From Geosiphon pyriformis uo1 (taxonomy: Eukaryota > Fungi > Glomeromycota), in assembly GCA_016748015.1 (NCBI GenBank), contig JAAOMT010000135.1:310001-374000 (forward strand): a stretch of DNA of 64,000 nucleotides, in the 5' to 3' direction. This document shows positions 1-64,000 of this stretch, piece by piece. The notes beneath the pieces are model-generated. The model saw nothing but the letters and a program-made list of their open reading frames with translations, searched no databases and had not been told where the DNA came from. The first letter of the stretch is position 1. Every line of letters starts with the position of its first letter. Made by a program: the position numbers and the translations under genes.

Positions 1-1199
1 TGTGACCTTGTGACTCTTCACAACAAGAAGCAATGATGACTTGCAGTATATTTGTTTAGGAAACTCGTTGAACCAAAGATCATTTTGATTTGCACGAGTA
101 AAAACCATAGATAATTGTCAAATGTTCAAAATACGAGATCTGTCCGATATAAAAAAGGGAAATCAGCGACTACAATTTAAAGACAAAGAAAAAGGAAAAG
201 GAGCAAGAAAAATTGATTTATTAGATAAGACGGTAATAATACCATTATTGTTGAGAATCGATCACACGACCTTCTTAAAAATGTCCCAAAAAGGGTCGCA
301 CCGTTTCGATCAATGAATCGTGGAATTGTGCAACGAAAATTTGCTTTTTAATCTCTGACTCTTTAGTTGAAGAAATGTAAAGCTGAAGATGATAAAAATT
401 AGTGTGTGCGGAAGTCGAAAATCTGTAAATTTTTCGTTTGCTTCCTCTAGCTGTTTTACGTTTTCCTTTTTTTTGGGCATATTTGAGAATTGTCAACTCG
501 TCACCCGATGCCACTTGCACAAACACTATATTTCGAATCGACAAGATTGTGATAGGTCACACGACAGTTAGTCCGAAAGGGATAACGGTGATGGCTGATG
601 CCGCTTCTAAGAATTTTGCCCTAGAAAGGTAGCATATATGAAACTCGATTTTTGATGTACGAGTGACGGAACTGAAACATCTGAAATCATTGCATAGTTG
701 TCATCGATGAGTCATTTCTATGCGTGGAGTTTCTCCTTAATTTTTGATATATTACCCCTATTCTGTTTTTCTTTGCATGTGCTTTCTCTTTCCCGAGTTC
801 CTACTCACATGCACATGCACCGCAATGTACAGTACAATGCATAGCATCACGCGGAATAAATGTCAAACTTTCTAAAGATGGTTTCAACAAACAATTAATT
901 CCATAGGAACATCATTTGATCCAAATATCAAATGTTGTCACCTTTAGATTGCAGAAAATTTGGCTAAACTTTGCAGAAGTGTTTTTTAGAGTCTCGCAAA
1001 GTAAAAAAATTGAACAATGAATTTTTTTTTTTTTGATTGATCTGTTTTCAACGAAAGATTTTCAAATTTTGTAATAGAATTAATGAATAAGAATTTTAAG
1101 TAAATATGCATTTAATAAAAATATAAAAGTAAATAATAAAAAATAGTTAAAATTTAATAATAATAATAATAATAATAATATGTTTTTTTTTGTTTTTTT

Positions 1200-1800
1200 A
1201 AAATGCTTTATTCAACATAATTTAACTATGTAATAAATGTAAATCATACACTTTTTACATATAATTAGTTACTTAAGCCAATTAAAATCACTTTACTTAT
1301 TTTAGAACCTAACATATTATTTATTTTAATTCAATATATTAATATTAAAAAACTTTTTTATGACTACAACCAAAAAAAACCAAAAAGATGTTATTTAAAA
1401 AGTTTTTTTAATTATAAAAACAGCTAAACAAAAAGTTTAAAACTGCTTTTTTTAAATATTTTTAAACTAAACCAGTTTTTTGTTGTTTTAAAAGCATTTT
1501 TTTTGTTTTAAGTTCAAAGTTTTTTTCTTTTAAGCTGTATATTAAAACCAATCTTATTATTATTATTATTATTATTATTACTTTTTAGAAAGTTTTAAAA
1601 CAAATTAATAATTAAATTGCTGTTTTTTTTAATATTGCTTTTTTGTAATTTTAAAGAATAGTTTTTTTTTTAATTTTTAAAATATTATTGTTGTTTTAAA
1701 ATCTGTTTTTTTTTTAAAAAATAAAATATTGGTTTTTTTGTTTAATATTAATCTTTTTATTAGTTTTGTTTTAATAATATATTAAATTTAATTATAAACA
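1200..1800. mobile_element. Highly decayed non-LTR relics: a LINE-type 3' tail (minus, ~1235-1290) and an ORF1 5' fragment (plus, ~1360-1550)
   Basis: 1238-1287 ATGTAAATCATACACTTTTTACATATAATTAGTTACTTAAGCCAATTAAAA is the reverse complement of the tail at ~25773-25823. 1360 onward (MTTTKKNQ...IIKTAKQ) weakly resembles the ORF1 start at 23655. Confidence 0.5.
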
Positions 1801-2039
1801 ATAATATTTATTAAAATAAATACAAATTAATAAATAGTTATATTATTTAATATAATTATTTTTAACAAATTATTATTAATTATAAAAATAATAAAAATTA
1901 TATCTTAATATAAAATTTTATTTAATTATATTACTAATTAAAAAAAATTGATTTAATAACATAAATATTAAAGTATTTTTTTTAAAAAAACATTATTAAT
2001 TATTTGAATAAATGGCTTTTATAAAATTAAATTAGTTAA

Positions 2040-4260
2040 TATTAAAATTATAATATTTATATTTTTTATATTTTAATAAAATATAATTCAAATACTATTT
2101 AATACAATATAACTTATTAAAAATTCTAAATTAAATATAAATTACATATTTTTATATGTAATAACTATTTAAATTAGTCAAAATACAAATTATGTTAATT
2201 TAAAGAAGTTAAAAAAAAATTTAATTTATAAAATCTAATAATAAAATTATTTAAATTTTGTTTATTAAAAATAATTTGGTTTTTTAATTTTATACCTAAT
2301 ATTAAAATTACTTATTTATAATAATTTTACTAAATGTTTAATAATTAAATTACTTAAAAAAAAAGTTTAGCAATATTTAAATCTATATTATCTATATTAT
2401 TAAATTTTATTTTAGTTTTAAAACAAACAAAATTTTTAAACAAATTAATTAAAACAATAATAAAACTCTTAATAATATATTTTATAATAATTAAATTTTT
2501 TTTATCTTAAAATTTTTGTATATATTATTAATTAAAAAAATAATTAAAATGATTAAATAACTAATTGGTTCAATAATAAACTTAATTAAAACAATCAAAT
2601 CAAAAATTTTAAAGAGTCTAATTTAAAATTAACTATAGAATTAACAACAAAAACAATTAAAAATATAATAATAAAAAAAACCAAAAATATAAAAGTTTTG
2701 ACATAAAATTTTGTATCAATAAAAAACAAATTAAAAATTTTAGAACTGTTAATAAACTTAAAAAAAAACTTAAAAAAAAAGATAAAAACATTTTATAATT
2801 GATAAATAATTAATTTAAATATTAATATTTGTAATAGTAATAATACTTAAAAGTTTTTTATTAGATATAACACTTATATAACATATTAATTTTTAAAATA
2901 ATAAAATTTAAAATCTTCAAAAACTTAAAAATTACAATAATAAAATATTAATAATAATAAAAATTAAGAGAATTAAAAATAAAGCAAATATAATTATTAA
3001 TTTAAAAACAATACAACCAAAAAAAATTGATTAATTTAACCTTAAAAGTATTTTTTAATATAATAATCTTTTTTTAATTAAACAAAAAAATAATTTTAAT
3101 GTTGTTTTTTTACTAATATAAACTAATAAACAAAAACAATAATAGTAGAAACTTTTTTTTTAAAAAAAACAACAGAATATTATTACATATTAACAAATCT
3201 TAATTTAACAAAAAAACATTACTAAAAACATTAAAAGTATTTTTAACATTATTATTAAAAGACATACCAAAAAAAATATCATAAATATAATAAAAAAACA
3301 AAAATTACTACAAAAAACTTTATAATTTTAATAATATATTTAAGAAATTTTAAAATACAAAATTTATACAAAACAACTTAATATTGTTTTTAAAACCCAA
3401 TTTAAATCTAATAAAGCCAGATAATAGATAAAACAAAAAATTAACTAAGACTAATTTAATCTTAAAAATAAAACCAAACATTAGAATAAAAACTATCTAT
3501 TTAAAGAATTTTTAATAATTAAAATTTGTTTTTTAAACATTATTAAAAACAATACCAAAAAACAAAGGAAAAAAAATTAATTTGATTTCTATTTGATTAG
3601 CCTAGTCTTTAAGATTAAATAATCTAATAAGTTGTTTTGTTTTTAAAATTAGCAATAATCTGCTATAAAACATCATATTTGACAATATAGCCAATGAGTA
3701 ATCTTAATTTATCTTAAAAGATATGTTATTATTATTGTTGTTTACATTAAGAAAAAAACTGGTTATTATTAAAAAATTTTTATTCAAAATCTTATTTAAA
3801 ATTACAAAAAAGTTTAATATAATAATAGCAGATACAAGTAACTATTGCTGTTTTTTTAATTATTTGGTTTTTTTGGTTATTTGCAAAAAGGTAATAATAG
3901 TATTAGTAATAATAATAAAGAAGATCAGTTTATTAATTGGCCTATTATTAAATATTTTTTGGCTCTTAGAGAGAATAAAAACAATATTGAAACTAATTTA
4001 AGTATATTTCTTAGAAAAAATCTTGACTGAAAAAGAATCACTAATCAAAAATAAAAAAAAACTTTAGAAGCTATTAAAAACAGCCTTTTACTATTAATAT
4101 TTAAGAAAAATATTGTTAAAATATTTTGCTTAGTTACTTTAACAATAAAAAGATCTTTTTTTGTTAAAACTTTATTAATCACTATAAAAAAAATAATATT
4201 TAAAACTCTTTTACTCTTTGTTTTAATTATGATTATAAAATAAGAAAAAAAAAAGTTTTT
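2040..4260 (-). mobile_element. Decayed LINE ORF1-type element (ORF1 plus 3' tail), inverted homolog of 23640-25900
   Basis: ORF 4045-4314 (IIIIKTKSKRVLNIIFFIVINKVLTKKDLFIVKVTKQNIL) aligns with 23655-24080 (MTTIKAKSKKVSNVIFLIITNKISTKKDFSIVKTTKQNIL). Nucleotide similarity continues to a tail at ~2130-2197. Confidence 0.7.
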
Positions 4261-5313
4261 TTTTGTAAATTTTTTTAAAAACAAAATTAAATAAAAATTA
4301 TTTATTAAATACAATCTTAAAAAAACAAATTAATAAAAAATTTAATATTAAACCATGTTTTTTTAAATTAAACTTTAATGAATTTTTTATAAATAAAAAT
4401 ATTTTAAAATATTAATATATCTTTTAATATAAATAAATATGTTATTAATATTTAAAAAAGCAGTTTTAATTATTAATAGAAATATTATTAATTATAAAAA
4501 TTTGTTTATAATTTTAAAATATATTAAATTATAACATAATTATTTTTAATTTAAATTATATTATTAATAAAAATATTATTTATTAAGTAAAAAGTTAAAC
4601 CAAACTTGGTTTTTGATCTTATTAAAACATATTATAACAAAACCAGACAAAATAAATATTTTATTATATAATATAAATAAGAGACTAATATAATTAAAGA
4701 TTAATTAATTTAACTAATAATATTTTGATTATTATAGTTATAATATATAATTTATACATAAATTTATATTAATTACAGTTTAAATAAAAAATTTACTTAT
4801 AAATTTACCAAAAAAAAACAAAAAACAAAAAACAAATGAATTTTAATCCTAACTAATGATAAATCTTTTTATATGAAATACCATTTAATAAGTAGCAAAA
4901 AAAATATTAGCATTAAAGTTATTTTTAGAATTGCCTGGTTTAGATTAAATTTAATTATTAATGCAAACACTGGTGTTGACAAATTCGATTATTTAACAAA
5001 GTGGTATAAATATTTAATTAAAATCCGAATTATTTGCTCTAGTTTAAACCCAAACAAACAAAAATTTATATATAGACCAGAATGAAAATTGGGTGAAAAA
5101 ATGCTATTGTTTCGCAATATAAATAAAACATGAGGTGATTATTGTGAATATTAGATACATGAATATTTTTGTTTAGATCGGATGCAAAAAAAATAGGGCA
5201 AGAACATTTCTTTGCTAATAATAGCATGAATTTCCTTTATTCAGTATGCTTCAAATAACCACACCTATCTCTAATCCCTATCGCCACTGAAAGTGAACTT
5301 GGTTTCATTTTTC

Positions 5314-7704
5314 TCATTCTTCCCGTTTAAAAATCTCTATCGCTTGCTCCAAAATCTCCACTCCACGTGCCGCCTCATCCTTCGTCAAGATTAATGGAGG
5401 TACGATCCGAACCGTTTGATTTGACGCCGTAATAATCAATAGCCCACGTTCTCGCGCCAGTTTGACCAATGACGTAGGATCGCGTGTGAATTGAACGCCC
5501 AGGATCAAGCCGCGCCCTCGAATTTCTGTGATGAGGGTTGGATGTTTATGAGCGAGAGATTGAAGAGAAGCTCGGAGGTAAGATCCTACGACTTGGACGT
5601 GTTCAAGGAAATTGGGGCTGTTGATCCTCGAAATAACGGATATAGCGGCTCGACATGCGAGTGGGTTACCGCCAAAAGTTGTGCCATGATCACCTGATGT
5701 ATTATGGTCTTAACAAGAGAACTTAAATGTTACCAAGAAACCATTTGAAAAATCGATATTTACCTATTGAAATTAAATCGGCAACTTCATCAGTAATTAT
5801 TATTGCACCGATTGGGATTCCATTCGCCATCGGTTTTGCTGTAGTCAAAATATCAGGATGACATGACTTTGGGAAATGTTGATGTGCCCATAATTTTCCA
5901 GTTCTTCCGAGACCACACTAAAAAAGGATCAGAAATACTTTTATAGAATGATAAATTATTCTATAAAAACGAATTTACAGATTGATTGGCAATCAATCAA
6001 TCAAAACACCATCATCTATTCATCACCTCTTTACCTGAATCTCATCAAAAATCAATAAAGCTCCGACTTCCTGACATCGAATTTTCAAAGCTTCTAAAAA
6101 TTCGATATTAGCCTCATTGATTCCACCTTCACCTTGAATCGGTTCTATAATTACGCCGCATGTCTTCTCCGTAACAAACTCTTGAATTTTTCCAACGTCA
6201 TTAAAAGGGACATTAATGAATCCTGGAACTAGTGGAGTAAAAGGCTTTTGATATTTGGGTGCTGGGGTAGCAGATAAAGCACCCAATGATCGGCCATGAA
6301 ATGCGTTTGAAAATGAAACAATCTCATATTTCACATCTTCTCCATTTCCTTCTTTTCCAATAACTTTTCCCCATTTCTTGGCGAATTTTAACGCCCCTTC
6401 ATTTGCTTCGGTACCAGAATTGGTAAAGAAAACTTTTGCTGCTGGGAATCCACCATTTCCACGCGTAGCCTCAACCAATAATTCAGCTAATTCACCGGAA
6501 TATTCGTTGTAATAAAGATTCGATAAATGAATGAGACGTTGTGATTGATCGTATAGAATTTTGGCAAGTTCTGGATCAGCGTGGCCTAATGCATTGACAG
6601 CAATTCCCGCCGTGAAATCGAGATAAGGGCGATTTGCGAGGTCATAAAGGTGACACCCTTTACCATGGGTAAATATTAGCGATGGGCGAAGATAGGTGTT
6701 AACAGAGTATTTCGTGTGTTTTTCGAGAATTGCGGAGGTTGATGGGTGGGTATCGATGTCCAAATGTGTCGGCTATCATGAGGGGGAGAGAAAAATGAAA
6801 TTAAATAAAGGAGAAATCGAAAATTTAAATTTTGCTTAAACTCCCCAAATTAAAAAACTTGATCATTATATTTCATATCAAAACGAAATCTTGATCCTTT
6901 CTCCAGTATTATAAAACCCAATTCCCAATCAAGATCAGTACGCTAAATGGCTTTTTAGGTCACTTGTCAAGACTCATCATATATACAACTCTGGATGTTT
7001 ACCTCAGACGATGGTATGGGTATTGTTGATGTGGGAATTTTTGCTTCAGAATCGTTGCTTTTTTTCCGGTCCTCTGCTGCCAACTACTCATTCGTCAAAA
7101 AATGAGTTTCCAAAAGTGTTAATAATGCGGCGGGGGGGGGGGGGGTTTTTTTTTGATTTTCGTATCATTGAAATCATGAATCCTTGAGAAGTTTTACAAA
7201 AAAAGGGACCCTATACTTTGATCTTTATCTTTATAGGTTTTGAAAACAAAACGTTGGAGGTTTTGGTACTTGATCATAATAAATCATAAAATCTTCAAGA
7301 TATTACACGTAACAATAAAAAAAATTTTCTACTAAAAATGAAAAAAGATATACCTTGATTTGCGAAGGAATATCATCTATATTTTCACTTCCCCCTCTTC
7401 CACCGGCACCATTAATTGTAGTGTTCATTTTAGCCGCAGTATTTGTGGGATTCAATCTATCGTTTGTAACGGCAGGAAATGTTGAGCCCCATCGTCGTAA
7501 CTTTTTAACATCACACCAAAAATTAAGTACACGGGAGGGATATTTTGGAAAATCAAAATAAACCAAAAACAGAAATACCCCTAATCCAATTGGGGAAATA
7601 TATAATACACCAGCAAGACTCGATTTAGCATGATGATAATGATGATAATGATGATGGTGATGGTGGGAAAGATTTAACGTTCGTACTCTTATCGATCGTA
7701 ACAT
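5314..7704 (-). CDS. ARG8: Acetylornithine aminotransferase, mitochondrial (class III PLP enzyme). Exons ~7704-7579, 7500-7354, 6772-6035, 5917-5764, 5693-5314
   Basis: Motifs YLDFTAGIAVNALGH, FFTNSGTEANEGALKFA, FHGRS, EPIQGEGG, DEIQCGLGRTG, PLP lysine in TTAKPMANG, DHGTTFGGNPL. GT-AG introns restore the frame. N-terminus is Arg-rich like a presequence. Confidence 0.95.
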
Positions 7705-8965
7705 TTTTTTTTAAAAGTTTTAATAAAATCTTCCTCGTTTTTGTTTTCACCTATAATTTTGATGAAATTTGATCTTTCATTAGGAAATTAGAAGCAAAAT
7801 GAATTAATTTTGAAACGTTAAGCCTTTGTGTCGAAGAAAAATTTTATCAATTATTTATATATATTATCAAGTGAACTAAATAAAATAATGATTTTTAAGG
7901 CTTTTTTTCACTTCCTTCCAGTACTGGTCTTCAATGCTGATAACTAATCTTGTGATTCCCTTTTTTTGGTACCTATGATGAGATTGATGAGATCAATCTT
8001 GAATTACAATTTTCTCTTTTTTAAATTTGAATTACCAATCCTGCTTTCAATATCAAAAATCAAAAAGTGATCTTTTTCCTTTTTGAAGATATATTCGCTT
8101 TGGGATCTTTTGTTGTGAAAAATTATCCGGATCTACATAATAGAAAACAAACATTTCAAAATAATATATTTATTTAATCGAGGATAACTAGAAATGTGAA
8201 ACTAAACTTGATGTAAATTTGTTAAAAAACTATTATGATGTAGTTCGAGTTAACAATGTACAGGTTGGAGGTAAAAATCAAAAATTGGAAGGGAATGAAT
8301 GTCTGCATTGTCCCAAATAAACTACTAGTGATTTGCGTAATAGTCCTTAATAGACTACATTTATTAATTGTTAAAAAGTTGCTGAGGCATTTGTTAAATC
8401 AAATGGTATAATATTGAATTTATAATGAAAAAAAATTCCGGTTAGGTCAAAGACTATTTTTAACAATTAAAAAAAATTTTGCCTTGGAAAATCATGGACA
8501 TGAATGTTTACTCTTTTTTTTGTTCATATATTCTTTAATATAATGTTTTTGTTCAAAGGCAAATTATTTTAATGAGAAAAAAAAAATTTTAACAAACTTT
8601 TACAGAAAGTTAGACCCAAAGCTAAAATTAAAGTAAATATTAAATATTTATTAATACTCCGATAAGCTAAAATCATTAAAAAACCAAAATATAACTTTGA
8701 AGAAATAAATAAATTACATATTCGACGTTTTTTACTAAAAGAAAAACTTCCCAATAATTAAGTAATTATAACTTATTGTTAACCAATAAAAATTAAATAA
8801 TCAAGAAAAACAATAAAATTTGAATCTTATAGATAATAGCAAATATTACATAAATTTTAATAATTATTTTTTGGCTTTTAAGTAATATATAAATATGAAA
8901 AAAATAGTATTTTATGGTTTAAAAATATTTTTAACATAAAAATATTGAAAATAAAAAATAATTAA

Positions 8966-9001
<36 letters not shown>

Positions 9002-9178
9002 TAAAATAATAATATAAATATAAATTTTATAAAAATTTTTAACATAATTTTTTACAATAATAATAGTACTGATAAATTTTTTTTACAACAAAAACAAAAA
9101 CAAACACTATCACCATGCCATTATCTGTGATGACGATCCTCTGTCAATTTCATCTATCTCTCGCACCTCAAAAATTCA

Positions 9179-12100
9179 ATGAAACAATCGGTGCGTTTCA
9201 CCACTCCTTACGATTGCGACGAAGAGGATGCTCTTGACGGGCATTCAAAGGCCTCGAGTTATAAGACTTCTCTGCATACTATCGGTAATCGTCATGACCT
9301 TGGAAAACCTCATTTTCCTCACAAAACCTTCACCCTTCATGGGTTTGGTGACGTGCAAAAGCAGGAGCTTATATCAATTATAAATCAAAATGGTGATTTG
9401 ATAACGGAAAATGTCACCGAAAATGTAAGCAAACTTTTTTTTGGTTTGTAAGCCCCTCTCTTTCTTTATGTTTTTTTTAAAATAGTTCGTTGAATTTATT
9501 CGAGATTTACTCAAATCTCTCTTATCAATCTTCAGACTGATTATTTTGTAACAAATCAATCTCAATTGGAGTCAAATTCACAGGAATATCAAGATTTGGT
9601 TGGCTACGATAACAAAAATGATGTGAAAATAGTTTCTGCTGATTTTGTATATAATTATAAAGCACACGAAGATTACAGGTAAAAAAAGACAGGATCTTGT
9701 CATTTATATTACACTGTCTACAGTCACAAATAAAATTTTACCCAAAAATGTAATTTTATTAGGTCTAACGTTTCGCGTAACAGTAGAAGTTATGATGTTA
9801 ATCGAATACCGTGGTCTCATGAAGGAAAACGGTTGATTAATAGTTCCGGACGCCATTTAAGTAAGAGTTGGTCCAGTTCAACAAAAACGCATAACTCTTA
9901 CCTTCTTCGCACTGGGGCAAGAAATTATGATGATGTAGAATATTTTGGGCGTCGAATTGAAAGTCTTTTCTCTAATTCGGATGATGTATCGGTTTCGGGA
10001 TCTGATGACTCAGAAGATAGAATAGTTCCTACTTTTACCGAGGGGGATTTTAATCAATATGCGGAAGTTGAAAATAATGAGGATGGTGAATTATTTGATA
10101 CCATTTTGTATGGCGTTGCACCATTAACGGGGGATGCTCAAAAAGAGAGAATAGAATGGCAGAGTATGTTGGCTTCTGTGCTCACTGGCGAAGTCATCAA
10201 ATCGGAAAAACGGAGGCTTTCAGGATCTAATTCAAGGCAACACGCGGCAAATCTAAGTTATCAGATATGGCTTGGTGTTCGGGCCGTAACTCGATGTCGT
10301 GTGCCGGCCGATGAAAAATTTATTGTAGAAGAAAAGAGACGACAAATCGATAAGGTTCTCCAAGACGTGATTCACTTTGTTGTGAAACCTGGTGACGTTC
10401 CGGCTTTGCAACAAATAGAACAAATTCTCAAATTGGTTGAGCGATGCGAGAGTCTTTACCCTTCGCGCAAAGCGATGATGGGGGAGAAGCCTCTATATAA
10501 AACAAAAGAATTTCAGTACAATCTGGATGCGCTTAACTCGTGGCTCACAATAACTCTTAGCTTGCAAACCCAATTAAAAATTTTGCAGAACTGGACTGGG
10601 AATATGTCTCTTGAAATCACTCGACCAAAGAATGCCCCAGCTAACGCTGAGAATTCATCTTTCATTGAGCGAATTCTCAAAGAAAATGGTTTAAAGCGTA
10701 CCTTTGAAAAGCGAACGCTTTCTACTTTGAATAAACTTTTAGCCAAGGCAAAAAGAGTCATGATTGAGAATGCCGATGCTTTTTCAAAGATGAATCTTCC
10801 TCCATATGATGATCAACTACGAAAACTGCTTAATTTTCCTACTAAACTAATGGAAGAATGTATGAAACTATTACTGGAATATCCAACAGTATCAGAACCG
10901 ACAATGCTAATGGTTGATCAACAAATGGAAGATTTCCGGGTTTCCTTGAAACTTGCCTGTCAAATTAAGCATCAATATCTTGTATTAATCAAACCAGCTC
11001 CAGGATGGGAAATTCCACCTTGTATTGACGAAAATTATAATACCGTGTTGTTGGATATACTCAAATCTTATTTCAAATTATTGCAATGGAAGCTAAAAGA
11101 TGGTGCCAAAACTATGTTCTTTAAAGAAGCCGAGATTCTAGAATCTGAGTGGTCTTTTCTTAGTGAAATATGTCTTAACATTCAAGGCGGTGACATTGAA
11201 ACAGCTGAACAATTATGGTAAGTCACAAAATTGGATTATATATAATAATAATAATAATAATAATATCAATATTAGCTATTTAAATTGGTACCCAATACTG
11301 CAGGAATAGTACTGGCTAATCAATTTTGATCAGATGTTAAAAATCAAATATTTAAAGTGGGCAAGGAATAATGCTCACTTAGTGTGTATATTTATTAGTT
11401 CTTTAACCAAAACACTGCTTCAGAGCGTCATGAAATACTTTGAATCTCAACTTCCTCTGCAACCTGATTTGGATGCAAATGGAATAATGAAATGGTACAA
11501 CAAATTATTAGAAACAGTACGCATAAGGGCTCGGAAATTGTTGCGATTTACAAAGTATGAATTGCTCTGAATCTGATTATTTACTCAAGAAATCTTTACT
11601 GAAAATTCTTGTACTTTTTTTGATGACTTTAAACTTCCAAAGATTCCTCTTTGGTAAGCTCGAGAATTCTGCTGAATATATAGTTGATGATGGCAATTAT
11701 CCAGCTTTCATCGAAGCCCTGGAACATTCCAATCACATACTAGTATACCCGGATACCTTTGAAGAAGACGGGGTCTGTATAATTGTCGAATCGTCCTTGC
11801 AAAATCAACCAGATATAATTCGTCGAACGCTTCAAGCTGTTTTCCCCTTATACGACACACCACAAGATAATAACGAGGAGGAATTGCAAGATTTAAAATA
11901 TATCATAATTTTATCGCCAAGAGTATCATTTGAATGGAATGGTCCTTACATGAATATTTCCATGGAGGGAGTCGGTGTTGAGTTAAAGGGGCATCGCACT
12001 AGATTAGTTGCAGATGCAGCTTATCTTCGTTTGAAAGAGTGTAAACAAAAATTCAGGACGGCAGTTGAAGGTTGTGGAATTCAAAGTGTATCGGAATCTC

Positions 12101-14198
12101 GGGCAAATGTGCACAGTGTCAACCAACAAATGCAAAAGATTAAGAAAACCGTTTATCATTTTGTCTCTAGCATCATTCACAGCGTAAATCATATTCGGGA
12201 AGTGACACAGAACATTGAGTGCCAAGATCTCATAGAAAACTGCTTCAGTTTTGCTACAGAGTTTGGTCAAAGATGTCTACGTTACATGCATCACAACAAA
12301 GCCCGTAAGGAGTTAAATTTGAAACTTACACGGTTGGCAATTGACTGGGTTAGTTTTATTTGTGATGATTGTGTTCCAACTGATCGAAAAACATTTCGAT
12401 GGGCGGTTATCGCTCTAGAATTTTCCATGGCCATCAACCGTGGTAACAACATTTTGGGTCTAACAGAGTCGGATTTCGCCATGCTTCGTAGCAAAGTTTC
12501 AGTATGTATGACCTTGCTCGTTTCTCATTTTGATGTTCTTGGTGCTCGGTCATCACATGAGACACAAGAACGTCAACTACAAGAAGCTATCGGAAAAAAC
12601 GCAGTGCTCAAACCTTCGTTGTTACGATACGAGAATGAATATCTAAAAATGCGTAAGGGATGGATGGAAAAGTTGAATAAACTTGAATTTGATCTTTCGA
12701 AAAAAGAAATTGATCAAGGACTTGTTGGCAAAGTTCTTGATAATACTCGACCTGAAAATCGGCCTCTTGTATTCCTTGCTTCTTCCAGTTCCAACATCTC
12801 CTTACGTTGGCAACAGGGGAATTTTCTTGGTGGTGGTACATTCGGATCTGTATACGTTGCAACGAATATAGATTCGGGTGACGTGATGGCAGTCAAAGAA
12901 ATTCGATTTCAAGACCCATCTTCTCTAACTAGTTTGGTCAAATCTGTAAAAGAAGAAATGTCCGTTATGGAGATGCTCAATCATCCTAACATAGTCTCTT
13001 ACTATGGAATTGAAGTTCATCGTGATAGAGTATACATTTTTATGGAATATTGTAAAGGTGGATCTTTGGGATCACTTCTTGAGCATGGACGTATAGAAGA
13101 TGAGAATATTATAAAGTATTATACCCAGCAAATGTTAAAAGGATTAATATATTTGCACGAAAATAATATTGTCCATAGGGACATAAAGCCTGACAGTGAG
13201 TATCGGTTTTCTAAATTTTCAATTTTAGGAGTATTTGCCTTATCGTTAACATCGTATCCGGTAAAACCATAGATATCTTACTTGATCATATGGGCAAGAT
13301 CAAATTTGTGGATTTTGGCGCTGCGAAAGTCCTTGCCAAAAACCAAAAGACTTTAGGAAGGACCACTTTACAAACAAATACAAATGTTCATAGTCTTACA
13401 GGGACCCCAATGTATATGGTTGGTTAAATTTTAGTAAACTGAATATGTGATCATTGAAGTTTTTTTTTTAGAGTTCTTGAAAGCATCATCATAAATTTTT
13501 CTATTAAATAACAGGCACCAGAAATCATAACCGGCCAAGAAAAGGGTCGGAAAGGTGCGATGGATATTTGGTCGTTGGGATGTTGTGTGCTTGAGATGGC
13601 AACTGGTAGGCGTCCATGGTCAAATCTCGACAATGAATGGGCGGTCATGTATCACGTTGTGACCGGGCACCCCCCGTTACCAGACCCATCACAATTATCA
13701 GATCAAGGGATGGACTTTTTAAAACAATGTTTTACACGATCATCAGAAGAACGTCCTTCTGCCGAAGAGTTGTTAACGCATCCATGGCTGAGTGAAGATT
13801 ATCTATTATCAGTTGATGACTGGTCTGGCGTAGCCAGTGATTTCCCCAGCAGCGACGGCACCGGGACCACAACTACAATAGACACAAGCCTGTATTATTC
13901 CAGTACAAACACACTACACTCAAATGGAAGTTTTTTATTAGCAGAAAGTTTTGTTGAGAAGGGTACAAACAACGACAATACTAAGAATATTTTAGCTCCT
14001 CGGAGACAGCCATCTATATCTTCCATTATATCGGTGGAAAGTGATAGTGGCATGGGAATTGCAATTAATGACTTTGAGGATGCTGCAATCAATGACGTTG
14101 AGGATGCTGCAAGTAACCATGTGCCCGAGGTTATAAACTCATGTAATATCAGAAGCGAGATGTCAGGAAACGACCAGTGGAGTTTGGTTGATAAATAA
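9179..14198 (+). CDS. SSK2: HOG-pathway MAP kinase kinase kinase, Ssk2/Ssk22/Wis4 family. Exons ~9179-9424, 9536-9678, 9763-11217, 11399-11554, 11643-13195, 13273-13418, 13515-14198
   Basis: Ssk2-type N-terminal motifs ERIEWQSMLASVLTGEVIKSEKRRL and DWVSFICDDCVPTDRKTFRWAV. Kinase motifs GGGTFGSVY, MAVKEI, HRDIKPDN, DFG, GTPMYMAPE across canonical introns. Confidence 0.93.
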
Positions 14199-14981
14199 AT
14201 GGAAGTTAGAATTGAGCCTTGATGAAAAGAAACCTGCTAAAATTCGGTCCGATTTTTTGCAAAGGTTAATTTAATCTAATGCTTAACGAGAATTATTTTG
14301 GGTGACAACAATACATAAGATATGGACTTTTATTGTTTATCATTTTACTTAATCAATTCTTTGATCCTAAATTTTATCATGTATTATTGTGTAATGTTCA
14401 AAATTTACATTGTGAAAAAGGTTCAAGATGTAGATTAGCAATTATCACTTTAAATTGAGTTATAATCGATTGAAACCAAACTTACAATCAATAATTTATT
14501 AGCTTTTGATAAATATTATATTGTATTGGGAAATTTTAACAATTTAGTTAATTTAATAAAACACAAAAATTAATTTTATATTTAAATTTACTTATAAAAT
14601 ATAAAGTAATAATTGTGTTTTAATAATTTTGAAATATAAATAATAAAAAATATTATTTAGATTATTTATTTACCCACTTAAAATTATTGTAAACTAAAAA
14701 TAATGTTATTTAAACTATTACTTTTTTATATTTACATTATCATTAATTTAAATACTATTTTTTTAAATCATTGATTATTTGAGTCATCCTATTGGTTGTC
14801 TCAAGACTTGAAAAAAGTACCAGTAAATCTGACTTCGCCTCCTTAGCTCTTTCAATAGTGTCGCGATTATTTAAACTCAAACTATGGGCCTAATAGTCCG
14901 TATTCCTTCGTTTTAGAACTTGCTTTCCTTCCCCCCAACATAGTCGTCTAGTAAAAGAAACTATTTGTAGCTTTTCTAGAA

Positions 14982-16266
<1,285 letters not shown>

Positions 16267-17181
16267 AAGCTGAGATGAATACCGTCTCCGCTGCGAAGTT
16301 ATTGTTATAATAAATAATTTATAAAGCTTTAAACTGAAATGGATGCCCCACGATTGGGATTAAAAGTTCGTAAGTAGAATTTTGCTTATCAGAGAAAACC
16401 GAGTTTCAAATTTACTCTAATATTTTTTTCGTAAATCTTGTAGCAATCTGATATTTCCAACTCACTTAGAATTAGATTTTCGATCAAGTTACTTTGTTTA
16501 TTTATTGCCTTTCCCAATGTGCTTCTTTATCCCAGAAAACAGAGAGGCTCTAATGGTGAATGACACAGAATCAATAAATATCAGCTTTTTATAACTAGTT
16601 TTTTGTTAGGATTCCGGATCTTGGGATTGAAGAAATCAACTTATGTAAGATAAGATCAATTATTAAAACCTATAACAAATCAGTCCTTAGACCCTTTGGA
16701 TTCGACGAACGATCATTGTCTAAAGATAAGGATAATACATGAGATTCGATTACCATCTGATCAAAGCAAAACAATCATTGCTCAGAATGATAATCAATGA
16801 CTATAGTGTAAGAAATTTCTGATACTCGGGAAAATAATTATACTAGGCTGATCTGTTATATTATGACTTCGAGTCAATAATCCATTGTCAGAAAACTCCC
16901 TCACAGCCTTCGATAGCTAAGGCTGATGTCAACCTACAGTATAATAGGGAGTATCTCTATTAACCTAACCACTCGGTCCCAACTTGGATTAAAATTGAGA
17001 ATCCATCAAGTGCGGATGAGGCTTTAGAATTGGTGAAAAGGAGATATTACCAGCCAACAGAAACATGAGATGAGAAAAATATAGAGGGGGAGGATTTTTC
17101 CTAAAGTTCTACCTATTTGAAACTCCAGTCAGACGTCATGTTGATCAAATAAATTTTTGGACACCATGATAAATTATTTCT

Positions 17182-19160
17182 TCAGATTTGTAATGAGCTT
17201 TCAGAATTATCATCATCGACCCAATTCTTTTCGTCATCCTCGTCTAAAAGTGTAGGATCATCCACGTATTCACCTCCTCTGCATTTCGAACATGAACATG
17301 AGAATTTCCATTTCTTTGACAATTCTTCTTTCCTGTCATAGGTTTCCCTTTCACCGAGTACAATATAGCTGACTTTTATTTCTTCACCTGCCATAATTCG
17401 TTTTGTGGCAACAACTGATAAAATATGATCACCAGATGTAAATTCGATATCTACATTCGGATCACAAGAATGCGCAATATAAGAAGTAACATGATAGAAC
17501 CCAGCTCCTGTTATAGGAGAAGCGTTACTGCGCACTGTTTCCTTCGAATCCTATTGAAAAGGAAATTTCACAAGTATATTTTTTTGTTACAAAAATTAAT
17601 AAGAATATCTTAAATACCTCTATGATCTCTCTAGTGTATTCTCGGGCAGTATTTACACCGTACGCATTATACAAGAGTTTGCCTTTAAACATCATATATC
17701 GCTCCTCGGAGATAAATTCTTCAATTCCGGGAACTTTGCTCGCGAGCAATTCCTTCAGTATTTCTATTTCTCTGTGTTCTTTGGGAGTCGCAGCCAAATC
17801 CAAATATCGTAGCCTCTCAATGTGGTCAAATATGGAATAGTCTTCCTCAATACCCTTTGAGACTTTTTCGGTTTCCTCGTAAACCATACGAGCCATAAAT
17901 TTAGCGATCATCAAGGGAATTTTGAGGTTACCATCCTTTACTAAATTCACCAATCTTGTCTCGGGGTTATCACCCATTTTGAATCCTGGGGGTCTTTGGA
18001 ACAATAGATTAGAGTATTCTGCACGAGCCGTCTCTTGACACTTTTCTGTGCAGTACACAGACGAAAATAGATCTTGGTCCTCAAACCGAGCTTCCCTCAT
18101 CTCTTTCAAGCAGTAACTACAAAAATGGCCTCCCTCAAAAAGGTAAATAGGGATTTCAAAAACGAAGTAATGCGGGAGATCAATTTTTTACCCAATTATT
18201 AATATCTTAAGGATCTAAAAATGGATTGGACAACTTACCTCGAGAATGGGGTCGAGAGCTGAAACAATAGGTTTTTCTTCGTAAATAATTTCACCGGGGC
18301 TGAAATCTCTTTTCGCGAAAACTCCACGAGGAATCAATTTATCTTTTTCACTTGAATTATTTTCAACTTTCTGAATTTTTACGTTCATATCTTTTGTTGG
18401 GAATACTTTCCAATATTCCTCCTGCTTTTTCTTGACCTAGCATCAAATACAAATATTCATAAGGCATAGAAAACTAGTCGGTGTTGAATTGTTTTGTTTC
18501 AAATACCTCAAGGGACATCATTGTGTAAACCAGACTAAAGACCGCCTCTGGAATTGTCTTTTGGTATATCACGATAAGCTCAAGGGGTGATGGATAGACT
18601 TTCAAAGCCTTATAGAAGCAAATGGCAGCAGCTTGATATCCATTTTCCCCTATAAACGTCCCAGACATAATTATAAGTCATTTTTAATTTATACATATTA
18701 AGGTTATGTAAAAATTAATATATAAACGCCTACCAGCTGCGAAAAATGTTTCACCCTTGGCTACATGATCCAAAAAATATTTCTCCTTTTCATCAATCGC
18801 TTCAGGAAAAACTTCTTTACAGACCTCATCAAGGGCTTCTTGGGCAGAGGTTGTTAATTTATTTCGATTATCCTCTTCTTTGGCCTTCTTGATCTCGGCC
18901 GCCCGTTTCTTCTCTCGCTCTTTGGACAAAAAATGAACGCTATATAAATTAAAGGTACTAGAAGTAATATTTCGTCTGGGCTTCGCATTTTTCGATAAAA
19001 AACTAAAACCAAAATTCTATCAAGACAAGACATTGAACTCACTCAAGCGCCTTCGAAAAACAGGGTCATTTCTTCTTTTGTAGTCAAAGTAAGCTATGTA
19101 ACTCAAGGATATGACCCCAACCACACCTAACACAAGAAATAAAGCTCTTTTGGAATCCAT
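17182..19160 (-). CDS. TOM20: Mitochondrial import receptor Tom20 fused to a SMYD-type split SET / zinc / post-SET module. Exons 19160-19043, 18919-18734, 18649-18507, 18436-18239, 18133-17618, 17550-17182
   Basis: N-terminal TM followed by YFDYKRRNDPVFR and FYKALKVYPSPLELIVIYQKTIP (Mas20). In frame after that: RGVFAKRDFSPGEIIYEEKP, CSYC...YCTEKC, AHSCDPN, GEEIKVSY, FSCSCSKC. Confidence 0.88.
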
Positions 19161-20044
19161 ATAAGGCGTGGCTAGGAGGAAAGAGACAAAATAGGGCAAA
19201 GAGTTATTTGAATTATCTAGTATTAAATAATAAAATTAGAGCGTCCCAATTGATTAGAGTAAAAGGTTTACAAAGATAATCTGTAAAGATTATACAAGTG
19301 AAATTTTATGAATATTTTGTAAATAATATATATAGTTAAAACATATTTAAAATCACAATAATAAAATAATAAAAATACTTTTAATAAATTCACATTCAAA
19401 AACAGATAAAATTTTTTTTTTAAATTTATTAATAAAATTAGTATTTAAATAATAAATAAAGAAAGGTACACTAATGAAATAATTAAATATTTAGATAGTA
19501 AATAGACTGCACACAATAAATACATTTAAAATATTTTTTGTTTAATTATAATTATATTATAATTATTATATTAATTTATTATTTATTATGTTTATAATTA
19601 AATAATTTAAAAAAATCAAAAATTTTTGTAGTTTTAAAATTTTTTTAATAATTATAAATAAAAAATATACTATTATAGTTTTATATTAATTTTAATTTAA
19701 AGCCAACATATAATAAAATTGTTTAATAATTAAATATAAATACCAATTTCATAAAATTAATATCTGAACAAAACTTTATTGTTTATTGAAGAAACAATAT
19801 AACCAAATTAATTTTTACTTAGATGTGACACAAATAAAAAAAGTATTTTTAAAAAATAATATAAATAAAGAAATTAATTAACATAAATAATAGTATATTA
19901 TTGTACTTTAATTAAATGATTAAACTTAAATTAATATTGTTGTATGCGTATATATTTTTCATAACACAATAAAATTTTACCGTCAAACTAAGTAATTAAT
20001 TATTATAAATTTTAAACAGTTTTATTCATTATATTTCTTTTTTA

Positions 20045-20150
20045 ATTATTATTATTATTATTATTATTGTTGTTGTTGTTGTTGTTGTTATTATTATTTT
20101 TATTATTATTATTATTTTTATTATTGTTATTTTTATTATTTTTATTATTA
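20045..20150. repeat. (TTA)n/(TTG)n compound microsatellite
   Basis: Direct reading. Confidence 0.85.
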
Positions 20151-20337
20151 ATGTTTGTTTTACATTTAAAAAATAACAATTTATATTGGTTTAAAATTTA
20201 ATTGTAAATAATAAAAATTTTTAGATGACTATTTCTAAATAGTAAAAATAAATATCTGCATAACCAATCACGGATCCAAGCCTACAATTCCAATTAATTA
20301 TCTGCTATGCTATTTTTAAATGATAAAATTTTAAAAT

Positions 20338-21119
20338 ATGTCTTTCCGTTCAATTGATATTGACGCACTCGACGAAGACCAACTCGCCGAAAGAGAACTA
20401 TTTGAATTCTCAAAAGGGGGTGCTGTTGAAAAAACACCCGAGGAAGCCAATAGTGCCGTTCAGTCTAAAGGAACAGAAGTGAGAAATCTTTTACAAAGGT
20501 GCGTTTATATGTACGGTCCATTTCACCTATTAGTTGCTTAATGTAGGTTAAACGGAACTGCTTCCCAGTTTTGATATACTTTATTGTTTGATGAATCTCC
20601 TCTATTTTATGTTCACTATGAATCACGAATTTTACAGAGGTAATATAGCTAGTGCACTCTCGATAGCCATAGATGATCCACCTTATGGGCTGAATAAAGA
20701 ACATGCAAAGGTTCGTGTGAAGCAAGATTTCATTTACTGACGCGCCTATTTAGTCTCAACGTTGGGAGAATCCAATAATTTATGATGCTAGGATCAAAAC
20801 ACCAAAATTGTTATGGAGGTTTTAAATTCAACTAAAGCTGCCGATATCCCGGGACTCTTAAAGTCACTTTCGAACACCCAACAGGACACTTTGATGAAAT
20901 ATATCTATAGAGGCATGACAAATCCAGAAACGTTTCCCTCTGCTGTGCTGTTGAATTGGCATGAGAAGGTGGGAATCCTAGTAACTGGTTCTTGAGAATT
21001 CCGGTATTTCGATATTGGAAACCTCACCGTTTCCTCTCAATAATGCTTTTTTTTAGCTCACTGAAGTTGCTGGTGTTGGATGCATTGTTCGCGTAATTAC
21101 TGATCGAAAAACGGTTTAA
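20338..21119 (+). CDS. ARPC5: Arp2/3 complex subunit 5 (p16-Arc/Arc15), 4 exons
   Basis: MSFRSIDIDALDED...DDPPYG...DTLMKYIYRGM...[30 protein letters not shown]. Confidence 0.95.
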
Positions 21120-21444
21120 TGAGCCCGAAGATATTTTAATTAGACTCACCTGTTCTCTGGCATGTCTTTTAAAGGTATATTTTCTCAATCTATTATTATA
21201 ATATGAAGTTTAAAAATATATTAAGACAACACCAGTATATTTGATATAGCTTTTTTAAATTATTGGCTGATAATCAACGGCACCTTCCCTTAGTTGGGAA
21301 AATAATAATAATAAGTATATTGCGATAGATCTTGAGAGGAAATGGAATTCCGTAAAATGAAGCTATTTCCTAATGAATGACTAATAAGAATATACAAGAG
21401 CATCAACAGAAGCTGAAGAAATTAAAAAAAATTCTATAAAGAAC

Positions 21445-22673
21445 TCAGCCGAAACTATCCGTTGAATCCATGAATCCACTAAAATTATTAAACGAATCAA
21501 ATTCTTTAGGGGTAGTTTCTGCTCGTTTCTTTCTGGAAGTTACGGAGGGTGGCGGTGGAAGTAATGGGACATCTGGGAGATTTAATGATATCATTAGCTA
21601 ATGTTCGGTTAGAAATAATTGGACAGATGAAAAACCAACCCGTCGAGCTCAGGGTTTCTTCGGGTCCTTTACTACCCTTAGGAGGTTGTTTCTAGAAACT
21701 CCATTTAAATTAGAATACTAAAAATTTGCAATAAATTAAAAAGTTAAATCGACCACAATCTTACATTTCCAATGGTGATACTAATCGTCTGACCCTCCTT
21801 TAAACTGTAATCCTTTGGATTTGAAGCTGTTATCTTTGAGCGTTCAGCCGCTTCCTTTTCCACATTTAAATGCCTTAAGCATAGATATTCAATTTAACAT
21901 AATTATGGTGTCAAAGAATAAATAGAATTTGCCATATAAGCTTGAGAAAACATACTTTATATGATCTTGCAAAGTGACTTGAAAGTCAAATGCTTCGGAA
22001 CGTTCTTGAAATCCCATCCCAATGAACGCATGTCGACCTTTAATAAATATTCCCAAGATATAACATCTCGTAAAAATGTTACAACTTTCCAGGTAATAAA
22101 ATCGCAAAATTGAGTTCAAACCTTTATCTTCGACGCGCAACACGAAGTAACGGCTCGAATCACGAACAGGTTCGACTGAATTAGTTTTGGGATCGTATGG
22201 AGATTCGGCAAACAATTCACCTAAAGGTGATTGCAAGGTTAATTATATAGTACTCGATATTTAAAATTGATCAAGAAGGGTTTTCAACATTTCTCTTACC
22301 AGTAGTACCGTCCTCGAGTCGAATAAAACACTTTTCACCAATGGCGATGATTCTTAGACGGCCTTTCCAGAGAAAAGCTTCCATGTCACCCCATTCTGCT
22401 GCTCTGTTCTTTTAATTTTCACAAGAGGCGCTATTGTTAAGTTCTTGATAACACGCGAATTCTATATGCAAGAGAAGCCATCTATTTTAATACGTGCCTA
22501 TACTCCTTACTAGAACTTCTTGGCGGGAGCTTGTAGACTAGGAAAAAAATGGTGAAAAATATGTTCTATCAAGCTGACCATTAAGAGAGAGAAAGTGCTG
22601 GTGTCATTTAAGAGGGTTCTTTACCAAAACATTCACGAATAACGAGCAAAACGCTCTGATACTCATCGGCCAT
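21445..22673 (-). CDS. NECAP: Adaptin ear-binding coat-associated protein (NECAP, PHear domain), ~8 exons
   Basis: Spliced: [19 protein letters not shown]...RAAEWGD...WKGRLRI...GELFAESPY...[15 protein letters not shown]...[24 protein letters not shown]...[16 protein letters not shown]...LLPPPPS. Confidence 0.92.
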
Positions 22674-23309
22674 TATTTAGATTAGAAAATTTAATCTGAA
22701 ATTGAACATATATGCTATTTAAACGTTATTACTTCGCAGATTGACATTAAAAATATAAGACAATGTAATTGTTGCTTAAATTGTTATGTAATTTACAGCT
22801 TATGCTTTTTGCTAGATAAACTACATTCTGAACTGGATAGAACATTACAGCAAAAACATAATGACGGTGATAAAAACCTTGGTAAATAAAAGGTTTTTCA
22901 AATAAACATTTTGAAATTTATTGAAAAAGAATATTGGCAATTAAAAAAATGACTGCTATGAAAATGTTGTTGAAAAATGTTTTTATTTATTATAAATAAG
23001 AAACTTGACAATTATAAAAAGTTTGGATTAAACTTGTATTTCATATATTTTATAAAAAAATATTGCAATTTATTAAATATCAAAAAATAAAGTCTGTTAC
23101 ATATTTATTAAATAAAAATTTTAGTAATATTTATCAAAAAAATATGGTTATAATTGTATCAATAAATAAGCAAAGTTTATATATTTTAATTTTATTATAT
23201 TTGTTGTTATATTAAAATGTAATTTCTTTTATAATACTATAATAGTTTTAAAAAAATATAAAATTATATGTTAAAATTTAAACTTTAAAAAAAAACTTTT
23301 TTTTTTGCA

Positions 23310-23600
23310 ATTTTATGATCACGATTAAAGCAAAAATAAAAAAAAGTAATCTTTAGTTTTTTTATTGTTTGTAATAGTACAATTACTTAAAAAGTTCTCT
23401 TAATTATAAAAACAATCAAACAGCATTTTGTAAAAATATTTTTTTTAAGTGATATAGAATTTAACCAGTTTTTGGCTGTTAAAAAAACATTTATTTGTCT
23501 TTGGTTAAAAGTACTTTTTTTAAAAAAATAATACATTATTAGTAAAGATTTTTTAAATATTATAATTGCTGATTTTATTGTTAATTTTGTTTTTAATAAA
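23310..23600 (+). mobile_element. 5' fragment of a related ORF1-type relic, in tandem with the element at 23640
   Basis: TTTTATGATCACGATTAAAGCAAAAA matches TTTTATGACCACAATCAAAGCAAAAA at ~23651. Confidence 0.55.
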
Positions 23601-23639
23601 AGCTGTTAAATTTTTAATAATATATTTATCTAATTTTTT

Positions 23640-25900
23640 CTCTTTCTTATTTTTATGACCACAATCAAAGCAAAAAGTAAAAAAGTTTCAAATGTTATTT
23701 TTCTTATAATAACTAATAAAATTTCAACAAAAAAAGATTTTTCTATTGTTAAAACAACCAAACAAAATATTCTGGCAAAATATTTTTTAAATATTAGTAA
23801 TAATAAACTGTCTTTAGCAGCTTCTAAAGCATTTTTTTCACCTTTAATTAGTAGTTTTTTCTTAGTCAAAGTTTTTTCTAAAAGACACATTCAAATTAAT
23901 TTCAGTGTTATTTTTATTTCCTTTAAAAATCCCAAAGTTTTTAACAACAAACCAATTAACAAGCTGATCTTTTTTGTTTTTACTACTAATATTAACATTA
24001 CTATTTTACAAATAGCCAAAAAGGCCAAAAATAGCAGCAGTTGCTTTTATTATACCAAATCTTTTTGTAGTTTTAAATAAAATCTTAAATAAAATTTTTT
24101 TAATAACAATTAATTTTTTTCTTAATATAAACAACAACAATAACAAAACATTTTCCAAAATAAGCCAAAATTAATTATTGATTGTATTACCAAATATAAT
24201 ATTTTCTAACAGATTATTGCTAATTCTAAAAGCAAAGCAATTAATTAAATTACTTAATTTTAAGAATTAAATTAATCAAATAAAAATCAAATTAATCTTT
24301 TTTTTTGTTTTCTGGTATTGTCTCAAATAATATCTAACAACCAATTTTTAATTATCAAAAGTTTTCTAAATAAATGATTTTTATTTTAGTGTTTAATATT
24401 ACTTTTAAGATTAAATTAATCTTGAATAATTTTTTGTTTCATTTGTTGTTTGGTTTTGTTGAACTTAAATTAGTTTTTAAAGACAATATTAAGTTGTTTT
24501 GTGTAAATTTTATTTCTGAAACTTTTTTAACTGTTATTATTATTAAAGTTTTTATTGATAATTTTTTTTAATTATATTTAAGATTATAAAATTTTCTGTA
24601 GTAATTTTTGGTTCTCTTTTTTTATATCTGTTGTATTTTGTAATATTTTTTTTAACATATTTTTCAATAATATTAAAAATAGTTTTAATGTTTTTGGTGT
24701 TATTAATTCTGTTAGATTAAAGTTTATTGGTTTATGACAATATATTATTGTTGTTTTTAAGAACTTTTTTTTGTTGTTGTTATTTTTAACTGTTGATTTG
24801 TACCAGTAAAAAAAAATAATATCCAGATTTTTTTTTTTTCAACAAAAAAAGATTATTATTTTAAAAGATATATTTAAAACCAAATTGATTAATTTTTTTT
24901 TTAGCTATACTGTTTTTAAAATTAGTAATATAATTTTTCAGATTAATAATTATACTTGTTTTATCTTTTGTTTTCTTGATTTTTATTGTCATTGATATTT
25001 TGTTGTTGTAATATTTGGCTTTTATTAATTTTTGAATTTTACTATTATTAAAATTAATATTTTATATAAGTATTGTATTTAATAAAAAAAACTTTTAAAT
25101 ATTATTGTTGTTATAAATATCAAAATTTAAGTCATTTGTTTGTTAATTATAAAATGGTTTTTTTTGTTTTTTAAGTCTGTAGTTGGTTAAGTTTTTTGTG
25201 TTATTTTTTATTAATAACAAGTTTTATATTATAGCTTTGTTTTTTTGGTTTCTTTTTTTATTATTTTTTTAACTGTTTTTGTTATTGATTTTGTTATTAA
25301 GTTTAAATTAGATTTTTTGGAATTTCAAGTTTTGAATTTAATTGTTTTGGTTAAATCTGTTATTAAGTTTATTAACTTTTTAGTTGTTTTAATTACTATT
25401 CTTTTAAATAATAATGTTGACAAAAGTTTTTGTATAAAAAAAAACTTGTTTTTTATAAAATATATTGCTAATAATTTTTCTAATTTTCTGATTAATATTT
25501 CTAAAAATATTGTCTGTTTTAAATTTGAAATTGATTTTAGTAAAATAGACTATAATAAGATACTAGTTGTTAAATTTTTTTTTGAATAAAAATACTATTA
25601 AATATATTATTGTTTTATAGTATATGTTAAGTTTCAATATTAGAAGTAGTATTAAATTAACTAAGTTATTTTTTAATAAGTTTATTTTTAATTTTAGAAA
25701 TTTAAATAGTATTATTAAAAAAATTAATAATTTAAATCTATTTTTAACTTTTTTTGTTTTAATATAGTATTGTTTTAATTGGTTTAAATAACTAATTATA
25801 TGTAAAAAGTACATAATTTACATCTAGTTTAAATTATTTAATTTGATATATTATATTAAATTGTATTTTTCTTTATTATAAATTTATAAAATATTAAAAT
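23640..25900 (+). mobile_element. Decayed ORF1-only non-LTR element with LINE 3' tail
   Basis: ORF fragments 23655-24080, 24374-24571 (FKIKL...KLFCVNF, RRM-like) and 25245-25589. The frame ends at TAG 25765-25767, immediately followed by the same tail as the LINE at 39948. Confidence 0.7.
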
Positions 25901-26049
25901 AAGCAGTTTTATATTAATAATCTTAAATGTAATTACTTTTTTATAAAAATTAATTTTTTTACAAAAATTTTTGATTTGTAAACTTTTTAATATAAATAAT
26001 AAAATAAAAATAAAATAAAATAAAATAATAAAATAGAATTTAAATTGAA

Positions 26050-27050
26050 TAAAATAATAATAAAAAATGTTTTTTTACAGACTTTAAAAAGAAACAAATT
26101 TGGTTTGTTAAAATTAATTATATTTAAAATAATTAATTATAACAAGTTTTGGTTTTGTAAAGTAAAAATTTATTTTATTAATTTATAAATAATATTATTT
26201 AAGAAATAATAAGATTAAAAACACTTTTTTATATATTTAATTATAATATTATTTTAAGTTTTATCATTTTTTTTTTCTTGATATTTTTATAGACTTTTAA
26301 AAACTAAATATATATTTTGTTATTATTATAAAAAGCTCTATAATTTTTAATTATAAGTTAATAATTAAATTATTAAATTACTTAATTTTAAAAATTAAAA
26401 AAATATTATTGATTTTAAAAATAATTATTATAATTTTGATATAATTTTATTAATTTAAAATTAATTTTTAAAATCTTTTTTATACAATATTTATATTTTA
26501 AATTTTGTTGAATATTGCTATTAAAATTAAGCTTAATAATTTTTTTGGCTACTTTTAAAAATAAAACATTTTTTGTAATTTTTGGTTTTGATTTTAATTT
26601 TATTATTTTTATTATTTTTATTATTATTTTTTAATTTTTTTAATAACATTAAAAATATTTTGGTATTATATTAAATTTTTTTAATTTGTAATAATATTTT
26701 GTTATTTATTTTAAAATTTTAAAATTCTTAAAACTATTTTTTTTTATTAATTAAATTTTTTTTTTGTTAATTAAAAAAAGTTTATTGTTATGTTAAAATA
26801 ACATTAAAATTATTTGTTTATAATAAAAAAATAAAAAAAAAAACTTTTTTAAATTTATTTTATTGTAATATTTTTTAAAATTTTTTAAACAATAATTTTT
26901 TTTTTAATAATATTGAATTACTATTATATTAATAATAATTAATATTACATTATTAATTATCTAATTATTAGTTATTTAATTTGTTCAAAATTACATTTAA
27001 AATACATTAACTTGGTTTTGATTTGAAAAACAGTTTAATAAATAAAAATT
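26050..27050 (+). mobile_element. Extremely decayed ORF1-like relic
   Basis: Patchy similarity to 24200-24900 (e.g. AATTAAATTACTTAATTTTAA, GTAATTTTTGGTT, AATAACATTAAAAATA). Very high AT. Confidence 0.4.
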
Positions 27051-28263
27051 TTAAAATTTTTTTTTGATTATTATTATTATTATTATTGAGTATTTGAATA
27101 GATTAAAAACCGTAAAGAAAATTAAAGTTATAATGAAATATTTTTTTCATAAACAGGGAAAAACCATTAATAATAAATTGGTAAAAAATAAATTGAATTG
27201 AATTATCAAGAGATTTTTAATATTTAGATATCTTGAAAGTTGAAATTTTAAATTATATTAATTTAACTTAATTTAATTTAATTTCAAAATTATTATTTAA
27301 ATCATAAATTAAAGTTTTCTATCGAGCATTGCATTAAAAAAAAAAAAAATTAATTAATTAATTCAAGAATGTCATAGAATGTTCTCTTGGACAAAATTTC
27401 AATAAATCACTAAACTATCTATGGTTATACTAGTATCCCAGTGTGGAGTCAGTATTACGCTTCTTAGGTAACTTGCATTTCTGTACATTCTTTCCCCACA
27501 TACAAACTTTATAATCATCTTTTTAAAAAAAACGATCCAACTTTTTTAGCAAAGAATCGAAAGAGTATCATAGATCGTTTAACAGCCTTATCATGAACAT
27601 CAAATCCAAATGCATCATGCAGGGTCTTGAAAATGCATCAATAGTGATGATTAGTACATGAGAAACAATTCGTTTAGTAACAAATAGGCTAATTAAAAAT
27701 TGTCAAAAAGATATTAAAAAAAATTTTTTTTATGCCTTAGATTTACCTATTTTACTTTCTTTGATTTTCTATTTGGTTTAAATCAGTTCCGATCAAATGT
27801 CCATTTGGGAATATCAGCATAATAAAAACCTGATTAAAACCAGTTATTTCAAAAGATGATTTTTGGTCGTGTGGCAGAACGAGCAAGAGGGAATATTATG
27901 ATTAAAATTTTACGAAATAGAAAGAGATAAAATAGAAATTATTAGAGGATTGTATCATCATAATTAATAAACAATCCTTTAATCATCCATTGTTCTTAAC
28001 TTTGAAAAAAAAATCATAGTTGGGTGTCCATCTATTGTCATGACATGACATGACTAGATTTAACCATTTTTTTGTGGACAGCAAAGGGATTGGCCGAAAT
28101 CAACGAATAGTATTTATTAGTATGTCATGATTTAGATATTATATAACATGACACAATATGATGTGTAGGAAATAAAAATTTTTCTTGGAATTTCAAAGAG
28201 GTCATTATTTTTGTCATAAGACATTTAGATAGATGAGAGAAATTTGCGATTGATTTCATAATA

Positions 28264-28267
28264 AATA

Positions 28268-28328
<61 letters not shown>

Positions 28329-28332
28329 GGTA

Positions 28333-28431
<99 letters not shown>

Positions 28432-28463
28432 GTAATAATAATAATACTGGTAATAGTAATAAT
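28264..28463. repeat. (AAT)n microsatellite, ~200 bp with interruptions
   Basis: Direct reading. Confidence 0.95.
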
Positions 28464-29085
28464 TTTTAATATTTAATATTAAAATATCCTTTTTAAAAGG
28501 TCATTTAGGAAAATTTTCGTATTGGATACACGGAGAATTGAAAAGTAAAAAATCAATGCTTCCCACATTGGGAAACATATTTTATGCTATTTGAACTGAT
28601 CACTTTTAAAATAAAATTTCTATAATTGACATATAATGATTAAAACTTGAAAGTTTCAAGCTTTTGATTATTTCTTCGTCATTTTTGAAATTCTATAAAA
28701 AATATATAGATTAATTTAAAAATATCTATTTATATCATGTTACTTTTCCAAAAAGTATTTCTAAAATTTATGATTTAAAGGGGCTGCGTCGTCATCAACA
28801 TCAACATCAACATCAACATCAAACATCAAACATTATTACATTACGTTACGTTATTTCGTGTTTATCATGATTAATTAATCTTGGAAAAATAAAACTTATA
28901 AATATCCCTTGATATGCGACAAAGATTTTTTAAAAAAAAAACAATCAAAAAACACAACTTGGGGTTTATTTGGGCGATAAATTTTTTATACACCGTATAA
29001 AATAGTTAATCATACATGTTTAAATTTGATATGGTCTTTCCTTAATTTTTGATTGTGATGCATGTTTTAAATTATTAGTAAATTG

Positions 29086-29086
<1 letters not shown>

Positions 29087-29140
<54 letters not shown>

Positions 29141-29207
29141 AATAAAATTTCATTTCATCCATCCATCCATCCATCCATCCATCTATCTATCTATCTATCT
29201 ATCTATC
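29087..29207. repeat. (GAAA)14 followed by (CATC)n(TATC)n microsatellites
   Basis: Direct reading. Confidence 0.95.
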
Positions 29208-30009
29208 CACTAATTGGTATCAATTCCAATTTCAATTGCAAATTCCAAGTAATTTCAGAAATTAAAAATTTTATTCAATTTTACATCACCATTACCCATT
29301 ACCACTCATTACCCATTATAATTATTACTATAATTATAATTAACCAACAAAAAAATAAAAAAATCTTACTTCATTTTAAATTACGCTTAATTAAATCATA
29401 ATTACACAATTAGTAACCTATTCAAAGTCTCCTATTTTCACTAAAAGGGAGGGCGGGCGGGCGCGTGTGTGATTCAAAATTTCAAACTATTAATTCGTCT
29501 CACCATCCCATCCCATCCCATCCCATCTATCATTTGCTCAATCAACCAAACACATTTTTAATCATCTTAAATGCGGTAACATATTCTTTACGCATTTAAA
29601 CTCAATTATAATCCGAAAGTCTCACCATTACTACTAAATACGACACTAGTTCACAACAGTCTCACAATTCAAATTTTTTCGTTACATTGCATTTTTTTTC
29701 TTGGCTAATGATAATAAACATTAATACGACTACGACTAATTATTATACTCCTTTAAAAACTATAATCTATTGTAACCGTTCTCTTATCCAATAATTTCTA
29801 AACTAAGCACATTTTATTTGACCACAAAAATATACACTGCGCAACTCATTTCCCTTTTCTTTTTCTTTTTTCTCTTCTTTCCACTCACAACAACCCAACA
29901 AAAAAACCGCCACAAAACCTAATAGTTATTAAAAATTTTCCAGTAGCGCGTCTTTTCTATTTAATTTTTAAACAACTTGTAATTTTTTCCCTTTTGCTTA
30001 CGTTTCTTT

Positions 30010-30014
<5 letters not shown>

Positions 30015-30082
<68 letters not shown>
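30015..30082. repeat. (CT)34 microsatellite
   Basis: Direct reading. Confidence 0.95.
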
Positions 30083-30086
<4 letters not shown>

Positions 30087-30657
30087 GGTACTAAACCTAT
30101 TACGAATACTACTATTACTTTTTTAATCAAAATTATCATCATTATTAATATATTTGTATCATATTATTTACATCATATTATTTACATATATATATAAACG
30201 TTTATTAACACATATATTTTAAAAGTCTTAAATTATTTTCTAATCTTATAATATTATATAATAATTCTTTCTGCGATTTTCTCTTGATTAGACATACGAA
30301 AACGCGTATGATCATTTTTCAACCTCTTATTCGTATTCGTGGTTTCGTGTAAAACTTGAAAAAAAAAAATTTATATATTTTTTTTATATCAAAACCTGTT
30401 TTTTTATTCACCCAGCCGCTTTTTTTTTTTTTTTTACCTGAACGAAAATTTCTTGCAAAGAAGATTTTCTTCCTTACCCTTAACCACTATTCTATAAAGG
30501 AATTTATGTCGTTTCTGTCGTTGATAAAATTTTGGGATACTAATTTGTTTTATCGTGAATACAACAACCACTGTTTTCAAGATTACAACCAAGGACACGA
30601 CAGATACCATAAACCTTGTTACCAACAAAGTTTTTCATTGATAACATTATCGAAAGC

Positions 30658-30712
<55 letters not shown>

Positions 30713-30912
30713 GCAACAGCAACAGCAACAACAACAACAACAACAACTTCTTTACCACCATATTATCAAATAATAGTCCATTTTACACTAGCAATAACGG
30801 CAATATCAAAAATATTACTAAAAATACAACAACTGCAACAACTGCAGCAAACATCGATAATAACCCCATCACCGACCCAATTAAATAATATTACATCAAA
30901 CTCGAAAATAAC

Positions 30913-32977
30913 ATGATATTTTCAAAAAAATCACTTTGGCTCATAGAAGCATTACTTTACTCGGCTTTGGTAAATTCGACCGTGCCCGAGTTTGGTGATT
31001 TGCTTTTTACCCAGATTTTGATCACCCTTGCTTATGGACTGGTCCATAAATTAAACTTAAATTCATTAATGGTATGTTGATTACTTGTTAACTCATACTG
31101 TTCCGGAAAATCTTCAATTTACTAAAATCTATCCAATCTATACCTCTCTCTTAGCCCATTCAAAATCTGACAATATGTGACATCAACAACAACAACAACA
31201 ACAACAAAAATAATAATAATAATAATCTTTTTTCGACACCAAAGGAACTTTTATCACAACCAAAATCCCCAATTCGAAGATCACCTTTAAAAACATTCCC
31301 TGTAGTGGAAACTCAACTGAAAGTCATTGATCGCATGAAAGAAGAGAATGAACAATTACTAGCTTGTCTTTTAAACATGGAACATGAACGAAAAAATTCA
31401 CCAAGACGAAAATCTTTTTTTGATAATGACACCGATACTCTAAATGATTCTGATAGTGACGATCATCAATTTAATAATAATTCCCCTCACAATAGAAAAT
31501 TTCAACTAAATAGAAAATCATTGAGAAAGGACAATGAAATCAAATTTAATCCCGTTACTACTAGGAATCTAAGAATTAAGATTCTACCAAAAAAACAAGA
31601 AGAATCTTTTACTGCCGATTTTGACCATCTCGATGAAGCATTATACGCTGAAGCAATGGCAAAAAGGAATATTGATCCTGAATCTCCGATTACCTCCGGG
31701 TCTCCCTCACCACGTCCTAATTCTGGCTATACGAGTTCCGCGAGTAATCCTTACAGTAGACATGGTGATAATAATTCTGATACTGATTTAACCGATTATT
31801 CATCTGATCTTGATGATTGTAATTCACCCGTATGGGACGAGAAAGAAGAGTCAAAAAAAGTTGTTCATTATAAAAATAAGTTGTTTGACATGTTGGAGGA
31901 AAGGGACCCTTCCGAAACTTTTAATCTTGAACAAGTGAATTCTGGGTATGTATAACAGCGTTGTTATTTATTTATCTAATTTGTTTGATTTAGCTCTTGT
32001 TTGAAAAACTTCTAACAATCCCGTTTTTTTATAAAAATATAGTGGTACCAGTAAAGTGTACAAAGCTACTCATACCAAAATCCCAGGAAAGATTATCGCC
32101 ATAAAAGCAATGTCAATTCCGGAATTGAAACTTCTAAATTTAACCTACTCAGAAGTGATCGCATCTAGAGTCTTACGACATCCAAATATCGTGCAAAACT
32201 TAACACAATCTCGTGTCGATGATAAATTATGCCTGATGATGGAATATTGTGAACGAGGAAATCTATGTGATTTTCGAAATAAAAAACCCGGCAAGAAATT
32301 TTCCGAGAACGAAATTGCATTTATAATAGGAGAGATTTTACAAGGATTAAATTATATACATTCCTTGGGATATATTCATCGCGATATTAAGTCACAGAAT
32401 ATTCTTGTAACTGAGGATTGTAAAATTAAAATTGGTATGAATTCGTGGGAATTGAATTGTTTTGTCCGCGTGTTGGCTTTTAATTTCACACTTGACATTT
32501 TACTAATACTTTCTAATTCTGACCTTTTTACAGCTGATCTGGGTTCCATGTCACTTCAATCACGAGCTGCTCTCAAAGTTGGAACTTTATATTGGATGGC
32601 ACCAGAGGTACTATTCGAGGAAGTATACGATAATAGAATTGATGTATGGTCATTAGGGATAACTGCGATCGAATTAATTGACGGTAAACCTCCTTGGTAT
32701 CCATTGGGTCAACGAAGGGTTAGTGAACACAAATTTATTTTTGTCATGAGTTTAATACTGATTCAAATCAACGTATCTGATAAATGAAACTGTCGGTTTT
32801 TAGGTTGTGGAAATGATACGAACGGTAGGCACACCACCATTACCGGCAGACATTTCCTCGGAATTCGAATCATTCTTACGAGATTGTCTTACCGTGAACC
32901 CACAAGATCGCCCCAGTGCCTCAGATCTTTTACGTCATCCCTTTTTAGAACAAGTGAAATCTATTATAATGAAATAA
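30913..32977 (+). CDS. Divergent STE20/PAK-like Ser/Thr kinase. Exons ~30913-31071, 31155-31945, 32043-32434, 32534-32718, 32804-32977
   Basis: IAIK, HPNIV, MEYCERG, HRDIKSQN, DLG, VGTLYWMAPE, DVWSLGITAIELIDGKPP, RPSASDLLRHPFL. The first exon is inferred from splice phase and is less certain. Confidence 0.85.
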
Positions 32978-33070
32978 TTTTTAGATTTGAGAAAAGTAAG
33001 GGAGAATTTTTCAGGAAAAATTCAAGTGTTAAATGAGTTGAACATTGAAATGGAAAAAAACTTGGGTATT

Positions 33071-33139
33071 GGGGAGGAGGAGGAGGGGGAGGAGGAGGGG
33101 GAGGAGGAGGGGGAGGAGGAGGGGGAGGGGGAGGGGGGG
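33071..33139 (+). repeat. G-rich (GGA/GGGGGA)n purine tract
   Basis: Direct reading, ~95 nt after the kinase stop codon. Confidence 0.9.
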
Positions 33140-34199
33140 AATTAGATTGTTGGATTAGTTTTAGAAGAATCTTGGGGGTTTGAATATTGGGAATTGAAAG
33201 CAATCAATTTGAAATTGGGGCTTTGGGTTCTTAGAGAGGGGGAATCATATTGAGAAATTAGAAAAATTAATAAGTGAAAAAGATTTGGGCGAAATCATTG
33301 ATTAATGATTTGAACCAAATAAAAATTAGTCGATTTTTTTCAGTGAAAAAAAAAAAAAAGTAATGGGACTGAAATTTCATCAGTGTTCAAAAAAGTATTT
33401 TCAAACATTCATTCTAACAGTAAGACTATTTGGTAACTTTATTAACTAGAAAATGTGCTCACTTCCCCCACTCAAAATAACCCTTATAAACATTAAAACT
33501 ACTATTGCTAGAACTTGATAATTTATAAAGAAGACTTGAAAGAAAAGAACGCGGCCTGGAATACCATGTTGTTAGTATCGCTGATTTATCCAAAACACAA
33601 TGTACCCCCTCTATTTCTTGTAATTAACATTTATATCTCGAGACTGTGAAAAATATTGAAAGTCAATCATGACTTTGGATTTTACGCTTCTTTCTTTGAA
33701 AAATCTTTAATGTTCATGAACGAGGCCCAAGCAATGAGAATCCGACGGTACTTCACCATCAATAACATGGCTAGCCATAGATAGATACCATAAATTAAAC
33801 AAGAGCCAAAATGGAAAAATCATATTTTTATGTGATGATCTCACGCGTAAAAACTCGACTCTGAAAGTAAAATTAGTCCAAAGAGAAAAATAAAATTTTC
33901 ACTGCTATTTAAACGAAAGAGTTTTGAGAACAAAGTTTAAAAATTGGGGTGATCATTTTGAATAATAACCTATTTTTTTTTATATTCATAATAAAATATA
34001 TTATATATATAAGTTTTTTTTTTAAATAATAATAATTATAGTTGATTTTTACACTAAATATAAATATAATATAATTTATATATTTTTTTTAAGTAAAATA
34101 AAATAAAATAAAATAAAATAAAAATCAATTTTTAATAAATTTTTAATAAATTAATAAAATTTAAATATTAAAAACCCTAATTTCAAAATTATATATTAA

Positions 34200-35450
34200 A
34201 ATTAATACAAAAAATGGGATTAGATCTTATTCATAAAAATAAAATAAACTATATAAAATTTATATAAATTTTAATTTAAATTATTTAAATAACTTAAAAT
34301 TGTTTTTATAATATTTAAAGTTTAAAATTTTATATTTTATTCTAATTATAGTATTTTATTATATTTGTAAATAATTAATAATATATTGTTTAAAAAAAAT
34401 AATTAAACTAATTATATTTTTTACAAATAGTTAAAATTATAAAATTATAATAAAATATTTATTAATAATATAAAAATTACAAAAAAAAATTTTTTATTAA
34501 AACTTATTTTTAATTTTAAAATTTTAATAAAACAAATTTGGTTTTAATATTTATAACAAAATTAGATTAAAATAATAAAAAACCCAATTAATTTTATCAA
34601 AAAACCAATTTTAATAACAATAAATACAATTAAATTTAATAATTTCTAAAGTTTAGATTTTAATAAATCAATTTTAATATTAAAATCAATATTAATTAAA
34701 CTATTAATAAAAATAATAATATGTAATTCAAAAAAACAATAATTTTAATATAAAATATTAAATAAATTAATTAATTAACAAAAATTTTAAATACAATAAA
34801 ATACTTAAAATTTAGGTTTAAAAAAAAAAACAGTTTAATAAATAAAAATCAAATAATTTAAATTTTAATATTTGTAATAATACTAATATTTAAATTTTTA
34901 ATTTTTATATAAAATATTAATTTTAATAATTATTTTATTAAAAACTTTTTTAAAATTAAAAATAACAATAAAAAAATTATTAATATTAAAAAATTTAAAA
35001 TAAAACAAATTTAATTATTAACTAAAAATATATTTTATAATATATATAAGTTTTATACTTAAAAATAAAAATTCAATTTATAAAAATAAACTTTTTTAAT
35101 TAAAAATAAATAATTATAAAAATTTTTTCTTATTTATTTATTTAAAAAATAAGTATTATTGTTATTTTTTTTAAAAATTTTCATTTTTAAAAATTTATAA
35201 AAATTTATAAAACTTGATTTATTATATAAATATATTGTATTAATAAAATTAAGCCAAATTTTAGCAAAAAATTTGAAGTTTTATATAAATAAAATAATTT
35301 TAACAAAAAATAAAATTTTTTTATAAAAAAAATAAAAATTAATTTATTTATATAATATATATTAAGTTTATATTTTATTTTAATAATAATAAAAAATTTG
35401 AGTCAATATAAAAATTTACTATTATATAAAAAAAATGAAAATTTTAAATT
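34200..35450 (-). mobile_element. Extremely decayed ORF1-type relic
   Basis: 34850-35030 resembles 2805-3000 (AAATAATTTAAATTTTAATATTTGTAATAATA vs AATAATTAATTTAAATATTAATATTTGTAATAGTA). Confidence 0.45.
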
Positions 35451-36284
35451 ATTTAATAATTTCAAAAAAACAGATTGTTATTTAAATTCAAAAAATAATA
35501 ATAAATTAATTAAACATTTAATTAAACAATTAAAAAAAAATTTTTTTTATAGAAAATAAATTTGTTATAAATTTTAAACAGTATTTTTAAAAAATTTAAT
35601 TTAATTTATATTAATTAATTAATCAAAAACATTTTTATACAATTTTTTTTTATTAAACATTTTATGAGTGCTGCCTAATTACTATATTTTTATACAATTG
35701 AAATTACATATAATATAAAATTCTAAATTTCAGATTGATAATCAAAACTTAATAATTTCGAATGTTCTGTATCATATTTTATAATTATAATTATAATTAA
35801 TAAAATTATTATAAATATAAATAAAATTATAATTTTATACAAATTATTTGTATTAATTAATTTTGTACATAATTTTAATTTCTATTTATAGAATATTAAT
35901 ATATATTAATATTAATTGTTATTATATTTTATATTAAAAATAAAATCTCAATTACATGAATATTAAAAATTTTTTTTTTAAGTATTAAAATATTTCAAAA
36001 ATTTATATTATTTTTTTATTTGACACATTTTTTTTTAAATAATTTCTTTGTTATTTTATAATAAACAATCTTATTAATGTCTTTTACATTATTTTTTTTC
36101 TTTAAAACACAATGTTAACTTTGAGTTTTTGCTTTTTACAAGGTTTGATAAAAGTGATCAGATAATCGATTAGCCTATAATGAAAAAGTTGAAAGGTTAA
36201 AGTAAAAAAATTCTCGAGGAAAACATCATATCACTAATCATCAGATTCATCAAATTCTTAATTTGGATAGTTTATTATTATTAC

Positions 36285-36366
36285 CATCATCATCATCATT
36301 ATCATCATTATCATCATTATCATCATTATCATCATTATCATTATCATCATTATCATCAATATCATG
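36285..36366. repeat. (ATC/ATT)n microsatellite
   Basis: Direct reading. Confidence 0.85.
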
Positions 36367-36815
36367 GTTTTAAGAACATGAACTCGTGAAAATCTCGCAG
36401 TTACCTACCCACAAGATCATCTTTAAAGAAAAACAAACAAACCACATTGTTAATTTTTATGTTGTTTATTAATTTCCAAAGAGTACAGTTTATAAAAATA
36501 AAAAATATTAAAGTCAAAAATTTTATATTGACAAGAAACCATGTTTAATAAAACCAGTTTGTGATTATGATACTTAAATTGCTTGGGGTGGTGGCCGCGG
36601 TTGAGAAATTTATATAGGATACATAGGATAGTTTGTTAATGATTATGATTTTATTAAAAAAATATTCTATTCGGGGGGCAATTAAAAAAGAGTCTCCGCT
36701 CATTAAATTCTGACTCCTATATATAAACTTGGTCTCCCCTTTTTCTTTTCTCCTACGACTTATCAAAAGTTTTAAACCTTATCTACACAGAGGTCCCTTT
36801 CAAAAACCTAGAGTT

Positions 36816-37301
36816 ATGAGTTTCAAAAAGTCAAAAAATCCTCATGAACCTGGGACATCCTTAGCATGGCAGCAATATGAAACCTTACAACTTGCCACAA
36901 ATTCTGTCCAACAACAACAGCAACAGCAACAAGAACGGCAAGAGCAACAGGTAAAACAAGTAGAATTACAGCAAGAACAAAAGGTTTTAAAAAAACTACT
37001 TCCCCACCGTCAAAGGTCGCCATCTTCACCTAAAAACCTACCCCTACAAGCTCTTCCGGTTGCCCAGGTGGATATCTCAGTTGAACAACCGTCAGTAAAT
37101 CCTCCTCAACCGTCTGTGGCACCAAAACGATCATCAGCCAACAAAGCTTTTCGGCGCTCGGCAAGATTGCAGGAATGTGCTCGGCAAGGACAACCATATG
37201 CAAATTCCGTCCCTCCAACTGGTACTCGATTCCAGAAATCTCGTTCTCAAAAGACCAATGCTAAAAAAAAACTTAATGAAATGAAGAAATTAGCATATTA
37301 A
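36816..37301 (+). CDS. Orphan low-complexity basic protein (161 aa; polyQ, Pro-rich, RRSARL motif)
   Basis: GC-richer island with CpGs retained, single ATG-TAA ORF, TATATATAAA at 36718-36727. No recognisable domain. Confidence 0.5.
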   Translation: MSFKKSKNPHEPGTSLAWQQYETLQLATNSVQQQQQQQQERQEQQVKQVELQQEQKVLKKLLPHRQRSPSSPKNLPLQALPVAQVDISVEQPSVNPPQPSVAPKRSSANKAFRRSARLQECARQGQPYANSVPPTGTRFQKSRSQKTNAKKKLNEMKKLAY

Positions 37302-39329
37302 AGCTCTTTTGAATTGTATATACAGTATGGAAAAAAAATCTTGTCCTAAAGATATGTAATAAATATTTGTGAAATTAAACATACTGTTTAAGTTCAAATT
37401 GTCTTTTTAGATCAATATGGTTAGTTGGAATTATTAACTGACCGTTTCATTGAAAGTTTTTAAAGTACAATTAAGAAAGATATAAAAAAACAACAGCGGT
37501 TGAAATTAAATCGTTTTATGTTTAAAAAAGTGAACAAGTGTTTTAAATATTTTTAATAAAAGTTTTATTAACAAAACTTAGTTAAATCAATATTTTATTT
37601 TATTTTATTTTATTTTATTTTATTTTATTTTATTTTATTTTAAAAAAAGGAATAAAAAACTGCCTATATTTTATGTTTAGATTTTTTATAAATAAACATT
37701 ATTTAAAATAAAATTATAATTCTAAAATCACATATAAAAATAGAATCAATTAAAATTTATTTGATAGTTATTTTTATAAATTATAAAAAAATTAAGTTAT
37801 TAGATTTTTGTATAAAATATATGAGAAAAAAAAAATCATATTACTCTTCCTCATTGATTTTAATGTTTACATATTTTTTTATTTAGCATTTACTCATACT
37901 TTAATTATGATGATGAATTTTTTTATAATTATTTTGCTTAATGGAACTTTTACTTATGTAAAATAACTATATCAAATTGATTGATTAAAATTGATTAGTT
38001 TTAGCTATTGCTTTGTCTATTTACCTTTTGGTCATACGTGTTCTTAGGGGCTGATTGAAAATTATATTATTTTTGATTTATTATACAAAGACTTAATAAA
38101 TTATTTTTAATCGTTGATTCATAAGGGATCTGTCAGAGATAAGAAAACGCCCAGCCCTTTTTTGAAATTTTTAAACTTTATTATTCAGCAGTGCCCTCTC
38201 AAAATTTCATTTTTACCAAATCCCAGGGATCCTAAATTAATTTTTCATAAAGTAAAAGCCTCTAACTCGGTTGAAACGTGTAATCATGGGAATTTAGAAT
38301 TAAATTACATCATTTAACTTTAGAGATTTAATTAATGATGATAAACAACAAAAAAATGTTCCAATGAAGATTCCTTCCCGAAGATCACTTATATTAGAAC
38401 GAAACATCCCACAAAGTATGTTCGGTATTTACGGATATGGGACAAATTTTTAATACCTATTAATCGTTAAAAGTTATTGTTTTGAAATCAACAATTTTAT
38501 GCGCCATAGATTATCCCTCATGACAATGCATTTCCAAAGATCGACGACAATTTTTCATTAATAAACATGATACCATGTATATAAATTTATATTTGTTTAT
38601 ATTAGTACACAACTTTATTGTAAAATGACGTATATATTAGCCCAAAATTTGAAAGAAAAAACACATTCCAAGATTAGAAAAGTTCTAAATTCTACTAGTT
38701 ATTATGAGCGTCCTGCAAAAAAAGGATATTAAAAGTTATTTGTTTTATTACAATTGGCTTAAAAAGAGTTTTAACCAAGAATAATAAATATCTTTATGTT
38801 AGCTTTTTTTTTTTGTATTAGTTTTCAATAGTTTGGAATTTTTTTTGCATTGAATTGTAACTAAATTGAATTTAATATATTCAAAAATATAAATTAATAT
38901 TATTTTTAATTTATATTTATTATAATAATTAAATTTTATATTGTATGTTAAAAAAAATTATTGTAATAATGATAGAATAAATTTTATTAATGCAAAAAAG
39001 TTTATTAATATACTTTTAAATACTTTTAATTTATTTTTGTATTGTTAATTTAAGTTGTATTGTTTTTGTTTTAATATTTTTAAATATTGTTGCAGTTGTT
39101 TTTTAATAAAAGTAATATTTTGTTTTATTTTTATAATATTTAAAAGTTTTTGTTTTTTTGTTTTTTTTTTGTTTTTTTAAATTCTTTAATAGAACTTATA
39201 AATTACTAAATTAATTAAAAAGTAGATTAGTATAATAAAATATAATAAAAAAAATATTTATTTAAGATTATATTTTATTTTAAGTTTTTTAAACCAAAAA
39301 AAAAAAATACATAAAATATAACTTTTTTA

Positions 39330-39640
39330 ATTAATTAATAATATTTAAAAACAAATAAACATAGGGCAGCTTTGGAAAAAAGCAATGATTTACTATTTGG
39401 TATCTCAGTTTTTTCTATTTTACCCAATTTACTAACTCTGTTTTTGAATGTTATAATCTATATATTTGGTATTTATAAAGTACATAGTGTGTTATTTAAC
39501 ATATGGTCTTTGTATTTGTTGTATTCTGGCATAAACAGTAGCATAGTTATTTTAATAAACCAGTAGTATTGTTTAGATTAATCTAAATAGCTGGTTATAT
39601 ATAGCAAGTGCATAATTTATATTTAGTTTAGAACTTTTTT
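39330..39640 (+). mobile_element. 5'-truncated LINE 3' fragment (ORF2 C-terminus plus tail)
   Basis: ORF 39372-39566 ends at TAG followed by TATTGTTTAGATTAATCTAAATAGCTGGTTATATATAGCAAGTGCATAATTTATATTTAGTT, a copy of the LINE tail. Confidence 0.65.
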
Positions 39641-39859
39641 TATTGTATTATATTAGATAATAAATGAGTTTTATTTGTTAAATTAATAATAAAAAAACAA
39701 ATATATTAAGTAAATTTTTTTTTGTAAATAAAAAACAATATAAAATTTAAAAAATTAGAGAATTAATTTTTTTTATATTAAAATAATTTTTATTTTTAAC
39801 ATTAAAACAAATTTTTTTTTTTTTAGTATTTTATGAATACAGCCCAACTATTATCTAGT

Positions 39860-42800
39860 ATACAGAAACATAAAAGAGAATTCAACTAAACATAGCTTAT
39901 GAACTTATTATATGTAATTGGCTATTTAAACCAATTAAGACAATACTATGTATTTATATAAACATTTATACTATTATTTATACTTAAAAAAAAAAGCAAG
40001 CCTTATGTAAATCAAAACTAATAACAAAAAATTCAAAAATATTAAGTAAATAGACAACACTAGCTGAAAAAAAACATGACATATCACTAGAAGCTATAAA
40101 AACTAAATTATTATTACTAATTAGATTACTTTTCTTTATATTAACTCTAAATTTTGTCTTTAGCAGTCACAACTTACTTTGATGTTTCTTAGTCAAACCA
40201 TATATAAAATTTACTATCAATTTAACTATTTTTTTTTTATCTTTAAACATTGCAGCCATTTTATCAATCCAGTCTTTAAACACAAAACTTTTGCACAAAA
40301 CTGCATAAAAACTAATATTTAAAATTCCAAAAAAGAGTATATATAATACCACAAAAGAAAACAAAGAGTGACCAGTCATCAAAAATTTTCATAGATCTAT
40401 ATAATTCACCAAGATTTAAGAATGCACATTAGCATTTTCTGAACAAATAAAAATGTGATCTGGTAATTCAATATCTTTACATAATAAGCACAGAACACTT
40501 GGATAAGCTTTGTCATACAGTTTTTTTTTAACTGCAGTTGACAGTCTCCTATAAACAGCTTTCATTAAATATATACAAATAGTGACAGAAATTTTGTTAA
40601 TAAAACCCAACAACATATAAGAATTCAAATATTACACTACAGTAGTACTATTTCAGTCTATGTTTTTAATCAATAACTTTTTAACTACACATATACTAAA
40701 ACCAACTTCTTATTGGGCATAACAAACAGACTGAAAAATGTTCTGAACAAAGTGGTAAGAATTCTTTAATATAATCTTACTATCAGCTATAATAAACTTT
40801 TTGTGGATTTTTACAAGAAAAACAAAGCCAGAACAGACTGCTTCACATGTAAAGACATTAGCCCTCTTATTACTAACATTCTTAGAATGATCTTTGATCT
40901 TTACTTACCTAACAAAAATATTCTTAGATCTTATCAAATTGACTATATGATGCCTTTCTATCCAGCATCTGTTTTAAAAGTCTGGTTAGTAAAGTAAAAG
41001 CTTCAACTTATAAGCATTTAATACAGTTTGACTGTTTATGTGTACTGTTACCAAACATAATAATAGAACACATTCCAAAGTCAAAGCAACTGTTTGAAGT
41101 TTAGTTAACATAGATAAAAACAGTCTATATACTTTAATATTAACATTTTCTCTAATATTAAAAATTAAGCCACTGATTTACTAGAATCTTTTACCATACC
41201 TAACAGTCTTAAAAAACCATCTATGTATACATTAAACTCATCAGCCCACAATTCATACAAGTCATCTTAAACAACTAAAAAGTTATTTAAACAAAGAAAG
41301 TTTGAGCAATTAAATGCACCATTATTTCCACTAAATCCAATTGGGTTTTTATTTATATAAATTAATGTCTTTTTAAATCATAATAATATTAGACTCCTCG
41401 AACTCAATCTTTTCTAATAACAAAAAGTACTTCAACTTATTACCAATTTTTGTTTATCCAATAATCTGTTATCAAAGACAACACCAAAATGCTTTAACAA
41501 ATAAATTACTTTAAAATAAAAGAAATCACTCAAAATTAAAGATATTAGAAACTGGCCAGCACTACAAAATACATTAAGTAAGTTGTTGAACAAGGAAATC
41601 TTATTATCCAAAAAAATTTTCACAACACCTGCCAAAAAGTTATTTACTGAACTGACTTTTAATCTAACAAGATATTGCAAAGAATTTAATAGAGTCTAAT
41701 CTAAGACTTGCAAGTTTAGAAAACAATATTTAAACAGATGCTTAAGAATTCCAAGTGTATTAGCAAACATGACCAAAGAAGTGATTTTGCTTTCTGCTTG
41801 CAATTGCTTAAATGATTTCAAATCATAAAAAAAAAAATGATGTAAAATCTTGATTAGGAAATCACTTGGCAGATTGGTTTTAAATCTTAGTCTTCTTCTC
41901 AGTAAAACATTTCACTTCTAATAAACAGTTTTAGAAATAAAACTAAATTGCATATAGTAGTTAATTATGGGCTATAAGACTGTTGAAACCATATATGAAA
42001 ATTGTTTATCCAACAATGTTTTTCTGAAAACCAAGTTGGAAAAAAATTTAACATCAAATTGAGCTTTGGCAAGACTAAATTTAAACAAATTATCTGTTAA
42101 CAAATAGATTTCTAAATATTTATGATGTTCACCATGTTTGGCTATAGAAATTGGCTGACCATAAATTTACAAAGATGCAATTCTGATCTTTTAATTAATT
42201 AAGATTACCACAGTTTTGTTGTTGTTAATGGAAATATTATTCAGCTCAAAAACTCACTAACAATATTCAAAATATGTTGTGTTAAAGTCTTATCATTTCC
42301 AACCCAAATTGTATTATTGAAAATGTATTTGTTGTAAAAAAAAAAATTTACTTTCACTGGTTTTTACTCTGCCCATTTTTGCCACAAAGTTCATATTAAT
42401 TCTGTACCCATACAAGTATTCTTGTCTTTTAATCTTACACAACAAGAAATCATAAAAGATCCTTTACAAAAAAAGTGAAAACATTTTACTCTGGTCCAGT
42501 TCATCTATTATCATATAACTATCTAAAAGACCAAAATTAGTTATTACTCTGTTAATTTTGTTCATGTGTATATTCCCAAAAAATTTTATGAATCTGCCAC
42601 ACATTTTGACATGCTTTAGACTAGCCTTAAAATAATACCACCTAATTAAATTATAAGCCTTATACATATTCTAAAAAACCAGGCAAATTTTATAGCCTTT
42701 TTCCAAAACATCCTTTACTATAGAATCAACAGCAAAAACAGAAGAATAAGTCAAAATACTCTTTAAAATAGAAAAGTTGTTATTACAAAGCACATTATAC

Positions 42801-43215
42801 TTGATGCAAGCAGATGAAATTTGGTCTAACAAAATCTTCCTAATCATTTTAATCAGAATAATAGGTCGTGTATTTGTTAAGATATTATTCTATTTATATA
42901 ATTTAGAGATCATTAAAACTTATGCTCTTTTTTAATAAACAGAAATCTTCTAAGAGACAAATAAAAGTTCAGCAGATCTAGTAAGCACCCAACTATTATC
43001 TTGTCATAGTGTTTATATAACTTATTCAATATATTAAACAAACTAACAGTTTTGCTATTAGGCAAACTATTAATAACTTGAACCAATTTGCTTATATTGA
43101 TTAAATTCATTACATCAGAAAAGACATTCTCATTAACATAACTTAGTAGTGCATATTAACAAGACTATATAACAAGAAATATTAATAACATCTTATATTT
43201 TTTTATCTAATTTAT
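39860..43215 (-). mobile_element. Decayed LINE ORF2 (RT + RNase H + C-terminal Cys/His motif), cut at 43215 by LTR element A
   Basis: RT remnants: LPNSKTVSL..LYKH, MYKAYNLI (for DxxKAYD), LDQSKMFSLFL (for QGxxxSPxL), F-NNTIWVG (for FVDD), HKYLEIYL. RNase H remnants: VYIDGFL, KLQTVALTLEC, INSQ, KIKDHS..SNKRAN. C-terminal CLLCKDIELPDHIFIC. Confidence 0.88.
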
Positions 43216-44572
43216 TGTTACTCATAGAAAGTAGGAGTAATATATAATTAGAAAAATAGCCAATCAGAAGTAAACATAATAATAAAAGAATTACAGGATT
43301 TCAGAATCCCGGAATTCCAAGATTCCTCTAAAAAAATTACAGAATTCTAGGAATCTTGTATAATACCAACTATATATATATAGCAGTAGCATTAGAAGCA
43401 AGAAAAATATTTAGAACTCAGATTCAGTTCAGTTTCAGTTTAATATTCTCTTTCTTATCTATTAATTAATTCTTACTTTATAGATAGTTAATATTTACCA
43501 AAGTAAATTTATCACAAAATATCAAATAAAACATACTTATTATCATCCAATCCATGTTGCTATCATTTGTTTTAGAATTTAATTACTTTTCTATTTTATT
43601 AACACTTTATGTTGATAATATTCAATACTTAATTACACTAAAACAATAACTCTTAATCATGACTATTGACAGAATACTAATTTCTTATTTTCTTTTATTT
43701 TTTTTGTTGTGTTAATTTACTAATTGATTAAAAAGATTAAGCACTAAGTAATTAATGTCAAAAAGACTTGATTTATTGAGAACCTATAGTGATTACTTTA
43801 AAGAATTTAAATTATGATCACCAATACCATCAGGACTTCAATTACTACCATCTCAACCTAATTTTAAAGCCACTAATCCTTGGAAAATAACTGACTTAGA
43901 AGAAAAGGAAAACAAAGATCAAGAATTTAACTATCAAAACCTGATTCTAGAAAACCTGAAAATATAAATCCCAATTGTTTCAACTTAGCCAAATTAGAAT
44001 AATTCAAACTCTACTTCTATTGTGCCTCAAAACTTACCTTCAATAATTGTGATTGATTCACTACCAGTTGTACCAATTGCCAAATCACAACAACAGCTGT
44101 AATTACTACCCCAACAACAATTACAACAACTATTACCAATGACATACATTCATATTGTCAAATTAAAAAAGTTTATTAGTAAAGAAAACAATGCTTAAGT
44201 CTGGCTCAATGATATTGTTAAAACAATCATAGCTAATAATTGAGACAATGCCAAAGCCTTACAAGCCATTCTATATTTTTTGTAGAATACTGTTGATTTA
44301 TGATATCAGAGTTTGATCAACAAACCCATCACTTTTGGTAACTTTAAAACTGAATTTTAGAGATATTTTAGCAATAACAACAGTATTAATTACTTGACAA
44401 TAGCATTTATTACTATTAAACAAGATGACACAAAAGCAATCACTACTTATCTAAGATGTTTTCATAGAAATCTGCACCAAATATAAGCAATTGACATGAA
44501 TTACTTTATAGTATTACAGATTTTAAACCAGTTTATTTATGGCTATGCTGTAGTATTCTTTAATATATATAT
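43216..44572 (+). mobile_element. Ty3/Gypsy element A (oldest), 5' part: LTR start and gag N-half
   Basis: Begins TGTTAC exactly where LINE homology stops. Decayed gag KFISKENNA*VWLNDIVKTIIANN*DNAKALQAILYFL is homologous to gag of B and C. The LTR 3' end was not resolved. Confidence 0.75.
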
Positions 44573-45522
44573 TGTTACCAAATGAAATTAGAGATATTGC
44601 TTAGCATGAAATTACTCTTATAATTCTTATCATTAATTAGCATTTCAAATTATTACTTATTACATTAGCAAAATATCCGAAATTATCATTTAATTAATAA
44701 CCCAATTTGTACATAACACAAATGTAACCTAATTGCGATGATCAATCATGCAATACCCTGAACTATGTAAAATTCAAAAAGTTTGCCGAAATAATTGATA
44801 GTTCACCAAAATATTTAATAGTTCACAGAAATAACTTGTAGTTTGCCAAAATGTATCTCTAGTTTAGCAAAATTAAAGAAAATAGCAAAGTTCAAGTTCA
44901 TAGAATAGTGTTATAACAAGTTGTATAAAAGAAGAGCTTTTCTCTTCAAGAAAATGTATCTTACTTTAGATTTATCACTTAAAACCATTCCTACACACAC
45001 AAAAAGAAATAAATATCAAATAATTCGAAAAAACCAAATTCTTTAATTATTGCATTTGGAAAATCCCCAAAACCCAACTAACGTTTTGAAATTGATTAGC
45101 TACCAATTTCAATAAACTGTTAGTGACTCCAGGCCTGAATAGAAAACATTTCCCTTGATAAAATCCTATTTCTTTTACATTTTTTTTATTTTTCTTTTTT
45201 TTCTTATTACAATCATTAGGGTAGTCTACAGATGAGATTCCTGTAGAAGAGTTGACTTTCACAGCAAAGTAACTACACATTTTTAGTGAGCTTCCAGACG
45301 AGCAATTCCTGGGAAAGAGTTGATGTTTCCTACAACGTAACTACATAAAGTAACTGGCAAGGAATTGGTCATTCCACTTATAAGCCCAACAGTTCAAATT
45401 ATAGGAGATAATTTAAAGATAAATTCAGTTACTGGAGATTCAACCACATCCAGAAAACGTGAATTCACAGCAAACAGGCATCAACAACATTTAGGAAAAG
45501 AGACCAAAAACCTTCAGTAACA
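44573..45522 (+). repeat. 5' LTR of element B (950 bp)
   Basis: Direct repeat of 59454-60424, TG...CA ends. Confidence 0.97.
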
Positions 45523-45542
45523 TTTAGTGCTCTCTCATAGAA
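45523..45542 (+). other. Putative primer-binding site of B
   Basis: TTTAGTGCTCTCTCATAG directly after the LTR, readable as TGGTGCTCTC... with one G>A. The priming tRNA was not identified. Confidence 0.5.
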
Positions 45543-48500
45543 ATAACACAGCAACAACAAAATTCAAAGTGGCAACCACACCAAACACAGCAACTCTAGA
45601 GTATTACCAGTCAATTTACACCCATTGCAAGCAAAGATTTAACATTCCAGACGGAACTGAAATTGTCAAGAGAACACTTTACTTATATATTGAAAACTGT
45701 ATCAACAATTATCTTCTTGGAAATTACAACATTTCAGAAGTTAGAAGCAACCTTTACAATAATTTAGTGTACTATTCACAATTAAGAACTGAAGACCTTA
45801 ACAGTGAAACACTTGCCACCTACTTTCAAGAACTCAATTATAACATTATCAAGTATTGTGAAGAAAAATATCCAGTGCAGTCCAAATACTCTTTTGATTC
45901 TGAATCAAAAACAGAAACAAGCAACAAAGACAAACAAAAAGCAAAACAACACTCAAAAACTACTCCAAACACTCTAATACTGACAAAGACAACTGCCAAA
46001 CACTTGCAAACACTTGAACAAGGAACCAGTGTCAAATTACCACTTTTTATTACACCATTTCCAATTTCACTTGTCCAACCACAAACACCAAATTCACCTC
46101 TTATTCAATTTTCAAGAATAGAAGATTTTTAGTCACCCAAAAGCCCTATTCAACAACAAAAACCAATATCAATTAGCACAAACTTTATCGACTACTTAGC
46201 AGAAAATCAAAGTGAAAAGACTGAATCAAAACAAGAAACAGAAGACTCAGAAAACAAAGAAGAAATGACCTCTACTTATATTGCAAAAATCCCTGACTTT
46301 TCAGAAGAGAACATCGAAACCAGTCCTCAAGAATGGCTTGACCAAGTCACTAAAGCAGGAGATGCGAATGGTTGGAATGCTGTCAGAATGTTAAGAACTA
46401 TTCCCTACTTTTTCAAAGGAACAGTAGGAAAATGGTTTAAAAACTTGGCCACTCTATTCAATAATTGGGATGCTTTCAAAGCAGCCTTTCTTGAACAGTT
46501 TACCAACAATAATACCTCCATTACCCTTCGAAATCAGTTTCGCAATATCAAACAAGAATCCTTTGAATCTGTTATGACTTATCTTGGGAAGTTTAACAAA
46601 CTTCTCAGAAGGATTTGTCAACTTGAAACCAATGATTATTACTCAAACACTTAAATCTTGGATCAATTTATTGCTGGTCTAAAGAATAAACTGATTAAAA
46701 AGGTTTGCTCACATGCCTTAGAAGATTTAAACTCTGCTATACAGCATGCAAAAAGATACTAAATGGTCATGGAAGAGGCCAATCACACAAAACTTGTAAA
46801 TTTGGCAATTGGAGAAACCAGCTTAGCAGCTGAAGAGAAAATTGACCAACTCACAAAGAAGGTTGAAAACTATTTCACCAACCAACAACAACAGCAACCC
46901 CAAAGATATCAACCACCCCAAAAACGAAATCAAAATAACTTTGCACTACTTTCTAATAACCAGCCTCAGAATTGCCATTTCTGTGGAATCTCTGGCCACT
47001 GGAAAAGAGATTGCAGAAAGCTACAATGAGACCAACAAAATAGAAGTAATCAATATTACCCTCCACTACAGCAATCTTATTATCAACCACCACTACCAGC
47101 TTACTATCTACCAAGACCCCAATACTAAAGTAACTATTATCAGTCCACCCCACAGCCAATTCAACAGCAATACCAACAACCACCCACACAACATTATCAA
47201 GTGCCTGCTTGAAGATTAATTCTGCAAAATCAATTCACACCACAAAACTGATACCAAGTAAACAACAATAGAATCAATTCAAACAACCAATTGGTCCTTC
47301 GAAATTCAGCTCAACCAAGACCTAACCACTATCATACTCAACCTAGTTATCTTATGATACCAGAAGAACAGAATTTTTGCCATACTGCACTCTCAGAAGA
47401 TAAAGCTGCAGCACAACAACAAAACTCTTCCTATACTCCTACCACAATCCCATCAGCCAGAATTGCTGAAAATGCCAACCTTTCAGATATATTCCCTTTC
47501 GAATTTGAAGCAAATGAATCATCATTCTTGCTTAGCAATGCAGCAGCTAATGAGCAAAAAGACATCACTGCAATGTACACAGAAGCTGAAGTAGAAGAAA
47601 AGCCAATTCACTTGATTCTAGACAATAGATCTGCCAGAAGCATCATTACATATCAATTGATGCAGCAGCTAAAGAGAAATGTTGACCGACCAGCTCAGAC
47701 AATTATTGTCACTGCCGATAACATGAAAAAGACTCCAGTAGGAGAAATTGACAACTTCCCATTCACAATTGACGGAATTACCATTTCAGTCAAAGTTCTG
47801 ATCATGGATGCTCCCCAATACTAAGCTCTTGTCAGAAATGATTGGCTTTAAAAAGCCAATGCTAATCTGAATTGAGAGACACAAGAGTTAACAATCTCCT
47901 ACCAAGGACAACATGCCTGGGTATCTGCCACTTGTGGTACATTTAACAAATGCTTTGAAAAAGCCCCGGCTTTTGAATTCAAACCAGAAGAAGAAAAACC
48001 CATCATTGAAACATTTATGGCATTTGGATCAACCTCCAATTGGGTTAATGAAACTGAACAACAGTACTTTTCAACAAATGATTCTCTTGAAACAAAAGAA
48101 CCAGTAACAACCAGATGGAATGTCCCCTATTCAAAACCAAAACCATGAAAATGATGCTCTTACATTCCACTCAAATGCAAAAATTGACACAAGAAACTCT
48201 CATCAATGAAAGCCTGTATTTCACCTGAAGAAGAATATGAAAATTATACTTGTTATTACTGTAAAGCATGTCACAGAGAACAATGGGGCCATCTAATAAA
48301 AAGAAATGGAAAATGGGACAACACTCTTGTTTGACTTGTGAAGATATGCTACCGGAAGAATACAATTGGATTGATGTAGCAATGAGAGGAGGAGTCTGCA
48401 ATCAGACCTGCCAATATGCTTTATTAATTTCAGAAAAAGTCAAAATAGGAACACTTTTTGATGTGGCATACAACAGTACTTTCAACAAACTTTATCACTA

Positions 48501-49441
48501 CTCCCATAATGCTGAGATGATTTTTGACTTAGCAATAGCATTAGTTAATGAAGCTACCAAAAAAGATATCTGTCAAATAAAGGAAGCAGAATACATTGAA
48601 TAAACCATGGAATTAGCTGGATTCGATTACGAAGATGAAGTAAAAGTCTACCACCAAATTGCAAGTCACACCTACCCAACCCAAGAAGCTCAAATTCAAC
48701 AATTGGAGCAAATGAACATTAGGCTATGTGAAGCATGCATTATGCCTTGTAATGAACAGTGGTGTCCTGAATGCTATGCTCTTAGCATTCCCCTGCCCAG
48801 TGAAAACAATGAAAACAAAATTGAATTTGGAGAACCTGAAGCAACAGAAAAAATTGAAACAACACCCATCTATCTCATCAAAAATCAGCCTGTTTTACAA
48901 CTCAAATACTTCAACAACAATGGACAAAGAATAAAACCCAAAAAAGCACATAACATTGATGCTAGATATGACTTAAGATATCTGGACAAGGATACTCTTG
49001 TTCTTAAACCTAAATCTTTCACAAAAATCAATCTCAAAATTGCCCTTGAAATCCTGACAGGAGCAATAGTTCAAATCGCCTCCCGGTCTTCTCTGGTAAG
49101 CAAAGGAATTAATGTCAGAGAAGGAATAATCAATGCTAGATATACTGGTGACATAACAGTAATACTCCAAAATGAAACCAATAAACTTTTTAAGATCAAA
49201 CATGCTGAAAAAATTGCCCAAGCTATTTACCTACCCCTAATCAACATTTCAGGTTTGCAACTAGTCAATCAAAGAGAACAATTAAGAAAAAGTGATAAAG
49301 AAACCCAAGATTTTGGTTCAACTGGACAATTCACAGTTCCAGTAAACATAGCTCTTAACAAACAAAATAAATCTCACCAATTACTATTTCACTCTTTAGA
49401 GAACATCCAGAAATCTACACCTGTCCAAAGCTAACGACCAC
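45527..49441 (+). pseudogene. Element B gag-pol 5' part: helical N-domain, capsid, CCHC knuckle, aspartic protease, Cys-rich domain, dUTPase
   Basis: QEWLDQVTKAGDANGW; CHFCGISGHWKRDC; LILDNRS (decayed DSG); CLTC...CNQTC...CEACIMPC...CPEC; ARYDL, SRSSL, INARYTG, KIAQ, FGSTG. Several stops and small frameshifts. Confidence 0.9.
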
Positions 49442-50358
49442 TGTTACAGGATGGTTTTCTTGTTATATTTAATTGCTGATATCCCGCTTTAATTGCAATT
49501 AGTCTTTCGTGAGTTCCTCAATTCTATTTGTGTGATAATGTCACTGTTACACTGAAGGCTTTCTTTTTACTGTTGCGATGTAAGTTATTCTTTAATTCTT
49601 GATTGTTGTGTGTGTTTATGTACTCCTTCTCAGAGGCTGAACTGAAATCTACNNNNNNNNNNNNNNNNNNNNNNNNNNNNNNNNNNNNNNNNNNNNNNNN
49701 NNNNNNNNNNNNNNNNNNNNNNNNNNNNNNNNNNNNNNNNNNNNNNNNNNNNNNNNNNNNNNNNNNNNNNNNNNNNNNNNNNNNNNNNNNNNNNNNNNNN
49801 NNNNNNNNNNNNNNNNNNNNNNNNNNNNNNNNNNNNNNNNNNNNNNNNNNNNNNNNNNNNNNNNNNNNNNNNNNNNNNNNNNNNNNNNNNGATAGTTTCA
49901 TTCAATAAATAATACAAGTAAGTTTCTTAATACTTTGGGTTGTGATAGTTCAGTTTTAAATATTCTTTTTCATTTCTTTTTGATTTTAAAGGTTTCTTGG
50001 GATATTTAATTTGAAAGTATGATTTAAAGTGGAGTTTGTTGGATAAAAATTGGATCTATTGCTTGATAAGTTATGATTTTTATTACTTGATTTTTTTTCC
50101 CAATATTAAAACTACTGTATATATACATGTTTGTAGTTCTACGAGAAAATACTTTCTTTTTGATATTTCAACCTGGTGCTTGCTGCTATCACCAGTTGGT
50201 GTTGGCTGCTATTGTAAACTGGTGCTTACCACTATTGCAAGATGGTGTTTGCTACTATGTTAATCATTATCTTTCTAAGATTATTACTGTGCTATATTAT
50301 GATTGAATAGTTTGTATTATTTTTATGATTCTTTTTGCTAAATTCTTAAACCGTAACA
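49442..50358 (-). repeat. 3' LTR of element C (contains N gap 49653-49890)
   Basis: Matches 55164-55493. Preceded on the minus strand by PPT GAAAGGAGGGGATAA (50359-50373). Confidence 0.9.
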
Positions 50359-50450
50359 TTATCCCCTCCTTTCAAGATTGAGCTCCATCGAAATCAAAGT
50401 TAATTTCTTCATTAAATTCTAAGTTACTATAGTGGTTCAATACTGTGTTA

Positions 50451-53400
50451 TTAATTTGTTGAAGTGAGTTCACAGTAGAGGGCGATTTCTAGGAAATTTA
50501 GAATTTCTTGTGGTATTGACACGTTTTCTAGCTCCGTTCCGAGGTATCCAATGATGGTATCTTCCGGAATGTAGACGGGTTCTTCTGTGGTGTTTGCGAT
50601 AGGAATTTTTATCCATTGAGCTTTATCAGCTGGAATAAAAAGGTTAGTAAGTCCTATGAGAAACTGTTGGCAAGTTTCTGGGTAGAGCTCAATTATTAGG
50701 TCTTTTTCTTTAATTGTCCTTTTTATTCTTATTTCTGATTTTCCATATGGTAGGAATGTGATGGACCGCTTATTTTTAATTACTTTGCCTTTTTCCTCTA
50801 TTGTTTCAGCGAAATTTGCTTCAATTCCTTTTCCTGTCAATCCGAAACCAAAAGTTCCTCTCGTTGTTTGTGACAATTCCTCACGATTTTCCACTGGCAC
50901 AAATTTTCCAATTTTTACCAATGGTAGGAAAATTGCTTGTGCAATCTTTTCCTTAGATTCAATGGTATAAGGCTTTTCTGAATTGTTCTGTAGCAAAACC
51001 ATCAAATTTCCAGTGTATCCGGAGTCAATTACTCCTCCTTGAACACTTATTTCTTTTTTCGCGAGGCTTGATCGCGACACCATTTGAACCATTATTCCTG
51101 GCGGAATTTCAACCGCTATTTTTAGGTTGATTTTGGTGATGCTCCTGGGTGGTAACGTTGTGGATTGGTCTTCCGGATAACGTAGATCAAATCCGGCGTC
51201 AGTTGGATGGGCTCTTTCGGGTATTATTCCTAAGTGCCCGTTGTCGAAGTATCGGATGTCGGTCACCTGTTCTAGGTTGGTATAAGCTACAAATTTTTCT
51301 GACTCGGGACCGTCAGGTGAGTCTTATTGATTTATTGATTGATTTTGAGACTGCTGATTCTCAATTTCCATTTTTCTTTCTAAGTCCCTTTTGTCTTGAC
51401 ACTCTTCACAGCACTGACTTTGGCATGGGATGAGACAGTTTTCGCAGAGGTAAGTGTTGATTTGGGCGAGGTATTGTTCTTGCTCTTGTCGAGTGGGGCA
51501 TAGTTGTTGGTAGTAGTCCTGGAATTCGTCCACTGGGTCGAACATGTTGTAGCTGGCGACTTCGTCGGCTACTTCAGCTGACTCTTTCCAACGTCGTATT
51601 TCTTCGGCAGTTCCTTCTCTTACTTTGGCTTGTGCGGTGTTGTACAACTCGTCCTCGTCATGTAGGTAGTGCTGTAGTCTTTTTAACGCTGCTTTGAACG
51701 GCGTTCCTCCTCTTACCCAGTCACAGATGAGGATCGTGTATTGGCAAGTTGCGTCACACGTTCCTCCTTTGCCTAGTAAGTTGTTCCAGTCGCACCCTCT
51801 TGGTAACAGTTCTCCACAAGCGAGGCACGGTTCCTCGTCCCATTTTCCGTGTCTTTCTGGGTAACCGTATTTTTCTTTGTTACAACGGTTACAATAGTAG
51901 TGGGTGGGGTTTCTTGGGTCTTCGTCTGGTGCGCTGCACGCAGTCATAGACGAGAGTTTTTTCTTGCAAACCGAGCATTCTAGCTTTGGTCTGCGTCGCT
52001 GGTGGTTTCTTCGTGAACTTACCTGGTTCCATTCGGATCTTTCTTCGCTGGTCCACATTGATATGGCTGGTAGTCCTGTTCTTTGGTCATCAGCCCAAGA
52101 GAGCTGATAGGTTTCGATGGCTGGTAGTGCTGGATTTTCCTCAAATTCGAAGGTAGGTCTTTGGTTGGCGCTGGGTTTTTGGAAGTGGCCACAGGTGGCT
52201 GGAATTTTGGCCTGGTGGCCATTATAATTGATTAGAAGCTCTTGGGTGGTCCAGTCTAAGGTGGCGTTGGCTTTTGTTAGCCAGTCATTCCCTACTAACG
52301 CTTGATATTGTGTAGCGTCCATTACTAATACTTTTGTAGGTATTACTATGCCATTAATTTCGAAAGAGAATGAGTCGATTTTGCCATGAGGCAGCTTTGT
52401 ACTTCCATCGGCTGTTATGATTTGGAACGTCGCGGCACGATCAACTTTAAAACCCAGTTGGTTTACTAGTTGAAGCGTTACGATGCTTCCAGCGGATCCG
52501 CTGTCTAAGATAAGTTTGATTGGAGTATTGTTTACAGTGGCTTCCGTATACATAGCAGTGATTGGGTGTTTTTCGTTCAATGCTGCTCCACTGAACATAG
52601 CCTCGTTTTCCTCTAATTCAAAAGGAAAAATAGCTGCGAGACTGCTATCTTCGGTGGCAACTGCTGGTGGTATTGTCTGGCTCAATTTGGAGGAATTCTT
52701 GGTTCTGTTTATGTTTCTACCGTCATTGTTTCCGATGATCAGGTTTTCCGGTATATTAAGGTAAGTTTGTTGATAATTTTGGTAGTTTGGATTGGTTTGC
52801 TGATTGGTTCCGGCGCGGTTTGGATTCCTCTGGACCAACGCGTTCTGGTTCCACATGGGCTGATTTCGGGCCTCGGGACGCCAATTCGGGTTGGCTATCA
52901 TGGGCTGTTGCTGGTAAGCTCCTTGATTTTGATACGTGGTGGGATATTGGCGTGGTATTGGCATGTACTGGTTTCTGGGCATTTGGGGTGGCGTGTAGTA
53001 ATTATTTTCGCGTGCTTCCTACATCATTCGCGTTCGACATTGACTAATCAAATGTCCTACGCGTTTGCAAAAATGGCAGGCGCGTGTTTCTGTTCTAAAT
53101 TCCTGGCGTGACGAGCGATTATTTCGACTGTCGCTGACTTCCTGGCTGCATTTTTGGGGTGGTTGGTATGTATTTTTTCTCGGATCCGGGATGAGGTAAC
53201 TTTCTATTTTCTTAGAGAGTTCCTCCCCTAATCGCATTACTCTTTTCTCTAATGTTTCTGTCTTATTTTTCTCCATTACCATGTTAACCATTTAACTATG
53301 GTTAGCTTCTTTCTCAGCTGATTCAAGGGCTCTGGCAAGCGTAACAGCTTCTGGTAAGGAATTAGGGTGGGCAGGGCGTACTCTTCCTAAAATGCTGCCT

Positions 53401-54695
53401 TTTAATCCTCTAATAAACTGATTTAAAACCTGAGGATCAGTGTAGTATCCTTGTTCAATCGCTTCAATCTGACGGTGAATTCGATTGAATCAAGCAAGGT
53501 ATTGGGTGACAGTTTCACCAGTATTTTGCTTGATAGTATTGAATTCGTTCTGTAGTTGGATTACGGCGTTTGGGTCGCTAAAATACTTTAGGAGTGCATT
53601 TTTAAATTCGGCGAAGCTTGTGGGTTTTGTTTTCAGGCTTTGATATCACAAGTCGGCTGTGCCTTTCAGGAAGAAAGGTAATGTTTGAATTGCTCTTTGG
53701 TCATTCCAGTTATTTGCCTGGATGGCTTTTTGTGCTTCTCTGAGCCATGTGTGCATGTCCGTTTCTTCTTTCTTTCCTGAAAAATCTGTTAGTCTTGCAA
53801 TGTATGGTGTGGTCATTTTGTTGCTGTTTTCTGCTGGTGGGTTTATTGGTCTAAGAAGAGGTGGGATGATATTTCCTTGAGCGTTCCTAAAGGTGGCTTC
53901 CCTTATATCCGGTTTTTCCTCTTGATCACGAGTTTCTTGGTTTCTGGACTGGCTGCTTGTTCCAGTGACTGGTCTTGTGATTGTTTTTTTGCTGGTCTCT
54001 TTTTCGGATTCTGATTCAGACTCCTCTTCACGGTTTTCAAACCCCGTTCTAAATTTTGGCTGAAAAAGAGGGTTTTGGAATAGTGATGAATATCCTCCTG
54101 TAATTGGTATGTCTTCCCAGTTACGTTGTTTAATTTTATCAATATAACTAGGAGTTCTTGGCATTTGTGGAGTTGATGTTGATGATGATGCAGCTCCTAA
54201 TGGAATTTGTATCTTATTTTCTGGTGAAAAATGGTATGATTTATCTTCTGGTGAATAAATACGTTGTTTCTTTATTGATTGAGTGACAGTTTTCTTTGGC
54301 GTTTGAGCTGGTGTTTCTAGTTTTTGCTGGTTACTTTCCTGATTAGTTTCTAAATTTTCTTTGGTTTTGTTGGCGCATTCCTTAGTGTTTCCTGTGGATA
54401 TTGGAAAATTTTTGTTGGCGTATTGCTCAATTTCTCGATGGATTTTGACAATAGTTGCGGCTATTACTGCTACTTCTTTTGTAGTGTATTGTGATAATTC
54501 TCTATACAATCCAAGTTTTGCGTCGTGTGGTTTTTCTTCCTTTCCTATATGATAATTTATTCTGGCGTTGATATAATAAGTGAGGGCAGATTCTGCTGGA
54601 CAACACCCTTCTGGTAATCCAAGATCACTTTGATTTTGTGTGTAAATAGCACGGCAGAATTCAAGAACAGTAAGATTAGGGGTTTTTGTCGCCAC
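50451..54695 (-). pseudogene. Element C Gag-PR-Cys-rich-dUTPase frame: one reading frame with five in-frame stops
   Basis: ORFs starting 54695, 53291, 52982 and 51266 are all in one frame. Motifs CHFCKRVGHLISQC, LILDSGSAGS, and dUTPase AGFDL / SRSS / GVIDSGYTG / KIAQ / RGTFGFGLTG. Confidence 0.92.
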
Positions 54696-55163
54696 TTTTG
54701 TCTTTTCCTTTTTAGCAATGAATTATTGCTAATTATTATTTCCTTTTTGATTTTCTTTCCTNNNNNNNNNNNNNNNNNNNNNNNNNNNNNNNNNNNNNNN
54801 NNNNNNNNNNNNNNNNNNNNNNNNNNNNNNNNNNNNNNNNNNNNNNNNNNNNNNNNNNNNNNNNNNNNNNNNNNNNNNNNNNNNNNNNNNNNNNNNNNNN
54901 NNNNNNNNNNNNNNNNNNNNNNNNNNNNNNNNNNNNNNNNNNNNNNNNNNNNNNNNNNNNNNNNNNNNNNNNNNNNNNNNNNNNNNNNNNNNNNNNNNNN
55001 NNNNNNNNNNNNNNNNNNNNNNNNNNNNNNNNNNNNNNNNNNNNNNNNNNNNNNNNNNNNNNNNNNNNNNNNNNNNNNNNNNNNNNNNNNNNNNNNNNNN
55101 NNNNNNNNNNNNNNNNNNNNNNNNNNNNNNNNNNNNNNNNNNNNNNNNNNNNNNNNNNNNNNN

Positions 55164-55493
55164 TGGAGTTTGTTGGATAAAATTGGATCTATTGCTTGAT
55201 AAGTTATGATTTTTATTACTTGATTGATTCTTTCCCAATATTAAAACTACTGTATATATACATGTTTGTAGTTCTAAGAGAAAATACTTTCTTTTTGATA
55301 TTTCAACCTGGTGCTTGCTGCTATCACCAGTTGGTGTTGGCTGCTATTGTGAACTGGTGCTTGCCACTATCGCGAGATGGTGTTTGCTACTATGTTAATC
55401 ATTACCTTTCTAAGATTATTATTGTGCTATATTATGATTGAATAGTTTGTATTATTTTTATGATTTTTTTTGCTAAATTCTTAAACCGTAACA
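55164..55493 (-). repeat. Visible part of the 5' LTR of element C (rest lies in N gap 54762-55163)
   Basis: Near-identical to 50030-50358. Confidence 0.9.
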
Positions 55494-57202
55494 CCGCACA
55501 ACAAATTTTTGAGTCCAATAAACAAATCTGCTTGAAACATAATATCTCGATCCCAAATATTTACATTCCAGAAGGAACAAAGAAAGTCTGAGTTACTTTT
55601 TACAATTCTAACAGTTACCCCATAGTTTTATTAAATAACATAGAAATTGGAGTTATTCACAGTAACATCTTTCAACAAGAATTACCCCAGACAGTTCTCA
55701 ATTTCTCAGAAATCATTGAACATTCACTACCAAAAATCAACCCAAATCCCAATTCTAAAAACTACCATGTTGTCATAGAAAAACTATCTCAAATCAACAT
55801 AAGACAACTTGAACTATAACAACAGAGCCAGTTCAAAGAGCTAATTGCAGAATTTGCCAATATCTTTGCTGAAAACAACAATGACTTAGGAAGAACCGAT
55901 TTGGTTCAACATCAAATTTATACAGAAGATACCAAACCAAGGTGACAACAAGCCTACCAAGTTGCTCCAGAAAGTCACCAATTTATCCGTGAAGAAGTAT
56001 AACAGATGCTCAACAATGGGCTTATTCAATCATCAATAAGTTCATGGGCTTCACCTGTGGTCTTAGTTAAAAAGAAAAATGGAAAGATACAATTTTGTGT
56101 TGATTATCAACAACTTAACAGTGTCATTATTGGAGATGCCTACCCTCTTTCCCAAATTGATGACATGCTAGATGCTCTTGGGAAGTCCAAATACTTTTCA
56201 ACATTAGATTTAGAGAGTGAATACTGGCAAGTTGCTATGGATCCCAAAGATCACCCCAAAACAGCATTCACCACTCAAAAAAGAAACTACGAGTTCAACG
56301 TAATGCCTTTTAGATTATGCAATACACCAGCAACATTCCAAAGACTCATAGACATTGTTTACAAAGGCCTCCTTTGGAAATCAGTAGTTGTTTATCTCGA
56401 TGATACTGATGTTTATTCATTATCTTTTGAATTACACTTAAAATACCTGCACAAAGTTTTTCAACGATTATGGAAAGCAGGATTAAAACTGAACATCAAA
56501 AAATGCTACTTCGGAAAAATGAGTTTGGCCTTTCTTGGTCACATTGTTAGCAAAGATGGAATTAAACCAGACTCTGGAAAAATCAGCACTGTCAAAAACT
56601 TCAAGACTCCACAAAATACCACAGAATTAAGAGGATTTATTGGATTAGCATCCTATTACTAAAAATTTATTAAAAGATTCTCAAAAATCATAAAATCTCT
56701 CAACCAGCTTACTACTAAAAATGTCAAATACAAATAGACGGAAGAACACCAAAAAGCTTTTGAAATTCTCAAGGAAAAGCTGACAACAGCTCCAATTCTC
56801 ACCTACTCAGACTTCAGTAACCAATTTCGACTAGCTACAGATGCTTCTTACACTGTTTTTGGTGCCATCTTATTATAATTAGATAATAATAGAAATAAGC
56901 GAGTAATCGCTTATGCTAGTAGAACATTAAAACCAGCCGAAAAAAACTACCTTGCCACAGAACTAGAAACAGCAGCCGTAATTTGGGCCTTACACCACTT
57001 CAACCTTTATCTCAGGCCTAAAGAATTTGATATTATCACTGATAATATTGGACTCGAATGGCTTCAGAACAAAAACACCCAACTGAACACAAAACAAACC
57101 CAATGGACAGGATTTTTAGCCAACTACCAATACATTGTACACCACAAACCAGGAAAACTCCATATCAATATTGATTGTTTCTCAAGAATGAGGCAAGATT
57201 AG
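55494..57202 (+). pseudogene. Element B reverse transcriptase and RNase H
   Basis: SWASPVVLVKKKNG, FCVDY, FSTLDL, MPFRLCNTPATFQR, YLDD, FLGH, LATDAS, IAYASRTL, ELETAAV, IITDN, DCFSRMRQD*. Confidence 0.95.
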
Positions 57203-57251
57203 AAAACAAAACCAACACTCATTTGAATTAACAGCAACAAAACAACAGATA

Positions 57252-58637
57252 ATGAACCCTGAAAACTACAACAATCTTAAACAATATCTGGAGACATTAA
57301 CAATCCCAACAGATTGGTCCCCAGATGAAAAACATTGGTTACAACAACAAGCCAAACAATACTTCTTACACAAAAATATTATTTATTATCGAAACTTCAG
57401 AAACCTAGACAATCTGCTCAGATTAATACAAGAACATGAAAAAGAAACCATTTTATATAACATGCACTCAGACTCTTCATTAGCACACCTAAGAAAAGAC
57501 AGCACCACCCAGAGAACACTAGAATATTACTTTTGGCCTCAAATAAGAAAAGACATTTATGAATATGTTAAATCTTGTAATAGTTGTCAAAGAAGAGAAG
57601 AAGCTTGCCCTACAAAACTCTTAAACCCAATCAAAGTTGGACAGCCTTTTGACTAAGTTGGTATCGATTTAGTCAGACCACTACCTATCACAAACCAAGG
57701 AAACCGTTATATTGTAGTAGCTGTAGACTATCTTACCAAATAGCCTAAAGCCAGAGCCATTCAACGAGCAGATGTGAAATCAGTAGCAAACTTCATCTAC
57801 AAAGACATCATTTGTAGACATGAATGCCTAATAGAACTTTTATCTGATCAAGGAACACATTTTGTAAACAATTTAATCCAGGAAATTTGTGGACAATTTA
57901 ATGTCAAGAAACCATTATCTTTGCTCTACTATCCACAAACAAATAAACTTGTAAAACATTTCAACAAAACGTTGTGTGAATCATTAGCCAAAGTCTCAAC
58001 TGATTTTGAGCAAGAATGGGATCTCTTTATTCTATCAGTGTTATTAGCATATAGAACACTAAAACAAGATACCACAAAACACACACCATTTGATTTAACC
58101 TACGGAAAGACAGCAATGTTACCAATTAGTTTCATAATGAAAACATATTCAGTACAACCAATTAATAAAGACAACTTTCAGGAAACACTACAACAAAGAG
58201 CCTATACTCTGCTTAGCACATTGGAAGGAAAATGACAAATAGCAGCCACTCATATTTAACACTCCTAAGCTTAACAAAAAAAATGGCATAACAACAAATT
58301 ACCTCCAGTTATCAATGAATTTAAAATCGGAAACAAAGTTCTTTTACACAGAACTAAAGCTGAAAAACAATAAAATGAAAAATTTGAAAATAAATGGGAT
58401 AGACTATTCTTTATTCATGAAGTTCTAAGCAATGGATCATATAAGCTAAGACTTGATGACAAAATCCTAGCAAAAGTTGCACATAGAAATCGTTTAAAAC
58501 ACTATAATTCCAGACACAATCCTGAACCATTAATTCCACAAATTGGTACACATTCTTCTTTAATCAATCCCGAAGATATTCCCTGAAATTTAGAATTAAT
58601 AGTTGTTATTGAACAACCTCCCAACTTGAACACTTAA
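57252..58637 (+). pseudogene. Element B integrase (HHCC, DDE core, GPY/F-like tail; no chromodomain seen)
   Basis: H..H..CNSC, IDLV, SDQGTHF, FNKTL, TPFDLTYG, FKIGNKVLL..KW....GSYKL. Confidence 0.92.
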
Positions 58638-58807
58638 CTTAAATTTATTATTATAGTTATCTTCTTATAATTTAGAAACAATCTCACAAAAACAAAGCAA
58701 AAATAACATAAAAACCCATACACCAAAAAATAATTTCAATCTATTTTCTCACTCAAATTTTTATAATAACTATCCATCAAAATATTCAACAAATATCTCA
58801 AAAATTA

Positions 58808-59485
58808 ATGCTAGCTTTAAAGACAATACCCAAATTATCTATCACTATTACAGGAAAACATATTAATTATACCCAAACAGAAATAGTTGCCAATTTAGCC
58901 CCAAATTCACAAAATTATTACCCCTACAAAAAGAACACAAGAAGTTATTCTGGAATTCATCTACCAGAACTTTTGAAGCTTGCTTTAAGAGAAAATTTAA
59001 TGCTCACTCCTATTAGTATTCTACCAAATGCTACTATTCAACAAAAACTTCAACTGTGTCTTAATAAAGAAAACCATGACTATACTCCAATATATAGATA
59101 TTTCTACATTGGAAAAACACTTCATAAATGAAAACAGGAGCTTACAGCAGCAAACCTTACAAAAAAAGCTATTCAGAAACAACTCCACAATGAATTCAAA
59201 ACAACAGCTGGACCTACAAACAGTCGCTATAAACTAAAAACTGTTCTTAGACTTTATGACCTATTCCACACCTGTAAAAACGTCCTACAAAACCCAATTT
59301 TACAACCTTTGAAAATTCAATACATTGGAAAGCTCACAGAACTGAATTTTCAACAATTTTCAGACCAAATTTCTTCAATAATTTTGGATTACTATCTGGA
59401 AATTACAGACGGTACTTGGACTTCAATGGAGCTCAGTCTTGAGAAGGAGGTTATGTTACCAAATGAAATTAGAAATATTGCTTAG
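58808..59485 (+). pseudogene. Element B extra 3' ORF (ORF3) of unknown function
   Basis: About 225 codons open except one TGA at 59129 (plausibly from CGA). The frame runs through the PPT into the LTR. Confidence 0.6.
59441..59453 (+). other. Polypurine tract of B
   Basis: GAGAAGGAGG-TTA directly before the 3' LTR. Confidence 0.85.
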
Positions 59486-60424
59486 CATGAAATTACTCTT
59501 ATAATTCTTATCATTAATTAGCATTTCAAATTATCACTTATTACATTAGCAAAATATCCGAAATTATCATTTAATTAATAACCCAATTTGTACATAACAC
59601 AAATGTAACCTAATTGTGATGATCAATTATGCAATACCCCGAATTATGTAACATTCAAAAAGTTTGCCGAAATTTGTAGAAATTCACCAAAATAATTGAT
59701 AGTTCACCGAAATATCTAATAGTTTGCAGAAATAACTTGTAGTTTGCCAAAATGTATTTCTAGTTCAGCAAAATTAAAGAAAATAGCAAAGTTCAAGTTT
59801 ATAGAATAGTGTTACGACAAGTTGTATAAAAGAAGAGCTTCTCTCTTTGAGAAAATGTATTTTACTTTAGATTTATCACTTAAAACCATTCCTATACACA
59901 CAAAAAGAAATAAATATCAAATAATTCAAAAAAACCAAATTCTTTAATTATTGCATTTGGAAAATTCCCAAAATTCAACTAACGTTTTGAAATTGATTAG
60001 CTACTAATTTCAATAAATTGTTAGTGACTTCAGGCCTGAATAGAAAACGTTTCCCTTGATAAAATCCTATTTCTTTTACATTTCTTTTATTTTTCTTTTT
60101 TTTTCTTATTACAATTATTAAGGTAGCCTACAGACAAGATTCCTGTAGAAGAGTTGACTTTCACAGCAAAGTAACTACACATTTTTAGTGAGCTTTCAGA
60201 CGAGCAATTCTTGGGAAAGAGTTGATGTTTCCTACAACGTAACTACATAAAGTAACTGGCAAGGAATTGGTCATTCCACTTATAAGCCCAGCAGTTCAAA
60301 TTATAGGAGATAATTTGAAGATAAATTCAGTTATTGGAGGTTCAACCACATCCAGAAAACGTGAATTCACAGCAAACAGGCATCAACAACATTTAGGAAA
60401 AAAGACCAAAAACCTCTAGTAACA
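59454..60424 (+). repeat. 3' LTR of element B (971 bp)
   Basis: Direct repeat of 44573-45522 with one extra 20-bp unit. Confidence 0.97.
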
Positions 60425-63400
60425 ACATCTATTACATCCATAAACAATCCAAGATGTAGTCATTCATGTTCAAGATTTTAAATCAGCCAAGCTAAAAGCT
60501 AATTATGTTCAAGCCATAAATCTAATAATGAACAGATCATCTAATTTGGATTCTAAATTGAAACAATTCAGTAATTCAATCAATCAGAAATTGAAAAAAT
60601 ACTTAGTTAACAATTAAGCAATTTATTAATTTTTACAAAATTGTGAAAATTCAGGAAATTCCAACCATATTTAACAACAGTTGTATTTGTTATCATCATC
60701 AAATCAACAGTGACAACTAAAAATGCATAATTGCTACCACTATAGTAGACAAAACCATCTAAAAATAGACTGCTGCTTTAAAGAAAATAATTAACAATCA
60801 AGAAACCAATACTGAAATTCTAATTGCAGATTTTAAATTCTGAACTATGCCAGTAATCAATTACCAGAATAATACTAATATTAACTACATTATGCTTAAG
60901 TGACACAGCCAATTTATCAGCCACAAATTTATCAAATATTAACACTAATGATTTATTAACTGCTCCAGCCCCAAATTATTTATCAGCCTTAATTAAATCA
61001 GAATCAACCTTAGAATCCACCTCAAAATAGAAGTCAAAGACTGAGAACTACTCAGATCTGTCAAAATTGACAATTAGCAATAATAATACACTAACCAATC
61101 CCCAATTTAGCTGCTCAGCAATCTGAATTATGGCAACCAAATTCAAGAACCAACTATGCCCAAAACTATTTAAGTTTCTTGGTATTTCCAAAAATTGCCA
61201 TATCCAATCCATTGAAAACCAATCAAGAACAAACTATACCTACCAGCAATATTCTACCAGCTACCATCATAAAAGATAAATTGCTTGTTGTAATATTCTC
61301 TTTCAAGATTGAAGAACCAGTCCTCACATTTTTATTCAATGGAATTGTCCTTGAGACTAAACTTATTACAGTCATATATACAAACACCAAAGTAGATAGC
61401 CACTTAATCAAATTAATTTTGGATAATGATTCAGTAGACAATATTATTATATAACAACTTATGGACCAATTAGGTTACTGAGTTGATTACATTGTCAATG
61501 CCAGAATTATTACAGCTAATAAAGCCACTAAAACACCCATTGAAGAGATTAATAACTTTCTTTTTAAAGTCAATAATATTATTGTATTCATCAAAATATT
61601 AGTAATAGAAACCATCTAGTACCAAGCTCTAGTTAGTAATAACTGGTTGTTTAAAACCAATGCCATGCTTGATTGGAATACCCAAGAATTACAACTGAGC
61701 CAGAACAGCCAGAACATTTAAGTACCAGCCATTTGTGAATATTTCAAGACTATTACTGATAAGCAGCCACTAATTGAATTAAAAAAAGAAAAAAAAACCT
61801 ACCTAAAAAGCATATCAAGTATTATGGGTTAAAAAAGAACATAATAAGCTACTGCCAATTCTATCATGAGACAACAAAAGAAAAAAAAAAGAAAAAAACA
61901 AACCATAAACCACTACTAATACCAATAAAACTACTGACAATTGGTACACATCATACTTAGTAGACATGAGGAAAGAACCACTTTACATTTCTTTTAGATA
62001 TATTAACTGCAAAAAAAAGTTGTTATCTATAAGAGCTTGGGTAGTGTCAAATAAAAACTACTGGATGTGTACCTGGTATTATTGCAAACCATACCACTAA
62101 GAACGTTTTGGTTATCCAAAATAACAAGAAAAATAGAACAATAAATTATGTCTTGCTTGTGAAAAGATGCTGCTTGATAAAAGAATGTGAAATAACATTT
62201 CTGGTCAAGGAGAAACATGTGATGCATCATGTTAATACATGATCTTTATTAACAATTGAATAAGCTAAAAAACACTTTTTAATGCCACATAGAACCAAGC
62301 ACTCTCATATTTAGACAGTTATCTACATAATAAAAACAAAATCTGGCGAATGGCAAGTGCTAAAATCAAAAATGTTTTGCTTAATAAAATATTAACAATT
62401 AAAAACAATTTACCAGAACTGGTTAAAACTGTTCTTATTCCCAACTCAAATGTATTTTTTGATATTTTAAGTAATCCAAAACAATTTCATAAACACTATT
62501 AAGACCTAGCATCTATTAGAGAAAAGCAAGAGCAGTGTTTGGATCAATTAAATACAAAGCTGTGTAAATATTGTTTAATTTCCAGTAACTTCAAATATTA
62601 TAATGATTGTGATCTCATTTACAATCTATTACCATGCATAATTTATTTAATCTCCAAAGAAAAAAAACCAATCAGCAAGTACACAGTAGAATTGGAATTA
62701 AAATTCAACTTAAATTCAGATTCTAACAATAATAACAACAATGATTCTAACTTTGTTTACTATGGCAACAATAACAATTCAAACTCCAATTATAATTTCA
62801 AATAATATATCATGCTCCCAGATCTGTTAATGAAGCAGGAACTAAAATGATTCAGTAATAATAAGGAAAGTATTATGCCAAAACATGTACATAATATTAA
62901 TACAGAGTTTAATCTCAGATATCTAGAAAAAATGGCTATCAAATTAAAATCATATTTGCACACTAAAATTGATCTAAAAATAGGACTAAAAATTCTAGCA
63001 ACAACAATAGTTCAATTAGCATCTAGATCTAATTTAGTGAAGAAGAAAATTAACATCAGAGGAGGAATAATTAACACAGAATATATAAAAAATATTATTG
63101 CAATGCTACAAAACAAATCAGAAAAACCATATATAATTGAACCAAATGAAAAAATAGCACAGACAATATTTCTACTTCTAATAAAAATAGCTTAATTAGT
63201 GCTAGTAAGAACAAGAAAAGAATTAAGAATCACAGCCAAAGAGAAAAATGGATTCGGATTAATGGGTAGAATAGATATACCAGTCAATTTAGCAAAGAAA
63301 AAAGCAATTAATAAAAGAGAAATTATCTCCACCCATTAATCAGTTTTCATTCCACCATATGACTAGTATATGTTAGTAATAGAAAGAAAAATAAAAGATC

Positions 63401-64000
63401 AGTCTCAGATTTTTGAAGCAGAACCAACTATTTGTGAATCAGAAAAAATTGGAATTATCAATCTCTATATACTGGCTAAGAACTGCAAACACATCAAAAT
63501 TTTTATCTACAATACAACTAAAGACACTATTGAAATACTAAGTGGTACTACCATTGGATATTTAAGCATTAAAGTTGAGAACCAACCACTAAACACCATT
63601 CCAGATTTTTCACAATTATGTGAATATATAGATATTATATTATAAATAATATACAGACAAAAAAAATATTATTTGTTTCAACCAAAACAATTAAACCAAA
63701 TAAACTTGGAAAACTTAGATCTATTTTAACATATGTAGCTCAAAATGTTATTTAACAATTTTACTAATATTTTTGCCAGTAAAAACAAATTTAGCAGAAC
63801 TGACATTATCCAGCATTAGATCAAAACTGGAGATGTTATGCCAATTAAACAATAAGCATATAGAGTACCAACAAGCCATGAAATCATCTAACAAAAAATC
63901 AACAGAATATTGAACAATAAGTTAATTCAACTATTAATAAGTCCATGGTTATCACCAGTGGTACTGATTTGAAAGAAGAATAGAAAAATCCACTTTTGTA
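60425..64000 (+). mobile_element. Ty3/Gypsy element A, continuation: gag C-half, protease, Cys-rich domain, dUTPase, RT start; runs off the window
   Basis: Frame resumes LLHP after the TSD. LILDNDS, CLAC..TCDASC..LCKYC, TEFNL / SRSNL / GGIINTEY / KIAQ / GFG, SPWLSPVVL..KKN..IHFC. Many stops. Confidence 0.88.

Follow-up and report, generated by a model that had tools for sequence, protein, structure and literature searches.

A gene of Geosiphon pyriformis joins the mitochondrial import receptor Tom20 to a SMYD-type SET domain

A single gene on the minus strand of the Geosiphon pyriformis window (the whole 64,000-nt stretch of DNA analysed here), running from 19160 to 17182 with six exons and five GT-AG introns, encodes Tom20 (exons 1–3) followed directly by a split SET domain of the SMYD type (exons 4–6). 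Comparative sequence evidence indicates that this fusion is real: one gene in which Tom20 runs into the SMYD-type domain. Overall, we favour the reading that the sole Tom20 of this fungus is fused to a SMYD5-like SET module which is most likely active, and give it a probability of roughly 0.6. The gene structure and the predicted topology, with an N-terminal anchor and both domains in the cytosol, are very probably correct as read from the sequence. The architecture is already annotated and has been briefly published, and is not new.

The reading frame opens with an ATG at 19160 and closes with a TGA at 17184–17182; its introns are 67–123 nt long with 18–31% GC, against 36–43% GC in the exons (Table 1). 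The deposited GenBank model (G9A89_013610, P0203) joins Tom20 to the SET domain at the same exon 3/exon 4 junction and is 100% identical to the window across all six exons, exon 1 corresponding to its residues 1–39. It has 533 aa rather than the 509 aa of the present model because intron 1 differs, being placed at 19026–18976 (51 nt), which adds 24 residues. In homologues, a single residue links the exon 1 and exon 2 parts, and the junction of the present model agrees with the consensus of the homologue alignment; residues 41–60 of P0203 have a low pLDDT (60–67) in the AlphaFold2 model. Exons were searched one by one and full-length comparisons were made with the deposited protein; residue numbers throughout (H438, C244, F185 etc.) are those of the 533-aa model P0203. 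AT-rich troughs like the one upstream of exon 1 also occur beside other genes (14350–14800 and 22900–23900). In the composition profile of the window, no such trough was present inside 17182–19160.

Table 1 Map of the fused gene and its upstream region, in positions of the window
Feature	Positions	Strand	Basis
Upstream intergenic region, promoter-type, 10–16% GC	19300–20200		Composition profile
Exon 1: ATG, membrane anchor, basic juxtamembrane YFDYKRRNDP	19043–19160	-	MAS20 positions 2–29, 35.9 bits
Intron 1 (present model), 123 nt, GTGAGT...AG, phase 1	18920–19042	-	Homologue junctions
Exon 2: charged linker, first part of Tom20 cytosolic core	18734–18919	-	MAS20 positions 32–90, 30.6 bits
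Intron 2, 84 nt, GT-AG, phase 1	18650–18733	-	
Exon 3: conserved Tom20 core helices	18507–18649	-	MAS20 positions 94–131 of 132, 47.2 bits
Intron 3 at the Tom20/SET joint, 70 nt, GT-AG, phase 0	18437–18506	-	
Exon 4: linker helix (VKKKQ..Y...FP), then N-SET strands; internal ATG at 18388	18239–18436	-	SET positions 2–26
Intron 4, 105 nt, GT-AG, phase 0	18134–18238	-	
Exon 5: half MYND finger (C244, C247, C267, C271), long helical SET-I insert	17618–18133	-	
Intron 5, 67 nt, GT-AG, phase 0	17551–17617	-	
Exon 6: C-SET (GAGFY, AHSCDPN, GEEIKVSY), post-SET CxCxxC, acidic disordered tail, stop	17182–17550	-	SET positions 60–104

Tom20 is a small stand-alone receptor in Ascomycota and animals. The receptor half of the Geosiphon gene is complete, as the initial annotation had claimed on the strength of a transmembrane anchor, the YFDYKRRNDP motif and a TPR-like core: exons 1–3 cover positions 2–131 of the 132 in the MAS20 profile (PF02064), each of them above the 27-bit cut-off. 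A hydrophobic run at about residues 5–25 is followed by YFDYKRRNDP..RRR, and AlphaFold2 places a helix at residues 3–31, the predicted anchor. The Tom20 core matched Tom20 of the Chaetomium thermophilum TOM holo complex (PDB 9i7s chain K) with a Z score of 17.0 (VIA-align), residues 54–175 of the model superposing with an rmsd of 3.0 Å over 121 aligned residues at 32% identity. Like other fungal and animal Tom20, the protein has an N-terminal signal-anchor helix, a basic juxtamembrane stretch and a helical TPR-like receptor core, but unlike Tom20 of ascomycetes and animals, in which the core is followed by a short tail, its last helix runs on into a SET module of ~36 kDa. In the 128-Mb Geosiphon assembly, MAS20 was matched at a single locus and the SET insert occurred once. 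As both halves are single-copy, the fusion protein is the only Tom20 of Geosiphon and, since the genome has no other, its Tom20 part presumably does the normal job of a presequence receptor.

Judged by sequence and predicted fold, the SET part is the N-lobe of a SMYD protein and is closest to SMYD5. The Pfam SET profile is split, with its N-terminal end matched in exon 4 (below the cut-off when taken alone) and its C-terminal end in exon 6 (38.5 bits). Exon 5 alone gave no Pfam match and zf-MYND (PF01753) was not matched; the exon had 207 relatives at E ≤ 1e-3 among 1.84 billion representatives. AlphaFold2 modelled P0203 with a pLDDT of 89 and a pTM of 0.80, and the structures of SMYD2, SMYD1 and SMYD3 (residues ~3–297) matched this model at Z ~21 over 260–270 residues, in the N-lobe only (VIA-align); for SMYD2, Z was 21.6 over 264 aligned residues, model 189–514 against chain 6–296. 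SMYD3 was also matched by phmmer (E 6e-11), with exon 6 aligning to its residues 191–285, and an insect SMYD5 aligned end to end in BLASTP (E 1e-17).

The Asn of the SET motif NHSC contributes to SAM binding in SET-domain structures. In the Geosiphon protein the position equivalent to SMYD3 N205 is Ala, and the N-SET glycine motif reads PRGV, not GxG. The residues H438, S439, C440, P442, N443, Y430, N395, Y473 and C496/C498/C501 are present, of which HSC, Y473 and the three cysteines align to SMYD3 H206, C208, Y239 and C261/C263/C266, Y473 corresponding to the catalytic Tyr of the SMYD ELxxxY motif. The split SET domain with AHSCDPN, GEEIKVSY and a post-SET CxCxxC, all noted at first sight of the sequence, could be read directly (the last as CSCSKC), as could YFDYKRRNDP, with the SET profile matched on both sides of the insert; each feature of the initial annotation was found where it had been placed. 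Features common to the protein and the SMYD family include the split SET, an insert at the MYND position, SET-I helices, GxGxY, HSCxPN, the catalytic Tyr and a post-SET CxCxxC preceded by an aromatic pair. It differs from SMYDs in its tethering to the membrane via Tom20, its longer SET-I insert, the replacement of the NHSC Asn by Ala and, in the Geosiphon lineage, a MYND finger reduced from eight zinc ligands to four.

Two parts of the original description of this half needed narrowing. The label SMYD-type holds for the N-lobe only, as the protein lacks the C-terminal TPR-like domain of SMYD1–4 and has lost half of the MYND finger: structural matches end at SMYD residue ~297, and the protein stops ~30 residues past the post-SET in a disordered acidic tail (pLDDT <50 from residue 512 onward). 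The lack of a TPR-like C-terminal domain and the acidic tail at the end are both shared with SMYD5. Similarly, the proposed Cys-rich insert is present, but its cysteines amount to only four of the eight ligands of a C4-C2HC MYND finger, C244, C247, C267 and C271, the others being D, L, S and F. One of two MYND zinc sites is therefore left and the second is lost in the Geosiphon protein; homologues in Mortierellomycota, Mucorales and Zoopagomycota keep a complete finger.

We put the chance that the SET module is an active methyltransferase at slightly below even. An unlikely but substantial alternative is a fused protein whose SET domain is a pseudoenzyme: it would extend the receptor rigidly, without catalysis, and its SET-I/peptide groove, together with what is left of the MYND finger, would dock clients or partners such as precursors, chaperones and ribosomes at the TOM complex. 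The decay of catalytic elements by lineage speaks for it. The NHSC Asn position is S, G, T, M or A in most of 123 homologues, hence the early caution over AHSC in place of NHSC was justified and extends to the whole family. In Mucorales, QSE stands where HSC is expected and the post-SET cysteines have been lost. The catalytic Tyr is Phe in ~30% of sequences, and this change is seen in Mortierella paralogue 1, Blastocladiomycota and Kickxellales. The fusion persists in every one of these motif-decayed lineages, and the most conserved columns of the SET part are those of SET-I and of the N-SET/C-SET edges, with D342, H343, R346, G375, F379, Y385, G390, Y394, N395, R418, G426 and Y430 at the top. 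As motifs are eroded in entire lineages, catalysis cannot be the sole conserved role, and the retention of the fusion despite motif loss argues that something besides catalysis is conserved.

What weakens the pseudoenzyme explanation is the pattern in Glomeromycota, where HSC, PN, the catalytic Tyr, the aromatic pair and the three post-SET cysteines are kept in the other alignable sequences too, save for Acaulospora colombiana, which has N in place of H438 (H438N). Such retention would be unexpected without selection for SAM chemistry. Replacement of Tyr by Phe need not abolish activity either, as it weakens SET enzymes without necessarily inactivating them (SET7/9 mutants). In Glomeromycota, the SET part has most likely remained a SAM-dependent lysine methyltransferase.

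In the fused and active form that we favour, the protein would be anchored in the mitochondrial outer membrane and continue into the cytosolic presequence-receptor core, whose last helix would pass unbroken into the SMYD5-like split SET module (N-SET, half-MYND, large SET-I, C-SET and post-SET). The SET part is predicted to be held in a fixed position next to the receptor, on the side of the TOM complex that faces the cytosol, the pTM of 0.80 being the sole support for rigid packing of the domains. Putative targets are proteins arriving or resident at the mitochondrial surface, such as precursors before import, bound chaperones and ribosomal proteins, and the conserved SET-I/peptide groove may double as a non-catalytic surface for binding clients. 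The initial annotation had proposed Lys-rich presequences, chaperones or TOM subunits as possible substrates. A functional precedent for a TOM-tethered SET domain is Ctm1p, the yeast cytochrome c lysine methyltransferase, which belongs to another SET subfamily and is compared here by function alone; unlike the Geosiphon protein, it is soluble and has no receptor fusion. This cytosolic SET enzyme methylates apocytochrome c before import and thereby enhances import (PMC9006661). Human SMYD5 trimethylates RPL40 at K22 (PMC11369092), which serves as a lead only for the Geosiphon protein.

The claim that the halves form one gene is borne out by comparative evidence at the joint, and both domains are predicted to be cytosolic behind an N-terminal anchor. 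The intron said to connect them in frame is indeed a phase-0 GT...AG intron of 70 nt, preceded by 447 nt of CDS. Beyond it, 123 collinear homologues share a conserved peptide over the 16 residues of exon 4 ahead of the internal Met; F185 of this linker is kept in 116 of them and P186 in 122, and in 111 no more than 9 residues separate the Tom20 match from the SET match. The shared codon position of the intron in four species and the level GC content across the joint, both described below, add to the case for one gene. In the window, no start codon lies ahead of the linker and in-frame stops are found just upstream of the acceptor, hence the linker is translatable only once spliced to exon 3. 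A 1630-nt cDNA-like contig with a terminal A-run from a related glomeromycete (L004) carries an unbroken MAS20+SET open reading frame; it aligns to the F. mosseae gene in six blocks, so that all five introns have been removed. In Allomyces, a single genomic exon is open for 117 codons, from MAS20 positions 96–131 into N-SET, and AlphaFold2 predicts for P0203 a continuous helix (residues 160–184) across the joint at 173/174.

The position of intron 3 leaves room for a locus with two products, in which the spliced transcript gives the fusion and retention of the intron gives a ~159-aa Tom20 ending ...SLEVFETKQFNTD, allowing the cell to tune the ratio of plain to SET-bearing receptor. The intron lies exactly at the domain boundary, the MAS20 profile being complete six residues before the donor at the end of exon 3; its retention would end the frame 10 codons further on (TAG 18476–18474), and its codon position is common to four species, Geosiphon, F. 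mosseae, M. alpina and Phycomyces, from the three phyla related to Mucoromycota (Glomero-, Mortierello- and Mucoromycota). We nevertheless consider regulated retention improbable. A stop within 70 nt of AT-rich intron is the chance expectation, the predicted helix continues over the joint, and Allomyces has no intron at this codon position, which makes the mechanism impossible there. Two products would in any case be compatible with the fused gene, not opposed to it.

The last alternative, that predictors mis-merged two adjacent genes, a Tom20 ending at TAG 18476–18474 and a SET gene starting from ATG 18388, has next to no probability and is already contradicted by the data at hand: although unspliced exon 3 soon meets an in-frame stop, the Met at the start of N-SET is fairly conserved (83/123) and SET-only or Tom20-only database models exist (e.g. 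Dentipellis fragilis g83 and g84), stop and ATG are just ~86 nt apart without an AT-rich promoter region (GC is 34–42% throughout the joint vs 10–16% in promoter regions of the window), the linker ahead of the Met is conserved protein with no start codon, the cDNA-like contig is fused, the Allomyces exon is open across the joint, and one third of the sequences have T, K or S in place of the Met. The Met at 18388 was rejected as a required conserved alternative start, given its presence in only 83 of the 123 sequences. SET-only database models were likewise rejected as free SET orthologues; they begin inside the last Tom20 helix, in the linker or at the internal Met, and are thus truncated or split annotations.

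The fused gene is one of many. A survey of MAS20+SET architectures across fungi, a check put forward with the initial annotation, recovered them in most phyla except Ascomycota, and the fusion was found in Chytridio-, Blastocladio-, Zoopago-, Mucoro-, Mortierello-, Glomero- and Basidiomycota. The architecture has >200 database members, and the ESM Atlas holds two clusters (101 and 107 members) with MAS20 in 100% and SET in 91–100%. A 2022 survey of fungal SET proteins had listed MAS20 upstream of SET as "Group 25", absent from Ascomycota, in one sentence (PMC9692433); the Geosiphon gene is a member of this group with nothing essential different, and the paper gives no function. The suggestion that this pairing of domains is annotated elsewhere among fungi was accordingly correct, and understated given seven phyla and a published group. 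In full-text searches of the literature on Tom20/MAS20 with SET, SMYD or MYND, only that sentence was relevant and no function or substrate was reported; the SMYD5 preprint held nothing on fungi or mitochondria. The fusion is ancient, being ancestral to fungi and lost in Ascomycota.

Nearly all that is known of how proteins enter mitochondria comes from work on Ascomycota and animals. Our data indicate that the ancestral and still predominant fungal Tom20 is a protein of ~57 kDa carrying a SMYD-type domain on the helix of its receptor core, and in Geosiphon there is no plain Tom20 beside the fused protein. A broader and rather doubtful extension is that in every non-Ascomycota phylum the only Tom20 is rigidly fused to a SMYD5-like enzyme, which would build lysine methylation of incoming precursors, or of ribosomal or chaperone clients docked at the TOM complex, into the mitochondrial entry gate; soluble enzymes like Ctm1p may partly replace it in Ascomycota. 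If true, such methylation would have been overlooked because yeast, Neurospora and Chaetomium descend from a lineage without the fusion. The Geosiphon locus itself is the correct reading of an annotated and briefly published architecture, not a new kind. An active SET domain would put an enzyme where it could modify proteins as they are imported; an inactive one would be a new kind of receptor extension. Either way, a central machine carries a conserved feature that calls for explanation.

Read from the window, the gene has six exons on the minus strand (19160 to 17182), with a coding sequence of 1530 nt (509 codons and a stop codon). Each of the five introns is GT-AG, measures 67–123 nt and contains 18–31% GC compared with 36–43% in the exons, and exons 1–3 together cover positions 2–131 of the 132 in the Pfam MAS20 profile. 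The motifs YFDYKRRNDP, AHSCDPN, GEEIKVSY and CxCxxC, which the initial annotation had picked out, can all be read from the sequence, as can the phase-0 intron it placed at 18506–18437.

Exons of the Tom20-SET gene, the intron at the joint, and neighbouring features
Feature	Position	Strand	Content
Exon 1	19160-19043	-	MAS20 match above Pfam cut-off
Exon 2	18919-18734	-	MAS20 match above Pfam cut-off
Exon 3	18649-18507	-	MAS20 match above Pfam cut-off
Intron 3	18506-18437	-	Phase 0
Exon 4	18436-18239	-	Pfam SET, first 25 profile positions
Exon 5	18133-17618	-	No Pfam match
Exon 6	17550-17182	-	Pfam SET positions 60-104; stop TGA 17184-17182
Protein-kinase gene	11557-14198	+	Large; catalytic-domain motifs in two long ORFs (by eye)
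NECAP-like exon	21889-22236	-	Resembles NECAP/DUF1681-type adaptin-ear-binding proteins (by eye)
Promoter-type intergenic stretches	14350-14800, 19300-20200, 22900-23900		10-16% GC (genes 35-42%)

The six exon translations are each 100% identical to the Geosiphon pyriformis GenBank model G9A89_013610 (P0203, 533 aa), which also has the same exon 3/exon 4 junction. The sole difference lies in intron 1, where the deposited model removes 19026–18976 and carries 24 more residues (about 40–64). As these residues are not found in homologues, have low pLDDT and interrupt the family consensus FRRKLKKERK, the longer intron 19042–18920 is preferred; its donor GTGAGT at 19042 and acceptor at 18920 restore the consensus, and intron 1 is probably mis-spliced in the deposited model. 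By eye, the genes adjoining the fusion appear ordinary. The drop in GC is a sharp marker of gene boundaries in the Geosiphon genome and can help to assess other gene models there.

The gene is a true Tom20-SET fusion, and six independent lines of comparative, compositional and structure-prediction evidence bear out the proposal that Tom20 is joined to a SMYD-type module. The linker, a 16-residue stretch at the start of exon 4 that precedes an internal Met at 18388, is conserved as protein in 123 homologues (sequences with equivalents of exons 1, 3, 4, 5 and 6 in order), with its Phe-Pro retained in 116 (Phe) and 122 (Pro). In the window, stops precede the acceptor by one and by three codons and the linker stretch holds no ATG, hence it is translatable only if spliced to exon 3. 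GC across the joint is 34–42%, against 10–16% in promoter-type intergenic DNA of this genome. The Logan contig L004 (1630 nt), from a related glomeromycete, ends in an A-run and encodes MAS20 and SET in one unbroken ORF of 482 codons. Because its alignment with the genomic gene of Funneliformis mosseae falls into six blocks, it is a cDNA that lacks the same five introns. The joint needs no splice in Allomyces macrogynus, where MAS20 positions 96–131 and the N-SET strands that follow lie in one open genomic exon of 117 codons. Geosiphon, Funneliformis, Mortierella alpina and Phycomyces share the codon position of the joint intron. Finally, AlphaFold2 (121-sequence alignment; pLDDT 89, pTM 0.80) places a single helix, 160–184, across the joint at 173/174.

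The UniRef entry P0197 (485 aa, ‘TOM20’), labelled Anthurium amnicola and attributed to a plant transcriptome, is a second fused sequence that derives from transcripts. Its MAS20+SET architecture is the fungal one, its nearest matches are glomeromycete sequences (79% identity over exon 3), and it is probably a root-fungus contaminant.

Searches of the 128-Mb assembly returned this locus only with the MAS20 profile and only itself with exon 5, so Tom20 function in Geosiphon would have to come from the fusion protein.

Searching 1.84 billion representatives with exon 5 gave 207 relatives at E<=1e-3, and a Tom20 part stood directly in front in 43 of the best 150 cluster representatives. Named members come from Glomeromycota, Mortierellomycota (often two paralogues, both fused), Mucoromycota, Endogonales, Zoopagomycota and Kickxellales, Basidiobolus, Blastocladiomycota, Chytridiomycota and Agaricomycetes, with no ascomycete among them, and the ESM Atlas holds two clusters of this architecture (101 and 107 members). 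A 2022 survey of fungal SET proteins lists MAS20 upstream of SET as Group 25, missing from Ascomycota, and says nothing further on it (PMC9692433); full-text searches for the Tom20/MAS20-SET fusion found nothing beyond that survey. The architecture is already known, being annotated (including for G9A89_013610) and briefly noted in print, and is uncharacterised. A gene for ribosomal protein S27e sits immediately upstream of the Tom20-SET gene in Mortierella alpina (L006, 650–1293), and the Mortierella claussenii model P0169 (632 aa), in which PF01667 is merged with MAS20+SET, is probably an over-merged annotation.

By structure the SET half is a SMYD N-lobe: model residues 183–514 match residues about 3–297 of SMYD2, SMYD1 and SMYD3 at Z about 21 over 260–270 residues (Foldseek E about 3e-13). 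The C-terminal TPR-like domain of SMYD1-4 has no counterpart in the fusion, which ends in a disordered acidic tail (AlphaFold2). By sequence, an insect SMYD5 aligns end to end (E 1e-17), and among solved structures SMYD3 comes closest (E 6e-11). Shared with SMYD3 are GxGxY, the residues H, S, C, P and N, the catalytic Tyr, the aromatic pair and the three post-SET Cys; the Asn of its NHSC is Ala here. Four of eight MYND ligands are left, namely the first zinc site (four Cys), and the second-site positions read D, L, S and F.

Erosion of catalytic and zinc motifs is mosaic across lineages in the 123-homologue alignment. The Asn of NHSC is substituted almost everywhere, and the catalytic Tyr is Phe in 37 of 123 sequences (one Mortierella paralogue, Blastocladiomycota, Kickxellales). 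The second MYND site (P0203 columns 258, 261, 280, 284) is lost in Glomeromycota, Blastocladiomycota and Basidiomycota, all four ligands together, and is kept in the other lineages (84/123). Mucorales homologues (P0205–P0229) read QSE for HSC and lack the post-SET cysteines (columns 438–440 and 496–501), and they retain the full eight-ligand MYND finger; these copies are probably pseudo-methyltransferases still fused to Tom20. In alignable Glomeromycota sequences the catalytic core is intact with the single exception of Acaulospora colombiana (N for H438), and catalysis in the Geosiphon fusion is plausible. The best-conserved SET-part columns fall within SET-I and at the groove edges, and our reading is that catalysis would not be the sole function that kept the fusion together.

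What is established is one polypeptide of two folds with a predicted continuous helix between them, in single copy. By the known topology of Tom20, the N-terminus would sit in the membrane and the remainder in the cytosol, which would hold the SMYD module over the TOM pore, beside the site that binds presequences. The most likely role of the SET half, at a probability of about 0.45, would be that of a SAM-dependent lysine methyltransferase acting on mitochondrial-surface proteins. As a precedent, the cytosolic SET enzyme Ctm1p acts on apocytochrome c ahead of its import, methylating it and promoting that import (PMC9006661). The ribosomal protein RPL40 is a methylation substrate of human SMYD5 (PMC11369092); the two cases are leads rather than tests.

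The main rival, a pseudoenzyme providing an extra client- or partner-binding surface, is somewhat less likely. Retention of intron 3 could possibly yield a plain Tom20 in addition to the fusion; in Allomyces this is impossible. Two separate adjacent genes are very unlikely given the fusion evidence, which SET-only entries do not weaken: the free SET proteins in databases were rejected, as their models start inside the last Tom20 helix, in the linker or at the internal Met, and one Dentipellis locus is two adjacent genes in D. fragilis (g83 MAS20, g84 SET; P0017/P0250) and a single 659-aa protein in Dentipellis sp. KUC8613 (P0251). Split annotations of the family are common in public databases.

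The Tom20-SET fusion is a conserved, functionally unexplained feature of a core machine, unaddressed by the import field, which works in Ascomycota.
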